A stretch of DNA of 64,000 bases from Flaccisagitta enflata. Taxonomy: Eukaryota. Below, one piece after another: positions 1 to 64,000 of the stretch. The stretch lies in the NCBI GenBank assembly GCA_965153355.1, contig OZ231126.1:44392001-44456000 (forward strand). Direction: 5' to 3'. The notes below the pieces were generated by a model that was given only the letters and a program-made list of their open reading frames with translations, was not told the DNA's origin and searched no databases. Each line of letters begins with the position of its first letter. Position 1 is the first letter of the stretch. A program made the translations under genes and the position numbers.

Positions 1-1403
1 TTTAACCCCCAGTTACGTTACAAAAGATTCGATGGAAAAGCCCCACGCGGTCGTTCGCGCCGAAGCAATGATGCTCCTCGCCATAAACCTCCTCAGTCCC
101 CTCGTTTTACCTCCGCACTTCCATAAATCCCTCTTCATCTCATTTTCTCCCTGCTCCCGACCCTTGGCTATTCTCGCCTCCCTCCCCCCCCCCCACTTAC
201 GAACTCACACCGCCCCCCCGCCCTCCTCTTTCCTCCCCACGTGTGGCTATTATTACCCCCCACGTAAACCGTTATCTCAGATGTTTCTAGAGTTTCCCCG
301 AAATTTCTCAGCTGAGTGGACATAACAGCGATTAACAGGAGAACGTAGGTCCAGGCGAGCGAATAAGGCGGAAGAAACGTGGCAACAAATCATCGTCTTT
401 CTAGTTTTCTCTCTATTCTTTCATTTTTTTCTGCCTTGCTTTTTTCCAACCCTTTCTTCCTCTCTTAACTCGTTCCTCGATCTTCAAAATTATCTTAGGT
501 TGAACTCTTTGTCTTCTCATAAGCTTTCCAGTATGCCTTGCAAGCATCCGCTGTGTGGGTCCTATTCGCCATTTTTTTCGAGGATGCGAAATCGACCAAT
601 ATCGTGATTTCGGGGCATTACTGCCCCTACCGAATCAACTGCGAATCAGTTACGGACCTGCAGTACGCCCTCTAGCCTTCCTCGTGGGAAGATTCGTTGA
701 AAAGCGTCACGAAACTTCATGCCGAACGTTTCTCAACGCCTCATTCGAGTGTGTCAAAATTTAAAAAACTTTTTTGATCAGATCGTCATCATCAAGGAGT
801 GTTGGGACACTAATTTTAAGCTACTTACCATTTTTCTTTTTCTTAATTTCATTCATCTTCCGTTTTTTTTAAATCGCCATTTAGCCCCTAATTTGTATAT
901 TGTAGTGCAGCTGGTTTTGCACCGGGATTCTTGATCATAAGAATAAAAATCAGAACCCATTTCTTATCTTATTCGTTAATCTAAAAAGAATTGGTTAAAA
1001 TATTTTACTTTTCATAAGAAGAAATAGTAATAAAAAAAACATATTTTTTTGAATAATATATCAATCTCATTTTCAACAAAACTGGGTAGAGTCGCTAAAA
1101 GTATATATATTTTTGACAATCTTTACTCGCGCTAAAAAAACGGAAGATGATTGAAATTGAAAAAAATAAAAATGGTAAGTGTCTTGTAATTAGTGTCTTC
1201 ACACTCCCTGATGATGATGAGCTGATCAAAAGACCTTTTATATATTGACACACCCGAACGCCTCATTCTTAATTCTTAACCTCTGTCTTATCTTCTCTTC
1301 GTGTATGTCTCATTTAACGTTTTGATCTGTATGTCTATCATGTGAATAAAGTGCATATAAGCGATCCAATATTGGTTGTACATCCGGTCATGTTTTTCTT
1401 TAT

Positions 1404-1582
1404 AAACAAGGCCGGATACACGGCCAATACCAGTCGCGGACGGGTGGGCAGGGGCGGAAATGCGCGTTTTCACACTTTCAAACTCGTCACCACGGACCAA
1501 CCAACCGACCAACCGACCAACCAACCAACCGACGGACGGACGGACAAAGCCTCTTATAGAGTCGCTAGTACGCGACTAAAAA
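1404..1582 (-). mobile_element. Short HINE (DINE-1-like Helentron non-autonomous element)
   Basis: subTIR AGTCGCG, GTCY microsatellite, 3' hairpin GGCCGTGTATCCGGCC+TTGTT, T-rich insertion site. Confidence 0.8.
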
Positions 1583-2054
1583 CTCATAGCATTGTCCAAA
1601 TCGATTCAGCTTAGTGTCGTAACTGGCGTTTTAAGGTGGCGTGAGTCATGCTTTCTCACAATTCTTTGGTTCTCTTGTTATTTGTTACTCAATTTCTTGG
1701 TAAACAAGCAAACAAACAAAAAATGTTTAAGGATTAAGGAACTCCTTCAAAGAAGAGAGAGAGTTGTAACAAGGGCGGTAACCGTTGAAATTCACCGACT
1801 GTCAAAACTAAGAAAAAGTAACCGGTTGTTTTATGGCATTTTTTAACAGAAAAATTATCCAAAGCCTTCCTTAACCAACCAGTCATTCTTCCCCCCCCCC
1901 CATCCCCACCCTCTCTGCGTAAGACTCGTACCTCTCACAATCTGAGACGCTGGTTTTCTTCAACCATTAATCCCTTGATGCCCAGGCCTCCCTCTCTTCG
2001 TTTTTTACAAGCAAACTAACTCTTAAACAAATGGAAGTAGGATGATACGCCAAG

Positions 2055-2101
<47 letters not shown>

Positions 2102-2705
2102 AATAGATAAAAAAAACCTCAGAAACTGACCGCCTTCAGTTATGATGTATGGTAACCAAAGAAAAATGGTGCAGCTAAGGTTTGGCCAAAACTTGCCGCC
2201 ACCGCTGCCGCCACCGCCTGCGTCACGGCCACCACCGCCGCCTCTTCCGCCGCCACTATTGCCCTTCAGCCGCGGCGGGGAAAAAGAAAAAGAATTGTTG
2301 GGCGTCTCCTTATTTGCCAAATTTATTTCCCGAATTTTGAAAGAATTATGGCGTTCAAAGTGGTTCGCTTAAAACAGTTCTGGGACGATCATTTTTATCA
2401 GGAAAAAAACTGAAGGCATAGAAAAAAAATAAATAAAAAAAGTAAGAACCCAAATACGGGGGAAAAGCGCCAAAATGTTTTTCTTTCTTTTCACAAAGTC
2501 ATGAAAATGTCACGACATAAAAGACATGAAAAAAAAAAATGAACTAATCGCTGAAAGTTAATTAGTCAACCAAGCCAAGAAAAAGAAATTCTTAGTACAT
2601 CCGCTTCTACGGCTCTTTTTCCAGATTGAAAACCACTTTCGTTATATTACGTCCGTCTTTCTAACACCGGCATCAACCTAAATCCCTATACCGTTTGGTC
2701 AAAAT

Positions 2706-2775
<70 letters not shown>

Positions 2776-2958
2776 CTTTTTCTCTTCGCCCGTAAAACCA
2801 GAATAAAGCCTAAGATTTTTAAGACCAGCAGAAAATATGGTGGCATTATCGGCAGCCCAAGAGAGATAGAGAAGAGTAAAACGATGAATAACGCGATGGG
2901 ATGAGGGAGGGGGGAAAGGAAAGTGGTGGTCAAAAAGGAAGGTTAAACACTGACTTAC

Positions 2959-3052
2959 TCGGGGAGGGAGGAGTGATGAAGGGGTTTACGAAGGCGCTTG
3001 GGCAGTTTCATCGGCAGACCAAAGAAACAAAGGATAACCAGTGAGACCAAGA
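2959..3052 (-). CDS. Exon completing the TM helix plus basic tail: (V)LVSLVILCFFGLPMKLPKRLRKPLHHSSLP
   Basis: Acceptor gcgtataacag|TC, donor GA|GTAAGT, 94 nt, phase 1 to 2; joins the 9349-9299 exon into one hydrophobic stretch followed by K/R residues. Confidence 0.55.
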
Positions 3053-3377
3053 CTGTTATACGCAGATGGGGGGACTTGGGGGTAACGCGGCGGTCGTGGT
3101 AGTGTAGGGAAAGGAAAGTGGGTGAATATCACGTGCTGGAAGACCGACAGATTAAGGCAAACAGAAGACATTATGCAAGAGAAAATTAACCGAATTCATT
3201 TAAATGACCCTTTCAATCAATTCATGAAGAAAGACAAGCAACGGATGAAATGACAACAATAACAACAACAACAACAAAAAAGAAAAAAAAAGAAACACAA
3301 ATAAGACAAGGCATAAACGAATAATACCTTATCATTCTTAAATACAATCTTTGCAGCAATCATGAAGACACAATATA

Positions 3378-4143
3378 CCCTATCTTCAAAAGCAACTGTA
3401 ACCAGCAAAAGTTGTATTATGTGATAACTATTCCTATTACAAAATTGGGATTTTTTCTATCTTAAAGCATATCAACTGTGATTTCTTCATGCAAAATTTC
3501 AGCACTTTTTATCGAATGGTTTAGCTTCTGCACTATTTTAAAGTAGGACACCATTTATGGTGAAACAACTGTCTATTTCAAATATGAATGGGGGTGTTTG
3601 ACTTCAAACTTACGAAACTTTTAAACGCTTTGAGCTAAGATTTTGGTATTGGTCTCAAATTGAAGATTTTTTGAAGGGGACAATATCAGGTTTTAGAAAA
3701 ACCCATATTTAGATGTTTTTATTAGGTTCTTATTGAGTTTTTCCCTGATTTTTCATATTTCAATAACATTTCATGTTAAAAATTTATTTTTCTTTATAAC
3801 AATATCTTATGATTACACACAATATGATTGAAAATCTTATTAGTAATTGAGATAATTTAGTCTGGGATAAATCCAGATACTCAAAATCAATCTTTTTGCT
3901 ATTTGCACTAGGTGGAATAAAATTTTGCTTTTTTATTCTATATTAAAATTGCAATATTTTGGGGAAATTTGGATATTTTTCAAAATGATGTAGAAGCTAA
4001 ACCACTTGATAAAAAGTGTTGAAATTTTGCATGAAGAAACCGCAGTCAATATGCTTTAAGATAGAAAAAATCCGAATTTTGTAATAGGAATAGTTTCCAC
4101 ACAGTACAACTTATGCTGGTTACAGTTGCTTTTGAAGACAGGG
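3378..4143. mobile_element. MITE with ~165-bp TIRs, TA-flanked
   Basis: ta|CCCTATCTTCAAAAGCAACTGTAACCAGC ... GCTGGTTACAGTTGCTTTTGAAGACAGGG|ta. Confidence 0.85.
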
Positions 4144-4309
4144 TACAGTCAAATGGACTGATGGACGCGTTCTGTCCACAATCCCATATCTACGTGCGCT
4201 TACTTGCACATGCGCGCACTGATGTGTTTGTGGGTGTGTCTCCTGAGTTTTGTATTTGCGAAGCTGCGTAGAAGAGGTCAGCCGCTTTGACCAAAGAGGA
4301 AGGAAAAGA

Positions 4310-4420
4310 AAGAGCAAGAGAAGAGAGAGAGAGAGAGAGAAAGAGAAAGAGAGAGAGATTAGTCAATGACAATGACGGAGAGATAGGTAGACAAGAGATA
4401 AGAGAGAAAGGATGAGAGGA

Positions 4421-4480
<60 letters not shown>

Positions 4481-4535
4481 GAGAAAGAAAGAGAGAAGAA
4501 AGAAAAAAAGAAAGAGACAATGAAAGAAAGGAAAA

Positions 4536-4623
<88 letters not shown>

Positions 4624-4690
4624 AAAATGAAAGAAAACAAAACAGAGAAAGAGAGAAAAGAGAAAAAAGAGAGAGAAATTGAGAGGGGGC
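4310..4690. repeat. (GA)n/(GAAA)n microsatellite block
   Basis: Direct inspection. Confidence 0.95.
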
Positions 4691-4907
4691 AAGAAGTGCG
4701 GTCAGTTTGTGCGGTCAGTTTTGGAGCAATTCCTTGGGCGGACACCGGTCAGCCTGGCAGCGGCGGACACCGGGCAGCCGGACGCAAGATTTATGCTCAG
4801 TTGGGGCTCACAGAAAAGGTAAACACAATTATTTTCGGACGGACCGAACAATAGAAAGCCAAAACAAGAATCAGAAAGGAAGAAAAAAGAGAGATAGATG
4901 AGGGAGT

Positions 4908-4950
<43 letters not shown>

Positions 4951-4968
4951 AGAGAAAGAGAAAGAGAG

Positions 4969-4999
<31 letters not shown>

Positions 5000-5116
5000 G
5001 AAAGAGAGTATTCAACAAAATCTCCCGGGGCCTGGAATCGCCAAATAGAGATCTCCTCCACTCCTCGGAGAAGCCAAGAAGAACGTCAATGGATAAACGC
5101 GCCAGGAAGGAGTAAG

Positions 5117-5265
5117 GAAGAGAAGTAGAGGTGTGGTGGAAGAGAAGTAGAGAGGTGTGGTGGAAGAGAAGTAGAGAGGCGTGGTGGAAGACAAGTAGAG
5201 AGGTGTGGTGGAAGAGAAGTAGAGAGGTGTGGTGGAAGAGAAGTGGAGAGGTGTGGTGGAAGAGA
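5117..5265. repeat. 24-bp minisatellite GAAGAGAAGTAGAGAGGTGTGGTG, ~6 copies
   Basis: Direct inspection. Confidence 0.9.
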
Positions 5266-5880
5266 GACCACGGATGAAAGGTGGTGGATGTCGTTGGAAT
5301 CGATCTTGAAACTGAAAGTCAGCTGGTGAAAGACTACGAATGGATGGTAGTAACGGTAGTGAGTCGATTGTACAACTTACATTTCAAATATCAAGTTTGT
5401 CAGATGAAATTAAAAGAGTTAAATACCTTCCTCCAGTTTAGCCTGTTATTCCACGAACCCCACTGTAGGTGGTGACAGAACTTAGACGAAGGTGGGCAAA
5501 CAGGATGGACGCACAGGTGGATTGCAGGAGGAAGTAAACTGGTGAGAAAAGATTACGGTCAAAAAGTTGTGGCGGTTGCAGAGGTGGTAATGTAGTGAAA
5601 ATTGTGATGTAACCATTCTAAGCATGATGTAGGTATTGTAGGTGAGAGATGACAGCTCAAGAGTACAGAAAGGTGTGAAGAGACTATGGCAGGTGGGAGA
5701 TGGAAATGATTAAGAGAAGGAGAAGGGGGAGGGGTGAAATAGATGATTTGGAGAGAAGATTCGATGTTCTTGCAAAGGGTATGACACTTTTTCACGTCAT
5801 AAAACGTCGTTACCTCATAACTCCTTACGGCCCCTGACGACTTCTAAAATAGTTTCAAAGAGACGGAATGGTCGCGATCG

Positions 5881-6250
<370 letters not shown>

Positions 6251-6774
6251 GAATTCTCTTCCTATATTTATGCAAAAATGATTTGAATAAGGTTGTAAAA
6301 AAAGGAGGACGTACAAGGAAAGGCATAAAAGGAGGTGTTTTTACGACTAAAAGCCCAAAGTTGGGGAAAAGAATGAATAGTCGAAACCGCGACCAAAACG
6401 ATTTCAAAAAGTGCTCCAAAAGCATAACAGTATTCATATATGCTTAAAAGATATCATTTTCCTTTCGTCTTTTTTAGCTTCGCAGCTGGTGAATTGAAAT
6501 TGAATGGATGGCAGATGTTACATTTTCAGATGTGTCTGAAAAGTATAAAGGACGATTTTCAGAGAAATTTGGAATAGGTCTAGTGAATGCAAGTCTTTCA
6601 TCCAAATAATACCTATAATAGTCTATCATAGAAATAATACCCAGAGTAAAGATTTTATCCAACATCCTGTCAGCAGTTTGTTCAAAAGTAATGTTCAAAA
6701 GTGCATTCTCAACGCTGCGCTGCCATGACTCTCGAAGTGAGGCACTCTTAACGGAAAGAATGCTTTTTTTTTCT

Positions 6775-6932
6775 TTTTAGTTGCGGACACGCAACTCTAT
6801 AAAAGCCTTTGTCCGTCGGTCCGTCCGTCGGTCCGTCCGTCCGTGAACACGAATTGAAAAGTGTGAAAACGCGCATTTCCGCCCATGCCCACCCGTCCGC
6901 AACTGGTATTGGCCGTGTATCCGGCCTTGTTT
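6775..6932 (+). mobile_element. Short HINE (type copy)
   Basis: TTTTAGTTGCGGACACGCAACT, (GTCC)n, GTCCGCAACT, GGCCGTGTATCCGGCC, TTGTT. Confidence 0.85.
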
Positions 6933-7423
6933 GAAGGAAAAGATCATTTTTGCCAAAATATGATTGTGGTTTTTTTGGGGAGTGGAAAGAAGGAAGAAAG
7001 AAAAAGAAAAGGAATAGTCACTTTGGGAATTGAATGTCAATTCGATGAAAAACGATAAAACGCCGTCTAGAGAATGCTTTTAACGGTTAACTGACAGGCG
7101 TCACCGACAAACGAAATCTTCTTGTTCCTTCTCTAGAGCAAAGGTTTTTTTTAAGAAATAAAAAAAGATGATTTTCCTGTACTGCTCAAATCTGGATTTG
7201 ATGAGATTTCTTGAACAGCTTTAAATCAATCATATGGTGAAACTATCGATTTTCTTGACATGATGATTACATTGTACGAATCAACAGATCACCTTTTTCT
7301 GGACAAATTGAATATCTTACATTAACGCGAGCTCTTTTGGATGGAAAGTTGATCGATTGATTGCAAAAAAGGAACGGTTGGAACGAAACTATGAGGTAGG
7401 AAAAAGATAGGGGAAAAAGTTAG

Positions 7424-7627
7424 AACAAGTGACGCGGGGTCACAATATCGTTGTGGACGGGTGGGCAGGGAAAGCCCCCCATCCACACCCAACACCTTTC
7501 CTAATAAAAACAAAAAGCTTCTAAAACATTTGTTTTCCCACTTTTTGACTCATGCTGACGGTCGGACGGACCAACGGACAGACGGACGGACGGAGCCTCT
7601 TATAGAGTTGCGTCTCCGCAACTAAAA
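7424..7627 (-). mobile_element. Short HINE, GTGACCCCGCGTCAC-hairpin subfamily
   Basis: Same architecture with alternative 3' hairpin. Confidence 0.8.
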
Positions 7628-8168
7628 GGGCAAAAATAATAGGCCCAAGGGTGGCACTGGCAGCGACTTATTTCGTTAGAAAAAGTAGCGCGCATCAGCG
7701 TCAGCCTAAACCACCGACGCCGATCTTGATCATCGCTGACAAACAGATCAACGCCGTTCCCACAGGCGTCATCACATGGGCTTTTAGCGGAGCTGGCAAC
7801 AACACAATGATGCACGTTGTCACCAGCGTCATCTTACGCCCGCGCCTGTATCACCGGTATCATCTTACGCGAGCGGCTTCATCACCCGCGGCGTCCTCTT
7901 AACTTTTTCGAGCGCGGTTCCATCACCGGCGCGGCGTCACATCCGTTCCTACAAACCATCAGCGCCGCCAAACGGTTGCCATCGGCGTTACCGTCGGGAA
8001 TTTCAAGCCTCAGCAAAGCCGCCGCATCATAATAGATTTCTTTCCCTCCTTTTTTTTTCTTTTTGAAAAAAAAGAGAAAATGGAATTCTCACCGTAATGA
8101 AGGAAGGACCCGTTTATAGCTATACGAGGCGGCAATGATGCCGCACACAATTTCAGAACGGAAGCGAG

Positions 8169-8800
8169 AATAGTCGCAAAAGCGTTAGATGGTCAGCGGT
8201 ACCCGTGCCCTGCCTAAGTAGGTTGTGGTTCAATTTGAGGGGGGAGCAGGGCAGCGGCCCCGAAGGGGTCGATGACCTATGCTTTCACACATATGGGGGA
8301 TTTTCTCCTTCTCCTTCTCCTTCTTCTCCTCCTCCTTCTCCTTCTTCTCCTCCTCCGTCCCTCCCCCCTCAAATCCCAGTCTCAAGGCCCAAATTCCAGT
8401 CTCGAGGCCCAAATCCCAGCCTCAAGGCCCAAATCCCAGCCTCAAGGCCCAAATCCTAGCCTGGAGGCTGAGATTTGGGCCTCAAGGCGTGGATCTTGGC
8501 CTCTTGGCTGAGATTTTGACATTGAGGCTGAGATTTGGGCCTCAAGACTGAAATCTGGGCCTTGAGGCTAGGATTTGGGCCTTGAGGCTAGGATTTGGGC
8601 CTCGAGGCTAGGATTTGGGCCTCGAGGCTGGGATGTGGGCCTCAAGACTGGGATTTGGGCCTCGAGACTGGAATTTGGGCCTCGAGACTGGGATTTGAGG
8701 GGGGGGACGTAGAAGGAGAAGAAGGAGAAGGAGAAGGAGAAAATCCCCCATATGTGTGAAAGCATAGGTCATCGACCCCTTCGGGGCCGCTGCCCAAAAA
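8169..8800 (-). mobile_element. Long HINE-like element with extended subTIRs and internal 20-bp minisatellite
   Basis: GGGCAGCGGCCCCGAAGGGGTCGATGACCTATGCTTTCACACATATGGGGG inverted at both ends; 3' tail GGTACCGCTGACC...CGCTTTTGCGACTATT; no TSD, T-run start. Confidence 0.75.
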
Positions 8801-8937
8801 GGAGGAGAGGAACGATAGAGGAGAGAGCTCAAAGAGGACAACAACGACCGGGAAACATGACGGTTAGAGTATGGTGCAAAATGGGGAGAAAGTGGTGGTG
8901 ATGATGATGAAGAGGTGTTGAAGGGCTAGTAAAGCTG

Positions 8938-9096
8938 AACAAGGCCGGATACACGGCCAATACCAGTTGCGGACGGGTGGGCATGGGGGGATATGCGCGT
9001 TTTCCCGCTTTCGACTCGTGCTGATGGACCGACGGACGGACGGACGGACGGACGGACGGACAAAGCCTCTTATAGTTGCGTGTCCGCAACTAAAAA
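8938..9096 (-). mobile_element. Short HINE
   Basis: Near-identical termini to 6775-6932. Confidence 0.8.
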
Positions 9097-9298
9097 GAAG
9101 AGAGGTAAATGAGAAAAAAAACTGGGTTTGGATTCAGGCTTTTTTGGAACAAGAAATTTGGCACAGTTGAGACACGGAGAAGGTAAGGCGGGGGGGGGAG
9201 GGAAAACGTCACCATAAAAGTGGAAATGACGAAGAATGTGGCAAAAAGGTGAAGGAGAGAGCAAGAAAGATGGAAAACCAGAAATAAGCGTTACTCAC

Positions 9299-9349
9299 CA
9301 GCACAGCCTACGCCTACGGCAACAAAAATCAAAACAAGAAATAAATAAT
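9299..9349 (-). CDS. Short hydrophobic exon: (N)YLFLVLIFVAVGVGCA (start of a transmembrane segment)
   Basis: Acceptor tatctcctcttttcgcag|AT, donor CTG|GTGAGT, 51 nt, phase 1 to 1. Confidence 0.55.
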
Positions 9350-9447
9350 CTGCGAAAAGAGGAGATACTGAGAGGAAGGAGAACATAGAATTTGATGATA
9401 TGAAGTTTGCCAAAAAGTGAATGGCCCGCAGTAGGGGTTAGCCAAGA

Positions 9448-9516
<69 letters not shown>

Positions 9517-9697
9517 GTTGTCCAATGGTTGCGACAACGGGTTTATTGAAGACAAGAACGAAGTATGGCCCATACTTTAGGGCGACAAATCAAAAATTGC
9601 CGCCGCCCGAAAAATGATGACTCGGACCTATCATTTCCATTCCCACACCAGAGACCTTTAAATATTCTCCTATTCTCTCTTTCTCTGTCTCTCTCTT

Positions 9698-9789
<92 letters not shown>

Positions 9790-10290
9790 GGTTGTAAATT
9801 TTGGATTTCCTACTTTTACTTGACCGAATGTGGGTTATGGTTTTGGGTTAGAGATATGAGAGGAGCCAAATCAAAACCAAAAGAGAATAAGGAATATAAA
9901 AAGAATGTTTAAGAAAGAAAGAAAGACAGAAAGACAAAAAGACAGAAAAAAAGAAAGAAGGAAAGAAGGAACGAAAGAAAGAAGGAACGAAATAAAGAAA
10001 TAAAGAAAGAGTAACAACATTGACATAAAAAGAGAAAAGTAGTAGTGTCCTCACACGCACGAGATGTAAAAGGCGGATGACACCGCAGAGAATCGCGGCA
10101 CGGAGGCGTCACTACGCGAGTTAACGACCGCGCTTGCCTTCAAGAGGTTGACAGACTGACGGACGGACGACCATAAACCATTTCTACATGGAATCATCGA
10201 CTTAATATTTGATATCAAAGTCCAGGATTGATTTTTGTGCGCGAGCGCACGATATGAAAAAGTGGGATTGATTTCTTATCTCAGATGGCA

Positions 10291-10348
<58 letters not shown>

Positions 10349-10433
10349 CACAGAAGAAAAGGCATTTGTCAAACGCGCACCTCGACTGGTTAAGTGCGTG
10401 CAAATCGCGCAACATGCGCGCGTGAATAAACGC

Positions 10434-10655
10434 AACAAGTGACGCGGGGTCACAATATCGTTGCGGACGAGTGGACAGGGGCTTCCAACCCCATCTACAC
10501 CTAAATCCCCATCCTCAACACACAAACATACACAAAAAGTACCTAAAACGCTCGTTTTTCAACTTTGAGACTCGGATCACCACGGATCGATGGACGGACC
10601 GACGGACCAATGGACAGGCAGAGCCACTTATAGAGTTGCGTGTCCGCAACTAAAA
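10434..10655 (-). mobile_element. Short HINE, GTGAC-hairpin subfamily
   Basis: Termini as 7424-7627. Confidence 0.8.
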
Positions 10656-11074
10656 GCAACCACCCCTTTTATGTCTTCTCCTCCTTCTCTGACTATCTCT
10701 GCTTCCTTGTGCTTCTCCTTTTCTTCATCATTTTTTTTCTTTCTCTTTCACTTTTACCTCCTCTTTCTAATTTTTTTCTAATTCTTCCTTTTTGTCTACT
10801 TATCCATCCCCTCCATCACCTTCTCAACTACCCTCCCCTCCGGCCTTTCCCACCATCTCTCCAATATCGTCATTTCTTCCTCCCGCTTTTCCATCATTCT
10901 TCATTGGCCATTTCCGGTGATAGGCACACACACGTTTGCGCGTGCGCGTTTTCACGTACATTTGAGTGCGAGACATGAAACGTCGTCGTCGTCGACGTTG
11001 TCAAAAGAAGGGTGACACGCAATCATCCTGTCCATTGGCTTTTTTTTTCACGAAGGATGAGTTATGAATGTCCG

Positions 11075-11161
<87 letters not shown>

Positions 11162-11526
11162 GCTGGTAAATCCTTTGCTGACGCCTTATCGACTGGAAAC
11201 AAAAATATGCTCAGGTTCGACGGACATTTATCTTTTTAGGCCGCGCGACAACAGACCTGACTGACAAATTTATGTCTTGAGCGGTTCGTTTGGTCGTTGT
11301 TGAATGGTTTGGTCGTTGTTGAATGGTTTGGTCGGTTCGATTGGTTTCGTGCGTGTGGTCAGTTGGCCATGATTGATCGACTCAGAAATGCGACATTCTC
11401 TCGGACATTTTTGTTCTTCCCGTGAGCTTATGGTTGTTGTTGATTTTGACTGCATGTTAGAGTATTCACTGTTCAGCTTGAAACATCAGCATAGGCCGTA
11501 AGTGCGTAGCTCCTTCCCTTCCCCTC

Positions 11527-11993
<467 letters not shown>

Positions 11994-12882
11994 GCCATTT
12001 CTTTTCAGTTCTTTTCTGCGTTGTTTATGAATATGAGTTGACCACGTTGGCCTCTTGCACCTGCGGCCTTTCACCTGCCCTCTTCACCCGTCGGCAACCC
12101 ACGCCAGCCGAGACGTCGGAAACCGGAAACGCCAGAAAGCTGCCGGAAAACGCGCGCCTCACGAAAAAGAAAAAAAATGGCGGAGAAACTACACGCAAGA
12201 CGAAAAAAAAAATGGCGCGTACAACTTTTTTTCCCCATCTCTTTTTTCTCTCCTTCTTCTCATCTTGTTCATTTTATTTTCTCACCCCCATTCTTCATAC
12301 CCTCTGCAGTCATTATTTGTCATCTCTCCTTGTACCAAAACGCACATACTACCTTCTACCAGTCCGTACTATTAGCACTGGTTTTATATTACTTCCCCCA
12401 TTCCATTACAACATCCCTCTCACACCAGATTTTGGGCAATTTTTTTCTTGCCTTTCAGTTTCCCTTTCACTAATCACTTCTACTTTCTCGTCAATCCTTT
12501 GATCCCTTCATCATCCTCTTTTGTTTTATTTTTTTTTTATATAAATCTCTTATCTTCAATCATGACCATGTCTAAACTTCACAGACTCCCGGTCATGTTC
12601 TAGATAGCGTCAGTGCGCCCGGGTGGAACGTAATATTCGCGAAAAATAACTTCTACACACATCTGCATTTCATGTTATCTACAAGTTCGTATTTCGATTT
12701 CTATGACATTCTCTCTCACTCTGTCAACTGTCAAGTGATAATTCTGCCAAATTACCAAGAAAAACTATCTCAAGACTCGATATAAATAATGTGCCAAGAG
12801 ATACATAGGCCTACAACTTTTGTCGTACCATTTGCGGTCCTGCGAACCTTAAATAACACATGACACTAAAGTCACAAAGTGC

Positions 12883-13010
12883 GCTTAACATGTGATTCGC
12901 TTATCATGTGATTCGCTTATCACGTGATTTGCTTATCACGTAATGTGTCTCTCGTGTGATGTGTCTATCGTGTGATGTGTCTATCACGTGATGTGTCTAT
13001 CACGTGGTGT
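12883..13010. repeat. 16-bp minisatellite, 8 units (GCTTATCACGTGATTY / GTCTATCACGTGATGT)
   Basis: Units start at 12883, 12899, 12915, 12931, 12947, 12963, 12979, 12995. Confidence 0.9.
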
Positions 13011-13248
13011 TGCAGTGCGCGGGTTTCGACTCTGACCTTTGAAACCAATTTCCTCCTTTCAAGGATTTATGGAAACGTGGAAAAAGTAAGCAATTCACAA
13101 CAGCAAACGACCAACGACAACAACAAAACAACAACAACAACGAAAAAAACAAGGACAGCTAGATGGACAACAGTTACAGAAGGAACCAAACGAGAATGAG
13201 ACAACAAATAAACAATTTCTTTGCAAGAAAACAATAAGGGCGATAACG

Positions 13249-13293
<45 letters not shown>

Positions 13294-13396
13294 TGGATGA
13301 CCAGAGCCGTTATCTAGATGTTTAGAAAAAAAATCATCTCATATTTCGCTAAAAGTACTTCACGAAAATACTAAAAAGAAAGTGAAGAAAACATAG

Positions 13397-13720
13397 AATG
13401 CCTGAGAATGACCAAGAATACCTTAAAATGACTTAGAATGACTTAGAATGACTTAAAATGACCAAAAATGATGAAATGACCTTATGACCAAAAATGACTT
13501 AAAGTTACTTAGATTTAGAATGACTTAAAATGACTTAGAATCATTTGTTGCACATATCATAGAATGACTTAGAATGCCTTAAAATTACTTAAAATGACTA
13601 AAAATGACTAAAAGAAATACAAGTGATAAAAAAAGTAAAGTGTGACGGACCGACCAACCGACCAACCGACCGACCGACGGACAAAGCGGGTTGTAGAGTC
13701 GCGTGCACGCGACTAAAAAT
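13397..13720 (-). mobile_element. 3'-truncated HINE with AATGACTTAR 10-bp array
   Basis: 5' hairpin AGTCGCGTGCACGCGACT present, 3' hairpin absent. Confidence 0.7.
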
Positions 13721-13788
13721 TCATCTCATATTTCGCTAAAAGTACTTCACGAAAATACTAAAAAGAAAGTGAAGAAAACATAGCAACG

Positions 13789-13869
<81 letters not shown>

Positions 13870-13895
13870 AGGCAATAGCAAGGACAAAAAAGAAA

Positions 13896-14108
13896 AACAA
13901 GTGACGCGGGGTCACAATATCGTTGCGGACGGGTGGGCAGGGGCATCCAACCCCCCATCCACACCCTAACCCACCGCCAACACACAAACGTACACTAAAA
14001 GTATCTAAAACGCTTATTTCTCCACTATTCAACTCGATGACCGCTTCCAACCAACCAACCAACGGACGGACAAAGCCTCTTATAGAGTTGCGTGTCCGCA
14101 ACTAAAAA
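13896..14108 (-). mobile_element. Short HINE, GTGAC-hairpin subfamily
   Basis: Termini as 7424-7627. Confidence 0.8.
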
Positions 14109-14344
14109 GATGGAAAACGGCGAGCAGAAAAAAAAGAAGATTGTGTTTGGGAAAAAAAATGACAAATTTTGAGACGTCGCATTTTTAATGTTGGAACAAA
14201 AAGATTGCTAAGAATGCGTTTGAAATTCATGGTGGTCTATTTGCGCGTGCGTGTGTTTTTTGTCTTGTGTTTTGATGTGTAAAAGTGAGTGTGTGTGTAA
14301 AAAAGTGAGTGTGTGTGTAAAAAAGTGAGTGTGTGTGTAAAAAA

Positions 14345-14423
<79 letters not shown>

Positions 14424-14746
14424 CAAGTCTTCCAGTAATATTTGGTCACAAATACCATCATATTAATGCCTATTAATGGCTAACAGTCTGAAATAGAATA
14501 TACTTCAGCTGCGATCATTGCCGATAGCACTTTTTTTTAATGAGAAAGGCTGAAATGAAATGCATACATAAACTTTGAAGAAAAAAAAGAACTATAGAGG
14601 GAAAAAGAAAGAAATTTCGAATGAAAGAATGAAAGATGGGAAGGAAGAGAGATAAGGAGGAAAACATTATGAGAATGAGCGGTGAAATGGGGAAGAAACA
14701 AAGTAAAGGAAGCAGAAGAAATGTATCGGTATGACCGAAAAGATGG

Positions 14747-14816
<70 letters not shown>

Positions 14817-15003
14817 AAGAAAAACCTGAGTGGCCAAACTCATAAAACGAAGATTTATATCGACTTTTGACCTTTTATACAAAGTGGCACGTCCTAAGTT
14901 ATGAGCGGCAGAGAGAATATCCACAACCCGACGGACAGAAGATGAGAGAACCAACGTAACTTTTAACCATCCGCTAAAAGATATGTGAGCAAAAGGGAAA
15001 GAG

Positions 15004-15045
<42 letters not shown>

Positions 15046-15594
15046 AGACATGGAGAAAGCGTTGAAAGTTGGACAAACATTTACATAAAAGAAGAAAGGT
15101 TGTAACGTTTGGACAAAAGAGACGCTGCTGACGACTGCTGACCCAACGCGCGAATAAATGAACATCGTCATTCTGTCAGGATTCCGTCTCCAGCTTAGTT
15201 AACTCTCCAGATATATAAAACGGATGAAAAAGGCTTCACAGAGAAAAGTTATATGTTCTAACGAAGCCAGAATTTCGGCACTGGAAATCTAACCAGAACA
15301 GAGGGAGAAGGAAAGAAAATTCAGTGACACACTGTTTATCGACCGAAACGTTTTCATTGTTTACATGCGGGTGAAACTGGAGGAAAAGGAAAGTAGAGCC
15401 ATCGAATGCGGCTAAAAGCAACTTGCTCAGCGAAGGTGGCGTCTGCTTTCTAATCCAAATATAACTTTATCTCCCAGACGAAATGGTCGCCAGAGGTCCC
15501 CTCTTTCTGTCTGCCTCTGTTTCCCTTTCTCTCCTCTGTCTCTGTCTCTCTCTCTCTTTCCTCTTTCTTTTTCTCTATCTCTCCCCCTCTCCCC

Positions 15595-15666
<72 letters not shown>

Positions 15667-15718
15667 CACAGAATGATCTCTGTCTCTGTCTCTGTCTGTC
15701 TCTGTCTCTGTCTCTGTC

Positions 15719-15851
<133 letters not shown>

Positions 15852-16117
15852 CCATCCAAAAACGGCGGAATGATGAAGACGGCGCGATGATGATTCTATT
15901 TCATCCCAAGGTACGCAAGGGCCAGCAGACCGCGAATTATTACAGCCCATATAACATCTATTTCCGTGCACCATATAACATCGGCCGGTGTTCCGTGTCT
16001 TCCTTCTTTCGTCTTTCTTCTTCTTTTTCTCCTCATTCTTGACCTCATAAAATCCACGTCAGCAGAGACTTGAAGACGAGACGCGAGAGAGAAAAGATGG
16101 GACGCACAGGAAGGAAA

Positions 16118-16637
16118 AACTAGTCATCCAAGAATCGCACATGGTCAGCGGTACCCGATGCCCTGCTTGGAGTGCTCAAGTGAAGAAGTGGAGTGAGAGC
16201 AGGGCAGCAGCCCTAAAGGGGTGAATTTCGAGACGTCCGGAGGTAGATTTGAAGTTGGGATTGCAGAATTTAGTCCAAAAGAGCAGATTTGAGGTTTGGG
16301 GGGCAGGCTTGAGGCCTAGAGGACAAGATTGAGGCCTGAAGAGTTGATTTGAGGCCTGGAGGGCGGATTTGAGGTCTGGGGGGCTGATTTGAGGTCTTGA
16401 GGGCAGATAAGGGGTCTGGAGAGCTGATTGAAGCTCTTGAGGGTTAAATTGAGTTCTGAAAGGGCTGATTTGAGGGCTCAGAGGGCCAAAATCAGGCCTG
16501 AGACTGCAGACTTGAGGCTCCAATGGCCAAGGGGGGGGGGAGGGAAGGATGGATAGAAGGACGGAAGGAAGAATGGACGTCTTGAAATTCCCTGTGTCCT
16601 ACAGGACATCGGCCCTTTGGAACCGCTGCCCAAAAAA
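16118..16637 (-). mobile_element. Long HINE-like element, GATGTCCTGTAGGACAC subfamily
   Basis: Inverse of 34042-34618. Confidence 0.7.
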
Positions 16638-16923
16638 TGATGGAAACGCGAAAAAACGAGAGAAGGAAAGTAATTTCTTCATGTTAAGAATATCTATTCC
16701 CGCGTCCTCATCGACCTGCCTTACCTACCTCCCACTCGACCAAGTCCCCTACCCTCATACGCGGTAAAATTCTCCCGTTTTAACTGCTTCTATGACACAA
16801 GAATAAGACTTTGCTTTAACTGACCCACCAGAAACTACTCCTTTTCATGAAAATTTTGGATTTGCTTTTTCCTTTAAAAATATATTGAACTAACTATGCA
16901 CAAATGATAAAGAGCCAGTGCCG

Positions 16924-17107
16924 TTTTTAGTTGCGGACACGCAACTCTATAAGAGGCTTTGTCCGTCCGTCGGTCGGTCCGTCGGTCCGTGGACACGAGT
17001 CAAAAAGTGAGGAAATGAGCGTTTTAGAACATTTTTAGTTGGGGACAGTTGTATTTCCGCCCCTGCCCACCCGTCCGCAACTGATGGCCGTGTATCCGGC
17101 CTTGTTT
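16924..17107 (+). mobile_element. Short HINE
   Basis: Termini as 6775-6932. Confidence 0.8.
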
Positions 17108-17413
17108 GCCATATATTGTCACTATCGCCTAGACCCCCCGGCCCCCACCCACATATTCCTCTTCTGTCTGTCCCGCTTCTTGTCTCCACCACCTCTTCCT
17201 TCTCACTGAAGCAAAACGCCCTCTTTGGCCTTAGTAAATGGCCAAGGCAAAGTCAACAAAGGCTGTGAATGTCCGACTAATCTTCTACCTGACGTGCGAA
17301 ACGACTCGCCGACCGACTCACCGACCGAACAACCTCTAGATTTATTAGGCGCGACTAAATCCTCTCCTCAGTATGCTTGCGCGCTCTCTTTCTCTTTCTC
17401 TTTCTCTTTCTCT

Positions 17414-17486
<73 letters not shown>

Positions 17487-17794
17487 GTCACTGACCACTA
17501 ACCACAGGATATATAAAGACAGACGGACTCTACTTTAGCCAGGATCACCAAAAATAGGAATGGAAAGAAGTCAACGGCATAGGGAAGGAGGGAGACAAAT
17601 ATGAATCGACACCGAACCAAAGTTCTGGGCAAAGTACAGTACGTTCCGAGCAAAAAGGGCATTATATGGAGGATCTACTGTACGCAACACATTAAATTCA
17701 AATATCATAATGTGTGGTTTTTCTGAAAGCCAATGATGCAAGGAATTCCGCGAACATAATTTTGATACTCTGGTTGCAAAAGGTGAGCACACAG

Positions 17795-17912
17795 AAAAAA
17801 AGTCGTGCACATGTCCAGTTTCGAACCCGTGACTTGACAGAATCACTTTTCCCAATGCAGAGAAAAGAAATTCTGAAGTCGCGCACGCTAACCATTAGGC
17901 CAACGCGACACG
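17795..17912 (-). ncRNA. tRNA-derived Pol III unit inside the left TIR
   Basis: Mirror copy: A box TGGCCTAATGG, GACT-TCA-GA, hairpin, B box GGTTCGAAAC, T7. Confidence 0.55.
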
Positions 17913-18230
17913 GGTAAATTTGTGTTAATTACAAGTCATCATAATCTAATCGGCCGCTATTTTTGACTTCCAAACTCAATCAACGGAATTTATTTTCCCT
18001 TGCTGATCCTTGCTCTGTTTTCATATCAGAATGGCTTCCTTACATCATAAAAAATGTGTTCAACGTACGAACATGAAGTAGTTTTAGTGATCATTCAATA
18101 GGTTTCAGTAGGTTTTGCTATGGACGATCGTGCTTATTAGAAATATATGATGAAGTTACTTCTTTTCAACATACTGATTATCAGAATAAGACACGAAATG
18201 AAAAAGAAAATAGATGAAAAAGCAAAGAAA

Positions 18231-19748
18231 AACAAGGCCGGATACACGGCAATCCAGTCGCGGACGGTTGAGCAGGAGCAGTAATGTGAAAACCGCTCGG
18301 AATTCAAAAATGTGACGGACGGACGGAGACCTACAGACCTACGGACCTACCGACCAACACGGCAAGGTGTAGATTCGCGTGTCCGCGACTAAAAATGAAA
18401 AGAGGTCAAAACGAATGGGCGAGCTAATAGATTAACAGACTAAGGGCAACAAATTGATGAGCTAATAAATGAGGGAAGCAGAAAAAGCAAACAAACTAAC
18501 AAAAAAGCAAACGTTGAAATAGATGAACAAGGCCGGATACACGGCCAATCCGTAGTCGCTGCTGGTGGGCAGGGGCAGCAATGCGAGTGGGCAGGGGCAG
18601 TATGTGAGTAGGCGGGGGCTGTATTGACGCCAGGCAGGAGCTGTGATGGTCAGAAATCTGTTTTTCAGTCGATTTCGCGTCATCAAAATTTTCGCGTGAC
18701 AGACATTCAGACAGACAGACAGACAGACACAGGGACACACCCTCTTATAGAGTCGCTTAGGCAGCGACTAAAAACTGCAGGAATAAAGTGAATATAAAAC
18801 ATAAAGAGAAATAGAACAAGGCCAAGTAGGCCAATAAGGTGCGCCGTGTGGATCGTCGAACCAATGCTTTACCGACCAACCGACCGATAGACTAACGGAC
18901 AGAGCCAGTTAAAGAGGTGCGTTGGCGCACCTAAAAAAACTAACAGATAAAAAAATGAACAAAAGAACGAACGAACAAACAAACCAATGAACGAACAAAC
19001 AAATGAATGGACGAACGATAGAATGATCAAGGTCATTAGACCTAATTTGCGTGCTCCGGCACATTAAAACAAGGCCAAGTATAGGCCAATAAGTGCGCCT
19101 CGCTTGATTAAGATTTTGTGAATGAACCTTTTTGATGAATAAATGAATGAATGAATGAATGAATGAATGAATGATGGAATGAATGAATATGAATGTGGTG
19201 AGGCATGAAAGGTGATAGGAATGAAGAAGTACGTCAGAATCAGCCGTTTTGCGCATTTCAAACGTTTGCGTGACCGACCAACCAACCGACCGACCAACCA
19301 ACCGACGGACATGACCTCTTATAGAAGTGCGAGGACGCACTTAAAAAGTCAGACAGACAAACGATTTAAAAAAAAAAAGACATTCAAAACGGCTTATCAC
19401 GCCTCAAAGTTTCTTCTCTACTACTCTGGGACATAAAAAAAACATTAATAAAACTGGGACATAAAAACTGGGACATAAAAAAACATTAATAAAAGCCTTC
19501 ATAAACGACTTTGTGGCAGACGGACGAACCAACTGCCTGAAGTGGTGACCGCTGTTACAGACTAACCAAATGACCAACAAGTGCTTATTGCTGCCAAAAA
19601 ACTTATATCTTAAATCATTTTGAACACCTTTTAAACGATTTTGTGACGGACAAATGGATGGATGGCCGGACGGGTGGATGGACGGACAGACCAACCAACC
19701 GACGGACAGGAAAGTGGCTTATAGAGTTGCGTAGCACGCGACTAAAAA
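18231..19748 (-). mobile_element. Cluster of five co-oriented short HINEs (18231-18395, 18526-18774, 18815-18939, 19068-19347, ~19500-19748)
   Basis: Each shows an AACAAGGCC 3' end and/or 5' hairpin plus GACN microsatellite; different subfamilies. Confidence 0.75.
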
Positions 19749-21804
19749 TGGAAGAATGATCGAAGGGAATCAAAGGGAAGGAAGAACAAAAGAAGGGAAA
19801 AATGAGAGGTTCGGTGTCGATCGGCGTCGATCATAACGGCGTCGTGTTGGTTTGATTGGAAACTAGAAATCAGCTCTTTCTCTTCTTTCTGCGCTGAAAA
19901 TCGAAATGATGTGGAGGAAGAATGAAACTCAAAGAAATCTTTTTCTCCCACATTTGTTGATTGTTCCTTCGTTTGTAGAAGGAGATGACACTTTCTGAAG
20001 TCTTTCCCCCCCCCACCTTCTCCCCCTCTTCATCCTCCTTGATCTCATGAACTTGGAAAGGCTTTAGAGGTTATGGGATTGAAGAAAGTTAGAATCGGCT
20101 ATTTTGCGAGTTTCAAACGGACAGACAGACCAACCTATCAACGGACAATCAGACATGACCTCTAGAAGTGTGAAGACATACTTAAAAATCAGAACAGCCA
20201 CAAAAATTACTTAAAAAGCTATATAAAACATGGAGTTACAATAATGTCGCGGATGGCGGGAGGGAGAGACAGGGGCCTTAAACCCCCCCCCCCCTTACAC
20301 ACACAAATACAACCGTAGCATGCGAGTTTTGATACTTTTCAACTCAACCATTTCAGACCAAATCAAAGGACGGATTGTCACACAAAGTCTATGGATTCAC
20401 AAGTCAGTGGTCAAAACTGTGACAGGAGGGATGGACTAATGGACTGTCCGACCAACCGACCAACACTAACCCATAAAATGATTATTTGAAAGTCGGGTTT
20501 TCCTTTCGGCTGAAATAAATCATTATTTTCCTACTCTGTACCTGAGATTTGTTTCTACCTCTTCCTCTGGATCATTCGCAGCCCTCGCAACGTCATTGTC
20601 TATCCATCGATAACCACATTGGTACGGTTCATGATATTCTCACACTAGTGACTTTTTTTCCCCGGCGCTCCTCATATCTTCACTGCCAGTCAAAAACCCA
20701 GGATGAAATTATCTAAAAAAAAAAATAAACAAAAAGTAAAAAAATAAAATAAAAAAAAAAACTCATTTTGATTTTTTATAAAGTTTTGAAAAAAATTTAG
20801 AATTGGAATATAATATATATTCTAATTAATAAATTGCAAATAAGTTGAAAACAGTTTTTACTGTTAAACTCTTTATTGTTAAGCATTTGAACAAAGGTGT
20901 TAACATAATATATCTAACACCTGTGCAACAATGATTGCAACAACTTGACAATCCACTATATTTTTCACATTCTGCAAAGCTGAATTTACATATTTGATCG
21001 GTTTTAGCCATTTTCATAATAATACTAGCTAAAACATGACAGAAAGAGGATTTTTAATTCTCTTTGGGAGTTCCAAGTTTAGTTTATTTATCACAACTGC
21101 GAGATGGTTGTGTCCAGAATGTCAACTTTTGGATTACTTTGACACAAATATTTGAGCCCTTTGCTTTTGAAATTGAACTTAAAATCCATGGGATTATTAA
21201 AATTGAACTTAAAATTCATAGGATTATCAAACTAGAGCTCAAGAGCTAATCAGAGGCACAATCCACATGTTTCTATCCATTTTCAAAAAGATTTCAGAGT
21301 GTTATAAAGATGATGATGTTTTTTTGGTAATTTTGCAGTGCCAAGCAGGGTAGATGTTTTCACTGATTTAGCTATAACTGGGCTTTGTTTTAATCAATAA
21401 CGATGTTATTCATGAGCGAAATGAAGCATTTCTTAAGTACTAACTGATGGTGAAAACCAAATTTCTTGTTTTTTTCCCATTTTGATTTGACAATTTTAGG
21501 AAGTTGTTGCAATAATTCTTGCACAGCTGTTATATCATATACATTTTAATGGTCTAAGAAATAAAAAAAGGGCGAAGTATTTAAGCCTGAATATTAAAAA
21601 AAAAACATTTTTTTGCAAAAGCTTAACCAAGATGAATATTTATTTTAGAACCCTTGTATAGAAAGCTTATGGTTTTTTTTAAACTTTAAAGATTGAGATA
21701 TTTCAAGTCTGGGAACCTGACCGTTACACGCTGCAGCGCAGTTTTGGTCCGACGGTGCTGCTGCAGTCTGAGGCAACATCGTCTGAGGTCGCATCAATGG
21801 ATTC

Positions 21805-22053
21805 AACAAGGCCCGATACGGCGATACACGGCTACCCCAGTCGCGAGCGGGTGGGCAGGGGCTGTATTTGAGATCACTTGATAATTTGGGCAGGAGCAGT
21901 GAGGCCAAAGACCAGAAACCATAAAAAGTAAAGGATGACGGACGGTCGGACGGATGGCGGGATGGACAGACAGACGGATGGACGGACGAACCAACTGACC
22001 GACAAGGCGGGGTGTGAATTCCGCTGAATTGTGTCGCATAGCACGCGACTGAA
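21805..22053 (-). mobile_element. Short HINE
   Basis: AACAAGGCC...GCACGCGACT. Confidence 0.75.
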
Positions 22054-22511
22054 TATGCAGATGTTCTTGGTGGGAGACTTAATTGAGATCAGAATATACC
22101 GCTAGGTGGCGCTTCTTGACCAATACCGTTTTAAGATATTGATAAAAGAGCATCGACCGCGCTTGGACCGTTCCAAATTGTTTACACTTTCGTATTGATC
22201 GATGGTCATTCCTGGTGTAGCGAGCGCAGAGCGCAGATTTAAAATCCGAATGCAATGCATTGCTTATGACTTTTTTCCTCACGGCGATAACCATTTCTTC
22301 ATCATTTTCATCTTCAGTCTGGCAGACAGACAGAACGCTTTTTAAGATCGGATTTTAGGCGGATTTGGCGTCTCTTTGCACATTCATTCGGTTTCTGAGG
22401 ATTCTTTTTATTTCCACCGTTGCGATATCCCCGGATCTCCATAGGAAGGTGTGTCGGTCGTTCGGGGATTCTTTTTTTGGCCAGTCTTTCGCCGTGGCCC
22501 AACATCTTATG

Positions 22512-22645
22512 TTTTTAGTCGCGGACACGCGACTCTACACCTTGCTGTGTCGGTCGGTCCATCGGTCCGTCGGTCTGTCACATTTGTGAATTGCGATCGG
22601 GTTTCGTATTGCTGCTCCTGCCCAACTGGATTGCCGGTGTGTCCG
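22512..22645 (+). mobile_element. Short HINE (degenerate 3' end)
   Basis: TTTTAGTCGCGGACACGCGACT start. Confidence 0.7.
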
Positions 22646-22708
22646 TCGGGAATGCATCTGTATAGGAAGGTCTGTCAGTTGGTCGGCTGTTCCGTTGCTT
22701 GTCGGGTA

Positions 22709-23335
22709 GACGCTTTTTTTTGTAAGAACACTGTTTTTATAAACATCAGCCTAAGATTTGGCCAAATAACAAGAACATCTTAAGAACATGCTAGGCCTAA
22801 GATGAGAAAATAAGAATATAATTTTCTTAAAAACTAAAAGTTAGATGAACAAGGCCGGATACACGGCTACCGAAGTTGCGTACGGGTGGGCAGGGGCCAT
22901 ATTTGAGGTCGCCAGACCATTTGGGCAGGAGCAGTGAGGTCAAAGAAATAAAATCATAAAAAAAAAGTAAAGTGTGACGGACCAACCGACCAACCGACCA
23001 ACCGACCGACCGACCAACGGACAAAGCGGGTTGTAGAGTCGCGTGCGAGCGACTAAAAACCCTTAAAAGATTATCATTATAATTATGATTTCTAATATGA
23101 TAATTCATTATTCATTAAATACTAATCTTAAACTGTTTTTTAAGTAGAAAAAAATGTTTTTTGAACTTTCTTAAAAAAATAAATTATTATGACAATGTAA
23201 CTATAAAGTTATAAAAAAATTATCTGATTCAAAAATAAAAACATGCTAAGAATGCTTGAGCCTCAAAATAGAGCTAAAAATAAGAACGCTGAGCCTCACT
23301 TCAAAAATCCATGTTCTCATAAAATGAAAAGCGTG
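22709..23335. mobile_element. Related TAAGAAC-repeat MITE containing a HINE
   Basis: ACGCTTTT..GTAAGAACA / TGTTCTCATAAAATGAAAAGCGT; similar to 36755-37167. Confidence 0.65.
22848..23059 (-). mobile_element. Short HINE nested in MITE
   Basis: Full termini. Confidence 0.8.
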
Positions 23336-23624
23336 CGCTTTTCTTTTCATCAGTTCATAATGAGACCGCTGCAAGAGCTTAAATGAAGGAGCTACCCACA
23401 ACAGTCAGGAAAATTTTTAGTCGCAACAATGTTTGATTTTTATGTTGAAGAAAAAATAGAAAAACTTTAAGATTGATTTTCCCGTCTGCTTTTGGCTTTG
23501 GCTTTCTTATTTCCGCGAAGCGCCCGTGGTAACTGTTTTAATTCTCTCAAAAATGAGTAAGACGTCAATATTTTGGAGGGAAAAAGAGGGCCTATAACGC
23601 GCTGATTAGAATCATCTCCAATGC

Positions 23625-23964
23625 ATAAGAACACTGTTTATAAGAACATCAGCCTCAGACTTGGCAAATAAAAAAAAATTATCATAAAAACATGCTGAGC
23701 CCTAGATTAAAATTTTTTTTTTAAAAACTCAATGAAATAAGATGAAATCAATATCGTATTATTGATTTTCAAAAAAATCTTTTATTGTTTTAAAATATCA
23801 ATTTTATTTTCCTTTCTTTATTTTTTTTCTGACAGTAGCTTAAAATAGCAAACTAAAAGAATTATACATTGTAATTGCATAATTATTTAAAAAGATTTTA
23901 ATTTTAAAAAATGACATAATTATAATGCTTCAGAAATCCATGTTCTTATAATATGAAAAGCGTG
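23625..23964. mobile_element. Left-truncated copy of the TAAGAAC MITE
   Basis: Aligns to 22722-23335; right end AAAAGCGTG|ta. Confidence 0.6.
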
Positions 23965-24196
23965 TACTGCTCCTGCCCACTCGTCCGAGACTGAGTGAAG
24001 AGACGAGAAAACGTGAGAAAACCCTCAAAGCAGACACAGAATGATGGGGAGCAAACGCATCGGCGTAATGGAGAGATAGTCAGCAGACTTGGCGGTGTAT
24101 AAAACATGCAGACTACGAAGCCAATGAGATTTGACCAGTGTCAACGGCTCTCTAAATGCATCACGCGAGATATATAGGCAATATAAGCAACAAAAA

Positions 24197-24351
24197 AACA
24201 AGGCCGGATACACGGCCATCAGTTGCGGACGGGTGGGCAGGAGCGGATATGCGCGTTTTCACACTTCTCGACTCGTGTCCACGGACCGACTGACCAACCA
24301 ACCAACGGACGGACAAAGCCTCTTATAGAGTTGCGTGTCCGCAACTAAAAA
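24197..24351 (-). mobile_element. Short HINE
   Basis: Full termini. Confidence 0.8.
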
Positions 24352-24586
24352 GAATCATTAGTAGACGGTCGAGTCTCCTCTGGGCTCCAAAACCAGACTG
24401 ACCGATAGCCATCCCTTCCTCCGAAACGCAGACAGAACGGACTGGCAGCTGTCGCTTTACTGTTGTGAAAATCCTTTGCTTTACTATCATGAAAATCCGC
24501 AGCGGCCCCATACGCGTAATATTAGGAGAGAAAAGAGCATCGCGGTTGTCGCACAGTCTCTGCACTGAGGGGGAATTTATACGTCC

Positions 24587-24735
24587 TTTTTTAGTCGCGT
24601 GCTACGCGACTTTACACCCACCTTGGTCCATCCGTCAGTTGGTCGGTCGGTCCCCATTTTACTTTTGGTGATATTCTCCATCACTGCTCCTGCCCACCCG
24701 CACGCCACTAGGGTAGCCGTGTATCCGGCCTTGTT
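24587..24735 (+). mobile_element. Short HINE
   Basis: TAGTCGCGTGCTACGCGACT ... GCCGTGTATCCGGCCTTGTT. Confidence 0.8.
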
Positions 24736-25218
24736 ATGTACAGAGGCGGCCGTTGAGACTTGAGTCTCATTTCCATATAAAGATGAACGAATGTTTGAGA
24801 ATGTTCGTGAACGAACATAACTGTTCGCGAATGTACAAGAATGTTCGTGAACATTTAATGGAAAAAAGTCGAATTACGTAATTCGACTTTTTGAAACGTA
24901 GGGGAGAAATAAAGTTTTCCATTTTCGGTTTGGGGCAATTTTAGGAAGTTGTGCCATTTTGGGGCTGGGAGTATACATTTTTTGATATTCAAAACTAAGA
25001 AAGAGCTAATTTTTCATTTTCAAATGGCGCCAACCAGAAGTCTCTACGATTAATATTTTAGGAGTTATGAATTTTTGAATCTTTTTTTATTTTTTCGTAT
25101 TTTCGCAAAAATCGATATTTTTCATTGATCTCATTTTTTGGGGTCTATGTAACATGAGAAAAGTGTTAAGATGTTACACAAAGTGACTCCAAGTTTTTTG
25201 ACGCTAGCTTGCGCATTT

Positions 25219-25273
<55 letters not shown>

Positions 25274-25321
25274 AAGAGATAGAGAGAGTGGGAAGAGATA
25301 GAGAGAGTGGGAAGAGAGAGA

Positions 25322-25407
<86 letters not shown>

Positions 25408-25409
25408 CA

Positions 25410-25489
<80 letters not shown>

Positions 25490-26107
25490 CAAAGACAGAG
25501 GAAGACTGAGAGAAAAAAAAGACAACTGTAGATTGAATAACAAAAACACACAGGCAATCAATCAAACAGCATGAGATGCACTCACAGAGGATCATGCACT
25601 GAAAAAAGAAACTCCCATTTACGCCTTTTTTCCGGATGGCGATTAGCCGCCTTTATTGGTAAACATTCGTGAACATCCGTGAATACTCGTTAACATTTTT
25701 GAACATTCATGAAAGTTCGTAAATGTCCATGCATGTCTGGGAATGTCCTCGAACATTCGGTGATGTTCGTGAATGTTTGTGAAAGTTCATGAACAGCGCG
25801 GCAAGTGAAAATCACAGGTCATTTTCTTAATTAATACTTTTTGTTTTAAAATGCATCTAACCTTTAACGGTATGAGATATGCATAAAATAAAAACATAAG
25901 ATGTTACTATGATAGACAATTCACTCGCAAAAGTTCATAACAGTCTTGACAGAAGGTTGGTATCACGTTCCTTCGCGAATTCGCGGCTCGAAAATCGTGT
26001 GGATGACGCATCTTGTTGCCTATTCGGAATTGTATTTCTTCTTTTTTTTCCTTTGTTTCTTCCAATCATTCACTCTACCTTCTTTTCTTTCTTTCTCTGT
26101 CTCTGTC

Positions 26108-26220
26108 TTTTTAGACACCCTGTCGGTCGGTAGGAAATATTTATGAATTGCGAGCGGTTTTCGCATCACGGCTCCTGCCCAACTGTCCGCGACTGTCTCA
26201 CCATGTATCCGGCCTTGTTT
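26108..26220 (+). mobile_element. Short HINE, 5' hairpin deleted
   Basis: 3' subTIR and hairpin present. Confidence 0.65.
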
Positions 26221-26767
26221 CTTTCTTTCTTTCTTACGTCCATCAACCGGTTTCTTCCTTTCTTTCGTTCTTTCGTTCGTTCGTTCGTTCGTTTGTGCGT
26301 TCATTCGTTTGTTTGTTTGTTTGTTCGTTCTTTCTTTTGTGCGTTTTCGTTCTTTTTTGTAAGTTAATTATTTTTGTTTTCTTTTCAGTGCAGTGTTTGC
26401 TTCTTTCCTTCAATTGTTCCTCCTTTGGTCTACTTGTTAGTTCGTATGTTGATTTGTTCATCTATTTGTTAGGTCGTTCATCGGTTCAATTATTAATCAA
26501 TTAATATGTTTGTCTTTTTAATATCTTTTTCTCTTGACACTTAATGTTTTTTTGATTAATGTTTGTTTGTTTAATGTATGTTTGTTTGTTTTTTCTTAAA
26601 TTTGTTCGTTTTATTTTGATGTAATGAACCTATTCCTACATCATGAGCTGATTGAATCAATGAAGTTGGCGATGCACATGACAAAGAAAAAACATTTTGA
26701 ACGACTGCGCTTGGATGGTAAAATGAGCGCTGGACTAGAAGATATCCAAGTATCTTCAATTATCACC

Positions 26768-26885
26768 CGTGTCGCGTTAGCCTAATGGTTAGCGTGCGCG
26801 ACTTCAAAATCTCTTCTCTCTGCATAGGGAAAAGTGATTCTGTCAAGTCACGGGTTCGAAACTGGACATGTGCACGACTTTTTTT
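26768..26885 (+). ncRNA. tRNA-derived Pol III unit inside the right TIR (not a canonical tRNA)
   Basis: A box TAGCCTAATGG 26778-26788, GACT-TCA-AA, long hairpin, B box GGTTCGAAAC 26853-26862, T7 run 26879-26885; D, T and acceptor stems imperfect. Confidence 0.55.
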
Positions 26886-28061
26886 CTGTGTGCTCACCTT
26901 TTGCAACCAGAGTATCAAAATTATGTTCGCGGAATTCCTTGCATCATTGGCTTTCAGAAAAACCACACATTGTGATATTTGAATTTAATGTGTTACGTAC
27001 AGTAGATCCTCCATATAATGCCCTTTTTGCTCGGAACGTACTGTAGCATGCATGCAACTCCCAAGACAGCCATCTGGCCCAACTACATGGGCAGAGACAC
27101 ATTGGGGCTGCAGTCAAATAGTGTCAGCACTGACATTAAGGGATTTTTCCACCAGGTGCGAAATAGGTACAACCAATCGATCGGAAATATCATTGAAAAT
27201 GAAACGAAACCGCTGCTAACAAAATCAAAAGACTCAATCCAGTTATCATTTATATAGCAGCAAAAGAAATTACCATATGTGAATCATAATGAAGTTTTCC
27301 ATTCAGGGATTTGTTTTATCATTTAAAAACGTCATATATATCTCACAAATCAAAAGAGAAATTCTTGGCTTAGCGAATAACCATAACAGCAGTATGCAAA
27401 CTAGCCCTAACTTCCCAATGCAGGATATCACGAATAACGTTGGGATACCCAATTTGGCAATCGCAATTTGTCAACGCAGATGAAGCAAGTAGGAAAGGAA
27501 GGTCTAAGGAGTAAAAAAAAGAGAAAAAAAATCTTGGTATCGGTAATAACTTTTGTCGACTAAGCCGATTATAACCTTTAAGCTGGTGACTGGAAGGAAG
27601 CACACGCGGCCTTTTTCTCTCATTCACTCTCTGTCGAGAAAGAACGCAACGCGAAATCGCAGAACCGCCTTTTTCACGCCAGCGGCTCCGCTATCAACCC
27701 GGTTTTCACGTGGTATCAAACGGGCGATCATGTGACATCCAACCGGCGATCACATGAACGCGGACCGACAGACCGACACACTCACGTGACCCTCAAATGT
27801 GAGCGAGCAAATCCCGGGAATTTACTTTGGCGCGTTCAAGCAGGGCCCAGAGTGAGAAAGAAGAAGAAGAGAGAGAAAGAGAGTGAGGAACTAGGAACCT
27901 TTCGTCTCCCCTCCATCTCACTCTGTGCCTCTCCTTTTCGGTAAGAGAGAAGCAAGGAAGTCCCCAGAGAGAGAGAGAGAGAGAGAGAGAGACGGTGTGG
28001 CGTCTTCGCGCGTGACCGGTTTTCATGGCGGTGCGCCTGGCTTTCTCTCCTTCTCACAGGC

Positions 28062-28141
<80 letters not shown>

Positions 28142-29349
28142 TGATAAGTTTAACGGCTTCCCTGGCAACGATATCGGCGGCGTCACACGGCGGGGGTCCC
28201 AGACGATGAACTGAAAAATGGACGGACCACAAACAAACAGGAAAATGGACCCATCAATGGACGAGTCGAGAGTGGGATAAAATAATGAGCACATTCACAT
28301 GACATAATTTACGTCACATGAAAAAAAAAAATCAACAACCGGATCAACAGACTAACAGAAAGACAAATTTAGATTAATGAACTAAAGAAAGAACGGGCTG
28401 ACAGAATGATTTGAAAACACTTGAATAATATCGACTTCACGACAAAAACGCCGGGTAGATGTATGAAGAGTTGTCGTGGAGAGCCAGGAGAAATAGGAAA
28501 CTTCAAAACAATAACAATATAGAAATATACTATCTACGGTCTACTATTACCGACTGCCAATCTTACTGTCCCCAAACCATTTCCTTGATTTATTCCTTGA
28601 AGAAAATTGTGTAGATCTCGAGACTCATCATCATGCTTTCAAGTTTCAATGAAATTGACTATTTGACTCAGACATACAGATTGTGGAGAAGCGAGAAGCG
28701 CCGCTTCTCGGAAGCAAGGTGACAGAGTCGGAAGATCTCGCATTTGTAACATGGCATTAGAAAAAAAAATGAAAAAAAAATGATAAAATTTTATTTCAGA
28801 AGAGCTTTTGAACAGTTATCGCAAATAAATTTCTAAATTGGAAACCTTAAAATTACTTTGTTTTTCCATAAATCTACAATTCTTAAGATTGATTCAATAG
28901 GGGTTGACTTGATTTTTTGATAAATCCGCTATTTTAGACTGTTTGCTGCTTGTCGGAATCTTCCAAGAAAAAATTTTGCTTCCCGGAAGCGTAGAAGAAT
29001 ATATATATCTGAAATTTTGACTATTTTTGTTCATACAACTTTTTGAAATGCAAGAAAGTAAGAAATTTCTCAAAGTAACGAGAATCGACGAGTAACAAAA
29101 TATTTAAGAAATCAAACTAATTTTTAAAAAAATAATTAAAAAAAAAAAAAAACGGAAAAGAATATAATCAAATCTGGGTAAGAAAATGACAAAACAAATA
29201 ACCAAATGATTCGACCCATTGACGAAAAAAAAATCTCTTGAAGAATAAAGAATAATAGACCTCTTGAAATCGGTTTGTGTAATATTTCATCGCATAAGCC
29301 AACGTACAGACCAGCGGACCGTGAGAATGAGAAAAAAAACTGAACTCAC

Positions 29350-29452
29350 TTTGGTTGGCGGAGTCTGGTTTCAGGCTGTAGGAAATGTAACAGACTTTGC
29401 CGGGTCCTCGAGAGCCGGGAGATGCCGTCTTTGAACACTCGATGAATTTGAT
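29350..29452 (-). CDS. Internal coding exon: IKFIECSKTASPGSRGPGKVCYISYSLKPDSANQ
   Basis: Acceptor ttttgtataaacag|ATC, donor A|GTGAGT, 103 nt, phase 0 to 1 matching the previous exon; GC-richer than AT-rich flanks. Confidence 0.7.
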
Positions 29453-29716
29453 CTGTTTATACAAAATATAAAAAAAGAATAAAAGATTAAAGAAAAAGAT
29501 GGCAATGGTTTGTGGGGAAGATGGATGCGCATGGTGAAAGGCCAATAGGAGGAAAATGTGTAATTACAAGCCTTAGTTATTCAAATTCTTTCCTAGTCAC
29601 ATAGTAGTACGGTGGTACATGTGTAGTGTATATGCATCCAATTGACCTAATTCATTACTTATCTTTTTCAATAAATCTGATCGAGCTCAAACTGGAGCGT
29701 CTAAAGATATACCTCC

Positions 29717-30191
29717 TTTTTGGGCGGCGGCCCCGAAGGGGTCGATGACCTATGCTTTCACACATATGGGGAATTTACTCCTTCTCCTTCTCCTTCAGCG
29801 TACCCCCCTCCCCCAAGCCTCGAGGCCCATATCTCAGCCTCGAGGCCCATATCCCAGCCTTGAGGCCCAAATCCTAGTCTTGAGGCCCAAATCCCAACCT
29901 CAAGGCCCAAATCCCTGGAGGCTTGAATTTGGGCCCCGAGGTTGGGATTTGGGCCTCAAGACTAGGATTTGGGCCTCAAGGCTTGGATATGGGCCTCGAG
30001 GCTGAAATATGGGCCTTGAGGGGGGATACGCTGGAGGAGGAGAAGGAGGAGGAGAAAATTCCCCATATCTGTGAAAGCATAGGTCATTGACCCCTTCGGG
30101 GCCGCTGCCCTGCTCCCCCCTCAACTTCAACCCCCAACCTACTTAAGCAGGGCAAGGGTACCGCTGACCATCTAACGCTTTAGCGACTATT
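29717..30191 (+). mobile_element. Long HINE-like element
   Basis: Termini as 8169-8800. Confidence 0.75.
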
Positions 30192-30236
30192 AACCGCTTG
30201 CGCAGTGGTTCTTGGGGGCAAAATAAGCTGTATGTA

Positions 30237-30500
30237 CAGTACTATGTGTGCAATAAGGGTCTCAGATGGAAGGTCGTTTTCTGCTTCACCATTCTAATGA
30301 AGTAGCTGCAATTGTAGTTTTTTTGAAACCTGATGGGCTAGAGCTTTGTATGAATATAGTTTTATACCTCTAGCAGTAACTGTTGACCAAAATGAAAAAG
30401 AGTCCAATACCTCTAGAGATTTGAACCTACAGATCCTTCAATCTATCACAACTTCAATTTGTCTTATGCGCTGATCGCATAGAATTGGCAAACTGTGTCT
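30237..30500. mobile_element. Solo, highly diverged relative of the tRNA-bearing TIR
   Basis: ta|CAGTAC start; ungapped similarity to 17637-17830; B-box-like GGTTCAAATC on minus strand at the same 184-bp offset. Confidence 0.5.
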
Positions 30501-30523
30501 GAAATTTATCAAAAAGAAAAAAA

Positions 30524-30662
30524 AACAAGGCCGGATACACGGCAATCCAGTCGCGGAAGTTTGGGCAGGAGCAGTAATGCGAAAACCGCTCGGAATTCAA
30601 AAATGTGACGGACCTACCGACCGACACGGCAAGGTGTAGAGTCGCGTGTCCGCGACTAAAAA
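30524..30662 (-). mobile_element. Short HINE abutting an exon donor
   Basis: Full termini; similar to 18231-18395. Confidence 0.8.
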
Positions 30663-30669
30663 GACCAAC

Positions 30670-30791
30670 CTTAAAATGAACGGCGATGGGTTCTTCAGTT
30701 TCTTTGAGAGGCAAAATGACGATGACGTTTTCTTCAACAGTTGATCGAGAAAAATCCCCGTCAAATTCAGCCGAGGAACATAAAGGCACGC
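30670..30791 (-). CDS. Internal coding exon: (G)VPLCSSAEFDGDFSRSTVEENVIVILPLKETEEPIAVHFK
   Basis: Acceptor (tc)n tggtaacag|GC, donor AAG|GTTGGT, 122 nt, phase 1 to 0, open and protein-like. Confidence 0.7.
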
Positions 30792-30851
30792 CTGTTACCA
30801 GAGAGAGAGAGCGAGAGAGAGCGAGAGAGCGAGAGAGAGAGCGAGAGAGAG

Positions 30852-30918
<67 letters not shown>

Positions 30919-31204
30919 TGAGCATAAATCACTAGGACATAACTACGCGTACATTAACCAAATGAAATCGACTGTCGAAAATCAGTAATGCTTCATTTAT
31001 CTACACCGCTACAAAAACAACATCCGTTGATGAAGGAAAAAAAAATTAGCACATTTGACAAAGTTTAATTCTTCTTCTGGGAAACTAGTTTGACTACGAT
31101 CAAATTTACATCTCCAGCATATTTTCTGGTTAATTTTGGTGATTCAAGACATTGGCAAAATGAAGTATGTTCACATATCTGCAACAATTTGTCTCTCTTC
31201 CCCC

Positions 31205-31262
<58 letters not shown>

Positions 31263-31380
31263 TACGTGCTCCCTCATTCAGATTCTTCTTAAACTTAAAG
31301 TTTCTAAACATCCCAACTGCCCCACCCCAGCCTCAACCCCCCACCCCAGCCTCAGCCCCGGCCCCACCCCCGCTCCACAT

Positions 31381-31576
<196 letters not shown>

Positions 31577-32139
31577 TATTTTTTTCCACGTTCTTTCCAC
31601 TTTGACTTCCGGCCAATTTGCTTTTCTCGTTTCCGCATCAAACTTGGATTTCGATCAACTTTCCACTCAACATCTTTCATTCTTTTTTTCCTCCTTCATT
31701 CTTTTTTTCCTCCTTCATTCTTTTTTTCCTCCTTCATTCTTTTTTTCCTCCTTTATTCTTTTTTTTTCTTTCTTCATTCTTTTCTACCCTTCCTTCATTC
31801 TTCTTTTCCTCCTTCATTCTTTTTTATTCCTCCTTCATTCTTTTTTTTTCCTCCTTTATTCTTTTTTCATCTCCTCCTTCATTCCTTTTTTTTCCTTCCA
31901 CTTTCTCTCCTTTTCCTCCCCTTTCTTTCCTTTATTCCATCTCAGTCTCTTTCCAATTCAAATTTCTTACGAATTCCTAATGCTGCACCTTTCAAATTTT
32001 TTTCCTATTCATGGAAAAATCATAAAAAATATTCGATTAATTTGGGTGTGTGCGTGTGTGTTTGTGTGCTTGTGTGTGCAGTGTGTGCAGTGTCCCTGTT
32101 TGTGTGTGACACGTGCCCGTGCAGTGTGTGGTTGCGCGC

Positions 32140-32199
<60 letters not shown>

Positions 32200-32764
32200 C
32201 CATGTGGGTGCGTGTGTGTGACCATGTGCGTGTGTGTGTGTGACCATGTGCGTGTGTGTGTGACCATGTGCGTTTGTGGGAATTTTTAGTTCGTCAATAT
32301 GTTCATTATCAGAAATTATCATACTGATGGGCCATCAGTAACAATCTTTCACCACTTGGCAAGACACCGTCTATCTACTTCAACGACACCACAAACGCTC
32401 TTCCGCTTATCTTCGTATTCGCCTCTTTTGCAATCACGGCTGGTGCTCATTTCAATCCCCCAGCTCTAGCTCTAGCGGTCTCCTTCCTCCCTCTCGACGC
32501 CTTATCACCTTTCTGTTTCCTCCTCCATTCAAAATGCGTAGTTATGGCTTTTCCTTTTAGTTTTATGTTCCTTGGTTTCTTTTCTGCGTTTCCTTCTTTT
32601 CCATTCTCCTTCCACTCCTATTTCCCTCCTTATTTGCCTTCTTACCCTTCCCTTCCCTTCCTTCCTTCCTTCCTTCCTTCCTTCCTTCCTTCCTTCCTTC
32701 TACTTATCGTTGAATCCTTCTTTTCTCCCCTGCCACCCCTGTCACCTGTCCTCCCCTTCTCTCC

Positions 32765-34618
32765 TTTTTGGGCAGCGGCCCCGAAGGGGCCGATGACCTA
32801 TGCTTTCACACAGGGGAAATTTTTCCTCCTCCTTCTCCAGCGTACCCCCAGCCTCAAGCCTCAGAGGCCAAATTCTAGCCTAGATGTCCAATTTCCAGTC
32901 ACCCGCCCCTAAATCCTAGCCTCAAAGCCCGAATTCCTACCCCAAATCTCAAATTCTAGGCTCAAGCTTAAATCCCAGCCTTGAGCTCAATCCCAGCCTC
33001 GAGGCTCAAATCCCAGCCTCGAGCTCAAATCCAGCCTTGAGCTCAAATCCCTGCCTTGAAGCTCAAATCCCAGCCTCGGGCTCAAATCCCAGCCTCGAAG
33101 CTCAAATCCCAGCCTCGGCTTAAATCCCACCTTAGCTCAAAGCCCAGCCTTGAAGCTCAATCCCAGCCTTGAAGGCTCAAATCCCAGCCTCCAGGCTCAA
33201 ATCCAACCTCCAGACTCAAATCTCAGCCTCCAGGCCCTAATCCCAGCTTTGAGGCTCAAACAAAATCAGCATAGGTCATCGGCCCCTTCGGGGCCGCTGC
33301 CCCTATAACCAACTCACACCCACATACACTCATGGGGCACGAGTACCCTGACCATCTAACTTTTTGACTATTTTCTTTTTTCTTGTCTCCTTTACTTCTC
33401 TTCTTCTTCTCTTCTTTATTCCTTCTTTTCTTTATTCCTTCTTTTCTTTTTTTCTTCTTTTCTTTTTCCTTTTTTCCCCTTCTTTACTTTTTGGGCAGCG
33501 GCCCAGAGAAAAGTCCTAGAACACAGGGGACTTTTGTTGATCATTCCGTCCGTCCGTTGTTCCCCCAGGCCCTCTCAGGCCTGAAATCTGCCCTCTCAGG
33601 CCTGAAATTTACCCTCTCAGGCCTGAAATCTGCCCTCTCAGGCCTTGAATCTGCTCTCTCAGGCCTGAAATCTGTCCTCTCAGGCCTGAAATCTGATCTC
33701 TCTGGCCTGAAATCTGACCTCTCATGCCTGGCATCTGCCCTCACAGATTCAAGGCCTGAGAGGGCAGATTTCAGGCCTGAGGCAAATTACAGGCCTGAGA
33801 GGGCAGATTTCAGTCTGAAGAGGGCGGATGGGGGACGGACGGACGGACGGGGACGGGACGGACGGAATGACGAATGAAAGTCCCCTGTGTTCTACAGGAC
33901 CCTTCGGGGCCTGCCTCTCTCACTCCATTTCACAATCATGCAAAGCAGGGCAACGGGTATCGCTGACCACATATTGCCCTTGGGCGACCTGTTACCGTCT
34001 TTTCTTTTTTCCTTCTTTTCTTTCTCTCTTTCTGTCATTCCTTTTTGGGCAGCGGCCCCAAAGGGCCGATGTCCTGTAGGACACAGGGGGGAATTGAGAC
34101 GTCCGTCCTTCCGTCCTTCCGTCCTTCCGTCCGTCCTTCCGTCCCCCCCCCTTGGCCATCGGGGGCCTAAATTTTGCTCTCTCAGGCCTGATTTTGACCC
34201 TTTGAGCCATCAGAACAGGCTGAATAGCCCTTTCAGACCTCAATTTAGCCCTTGAGACCTTAAATCAGCTCTCCAGACCTCATATCTGCCCTCCAGACCT
34301 CAAATTAGCCCTCCATACCACCCTCCAGGCCTCAAATCAGCTGTTTGGGCCTCAAATTTGTCCTCTGAGCCTCAAGCCTGCCTCTCAAACCTCAAATCTA
34401 CTCTTCAGAACCCTCTTGGCTTCAAAACCGCCTTCAATGACCTCTATCCATCTTCTCAAACCTAATATACCTCAGGACGTCTCGAAATTCCCCCCTGTGT
34501 CCTACAGGACATCGGCCCTTTGGGGCCGCTGCCCTGCTCTCTCTCCACTACTTCACTTGATCACTCCAAGCAGGGCATTGGGTACCGCTGACCATGTGCG
34601 ATCCTTGGATGACTAGTT
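32765..34618 (+). mobile_element. Three co-oriented long HINE-like elements (32765-33372, 33488-33993, 34042-34618)
   Basis: Each starts TTTTGGGCAGCGGCCC and ends in a hairpin plus TATT/TGTT/AGTT; internal ~19-21-bp repeats. Confidence 0.75.
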
Positions 34619-34891
34619 TTCTTTTCTTTCCTGCTTCCTCCTTGATTGGTTCCCAGTCGATGTCCACCCAATCGGAAAATTATTCATCAAAGCCGCGACT
34701 CTGCGGAATCGCAGTTGACGACGACGTTGACGACGACGCCAACAACATCGATGACGACGACAACGACGACGAAAGCGACGCCGGAAGCGGCAACACCCAT
34801 GACGCGGTTTTTTCCCACGTGGCAAATTCCGAGTTCTTAATTTCACCTCCTTTCAATCTCCGTTTTAAAAAACCGTTTGGTAATTCACTCT

Positions 34892-36044
34892 CACTACCCT
34901 CTCACAGCAAGATCAGGAGAAAAGTAACATTGCTGTAGGTTTTTTCATTGTTTTGTACAGAATCTGAGCTCTATTTACTGGAACAAATAAAGATAAAATC
35001 TTGTCAAGAGCGCTTTTTGAGATTTTCATAAAAATTGATGGTTTGCACCCTTTTTTTCAATGTAGATTCTACTGGGTATTTTGAAAATCTTTTTTGACAT
35101 CATACAGTAGATCTCGTCTAGACTTGAGATAACGGGGGCAAGTATTGTAAGAAAACAAATGAAGCCAGGGGACTGATATTTTAAACATAAACTAATAACG
35201 GGATGCTTTATTGCCTATGATAGCTGGTTGCCATGGAAACACATTTCCATGAATTCTCGCTTAAGTATCAATATTTTGAGAGATTTTTTTTTGGAACATT
35301 GCTTAAAACAAAATTTACTACAACTTTCCCACAGTATGTTCTGTAAGAATGTCGCTCGTTTAGCGGTTGCTAAGGGTTGTCACACATAGATACGCTCCCT
35401 AGCAACGGCCAAACGAGCGACATTCTTACAGAACATACTGTGTGAAAGTTGTAGCAAATTTTATTCTAAGCAATGTTCTCTAAAAAAATCTTTTAAAATG
35501 TTGATACTTTAGCGAGAATACATGGAAATGTGTTTCCATGGCAACCAGCTATCATGGGGAATTAATCATCCTTTGATTAGTCTATAATCCAAATATTGCT
35601 CCCTGTTCATTCTTTCCAATGCTTGCCGTTATCTCAAGTCTAGACAGATCTGTTTAATTCTGGTGAAATTTTTCATTTGATAGGTATACATATAATTCCA
35701 AATGCAATTTCCCATTTTTAAGCCACCGTTACAATTTTGCAACGGTGGCTTAAAAACTGAAAATCTTATTTCTATGTAAGAGTATATGTTGCGACCTATC
35801 AAATGAATGAAAATTTCACCAGGAATACGAATTTGCTGACAAAAAGTATTTCTGAAATACCCAGTTGAATCTACAGGAAAAAGAAGGCTTAAAACCACCA
35901 ATTTTTATGAAAATCTCCAAAAGCGCTCTTGACAAGATTTTATCTTCATTAGTTCCAGTAAATAGAGCTCAGATTCTATACAAAACAATGAAAAAACCTA
36001 CAGTAATGTTACTTTTCACCTGATCTTGCTGTGAGAGGGCAGTG
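34892..36044. mobile_element. Non-autonomous CACTA/EnSpm (CMC)-type foldback element with two internal hairpins
   Basis: Termini CACTACCCTCTCACAGC / GCTGTGAGAGGGCAGTG, 2-bp TSD CT, ~150-bp TIRs plus internal inverted repeats. Confidence 0.85.
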
Positions 36045-36099
36045 CTCTCTATTTGCAACGTTTGGGGAGGAATTGAATCTAGTAAAGCGATACCCATCG

Positions 36100-36170
36100 A
36101 ACAACGACGACAACAACAATAGAATTGACAACACAGCAACAGCAACCACAGCAACAACAACCACAACAAT

Positions 36171-36246
<76 letters not shown>
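36100..36246. repeat. (AAC)n microsatellite
   Basis: Direct inspection. Confidence 0.95.
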
Positions 36247-36429
36247 TACATATCGTTCCACCTATCATACGGCTTTTGTCGCAGCAGCAGACACCACCAC
36301 CAGACTTAGGACAACAACAACCATCACTATCATCAACACAACAACACCGTCATCGTCGCCACAGTTACCATCACCACATTTAATACAGCAACAGCGTCAG
36401 CAAACCAATCAACTACCACCACCGCACCG

Positions 36430-36650
36430 CAACGGCGTCGAACGTGACGTCAGCCGGTAAAAGTAATCGGAATGCTAAATGGCGCGATAATAACGCAAGT
36501 AATGAAAAGCTTGAAATATGCCACGTGACTGCACGCCAATTCCCCGCGTCACTTTACGTCACTTTTGTTCAGAAAAAAGTCACGTGATCACAGATGGCGT
36601 CGTAAATCGGCACCGGAGACGTGAATTCCATTGACGTCAATGAAAACCGA
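36430..36650. promoter_or_regulatory. CpG-rich CRE/E-box cluster (candidate promoter or enhancer)
   Basis: TGACGTCA at 36445 and 36632, CACGTG at 36522 and 36581, half-CREs at 36546-36561, CCAAT at 36536. Confidence 0.45.
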
Positions 36651-36754
36651 TCGATTTAATGATTTTCCCCACATTTCTAAACAAAAGACGTTTAAAAACC
36701 TAAACACAATATCCTCGACAAGATTTGTATATAAATTGTCAGCTACAATGAATA

Positions 36755-37167
36755 CACTCTTTTTTTTTATAAGAACCTAGTTTATAAGAACATCAAGGCT
36801 TCGAATGGCCCCAAAATTAAGAACATCTTAAGAACATACGAAGGCTTCAAATCTTGAGAAAACAATTTCGCTTACAATGATACTTAAAGAACATTAAGAA
36901 AACACTTGAATTCTTGTAAAATTAAGATAATATTTTATAATTTTTAGAAAAATATCCTCAAACTTTAATGATTGACCTTTATTTTTACAGTATTTCATAG
37001 AAATATATTTAGTATAATCAAGTAATAGTAAATTATAAAGTTTTCTATAGTTTATATAGTATTTGAAATTAAGAACGCTCTAAGAACGTTGAAGGCTTCA
37101 TTTTGCCTTGAAAAAAGGAACATGAAGCCTTTGAAAAAAAATGACGTTCTTATAAAAAAAAAGAGTG
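36755..37167. mobile_element. TA-flanked MITE with internal TAAGAAC repeats
   Basis: ta|CACTCTTTTTTTTTATAAGAAC ... GTTCTTATAAAAAAAAAGAGTG|ta. Confidence 0.85.
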
Positions 37168-39391
37168 TAAATGATATTCATCGATGACAGCGGTAATTTA
37201 CAGTAACTATCCTAACCCTAACCTATCAATAGGACACGCGCCGGGGCATCGGGCACAAATATAAATACGTATTGAAACCTGAAATGCAACTTCCATGACA
37301 ATTCATGATACGAGAGTCATAGGGCTCATAGAGGACAACGGCAAGGGTAACCCATAGGCAAAGAAAGTACCCCACCCCCCGACGACGGTCCACCAGCACA
37401 GGCGGCCGACACAGGCAAAGGCAGCCCACCGGCAAATGGCGATCCAATTATCACCAACAAAGAAATTCCTTTGGGTGCCAAAAGTTGTTAATAAAATGCG
37501 CCGTTGGAAAGATGGAAGAGGACATGGAAGCGGTGAAGACGGCGGCAGTGACGATGGCAGTGGTTGCAGGGGCGGCAGCGGCAATGGTAAAGACGCCGGT
37601 ATGAGAGGTGGTAGTGATTGTGTAGAGGAAATGGCAAGGAAGGCGGTGGCGGCGGTGGTGGCAGTGGCGGAGGCAATAGCGGCGGCAGTAGCAGCGACAG
37701 TGCAGTGATTGCAGTGGTAGCGGCAAAAGGTGGTGGTGGTTGTGTAGAGGAACTGGTAGGGGGCGGGGGTGGCGGTGGCGAAGGGAAGAAGAGGCGGCGC
37801 GATTGGAAGAGACAAACCACAAAAGAACCAGGCGCCAAACTGGCAGGAGAATGGAAACGCGATGGTGTCAATAGACAAAGAAGGCACGTATACGGTAGTT
37901 GAAGAACGAGGCGTGTGTGGTTCAAGTTATTGGTGAGCCATGAGGGAGCATAACAAATTAGGGTGATTCATAAATTGTTTAGCGGGTATGGCAAGAGGGT
38001 ATGGCAAGAGGTAGTTGTTTTATATCTCAAGAGTAAGAAGGTTGACTTTGAGAAACAGATCTAAAAATAATTACGGAGTATACAGCTATGGTTAGGAGAA
38101 GGAACAAAATGATAAAGCTTTCAAATGGGAAGAAAAACACGTGATAGGCCAAATGAAAGGAAAGAGAATTTAAAGAAAAAGATGAAATAAACCTAAAGTA
38201 AACCAAAACCTTTGCCAGTAAAGATAACTCTCTGGAAAGTAAGTCGTATTGACGGTTGCATTATTGTAAAGAAAACAGTTTACTCAAACCTGGTTAACAG
38301 TTGTGGGGTGGAGGTGAATAGTAGTAGAAAGAACCGAATGCTGAGAAAAAAACGAAAAAAAAAGAAGAAAATGGTGAAACCAGGGGTAAGGAAATGAGAA
38401 AATGGTAAAAATTCGAAGAAAGAAAGAGAGAAACGGAGAAAAGGAAAGAAAGCGGAAATCGAAGGCGAAAATCGGAGGACAAAAAAAAAAAGTCGGAGTC
38501 GGAATTCAATTCAGAAAAGACATTAATTGAATTCAACGGCGCAAATTGCAGGAAGGCAACCATCGAGCACACAATGGGGGAGGTGGAATCGACGGCAGCT
38601 GGAGAAATCCATTGCTGGGGTAAGGACGATGACGATTGCAAGTAAAAGTAGGTTTGACTATGAAGACTGAGGGGGGATACTGAACGCTTAGGATAGAAAT
38701 GATTTGGGAAATGAGTTGTCTAAGGCCTGGTTGCGGTTTGGCAGATGGTAAAAATACACTGGTCAATGGATGCAGTTATGTGACAAGTTTCCCGGGGTAA
38801 AACTATGCCTTCACATGTCGTCGCCAAAATCATGAACTAGTTTGAGGTGATGACATGAAAATTTCAACTCACGCACTCGCATCATGATCTAATGGACGGA
38901 CAAATGAATGGGCAAATGGATCAACAAAGCCTGGACGCTCCAAGTGTAACAGACGGAAGCGATTGTCTAAAGCTAAAAGATTTTATTAAATGAGGATCCG
39001 TTGTAGCGAGCTTTTCGTGTATAAACTATCGAGTTGTCTGGAATGTAGTCCGGAAGTTTGCTGCTTTCAACCGGTGTGATTATTCATGTTTTAGTTTTTT
39101 GTGTTGATGTCAATCAGATCTCTCAGTCAAAGCTATTCAATCTATCGCTTTTTTTCACCTACCTAGCTTATTTGCATCAACGCCCATTGGATTGAATCGA
39201 TATGATTCCATGAGCGTCTAAGCCTGCCAAATGCATGTCAAAATATACTGTAAAAACCGAGAAGAGAGGAAATGTCAGGCGAGGCAGAGTAGAGGTAGCC
39301 ACTCATAAATGAACAAATGAGGGAGAGGTTGAGAGTGCAATGGATTTACCGAAACATGATTAAACAGCCTGTCACAGGAGGGAGAGAGAGA

Positions 39392-39478
<87 letters not shown>

Positions 39479-39494
39479 ACTCACAAACAGAGGC

Positions 39495-39570
<76 letters not shown>

Positions 39571-39589
39571 CAGAGATAGAGAGAGAGAC

Positions 39590-39620
<31 letters not shown>

Positions 39621-39903
39621 GGAAACGACTCTAAAGACGGAAAGAAAAGGTGCCATTGAATACCAATTCCTTTGGCGGAAACTCCTTGCAAGAGAGAGAA
39701 AAGAGAAGTTGACACGTCTTGACTCTCCTCCGAAAACCTTTAATTAATCAAAAACTAAGTGAAGATGAAGGAGGAGGTGAAATGCCCTTTTATCGACTGA
39801 CGGCACTTCAATGAGTGGGAGTATATTCGCGCGTGCGAGTTTACGTGCCTGTTTGTGTGCATGCGTGTGTGTGCATGCGTGTGTGTGCATGCGTGTGTGT
39901 GCA

Positions 39904-39993
<90 letters not shown>

Positions 39994-40002
39994 TGTGCGT
40001 GT

Positions 40003-40075
<73 letters not shown>

Positions 40076-40371
40076 TATAGTGTATTTTGGTATGTGTGTA
40101 TGTGCGTGGGATCTGTTGTCGTCGGCAAAAGACAGACGAAAAACGAAGTCAAGAACTAAGATTATATCAATAGTCTATAAAAAGTAATGATAATGAAAAC
40201 TACAACGACAACAACTCCAACACCATCAACATCAACACCAACTCCAACAACATCAACACAAACTACATCAACACCAAAAACATCAACAACACCATCACCA
40301 ACAACACCATCACCAACACCAACAACACCAACATCAACACCAACAATAACAACAGCGATGACGTCAGTAAC

Positions 40372-40923
40372 AATAGTCGCAAAAGCGTTACCCGATGCCC
40401 CTAAGTTAGTGTATGTGGGAATGAGAATATGAGAGGGTGAGCGGCCCCGGAGGGGCCGATGACCTATGATTCCACATAGGACAATTTTCTCCGGTTTGAT
40501 AAGCTGGTTTGGAGGGCTGAGAGGCCTGATTTTGAGTCTAAAAGGTCTGATTCAGGGTCTGAGAGGCGTGGTTTGGGGTCTGAGAGGCTTGATTTAGGGG
40601 CCGAAAAGCCTGATTTGGGTCTGAGGGGTCTAATTTGGGGTCAGAAAAGCCTGATTTGGGGTCTGAGGCCTGATTTGGGTCTGAGAGGCCTAATTTGGGG
40701 TCTGAGAAGCCTGATATGGGGTCTGGGAGGCCTGATTTGGGGTCTGAGAGGCTTGATTTTGGTTTTGAGAGGCCTGATTTGGGGTCAGAAATGTCTGATT
40801 TAGAGTCTTAGAGGCCTTATTTGAGGCTTGGGGAGGGGGGGACGTGCGGAAAACGGAAACCGGAGAAAATTGCCCTATGTGGAATCATAGGTCATCGGCC
40901 CCTCCGGGGCCGCTGCCCAAAAA
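40372..40923 (-). mobile_element. Long HINE-like element with ~21-bp repeats
   Basis: GCGGCCCCGGAGGGGCCGATGACCTATGATTCCACATAGG inverted pair. Confidence 0.75.
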
Positions 40924-41136
40924 CGACGACGATGAATAAATAAGGGTGACTTTTCCGCGGAATTCTAAGTAAGAGAGAGAGAGTTGGGAGCATGCAGCAA
41001 CGAGTTTTTAAGTCCTTCGGGAAAGCCCACGGAATTACCGTGACGAGAATTACCATGGGAACCAAAATGACGTCACACCGAATACTTCAAACGACGACAA
41101 CGTTGAAAGAATGAAAGAAAATAACTACATCGACAA

Positions 41137-41658
<522 letters not shown>

Positions 41659-41679
41659 AAAAAAAGCAAAATATAAAGT

Positions 41680-41895
41680 AACAAGGCCGGATACACGGCC
41701 ATCAGTTGCGAACGGGTGGGCAGGGGCATCCAACTTCAATCCACACCACAAGTCCCCCACTCACATGCACAAAAAGTACCTAAAACGCTCATTTCCTCAC
41801 TTTTCGACTCATGTCCACGAACCGACCAACCAACCAACCGACCGACCGACCGACGGACAAAGCCTCTTATAGAGTTGCGTGTCCGCAACTAAAAA
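41680..41895 (-). mobile_element. Short HINE
   Basis: Full termini. Confidence 0.8.
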
Positions 41896-41942
41896 CAAAT
41901 CTAAAGTAAAAACAAATCTAAACTAAAACTCAATCCACTTAC

Positions 41943-42115
41943 CGTTGATGCAGGTGTGAATGTTTTCTCTCCAGTTGGTAGAGTTGAAAATGGAGGAATG
42001 TCTTTGTTGCAGATGCAGCTTCGTCATTCCCAGAGTCCAGATGTGATTCAGTTTCATTTCTCCGCCCGGCCCCGGTTTCGGCTTAATTCCCCAAGTCTGC
42101 CCACAAATCTTACAC
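41943..42115 (-). CDS. Exon 2 of the zinc-finger gene: (R)CKICGQTWGIKPKPGPGGEMKLNHIWTLGMTKLHLQQRHSSIFNSTNWRENIHTCIN(G)
   Basis: Acceptor ccttttctctttcgcgtag|G, donor G|GTAAGT, 173 nt open in the phase required by the previous exon, giving Y-R-C-K-I-C...H-L-Q-Q-R-H. Confidence 0.8.
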
Positions 42116-43566
42116 CTACGCGAAAGAGAAAAGGAGAGGGCGAAAAAAAAAAAGGTTTTAACTACCTCTTTAAAGTCAAGTTGTTAATTCACTATCTCGG
42201 TCGGTCCAACCTTCCGTTTTTGGCCTACATAGCCCATTTTATAATCAAAGTCCTGGTCCTGATTCTGGCTTAAAGATACTTGCTCCGCTTTAACTTTAAG
42301 GGGATCTGAATAATTGCCAAATCTAGCCTTGCTATTGCACTAAGTTCTGTACGCGGGTCACGTTAGGACAAAAAAACTTACGCCGGTACTTTTGACCTAC
42401 ATCAAAGGTAGAAACTGGTACACACAGCGCAATCTATAGTAGAAAAACTGGACATAATCCCTCGGGAAAAAACCCCGATTCATTGATTAAATAAGTTTTA
42501 ATGGGGGATTCCTTCCGGGAATTCCTGGGGAATAAACTTTGATGTTTCTCAGTAAAGCCTAATTCACTTTAAAGAATAATTGTAACAGAGGATTCCCCGG
42601 GATATTCCCGGAAATTAAATTTTGAAAATCCCAGTTCACTTAAAAAATAGTTGTAACAGGGGATTTCCCCGGGATTTCCCCAGGATTTCCCCGGGATATT
42701 TCTCAAAAAAGCCCAGTTAACTTTAAAAAGTGATTGCAAAGAGGGTTCCCCAAGGAATTCTTCAGGGGATTAATATCACTACAGATTGCGCTGTGGTACA
42801 GTTGCTTATATTGAGCAAGAAAATATATGGTTTTACCTGCGTCCTAGCTAATCCAAAGCCTCTTTCTTCCCTTGAAGTTAACTACTTCGCCCAAATTCAA
42901 ATATGGAAAAAAAGGATTATGACATTCTATTTGATACAGTTCTAAATATGAAAAATGATACCTAAAATAGGAGGTAGGACGCCAAATCTTCAGGAAAGCT
43001 TTAGGGGTGGATTGAATACAACTTGTGTAAAATTTGGTAACCCTGCTTCCAGATTTAAAGGAATTATTAAAATAAACCCATAAATTTCTAATCAAAGATA
43101 AAATAAATTATGTCAATTTGATGCCTCCAAAACGTTTAACCTACTGACTTCATGAGCAAAAAAATGTCCTTAGATTCATCAGGATGCAGGCAAAACCATA
43201 TATAAATGTTATTTACACATACTAAGAGACACTTTTATACAATAGCTGTCGTCCCCGGGTCCTGGCTTCTATTTTTGACCAGATATGGTATGCTCTCGGA
43301 ACTCAGTGTATTGGTTCTTCATAGCATTGATTGATTGATTGATTGATTGATAGATTGATTCATTCATAAAAGATTAGTACAAAAAAATATAACAAAATTG
43401 ATCTGTTCAGTCGAAAAGAAATATCGGTCAGCTGGAATCAGCAATACATATTTTCAAAATCATAAAAAAGATAATTTATCTATTGTAGTCGAAGTTGTAG
43501 TGACATACCGGCCGACCAGACGATGGACCAACGACTCAGACAAATACAAAATCCTTTGTCGCTAAC

Positions 43567-45205
43567 CTGTAAGTCATGTGGGCGTTAAAGTGATGCATCA
43601 TGAGAGCAACGATGCTTGAGCATTCATCAGCGCAGGCGTGACAAGCGAAGCCTTTAATCCCCGGCGCCAAAGCGTGAGACGCCAGCGGATTCACGGGTGT
43701 GGAGCTCATCGTCGACGGAGCCGCCGCGCCACTTCCGGATGACGTATTCCCCGATGCGGCCGCGATACCAGCCACAGATGCCCCCGACGAGGATCTGATT
43801 GATGTCGACGGCGGGTTTGAAAAGGCGGAAGCGCCTCCTCCAATCCCGGTTCCTGAAGGTACGATGGAGGGAGTTGGCTTGGGCTTTAATATGGACACCA
43901 TCTTTGTGTTGGTATTCAATGAGGTGGATTTGTAAGGATGGCCGGAATGATGTTGCGCCTGTTGCATATGCATCATCGGCGCTGGCGAAGGCATGCAGGC
44001 TCTCGGCGCGAATTTGCCGAGATTATTTTTGGTGAAGGCAGACAGAGCTTCCAATGGAGGTGGAAGGCGGAACTTGCCGTCTGGGGCAGCTGTTGGAGCA
44101 TGTCGGGAAGGGTGTTGCTGTAGGACGGGCGGAGAAGCTGTGGAGGTGGAAGGTGACACGGAGTAAGGCGGCGGCGGGGGGGAGGAAGAGGAGGTTGCAG
44201 ATAGAGCTCGACGGAGTAATCCAGAGTGATGTTGCTGCGGTGGCGGCAAATGTGCATCATCCAGGGTATATTGAGGAGAAGAAGCGGAAGTCTGTTCATC
44301 AATGGTGATGAGCATCTCGCCAGAATCATCCTCCAAAGCAACGACGGAATTTGGAAGAATACGATTGTCGACGGCAGGTTGCAAAGGTCGTAACGGGGGA
44401 GGAGGAGGAGGAGACGGAGATGGGGAAGTGGCGTCACCTGCTTGAGGGGGAAAAATAGCAAGAGGACGAGACGGGTGTTGAACCGATGCAGTTTCCACAT
44501 CTTCTCCCACAAACAGCTTTGACGCAGCAGCAGCCGCAGCTGATATCTTTTCGTCGATGAGAGCACGAGGTTGAGGAGGAGCATGATGAGGAGGTTGAGC
44601 AAGTTGATTAGGTTGCATTTTTAGAAAAGATGATGCGGTATTTGGAGGTTTTGATTTGCCAGCGTTAGTTTTCAGCATCGGCACGAGGTATGGCGTCTCC
44701 GATGATGAAGCTGTTGACGGCATTACCGATGTTGGTTTGGTGGCGCTGTAAGCGGGTAATGAAGGATATCTACGAGGAATTTCAACGGCACAAAATTGAT
44801 CGAAAGCACTCGCGAAGGATCCCGGCGAGGACCGCTTTGTAACCCCGGAAGAAGCAGTAGAAGACGTGGAGGCAGAGGCGGAAACAGAAGGATGGGGAGT
44901 AGCAGAAGGAGAAGAAGAGGCTGATGAGGAGGAAGAGGATGATGCCGAAGATGCCTTGCCGGTGGAAAAGGCGGATTGAGGAGCAACGTTGGAGGCACTT
45001 TTGTCATTGATATTGTTGTTGGTAGTGGTCGCGGTATTGTTGTTACTATTGGTATTGTTGTTACTATTGGTTTTGTTGATATTGGAGTTGTTGTTCCTCA
45101 GCGCAGGCGGTGGAAGTAAATCCTCAATTGAAATAAATTCCGGTTCAACGACTTTTGCCGTTGACGGGGCACTGGAGGAAGAAGTGGAGGCAGAAGTAGC
45201 ACTTA

Positions 45206-45236
<31 letters not shown>

Positions 45237-46304
45237 GACGTCAGTGTCGTTTCCAAAGAAGTGATCATCATCCTCGATGGATGCCATGACGGTGAATTCC
45301 TTCGTCACTGGCGTTGTGATAACACGTGGAACAGCTGGTCGACGCACTAATGATGGATAAGTAGCAGACGATGCAACGGGCAGAGGGGGAGGATGGGGAG
45401 AAATAGAAGCAGTAGGCAAACGAGAAGTTGATGTTGGTGCGCTAGACGATGCGGAGGAAGATTTTGGCGTCGAGGGACTAACGGAGGCGTTGCGGATGTT
45501 GGTAGATCGCAATGAACGCCGCGTGGGTGTCAAAGGAACGGAAGCGGAAGATGATTCGTCTTCAGCGTCTTTTCCAGGCGACGAAAAATCTTCAGTATAA
45601 GATGACCGCAAACTCTGCAAATCCCGCTCCTGATTTCGATTGTCGGTCATGTCATCGGTGTCGTTGTCATTATTACACGCTACTGCCGAAGAAAAATAAT
45701 TGCCATCATTCTCGTGGGAATTGTTGATTAAAGAGGCACCATGAATTTCGCCGGTTTTGCTATCAACGAGTTGATTTTCATGATCGAAACCGAGTTCTAG
45801 CGAAGAATGGGTTGAGGGAGACTGGAATCTCGTGGTGATGATCTGTTGCTGTTTCTTCTGTCGCTCGTCGTCCTTCGTCGTCGTCGTCTTCTTTATCGTC
45901 GTCGTTTTGTCATGTCCTCTAGTGGAGAGGCCACGACTTTGTTCCATTGGATCTGAACTATTACTTTGAACCCCCGTTTCCTCGCTCGATTTCCCCCTTT
46001 CTTCGTCGTCGTGATCGTCGCCGTCGTCGTCGTCGTTATCCGAGTTTTCTTCTCGTTTTCTATGAAGACTCTTCTTCTTTGAAATGATGTTCACTCGACG
46101 TTTTTCGCCGGTTACTACTCTCTCAGCGACAACAACAACATTGGACAACGACGTCGATAAAGACGTCGTCGACATCGTCGTCGTCGATCTTCCGCTGCCG
46201 CTGCGCAAGCTGCTCCTCCGGTCGATCGAACCGGCAGCTGTCGTCGTCGTCTTCGTCTTCGTTTCTTGTTCTATTTCTTCCTTTCTAATCCTATGCCTCT
46301 CCAT
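43567..46304 (-). CDS. Large coding exon of a C2H2 zinc-finger protein (long Ser/Pro/Thr/Asn/Asp-rich disordered region, C-terminal finger FACHACADECSSIVALMMHHFNAH)
   Basis: 922-codon open frame with non-microsatellite codon diversity; ATG in gcaATGg context; C-x2-C-x12-H-x4-H motif; donor AG|GTTAGC after 43567 (phase 2) just after the finger. True start uncertain. Confidence 0.85.
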
Positions 46305-46704
46305 TGCGAAACGTGACTGAGGCTGCTGCTGCTGATGTCGTGGACAAAATTCTCGAGGCTACAGCTGCAGCCGCCGCGTCTGCAATTAATCTTGAAAACA
46401 TGAGAATGAAAGGATTTGTTGCTCTCCATCTAACTGCTGCTGCTGCAGCTGGGTAAGATGATGGTGGCGACGACGTGGAGGAGGACGATGGCGGTTCCAA
46501 CAAAGTGACGACAGGATGCCCCGTTAAGCCGTTTTTCTTCGTAGTTATCGTCCGTTTCGACGTCGCCGGGATCCTGTCGTCGTTCTCGACGTCGTCACCG
46601 TTGCAGCTGTTATCGTTGTCGTCGTTGACGTCGTCGTCTTTGTTGTCGTCGATGTTATTAAGCGAGATCGAGTGAGAGATCGAACTCGCAGTCGGTTGCA
46701 ATGG

Positions 46705-46790
46705 TGGTTAAGTTGCAGCCATTTCGCTAACCGCCATATTGGAAATTACGGCGGACATATTGGATTCGAGAAGACATATTTGACTCTTAT
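46705..46790 (-). promoter_or_regulatory. Cluster of YY1-like (AANATGGCG/AATATGTC) motifs in the 5' region of the zinc-finger gene
   Basis: CAAATATGTC, CCAATATGTCCG, CCAATATGGCGG, GAAATGGCTG in series; another CAAGATGGCCGC at 47365. Confidence 0.3.
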
Positions 46791-47217
46791 TTTTCGGTCC
46801 TAGTGATAAAATCAAAGAGGAATAGTGTGAAATAGTACAAAGAATGATTTTTCGAGGACTTATCAATGCTGCGAATTTAGTATAAATATATTTCTCTGAC
46901 TTGGTGTCGAGTTACGAAATCAAGACATTCCTTATTTTCGCCCGTGGTTGGGCAGGGGCAGCAGCCATAAACCGATCGTAACTCAAACAGTTTATGGACC
47001 GACGGACTATAGGACTAACGGACCAACGGATCGACGGACCGACCGACAGAGCAAACCTTATAGTCGCATGCACGCGATTCGAACGAGTCTTTCTTTCAAA
47101 AGAAATGTAATTTAGAAAATGTTTAAAAAGAAATTGTTATAAAAAGAATGTTATAAACGAGAGAGTTGATCGAAAGATTTCGAAGGGCAATGAGCGAGTT
47201 TAGGCAACGAAGAAAAA

Positions 47218-47323
<106 letters not shown>

Positions 47324-47426
47324 CTGTAAATCTAACTCGGATGTCAGTTAAGAGAGAAAAAATTCAAGATGGCCGCTCTTCAGAAAGACCCCAGAGGTCT
47401 TCATTTCGATCGGATTAACATGAAAT

Positions 47427-47499
<73 letters not shown>

Positions 47500-48301
47500 C
47501 AGGAAAGGGGGAATTCTATTCAGTTTAACTTAACTCATGACAAAATGTCAAAGTAAAAATTAAAAAAAAAAAAAACATCTGCCCCGGGAGAAACTTCGAG
47601 AGGCGAGACCCCTGCCCGGTGCTGAGGAACATTCAAAAAAGGGCAACTGACAGAAAAGATAATTGAAGATGATCAAAATGGACAGATCAACCACGTAGAT
47701 CTAGGTTTCTGACGTTTTAGTAGACAAATATACAAACCGCACCTATAATTCAGAAAATAAAGAAGACAGATCAACGCCTGTGATTCTTAAGAAAAGAGCT
47801 CTCGGTTATTACCGGTTAGAGACACCTTTGATTAGACCAAATAGCAGTCTGACATGCTAACAACATCCACACGATAGTTTTGAAATGAAGGCACAAACAG
47901 CTCAACCAACATCATTTGCAATCCTAATCAAAGGTGCATGCAGATCGACCAATCGCAACCACAATTCTGCAATTCTTGATACTAGCCGCGCCCTAAAATT
48001 TGAACTGAATAACCTAATCATCAATTAACCGCACCCACTACCTTGACTAGAAGAGCATACTGATCAAACAACCTCAATTCTGAACGAGCTAGCCTGCACA
48101 TTTACCATAATCCTGAGCAGAAGAGCGTACAGACCAACAACATCCTCAATTCTGAAAATCAATCGTATTAACTAACCGCAATCATGAGTAGTCCGCAATG
48201 CTGAGAAGAAAAGAATACAGACCAACCAACCGCACAAACAATCCCGAACAGAAGAGCATACAGATCCACCAGCCACACCCACAATTTTGAAGGCCAACAC
48301 C

Positions 48302-48662
48302 AATAAGTCGGATGCGGGACAAACATAACTTAGGATAGCTCAAATTGACTTTGAATAACTCAAAATGACTTTAAATGACTTTAAAAGAGATAAAACGATG
48401 TTTGATGAATTAAAGGACTAAATTGACCAAATTGACTTAATAAAACTTAAGATGACTAAAAATAACTTATAACTTAATAAAACTTTATTAAACTTATAAT
48501 GACTTAGAATGACTAAGAATGTCTTAAAAGGACTAAGAATGACTTAAAATGACTAAAGATGACCTAAAAGGACTTAAAGTAATAAAAAAGTAAAGTTTGA
48601 TGGACGGACGATTGGACGGACGGAAAAAAGCGGGTTGTAGAGTTGCGTGCAGGCAACTAAAA
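48302..48662 (-). mobile_element. Degenerate HINE with AATGACTTA array
   Basis: 5' hairpin, GACG repeats and 10-bp array as at 13397. Confidence 0.65.
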
Positions 48663-48834
48663 AGCCTACAGATCACTAAACTGCACCCATAATGAAGAGC
48701 GTATAGATCAACTAACCGTACCGACAATGCCTTTGTACTGGTCGCGATGACGCAAGCGATAATATCAGGCCAAAGTTGTTAATCCAACGATGAAAAAAAG
48801 AACATGGACGAAAAGGAAGATGGAGAAAAAGAGT

Positions 48835-49020
48835 GAAGATGAAGAAGAAGAAGAAGAAGAAGAAGAAGAAGAAGAAGAAGAAGAAGAAGAAGAAGAAGAA
48901 GATAATGATGATAAATGAAAAAGAGGATCAAAGAGATAGAAGAAAGAGAAGAAGAAGTAGAAGAAGAAGAAGAAGAAGAAGAAGAAGAAGAAGAAGAAGA
49001 AGAAGAAGAAGAAGAAGAAC
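48835..49020. repeat. (GAA)n microsatellites
   Basis: Direct inspection. Confidence 0.95.
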
Positions 49021-49313
49021 CAAAGGAAGAGGAACCAGAGAAAAAACAATAACAAGGAAAAATAACAAGAAGTTTAACAATAACAATAAGAGCAAGAAGA
49101 AGAGAAAGAGGAATTTGAGGCAGTTGATAACGCAAAAGAAGACGTAGAAGGCGTAAAAGAAAGACACCCAGAAGAGGTCTTATGATGCAAATTCTATTTT
49201 ATTTTGTTTATACAATGAAGGGAGCCGATTAAAAACTGTAGTTTTTATGTTATGCCAACGTTTGGCTTGTAGATCTGCATGAAGTTGATTTGCGGTGTTT
49301 CTGTGTGTCAAGG

Positions 49314-49400
<87 letters not shown>

Positions 49401-50174
49401 CTGTCTTTGCTGTTGACAGCTTTTTTTTCGACTGGCTGCAGAGAAAGAGAAAGAGAGAGAAGGCAAACCGTTTTTCTGCGCCGGGAAATAAAATACGCAA
49501 GCACCCTGGTGCTCAATGATGCGTCATCGCTCGAAAAAATGGTCGTACCTCAACTGGGTGATTACTGATTAGATTTACTTAGAGTTGTCCCATCAATGGG
49601 CTGCTTACATAGCAATCAGAAATTTCACCCAGACGTTGAGGACTGAGCTGTCTTTGGCTAGACTGAGCTTGACAAACTGCTGAGCAGTCAGAAAACGCGA
49701 TGGCTTCCTTTCCTTTTTTCTCTGGATAAAGATTTGATTACGCAGCTCAGTAGCTGAAAAGAGGATGGAAGATTATATTCTACCAAGGGCACAGATTAGG
49801 CACCTGTCCATTAGAATGGAGCAAAAATAGTTGATGACGCCGTAGTGAAGAAATAGAAAATTGAGCAATCTGTGAGTTACCGAACATTAATTTTAACCAC
49901 GAGGTTTTTTTTTGTTAACTCAGCAAAGTTTGAAACGGGCTCCGACTGAGTCATGATGTCGAATTTAGTAACTCCAAGAGTGCAAGGTCTTGAAGGTTGC
50001 AAGATGCGGCCAGGGAAACTTGAGCATGGCGATGAGGAAAACAATTTTAAATTGGTCAAGATTTTTTGTTTTTATGTTCTTTTAATTTATTTCTTGTCAA
50101 GGTTTATTGTTTTACAAGTTTTGTACTATATGTATACAAAGTCAATTAAGTTTTGAAATACTATGGTTAATCAG

Positions 50175-50234
<60 letters not shown>

Positions 50235-51001
50235 GATTAACAATAGCTAAAAAAATACCAACAGACAGACTTTTTACTTGATGAGAAGCGATGACGATCA
50301 TTCTGGTCCTCTGCACGCAAATCTATAGCCCATCTAGCTCACTTGGCCGAGAAAAAAAACTTTCTTTTCCACTATTTTGGATCGATTTTGCTGTTACTAC
50401 CCAACCGCACGCGATTGAACTTTACTTACCAACGGATGGTCCTAAATATTTACTGGTTATTGTTAAAACATTGAGTTCTTTTTTTTATTTCGTGCTCTGA
50501 GGAGCGAAATAAGACGAAGGGAATCGGCCGACTATATTCAGCTTAATATACTTAGGAAGTTAGAACTTAGCAGTTAAAAGTAATGATTCATGTCACCTGT
50601 TCCATGTTATACAGCTTCAGTTAAAGGTAGCCGTGTATCCGGCCTTATTTTGAAAAATTCGACCATGATGCACTTCACGATCTTGTACGGTCTAATTAGA
50701 AATGCATCACTTTCCAATTTGCAACAACTTTCCCATATTATGTTCTGTAAGAATATCGCTCGTTTAGCCATTGCTAGGAAGCGTAACTATGTGTGAGAAC
50801 CCTGTGATGCTCTCTAGCAACGGCTAAACGAGCGATATTCATACAGAACATACTGTCAGAAAGTTCTAGAAAATTTGATTTTGAGCATGGTTCCCTAAAA
50901 GAATTTGTCCAGGTATTGATGATTTAGCAGAAATACAAAGAAACATGATTCCACGGCAACCAACATCCATCGTCACTAATGCATCCTTTTATTAGTTTAT
51001 A

Positions 51002-51728
51002 CAGGGTGTTTCACATAAAAAAAATAAAATAAAACGATGTCATTCTGCTTTTGAAATTGAGATAACGATTTTGAAAAAAAATTTCATAGAGCTCATAAGC
51101 TCCAATTTTTAGTCACGTGCACGCGACTCTACAACCCGCTTTGTCCGTCGGTCGGTCGGTCGGTCGGTTGGTCACCTTTTACTTTTTCTTATGATTTTAT
51201 TTCTTTGACCTCACTGCTCCTGCTCAAATAGTCTGGTGACCAAAAATATGGCCCCTGCCCACTCGCATGCGACTTTGGTAGCCGTGTATCCGGCCTTGTT
51301 TTTCTAAAAAAATCATTGGTCTATGTTATAAAGTTGGGCCACAACATTGATTTGAAGTAAAATGAATATTTTCAGTCCACTTTTTTTTTATTTTTATCTT
51401 GAATGTTTTGTTTTAATTGTTCTCATTTCTAAATGACTTGAGCTGCAGATCCCAGATTTCTCATATTAAAGATATTAAATTCTCTTTCATTTGAGTCCAA
51501 TCTGGTACCTGTTGCTCATCTGTCGCTCAAACCATTTGGACGTAAGAGCAATTTATGAATTTAAAGAAAAACTTCTACTTCAATTTTACATTGTGGCTAA
51601 ACCAATGAAATTTTTACATGAAAAATATGAAAAAAAAAATTTATCAATCTTTTTTTAAAACTGTATTCTCATTCTCTGAAGCAGAATATCATGGTTTTCT
51701 TATATTTCGTTTGATGTGAAACACTCTG
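51002..51728. mobile_element. Tc1/mariner-type MITE
   Basis: ta|CAGGGTGTTTCACAT ... ATGTGAAACACTCTG|ta. Confidence 0.8.
51106..51300 (+). mobile_element. Short HINE nested in mariner-type MITE
   Basis: Full termini. Confidence 0.8.
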
Positions 51729-52017
51729 TACTTCAAATATTAGTCTCTTAGGTTTTTTTTTGTCTTCCTAATATGAGTTCCATGTAATTCCAATTCCAGA
51801 CGACATCTACTGTACGCCAACAGATATTTTTTTGACCATTACAGGAATGAATTGCTTCTGCTTAAAAATGATTTTTATTGATATCTCTGAAGTTGATCTC
51901 TCAGTCTCTGGACTCTAAACAGAGCAAGGCCAACACATACAATTCGCGTGCGGGACATAAATAGTTTTATTGACCTGACTCCACTAGATTTAATTAAAGC
52001 CTTTACCCACCAGTCAC

Positions 52018-52405
52018 AGTTCAAGCCGTTAATCCCTTTCAGTTTCAATTCAAGCCTTGAGACCCACCAGGCTTAATTCAAGCCTTAGAACCCATCAGTT
52101 TCAATTCAAGCCTCTAAATGGTACCAGTTTCATTTAGGTCTTTAAACCCATCACTTTCAAACCTTGAAATCCTGCCGTTTCAATTTAAGCCTTGAAGCCC
52201 ATCACATTCAATTAAAGCTTTGAAACTCACCAGTTTCAATACAAGCTTTGAAACCCACCAGTTTCATTTCAAGCCTAAAACCCACAAGTTTCAATTTCAG
52301 CCTTGAAACTCACCAGTTTCAATTCCAGCCTTGAAACTTACCAGTTTCAATTCAAACCATGAAACCTACCACTTTCAATTCAGGCTTTGAAACCCACCAG
52401 TTTCA
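52018..52405. repeat. ~28-bp tandem repeat AGTTTCAATTCAAGCCTTGAAACCCACC, ~13-14 units
   Basis: Direct inspection. Confidence 0.9.
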
Positions 52406-52984
52406 TAATAGGAAATGACGAAATGATTTGAAGTGACTTAAAATGACTTAAAAGTACTTAAAATGACTAAAAATAACTTGAAATGACTTACATTGACAAA
52501 ATATGACAAAATTTCAAAAAATTTCAAAAAATGTTAATATGACTGATAATGACTTAAAATGACCCATGATGACTCAAGATGACTTAAACTGACTTAAAAT
52601 GACGTAAGATGACTTATTAAGACAAAAAAGGACAACAAAAGACAAAAATGACAAAAATGACAAAAATGACAAAAATGACAAAAAGGTTACCGACCCTGAA
52701 GAAGAGCGTCATTGCCCGAAATATAGAATATAGAATATTAATGTAAAAAAAAAGAGAAATATGACCGAAATGACTGAAAATGATTGAAAATGACTTGAAA
52801 TTACTAAAAATAACTTAAAACGACTTACACTGATGTAAAATGACATGAAATGACAAAAAAAAACAAAAAAAAAAACACAAAAACAAAAAAACGCGACTAT
52901 AGATATGTTTGTCATTCATCGATTGTTTTGTTTGTAACTCGTATTCAGGGATTGGTGGTGATTTGCGCCTGTAAGAGTAGCGAG

Positions 52985-53788
52985 TTTTTAGTCGCGTGCA
53001 ACGCACAGTCACCCAGAGCTTGACGCCAGTTGACCTGAAATGATTGTCACCACCGTCAGTGGTTTCATGACCCTGATGGTGCATAGATTACATTTCTAAA
53101 AAAATGAAATCTATTTTGGGGCGCTTTTTAAGATATCTAAAAAAATAGTACTATTTTGCTATATTTTTTACCATAATTTTTTATGATGAATTTTTTTGAT
53201 AATTCTGACTGCAGATTTCATTTCAGATGATAGCTTCCGGTTCGTTTGATATGTCACACTATATACTTTTGCAAAAGAAATAAAAAGTTAAATTTTGTTA
53301 TTTAACATTGTTTTATATAGTAATGTGACCAAAAAATAAGCTTTTATTTCTTTTGCAAAAGTATATAGTGTGACATATCAAACAAACCGGAAACTATCAT
53401 CTGAAATCGAATCTGCAGTCAAAATTATCAAAAAAATTTATCACTAAGAGTTATAGTAAAAAATATAGTAAAATAATACTATTTTTTTTAATATCTTAAA
53501 AAGCGCCCCAAAACAGATTTCATTTTTTCTAGAAATGTAATCTATGCACCATCAGGGTCATGAAACCACTGAAGTTGGTGACGATCATTTCAGGTCAACT
53601 GGCGTCAAGCTCTGGGCGGCTGTGTACGCGACTCTTCACCCTGCTTTGTTCGTCGGTCGGTTGGTTGGTCACACTTTACTTTTTATATGTTTTTTATTCT
53701 TTAACCGAACTGCTCCTGCTCAAATGCTCTGGTGACCTCAAATATGGCCCCTACCCACTCGCACGCGACTGGGGTAACCGGCCTTGTT
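52985..53788 (+). mobile_element. Short HINE split by the 53004-53624 MITE
   Basis: TAGTCGCGTGC|insert|TACGCGACT continues to GGCCTTGTT. Confidence 0.75.
53004..53624. mobile_element. Palindromic CAC-terminated MITE (CMC group, Chapaev-like 4-bp TSD)
   Basis: CACAGTCACCCAGAGC / GCTCTGGGCGGCTGTG, ~285-bp arms, flanks aacg/tacg; splits a HINE. Confidence 0.85.
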
Positions 53789-54323
53789 GTTAGAATACAT
53801 TTCACTTTCAGTCCTATGCAGTAAAACGAAAAGTTCAATGTCCACCCTCATCTCGGACAATACTGACCATCTGTCCGTCTGGCGTGAGTCTGTAACATTA
53901 GGGAAATATTGCCACTTTTCATGTCTATATGTTCATTTGAGTATGTGATTTGGTAATTATGCAAATCACTTATGTAAAATGAAGTTTAGTATGTAAATGT
54001 GAAATGGAGCATGCCATTTTTGCCCTGTTGGGTGTTTATTAGTCATCTTTTTTATTATCCATCTGTCCACCATTCTTTCTATCAGCCCTTCCATTGGTTT
54101 CTTAGTTCATCTGTCTGTCCGTCTGCCTGTCCTTCCGTCCATCCATCCATCCAATTCCTCTGTCCATCTGTATTTCCATCCACCCATACATTCGTCTATC
54201 TGTCTGTTCATATGTCCGTCTGTCCGTCCCTCTGTGCGTTCGTCCACTTAGATGTAGCTATTTTCTTTAAGGATTTTAAGGGATTTTTTGAAGAAAGGGA
54301 GAAAGAAGGGAAAATAAAGGGAG

Positions 54324-54505
54324 AACAAGACCGGAAACACGGCTACCCTAGTCGCGTGCGGGTGGGCAGGAGCAGTGCTGGAGAAGGTCACTAGGGCATC
54401 TGGGCAAGAGCTGTATGCTCAAAAAGCTCAAAAACGCCGAAAAAGTATAAAGGGCACCAACCGACCGACATAGCGGGATGTACAGTCGCGTAGCACGCGA
54501 CTAAA
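54324..54505 (-). mobile_element. Short HINE
   Basis: Full termini. Confidence 0.75.
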
Positions 54506-55232
54506 GAAAGAGACAGAAAGTGTTTGATCTTTCGAAGGAGGCGTTTTTGTTGAAAAGTTTTGTTCCTCTGATAAAAATTCCTGGGAATTTATTTTGTAAT
54601 GTCTGGGAATTCCAAGAAATCATCTTAGTTATTTCTGGGAATACCCAGTAATCTATTAAAATTTCTAAAATGTTAGCATTTAACCCTGTCAACGCGACAT
54701 CAAACTAACATAAAGCTCAAGACCAAATACATGGCAACCTTGGCCTTGGTCGAGCGAAAACCGCCTTTAATTGACTTTGTGACCGATCAACCTACAGACA
54801 GACTGACAGGAAAGTGGCTTAAACAGTTGCTTAGCGGGCAACAAAAGGGAAACGACAACATGATTACCATCTTGGCCATAAATATACGGACAGCGGGTGT
54901 ATAACCTGATTTATCGACAAGAAGTGAACAACCAACTTATCAAAACGCATCTAATATTTAGAATGGGTACCTTGGTCATCCACCGCCGTCTGCTAATGCT
55001 ATGGCAGCAACTTGTAGAGAGACAGGAGGTACTATGAAGTGATGTTGACAAAACCTTTTACGCGATTTGTTTTAGTATTGCTTTTGATGTTGTTTTCTTG
55101 TGTAAAGGCAGGTTTTCTGTTTGACTACAGGGTCATCCACCTAAGTTGTCACATTCTGTTAAGCTTTTACTCAAAGATGCAAAGAGTTATGGATTTGAAA
55201 TTAAAAGGTTTAAAAGCGCATAGATTGACATT

Positions 55233-56077
55233 GTTAGTTGCGAACATGCAACACTATGAGAGGCTTGGTCCATCCATCCATCCATCCATCCATCCGTCTG
55301 TTGGTCCATCTGTCCGTTGATCTGTCCGTAATGTACAAGTTGAAAAGTGAAAAATGAGGGTTTTAGATGCTCTTTTGGGAATGTGTGTTGGTAGGAGGGG
55401 GGCATGGGGTGTGGATGAGGGTGGGATGCCCCTGCCCAACTGTCCACAATGATAACGGGTGGTCTTTAAAAAGGTAGCTTTTAATTTTTTTAATATTACT
55501 TTGAAAATTTCTCCTAAGTGAAAATTTTTTTCTAGCTACCTAGATATGATCGTGGTCTACATGTTTCATTATGAACATTTTTTATGAGGATCAATATTTT
55601 TCATTCTATCTTTAAAAAACTAAATTGAATTAGGGACCTCTCAAAGAATTTTGTTAAAATTTGACTAAAAATCAAAGAAATTTGACTAAATTTGACTAAA
55701 TTTGACTAAATTTGACTAAAAATAAAAAAAATTTACTTTTGATTGAGGATAGTTGAATAGAAGTGGGTTCTAGGAAACTGTAAAAAACAAAAATTTTTAA
55801 GTAAAAAACCAAATGCACATTCAAAATACTAATAATAACTAATTTTCATTTTTAATTATAAACAGGCAATAATGCTCAGAAAAAATTATTTTTCTTTATC
55901 ATAGATAATTTGAATTTGTATATTTTAGTCATATATACAAATTCAGAGATTCATCATTTCAAATATTGAACAATAAAAAATCAAATATTGAACAATAAAA
56001 AACAGTTTTTCATTTATTCAGATACAGAGCTACCTTTTTTATGTCCACCTGGTATTGTGACCCCGCTTCATTTGTTT
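55233..56077 (+). mobile_element. Short HINE (GTGAC subfamily) split by 55455-56052
   Basis: Halves 55233-55454 and 56053-56077 reconstitute the consensus. Confidence 0.7.
55455..56052. mobile_element. Tc1/mariner-type MITE inserted in a HINE
   Basis: ta|ACGGGTGGTCTTTAAAAAGGTAGCT ... AGCTACCTTTTTTATGTCCACCTGG|ta; host HINE resumes exactly after the TA. Confidence 0.75.
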
Positions 56078-56321
56078 GTATCACAATTCATACAATGTAG
56101 GTCAAGCAGTTTGAATTTTATGAAGATTGGAGGTAATATCCCACAAAGCACAGAAAGTACAGAAATCTTGCATTTATTCAATTTCATTATTTCTAATCTA
56201 TTTTAATCAGAGATGATGGATTCGTCACAAACAATATGAAAATTTGTTGACACTTAAAGCTACATCAAATCACCTGTTATCCAAGGCCAATTTTGCAGTG
56301 GTAGTCCATATTGATTAAAAA

Positions 56322-56524
56322 AACAAGGCCGGATACATGGCTACCCCAGTCGCGTGCGGGTGGGCAGGGGCTGTATTTGAGGGTACTTGATCATTTGGGC
56401 AAGAGCAGTGAGGCCAAATACTGCAAAAAACCCAAAAGTAAAGTGTGACACACGGACCGACGGACCAACGGACCGACAGACGGACCGACAAAGCGGGGTG
56501 TAGAGTCGCATAGCACGCGACTAA
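56322..56524 (-). mobile_element. Short HINE
   Basis: Full termini. Confidence 0.8.
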
Positions 56525-56634
56525 TAAGCAAGTGCTATTGCATCATTTTTGGATTTTAATTGAAAATCTGCTAAAAGGGGAAATGTCAGCTTTTGTGTCA
56601 CATCTTCATAAAAAAACAAACTACAGGGCCCACA

Positions 56635-57251
56635 CACTGCTTTCTGATAGAGGATTTGAGACAAGAATGATATCACTCCGGCTTTTTCTGCATTTTTGTG
56701 TAGATCATAGGCATACAAAACAAGAACTATCCAGTGGAAAATCATCCCAAGAGCGCATTTTGAAAAAAAAATCAAAAATTCATAATTTTTAGCTTCATCA
56801 TACATAAATAACTTTGCAGGTTGGTCTGACTGATTTTTTGAGAGCATATTGTCAATCCTGATCTAATTTCCTTTCATTTGACAGGTCGCACTATATGGTT
56901 TTAAAAAGAAATAACATTTTCATTTTTAAGCCACCCTTACAAAAATTGCAGCGGTGGCCTAAAATATGAAAATTTGATTTTTCATCAAAACCATATAGTG
57001 CGACCTATCAAATGAATGGGAATTTTACCAGGATTAACAATATGCTGTTATAAAAGAGTCAGACCAAATTAAAAAATTATTTGTGAAAAATGAAACTAAA
57101 AATTATAAATTTTTAACTTTTTTCAAAATGCGCTCTAGGGATGAATTTCCACTGGATAGTTCTTGATTTGTTTGCCTATGACCTACACAAAAATGCAGAA
57201 AAACCCGGAGTGATATCATTCTTGTCACAAATCTTCTGTTAGAAAGCAGTG
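56635..57251. mobile_element. CACTA/EnSpm-type palindromic MITE
   Basis: CACTGCTTTCT...AGAAAGCAGTG, 2-bp TSD CA, inverted symmetry over the full length. Confidence 0.85.
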
Positions 57252-57507
57252 CACATTGATAAAATTTTGATCATAAAAATGTCAATATATGCTCTCTAAG
57301 ACTTAATCAATTTTAAATCCATAGCTTTTTGCATCTCTGAAAAAAAGCTTAACATAATCCAACAACTAAGGTGGATGACCCAGTACACAAATTCTCAACT
57401 GGATTGCGATCCAGGTTAGTCCAGGCCAACTCAAAGAGCTGAACTCATCTTAATGCCAATTCTCTGTAAATTTTGTGCAGGGCCTCAGTGTACCATCTCC
57501 CATAAAC

Positions 57508-58580
57508 AATAGTCGCAAAAGCGTTAGATGGTCAGCGGTACCCGTTGCCCCTATGTGAGTTTATGTGGGTGTGAGGTGGTTAGAGGGGCAGCAGCCCCAA
57601 AGGGGATGATGACCTATGCTGTTTTTATTTGAGCCTCAAGGCTGGAATTAGGGTCTCGAGGCTAGGATTTGAGCTTTGAGGCTGGGATTTGAGCCTTGAG
57701 GCTGGGGATTGAGCCTCGAGGCTGGAATTTGATCCTCGAGGCTGGGATCAATCTGAGGCTGGGATTGATCTCGGGCTGGATCTGATCCTCGGGCTGGGAT
57801 TTGAGCCTCGGGAGGCTGGGATTTGAGCCTCGAGGCTGGGTTTGAGCCTCGAGGCTGGGATTTGAGCCTCGAGGCTGGGTCTCAAGGCTGGGTGAGCCTA
57901 CAGGCTGGGATTTTGAGCCTCCAGGCTGGGATTTGAGCCTCCCAGCTGGGATTTGGGTCTTGAGGCTGAGATATGGGCCTGGGGGGGTCTGAAAGAAGAG
58001 GAAGAAGGAGGAGGAGGAGAAATTTCTCCTGTGTGAAAGAAAGCATAGGTCTCGGCCCCTTCGGACACTGCTAAAAGGCCTGACACAGCTGCCTAGTCAG
58101 CATTTGGGTGACAGGAGCAGTGCTGTAAAGGATCACTAGAGAATTTGGGCGGGAGCAGTAGGCTCAAAAAGCTCAAAGACACCAAAAAAGTAATAGTCGC
58201 AAAAGCGTTAGATGGTCAGCGGTACCTGTGCCCTGCCTAAGGAGGTTGTGCTTGAGAGTTGAAGGGAAGCAGGAGCGACTCGAAGGGAGTCGATGACCTA
58301 TACTATGCTTTCACACATAAGGCCTTCTCATTCCTTGCTCTCTCACACGTCCTCCCCCCTCAAATTCCAGCCTCAAGGCCCAAATCCCAGCCTTGAGTCC
58401 CAAATCCCAGCCTCAAGACCCAAATCCAAGCCTCGAGGTCTAAATCCCAGCCTTGAGGCCCAAATCCTAGCCTCGAGGCCCAAATCCTAGCCTCATGGCC
58501 AAAATCCTAGCCTCAAGGCCCAAATCCTAGCCTCAAGGCCCAGATCCCAGCCTGGAGGCCCAAATCTCAGCCTTGAGGCT
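57508..58580 (-). mobile_element. Two long HINE-like elements (57508-58076; 58192-58580 truncated)
   Basis: AATAGTCGCAAAAGCGTTAGATGGTCAGCGGTACC ends, 20-bp repeats. Confidence 0.7.
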
Positions 58581-59121
58581 CTCTGAGCTCAGAAAACATA
58601 AATATACTCCTTTGTTGATTCTGCTTTAAATCATAGCAATAAAAAAAAATTGTCATAACGCATTCAGCTTGGTGCCAAATGAAGGAAAATTGTCAAATTC
58701 ACTTACCCTATCAATTTTATTGAAAGCCTAACCTGGTCAATCGAGATGCACAACTTCCCTATAAGAAAATAATAACCATGTTTCTCGGGAATATGTCAAA
58801 AAGTCGAGGACAGACTTTTTTTCCAACTAATTAGGAAAAAATTGAAAAACATTCTCGATTTTTTGAGTCATGGTAAGATTAATGTGTCCTTTTGCTTGAG
58901 ACAATTTGAGAAGATTGGGGCAGGAGCAAGCTCGCCCGGGAATGAGGGTTGAAATTAGTTCAGGGTGAAAAAAGGCACTTTTACCTTCTGGGAAAAAAAT
59001 CAGGGCACTGTCGGACCAATACTTTAGTGCATGTTTTTTAATCTTTTTTTATTTTTATTTTTCAGCATTTTCAAATCTTTATTTTCTTGATCTCAATTTT
59101 GGACCCCAAAAAACAGTACAG

Positions 59122-59540
59122 CAGAGGCAGAGAGGAGGAAGGAGAGGAGGAGGAGGAAGGAGGGAGGGGAAGGAGAGGAAGGAATGAGGGAGAGGAAGGA
59201 GGGACAGGATTTTTCATCGATCTCAATTTTGGCCCTAAGTAACAACAAAAATAAGTTCAGCAGAGGGAGAGGGAGGGAGGAGGAAGGAGGAAGGAAGGAG
59301 AGGAGGAAAAGGAGGAGGAGGAGGAAGGAAGGGAGAGGGAGAGAGGGTGGGAGGAGGAAAGGAGGAGGAAGGGAGGGAGATGGGAGTAGGAGGGAGGGAG
59401 AGGAAGGGGGGTGAGAGAGGGAAGAGGAAGGAGGAGAGAGGAGGGAGAGAGGGGAGGGACAGAGGGAGGAGGGAGGAAGAGAGGCAGAGGAGGGAGAGAG
59501 GGAGGGAGAGAGGAGGGAACAGGATGGAGGCAGAGAGGAG
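59122..59540. repeat. Purine-rich GGA/GGGA low-complexity tract
   Basis: Direct inspection. Confidence 0.9.
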
Positions 59541-59564
59541 TTAGGACACACAGAACCACACACA

Positions 59565-59598
<34 letters not shown>

Positions 59599-59955
59599 TG
59601 TGAATGAAATAAGGAGATAGAAAAAAATGAAAAAAAAAACAAAAACAATTTTGCAATTTTTTTCCGGTCGGCGAGAGCCGCCTTTACTGGTAGAAAACAA
59701 GCGTCAAGCCAAATTTTAGGAACGCATTTCCCTGCAACTCCAATTGATCTTTAATTTATCAACGACTTACTCTGTTAGCATCCTGCACTTTTGACCATCA
59801 TTTCCATATATTGTATTTTTGTTTGTTTTGTCTCTTTCCATTTAGTTTCATGTAGAAAACTGGATATAAAACGAACGGCTCACAACGAATTGGGATTGTC
59901 GTTTCATGGACTAAACCAAGAGTAGAACCCTATAATAGATTGCCAAAAGAAAAAT

Positions 59956-60094
59956 AACAAGGCCAAGTAGGCCAATAAGGTGCGACGTGTGGATCGTCGA
60001 ACGAATGCGTTACCCAACCGACCGACCGACCGACCAACCAACCAACCGACCAACGGACACAGCCAGTTATAGAGGTGCTTTGTCCTACCTAAAA
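59956..60094 (-). mobile_element. Short HINE, GGCCTACTTGGCC subfamily
   Basis: Matches 18815-18939. Confidence 0.75.
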
Positions 60095-60817
60095 GAAATA
60101 ATAAATTCATCCCACTAGACAAACTCACAATTGCATCCATTTTCAAAAGAGAATCAAGGGATTTTTATGTTGCCAACAGCTAACATAACCGTGGCAGAGA
60201 AAAAGATTAAACAAGATGTTTATCAGAGTTTCATATTCAAGCAATGAGAAAATCATTGCAATATTCATGAACAAAGCTCTTCAAAAGATTGTCAAAATGG
60301 TTGTCCTAGCTTTATTCGTTGAGAAATGGCATCAGAATGTAAACAGGTGGTCAAAAATTGAAAATTCACCCCAGGATTTTCATGTTTTCACTTTGTTGTA
60401 ACATAAAATTTGAACAAACTGAGTGACCAAAATTTCTTTCTTGGTGGCATTTTAAAGACGATTCGATGCAATTCAATTTTTATCAAAATTTGCTCATGGA
60501 TAGTTTTGACTTTCCTGAGTGGCATCATTAAGAAAAACACCAAAACAAAAACTACATGTTTCTTCATGACCATGAGTGTTCGGTGGCCATATTTGGAGTA
60601 AAGGTACTTTATAAAGAATGATCATGACAGAACCGTTTTGTCGGATGGCTAACGCGCGCTCAAATCATATAACTCGAAACTGCACTTGTTTTTTTGTTCT
60701 TGCATCCCCACCCCTGCCCCTACCCAACCCCGACGGTCTAAATCCACCCCTAGCCCTAAAACCAAACACTGGAGTCAATTCAGGACATCATCTTTGTCTA
60801 TCATTCTCGGTCTGTCC

Positions 60818-60911
<94 letters not shown>

Positions 60912-61340
60912 CACAGACACGTATGTATCATGTATGGGCACTAATCTGCACACAGACCCTCACATTCACTCTAGATCCTGAAGGCTAAACCCGGTCAGCA
61001 CTCCACATTACGTAATGGGAACCCCCCGGAGGTTAAGCTGTATAACAAGTGAAGTAATATCCCTCACTATATCAAAACTGAAATGAATGGACGAGGGCCT
61101 TGAGAACCCTCACTGATTAATTGATAAACGCATGTAACACATATGCAACACGTATGCAACAGCGAGTCAAAATTGAAGACAACAATTGACATTACCATGA
61201 TCCAAGCAGTAGCCTCATAGACAATGAAAACCCTGAATCAAGAGGGCTAACCTCAACGAAAAAACTGTTCTATTACATCGCTCAGACTTTCTCATCCGTC
61301 TCAACATTTCTCTTTATGCTTTTTGCCATTTTATTTAAAG

Positions 61341-61405
<65 letters not shown>

Positions 61406-61599
61406 AACGTCGTCTTCGTCTACTTCGTCATCATCGTCGTCATCTTCATCGTCGCCATCATCGTCCTATTTATCATCACCTCTTTTCCGAGGGCTGTCGA
61501 TCCTGCAGCAGGCGAAAAACTGTTTAAATCAGGCAGCGGCCATTGAAAGACAAAACCCGCGTTGAGCTGATATTTGTGTACAAGCAATATAGTTCATCG

Positions 61600-61908
61600 C
61601 AGGGGTGTACATAATTGAGTCACTTTTGATCCCCCCCTGTCTTTGAATTTTTTAGCCACAACGCGTCACATGACATTTTTAAATCTATGATTTTCTTCCC
61701 CATTTGGAATAAAGCAGTGTAGTTAAGGTTTAAATAGTGTTAAATCTTTTTTTATTAATCGGTTTTTATGATTTAGTGCTGCCATAAGTTATATTTTCCC
61801 CAAATTTTCTTTTTTTCTTTTTTTTTCCCCTTTGATTTCCTTCCCCATCTCCAAACCATTTGATTTCCCCCTCCCCCCATGGGGGGAACTCAATCATATA
61901 CAAGCCTG
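61600..61908. mobile_element. hAT-type MITE
   Basis: CAGGGGTGTACATA...TATACAAGCCTG, 8-bp TSD gttcatcg/gttcattg. Confidence 0.8.
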
Positions 61909-62068
61909 GTTCATTGTGGTCATGATTTCAACACAACTGTTGAGGAATATGTTAACCATTTTCTGTAGTCAGATCTACAAACAGTGCTCTATACAGATGC
62001 TTTTAAGCATATCAAACAAGTCATCCAAGGATCGCACATGGTCAGCTTTGAGAGATCAAGTAAAGAAG

Positions 62069-62413
62069 CAGGCCTGTATATAGTTCCACATTCCCACCCC
62101 CGGTGGGGGAGGGGGGCAATTAATCAAAGGGTTGGGAGATGAAGAAGTAAACCTCAGGGGGAAATAAGAGAAAAAAAGAAAATTTGGGGAAAATAAAACT
62201 TTTGGCAGTATCAAATTCTAAAAACTGATTGGTAAAACACAATTTAACACTGTTCAAACCTTAAAGCACTGTTTTATTGCCCCAATGGGAAGAAAATTAT
62301 AGATTTTGTAATGCAACGCAACTTGTCACAGGGAAGAAAATCAAAGGCAAGGGGGGGGGTGGGGGGGGGGGGAAATTTATCAAAGGTCATGGAACTAACT
62401 ATATACACCCCGG
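62069..62413. mobile_element. hAT-type MITE, same family, opposite orientation
   Basis: CAGGCCTGTATATAG...CTATATACACCCCGG, perfect 8-bp TSD taaagaag. Confidence 0.85.
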
Positions 62414-62732
62414 TAAAGAAGTGGAGTGAGATCAGGGCAGCGACCCCAACGAGCCGATATCCTTTAGAACACAGGGGAGAATTTCCAGATGTCCTGAGGG
62501 GCATATTTTAGGCTTGGTTGAAGTCCTTAAAGGCGGAATTGAGGTCTGGGGGGCAGATTTCAGGCTTGAAGAATGGATTTGAGGGCTAGAGGGCAGGCTT
62601 GAGGCTTAAAGGGCAGATTCGAAGCATAAAGGACTAATCAGAGGGCTTGGAGGGCTAAATTGAAATTTGGGAGGACTAATTTGAGGGCCAAAATCAGGCC
62701 TGAAAGTGCTGAAATGAGGCCCCAATGGCCAA

Positions 62733-63628
62733 CTACTATCTAGCTCATAAATATATCGACAAAATGGGAATTAGTTGGTCTATTGACATAGAATTGATAG
62801 AAAAATCTTTAGAATCTATCAAATACTTAGTATTGCATATTTAGTTTTCAAAAATTATCTGAGTATGGATTTTCTAAGCATTCTAACACAAATTTATAGC
62901 ATAAATGCATGGCAACTCTCCCCTCCTTGTGTGAATTTTAAGACCATTATCTAACAAATGGTGGGTCCTTCCTTTTGCTTCAATTGCAATCCAAATGACC
63001 CAGTGGGGTTGAAATTGACCACGAAAATATAGGAAGTGCTTGGCCTTGTATAGAGGACCAAAAGTAAGGTGAAAAAACCTCTAATCTACTCTGTCACTCA
63101 ATTCAGAAACTAAAAAGAAACAAGATGCATTATTTTTGCCATTTTTAGATGCGTCCGTCAGGAACGCATCTCTATAAGAGGGTCTGTCCGTCCGTCGGTC
63201 CGTCCGTCCGTCCGTCCGTCCGTCCATCGGTCGGTCCGTCCGTCACGCCTGTGCAAAAAACGCGTTTCTCGGCTGTTTTTGGCCACGGTGAGATCCTACA
63301 CTGAAACAAATGATCAACCAACATGTTTTGAGAGTATTTTCACCCGTCAGTTCGTGCATCTGTCTCTCCATACATATGTCACATGATCAATACACGCTGA
63401 GACACAGCCCGGACGCATCGTTGCCTGGTCGGGCTTGTTCAATTTGGGTATCAATTTTGTTTTGCTTGTCAGATCTAAATGCCTTGAGCTAAAATGATGT
63501 GGTTTGCTGCATTCAGTCAGAAATATAAAGTAGTCTCAGAATCTCACTGATTTTTATATGATTTTTTTTATTCTAAATAGAGTTATTGCTTTAAATGCTT
63601 GTCGATATATATATGAGCTAGATAGTAG
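62733..63628. mobile_element. Unclassified TIR element
   Basis: 30-bp TIR CTACTATCTAGCTCATAAATATATCGACAA / TTGTCGATATATATATGAGCTAGATAGTAG; flanks caa/cga; interrupts a long HINE. Confidence 0.7.
63142..63439 (+). mobile_element. HINE, AGATGCGTC subfamily, nested
   Basis: TTTTAGATGCGTCC..GCATCT, (GTCC)n, GGACGCATC, GCCTGGTCGGGC+TTGTT. Confidence 0.75.
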
Positions 63629-63906
63629 CGAGGGGAATGGGTGGATGGATGGACGGAGGGACAGATAGACAGAAGGGTGAACAGATGGATGGAAAGATGG
63701 ATGTCTTGATAAACCTTTGTGTCCTGTAGGATATCGGCCCTTGGGGCCGCTGCCCATAAAGATTGCTTACTGAAAATGATTGTTAAGCTTCTATTTCCCT
63801 TCTGATTTCATCATTTTTTAGTTCAAGACCAAGGCCAACAGTTTACCTCTCTAAGGATTAAAGTTTTTGCAGTGTGAACATCCCTGTATGAGGGTACCGC
63901 TGAGCC

Positions 63907-64000
63907 AACGCCGGATACACGGCCACCAGTTGCGGACGGGTGGGCAGGGGCGGAAATGCGCGTTTTCCCACTTTTCAACTCGAGCGTGACGGACCGACGG
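63907..64000 (-). mobile_element. Short HINE cut by window edge
   Basis: GCCGGATACACGGCC AGTTGCGGACGGGTGGGCAGG. Confidence 0.75.

What the first reader, a model, noticed from the sequence alone, without database searches (positions are those of the whole stretch)
17635..27045. 9.4-kb TA-flanked element whose terminal inverted repeats each carry an outward-facing tRNA-like Pol III unit
Seen: two 279-bp inverted copies (7 mismatches, ~97.5%) end outward in CAGT and are each flanked by TA. Each holds an A box, B box and T7 terminator. Known: CAGT ends with a TA duplication typify Tc1/mariner-pogo DNA transposons, whereas internal tRNA promoters typify SINEs. Inference: this is one DNA element that has built a Pol III gene into its TIRs (possible small-RNA expression, TFIIIC insulator or anti-silencing role). 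I do not know of a described family with this layout.
Basis: partly seen in the sequence, partly recalled or inferred. Interest (0 to 1): 0.8.

Follow-up and report, generated by a model that had tools for sequence, protein, structure and literature searches.

The report
Inverted tRNA-like transposon ends, 9.4 kb apart
Two near-identical inverted copies of a small mobile-element end, each carrying a tRNA-like promoter cassette and ending in the CAGT/TA signature of cut-and-paste transposons, bracket 9 kb of non-coding repeat-rich DNA; whether they move together as one element is plausible but not shown.

Summary
Arms 17635-17915 and 26765-27045 are 281 nt and differ at 7 positions. Each ends outward in CAGT next to TA and carries an A-box-like word, a B-box-like word and a T7 run. 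tRNA finders and Rfam do not call a tRNA.

New findings:
- The inverted homology runs about 140-155 nt further inward at roughly 63% identity ("U").
- A third, old copy (66% identical) lies at 30235-30500.
- Eight other copies were recovered as spurious ORFs from public metagenome assemblies.
- 8 of 9 copies that reach the outer end read ...ACTG+TA; flanks that could be compared were unrelated, one exception.
- All 5 young copies that cross the inner boundary continue into U, upstream of the predicted Pol III start.
- The 8.85-kb interior has no Pfam domain in six frames.

The copied unit is therefore not a plain Pol III SINE transcript. My best reading (0.45) is that these are DNA-type (Tc1/mariner-pogo-like) termini of one non-autonomous composite element. 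The main rival (0.3) is two separate SINE-like chimeras, as in HaSE2. No second pair, empty site or transposase could be examined. Novelty: a new variant of a known kind.

The parts
17635..17636 (.). TA dinucleotide outside the left terminus (candidate target duplication, or last two bases of the module)
17637..17915 (-). Left arm: 279-nt conserved terminal module. It starts outward with CAGT, and the tRNA-like cassette is at its inner end. It is closest to the family consensus (1 private change seen, 1 undetermined).
17892..17902 (-). A-box-like word of the left arm
   Evidence: read; consensus recalled
17817..17827 (-). B-box-like word of the left arm
   Evidence: read; consensus recalled
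17795..17801 (-). T7 run (A7 on the + strand), a Pol III terminator-like run directly after the tRNA-like part
17916..18054 (-). Left subterminal region U(L): homologous to the right subterminal region at about 63%. At 17920-17937 only depth about 280 was laid from run X1, the same as single-copy parts.
18055..26609 (.). Interior: no Pfam domain in six frames. It is dense in other repeats, with 8 heads of an abundant (ACGG)n-bearing family, and holds long (AG)n/(AC)n runs at 25224-25487.
26610..26764 (+). Right subterminal region U(R): shared with other copies (P0003, and contigs of runs X1-X3 that bridge 26589-26905)
26765..27043 (+). Right arm: 279-nt conserved terminal module ending outward in ACTG. 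It carries 5 private changes, 4 of them within positions 43-62.
26778..26788 (+). A-box-like word of the right arm
   Evidence: consensus recalled
26853..26863 (+). B-box-like word of the right arm
   Evidence: consensus recalled
26879..26885 (+). T7 run of the right arm
27044..27045 (.). TA dinucleotide outside the right terminus
30235..30500 (-). Third, old copy of the same superfamily (164 of 247 aligned positions identical). It keeps the B-box word (9 of 11), a T5 run and the terminal GTACTG+TA, and its head abuts a copy of the abundant family.

Best explanation
The two arms are copies of the conserved terminal module of a dispersed, non-coding mobile-element family. The module is a chimera. 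Its inner part is a tRNA-derived Pol III-type cassette: about 6 nt of leader, an A-box word, a hairpin insertion, a B-box word and a T7 run. Its outer part is a tail of about 160 nt that ends ...ACTG next to TA. I infer that the family moves as DNA, cut at TA|CAGT by a Tc1/mariner-pogo-type transposase supplied in trans, and not as a Pol III transcript. Here two such ends face outward and together bound one non-autonomous composite element of 9.4 kb whose interior is non-coding, repeat-dense DNA. Shown: the anatomy, the sharp TA-adjoined end in other copies, co-copying of sequence upstream of the Pol III start, and the lack of coding capacity. Inferred: the transposase mechanism, that the two ends belong to one element, and any role of the Pol III cassette.
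For: (1) The end is sharp. 8 of 9 copies that reach the outer end read ACTG+TA: the three window copies plus P0002, P0004, P0005, P0007 and P0010. P0009 is the exception. The three window flanks do not align above shuffles. The terminal GTACTG+TA survives in lineages only 46% (aa) or 66% (nt) identical. (2) The copied unit is not the Pol III transcript. All 5 young copies that cross the inner boundary (L, R, P0001, P0002, P0003) continue into homologous sequence upstream of the predicted start. T7, T4 and T5 runs lie in the sense strand. There is no simple-repeat or poly(A) tail. No TSD of 7 nt or more flanks either copy. (3) The subterminal sequences fall into at least three deeply diverged types ({R, P0003}, {P0001, P0002}, {L}), while the 281-nt module stays within a few percent. 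Within one type (R against P0003) both parts are equally diverged. This is what is expected if only the terminal module is needed in cis. (4) In run X1, summed depth over the module (6344 at 17714, 9 contigs) is about twice that over the right subterminal region (3374 at 26720, 14 contigs), as expected if each element has two ends and one right subterminus (the tool warns that depth is not a copy number). (5) With tens of young copies, a chance pair within 9.4 kb is expected 0.001-0.3 times per genome (for assumed genome sizes). (6) The interior holds 8 of the 18 heads of an abundant family in 14% of the window (binomial P=0.0017), so it has a history of its own.
Against: There is no transposase or any other Pfam domain in six frames of the interior. 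No second inverted pair, empty site or autonomous partner could be examined, because no genome is held. The left subterminal region looks unique in run X1, whereas the right one is shared, so this exact element is not a repeated unit. The step from 97.5% to about 63% identity falls exactly at the predicted Pol III start, and the B-box word is conserved in the old copy (9 of 11). Both are what a SINE predicts. Depth falls gradually upstream of the right arm (3374, about 1300, 718), which resembles 5' truncation. There is no inner/outer direct-repeat structure in the arm (best 11 of 16 against shuffles of 11-14). R has 5 private changes and L has 1 (not significant, P=0.22). 9.4 kb is very large for this superfamily (recalled).
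Confidence: 0.45

Rival explanations
1. The arms are two separate insertions of a SINE-like or LINE-dependent retroposon whose 3' region derives from the end of a Tc1/mariner element, including its TA. HaSE2 of Helicoverpa is such a chimera. The two copies merely lie head-to-head, and the 9.4 kb between them never moved as a unit.
For: The layout matches HaSE2: a 286-bp consensus with a 70-bp tRNA-related head, a central domain and a 154-bp 3' region 98% identical to a mariner-like element, with no poly(A) or simple-repeat tail (PMC3272025, sections 13 and 19 read). The high-identity region starts 6 nt before the tRNA-like +1. The B-box word is conserved in the old copy. Depth falls stepwise upstream of the right arm, like 5' truncation. 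L and R carry different subterminal types and different numbers of private changes. The interior has no coding capacity. A third copy 3.2 kb from R hints at regional clustering.
Against: Sequence upstream of the Pol III start is copied in 5 of 5 young copies. T7, T4 and T5 runs would stop Pol III. No TSD of 7 nt or more was found. A chance pair of young copies within 9.4 kb is expected well under once per genome. A retroposon has no reason to end exactly at a transposon terminus plus TA in every lineage.
Confidence: 0.3
2. The arms are two old, independently placed copies of different sublineages. Their homologous 281 nt were homogenised by gene conversion, between each other or from cDNA or other copies, so the near-identity and its sharp inner edge are conversion-tract artefacts and not functional TIRs.
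For: Identity steps from 97.5% to about 63% exactly where good homology would have ended. 5 of the 7 mismatches lie in the 62 nt nearest that edge (P=0.007 for the chosen cut; 4 within 20 nt, permutation P=0.029). The subterminal regions are as diverged as old lineages.
Against: The module is within a few percent of P0001-P0005 as well, so homogeneity is family-wide and not special to this pair. L is nearly identical to the consensus state. Two copies would still have to lie 9 kb apart by chance.
Confidence: 0.1
3. The 281-nt unit is a functional, dispersed Pol III gene family (a tRNA-like small RNA plus a downstream element) kept similar by selection. It is not a mobile element.
For: The B-box word and a T run directly after the tRNA-like part are conserved in the 66%-identical old copy. 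The first 113 nt fold into a cloverleaf-like shape.
Against: Within one lineage (R against P0003) the unit is no better conserved than the upstream flank. The flanks become unrelated exactly after ACTG+TA in three window copies. No Rfam family matches.
Confidence: 0.05

Closest known systems
HaSE2, tRNA-derived SINE of Helicoverpa armigera with a mariner-derived 3' region (PMC3272025; abstract and sections 13, 14, 19 read)
   Same: The size is similar (286 against 281 bp). The order is the same: a tRNA-related head, then a 3' part of about 150-160 bp of DNA-transposon type. There is no poly(A) or simple-repeat tail.
   Different: HaSE2 copies were reported with TSDs (5 of 7) and are treated as retroposed SINEs. 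Here no TSD was found, homologous sequence upstream of the head is co-copied, a T7 run follows the head, and two copies form an outward-facing inverted pair. Similarity of this tail to a resident mariner or Tc1 element could not be tested.
MER6/MER6A MITEs: mariner termini with a V-SINE-derived interior (PMC6887750; abstract and section 2.4 read)
   Same: It is a chimera of Tc1/mariner ends and SINE-derived sequence that spreads as a DNA element.
   Different: In MER6 the SINE body and tail lie in the interior and the tRNA-related head is excluded. Here the tRNA-like head with its promoter words sits inside each terminal repeat.
Non-autonomous Tc1/mariner-pogo elements with long TIRs, and composite mobilisation of DNA lying between two transposon ends (the latter sketched in the review PMC6947457, passages read; the former recalled)
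   Same: TA next to CAGT-type termini, long inverted terminal repeats, no coding capacity, and two outward-facing ends bracketing unrelated DNA.
   Different: No transposase partner is known. There is no inner/outer binding-site repeat in the arm. The span is 9.4 kb, and a Pol III-type cassette lies in each arm.
Canonical tRNA-derived SINEs
   Same: A- and B-box words near one end, a length of about 280 bp, and a sharp 3' end.
   Different: tRNA models do not recognise it. Copies do not start at the Pol III start. There are internal T runs and no TSDs.

Membership tests
Tc1/mariner-pogo (ITm) non-autonomous DNA transposon | TA target duplication on both sides of the element | tested here: met
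   TA lies at 17635-36 and 27044-45. TA also follows ACTG in 8 of 9 copies, so it cannot be told apart from TA being the last two bases of the module.
Tc1/mariner-pogo (ITm) non-autonomous DNA transposon | Terminal inverted repeats with CAGT-type tips (tip consensus recalled) | tested here: met
   The arms are 281 nt at 97.5% identity, with tips cagt and actg.
Tc1/mariner-pogo (ITm) non-autonomous DNA transposon | A DD(E/D) transposase in the element, or an autonomous partner with the same termini | tested here: not met
   Six-frame Pfam of 17916-26767 with stops read as X found 0 real families. A partner elsewhere in the genome is not testable because no genome is held.
Tc1/mariner-pogo (ITm) non-autonomous DNA transposon | Other copies occur as inverted pairs, and empty sites with a single TA exist | not testable with these tools
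   Only short contigs and ORF translations of other copies could be seen.
tRNA-derived SINE | Head recognisable as tRNA-derived, with internal A and B boxes | tested here: inconclusive
   Box-like words are present. ARAGORN at default or with introns finds 0, and gives only inconsistent calls at relaxed score. Rfam has no tRNA hit at E<=10.
tRNA-derived SINE | Copies begin at the Pol III start site | tested here: not met
   5 of 5 young copies crossing the boundary continue into homologous upstream sequence.
tRNA-derived SINE | Target-site duplications around single copies | tested here: not met
   No exact repeat of 7 nt or more links the 3' flank and the 700 nt upstream of either copy.
tRNA-derived SINE | Sense strand free of Pol III terminators before the 3' end (recalled criterion) | tested here: not met
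   T7 lies at unit positions 115-121, T4 at 134-137 and T5 near 259-263.
HaSE2-like chimeric SINE | 3' region near-identical to a resident mariner-like element | not testable with these tools
   No transposon library or genome of the organism is at hand.
MITE | Short (under about 800 bp, recalled), with TIRs and a TSD | tested here: not met
   The span is 9411 bp.

The most novel reading that the evidence does not exclude
This is a cut-and-paste DNA transposon family whose long terminal repeats each embed a working Pol III (TFIIIC-binding) tRNA-like gene. The B-box word and terminator-like T run are kept across deeply diverged lineages because the cassette serves the element, for example as a chromatin boundary, as anti-silencing, or as a source of a small RNA of about 115 nt. 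A pair of such ends can carry 9 kb of host DNA.
Probability: 0.2. Interest if true: 0.75.

Novelty: new variant of a known kind. Interest (0 to 1): 0.5.

Why it matters
If the pair is one element, it would show that SINE-type Pol III cassettes can become fixed parts of DNA-transposon termini. It would also show that two such ends can bracket, and perhaps move, kilobases of host DNA in a marine animal genome. That links two transposon classes usually treated apart. It would also give a testable case for TFIIIC/Pol III sites acting for a transposon's benefit. If the copies are separate, it is a second example, outside insects, of the rare HaSE2-type chimera. It is also a caution that inverted SINE-like pairs can mimic TIR elements.

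Tried and rejected
- **Whole-genome search:** no genome is held.
- **Earlier notes of this scan:** nothing by sequence, place or words.
- **Pattern scans for other copies:** I ran two scans of metagenome contigs, one of genome contigs and one of viral contigs. They gave 0 hits or only chance matches of 19-22 nt.
- **Laying contigs of 4 runs:** the tables were swamped by the abundant interior families. No joint 17634-to-27046, or around a single arm, is among the 15 joints listed, and 3214 were not shown, so this says nothing either way. At 17714 all laid contigs differ from both window arms. I first read that as a private shared variant, but P0001 appears to carry the window's state by my reading of its codon, so I dropped the idea.
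- **Contigs X1 record 1 and X2 record 9:** they stop matching at 17915 and 17913. I first took them as proof of a solitary 281-nt unit. They may instead be copies with a diverged subterminal type, so they are not counted.
- **Third ORF query (minus strand):** no candidates.
- **P0008 (2012 aa, low-complexity repeat protein):** dropped as spurious.
- **5S rRNA origin of the subterminal region:** no Rfam hit at E<=10.
- **Inner/outer direct repeats in the arm:** none above shuffles.
- **Homology of the three window outer flanks:** not above shuffles.
- **The 940-aa ORF at 43539-46358:** no Pfam family, so it was not used to place the organism.
- **Literature:** four full-text searches listed no paper describing a Pol III or tRNA-like cassette inside both TIRs of a DNA transposon. 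Two searches failed on term syntax. Supplements of PMC3272025 and PMC6887750, which show which part of the mariner element is shared, could not be seen.
Full report
**Observation.** The window holds two inverted copies, 17635-17915 and 26765-27045. They are 281 nt long, 98% complementary and 8849 nt apart. blastn gives 97.5% identity, and every other window hit is 21 nt or shorter. The seven mismatches are at unit positions 15, 43, 47, 52, 62, 208 and 231.

Each arm carries an A-box-like word (26778-88 and 17892-902), a B-box-like word (26853-63 and 17817-27) and a T7 run (26879-85 and 17795-801). The box consensus is recalled, not taken from a call.

No tool calls a tRNA:
- ARAGORN finds none in the window, and none with introns allowed. 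At relaxed scores it gives only inconsistent calls.
- Rfam finds nothing at gathering score. At E<=10 it finds no tRNA around either arm.

The first 113 nt do fold into a cloverleaf-like shape with a long extra hairpin.

**What lies inside.** No open frame in 17000-27600 exceeds 147 aa. Six-frame translation of 17916-26767, with stops read as X, matches no Pfam family; the single row is DUF2737 at E=0.78. So the interior holds no transposase or reverse transcriptase.

The interior is dense in other repeats. It holds 8 of the window's 18 heads of an abundant (ACGG)n-bearing family in 14% of the sequence (binomial P=0.0017).

**Other copies.** No genome is held for this window. Pattern scans of the public contig collections gave only chance matches (checked).

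*Sequencing runs.* Runs holding the stretch are one coded organism and marine metagenomes. I laid the contigs of X1-X4, which come from two studies.
- The module is multi-copy: at 17714 there are 9 contigs in X1 with summed depth 6344, against about 280-310 over parts that look single-copy.
- The tool warns that summed depth is not a copy number, so "tens of copies" is a rough figure.
- One X4 contig starts matching exactly at 17635, after 82 unlike letters.
- Contigs of X1, X2 and X3 bridge 26589-26905 (or to about 26799) at about 87% identity, so some paralogues share the right inner flank.
- Depth falls upstream of the right arm: 3374 at 26720, about 1300 at 26645-52 and 718 at 26550.

*Copies found as proteins.* The unit is open in two frames, so I searched its spurious ORFs as proteins. 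That returned eight other copies from ENA assemblies: P0001-P0005 and P0007, P0009, P0010 (sequences). P0008, an unrelated low-complexity protein, was dropped.

*A third window copy.* An old copy lies at 30235-30500 on the minus strand. Its local alignment scores 45 against shuffles of 13.2+-1.6, nhmmer gives E=5e-7, and 164 of 247 aligned positions are identical.

**The outer end.** Nine copies reach it: three in the window and six from ENA. Eight read ...ACTG followed by TA; P0009 is the exception.

The three window flanks do not align above shuffles. By eye the ENA flanks differ from one another. One oddity remains: the left copy and P0007 share 5 of 12 residues in register just past the junction.

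The terminal GTACTG+TA is intact even in the old copy and in P0007, which is 46% identical at the amino-acid level.

**The inner end.** All three ENA copies that cross the boundary (P0001, P0002, P0003) continue into sequence homologous to the window's inner flanks. The two window flanks are themselves homologous at about 63% over roughly 110-130 nt: score 20 against 11.2+-1.7, with 0 of 300 shuffles reaching it, and one nhmmer alignment runs from 18054 to 17636.

This subterminal region, U, falls into at least three deeply diverged types: {R, P0003}, {P0001, P0002} and {L}. The 281-nt module differs by only a few percent among all of these copies. Within one type (R against P0003, 94 of 115 residues identical) U and the module are equally diverged.

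Where R and L differ, P0001 and P0003 carry the L state. So R has five private changes, four of them within 20 nt (permutation P=0.029), and L has one.

**Reading.** A plain Pol III SINE fits poorly, for four reasons:
- Sequence upstream of the predicted start is copied along with the module.
- T7, T4 and T5 runs lie in the sense strand.
- There is no simple-repeat tail.
- Neither copy has a target duplication of 7 nt or more.

A DNA-type end explains several things at once: the sharp tip beside TA in all lineages, strong conservation of the terminal module against freely diverging subterminal sequence, and the roughly 2:1 depth of module to right subterminus (with the caveat above). It also explains why two of only tens of young copies sit 9.4 kb apart, facing outward. 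By chance that is expected 0.001-0.3 times per genome under the assumed sizes.

Several points count against one discrete element:
- The left subterminus looks unique.
- The arm has no inner/outer direct-repeat structure.
- No transposase is present.
- The identity step falls exactly at the Pol III start.
- The B-box word is conserved in the old copy (9 of 11).
- The upstream depth gradient is what SINE logic predicts.

I put one composite non-autonomous DNA element at 0.45, two separate SINE-like chimeras at 0.3, gene conversion of old copies at 0.1, and a functional Pol III gene family at 0.05.

**Comparison with what is in print.**
- HaSE2 of Helicoverpa is a 286-bp tRNA-derived SINE whose 154-bp 3' region is 98% identical to a mariner-like element and which lacks a poly(A) tail (PMC3272025; abstract and sections 13, 14, 19 read).
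- MER6 is a mariner-ended MITE with a V-SINE body but no tRNA head (PMC6887750; abstract and section 2.4 read).

Chimeras of the two transposon classes are therefore known. Four full-text searches listed no paper with a Pol III cassette inside both terminal repeats. The supplements of both papers were not available and may bear on which part of the mariner element is shared.

**Verdict.** This is a new variant of a known kind, of moderate interest. A genome-wide tally of pairs, a search for empty sites and a search for a matching transposase would settle it.

Noticed in passing
window 18208-18350, 22840-23060, 24185-24352, 26123-26232, 30502-30613 and 13 further heads: This is an abundant SINE-like family: an A-rich lead, a conserved head, an (ACGG/ACCG)n microsatellite and a short conserved 3' block. 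Summed contig depth reaches about 6 million in run X1 against about 300 for single-copy parts. There are 18 heads in the window, 8 of them inside the 8.85-kb interior.
   Followed up: partly
window 30235-30500 (minus strand): An old third copy of the tRNA-like/CAGT-TA module, 3.2 kb from the right arm. It keeps the B-box word, a T5 run and the terminal GTACTG+TA. Its head abuts a copy of the abundant family.
   Followed up: yes
window 17598-17634 and protein P0007: Just past the ACTG+TA junction, the left copy's flank and the flank of the diverged ENA copy P0007 share 5 of 12 residues in register. The third copy's flank holds a similar short word. This may be a target preference or residual homology.
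   Followed up: partly
window 26807-26826 (unit positions 43-62 of the right arm): There are four private substitutions within 20 nt of the right arm, inside the hairpin insertion of the tRNA-like part. The same hairpin in the left arm gives a weak bantam-like Rfam match (E=0.12, far below gathering).
   Followed up: partly
window 43539-46358 (minus strand): A 940-aa open frame, partly low-complexity, with no Pfam family. It may be a large exon of a lineage-specific gene.
   Followed up: partly
window 25224-25487 and 17384-17486: Long compound microsatellites: (AG)n running into (AGAC)n and (AC)n inside the element, and (CT)n just outside the left arm. These give the many spurious inverted-repeat rows.
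   Followed up: no
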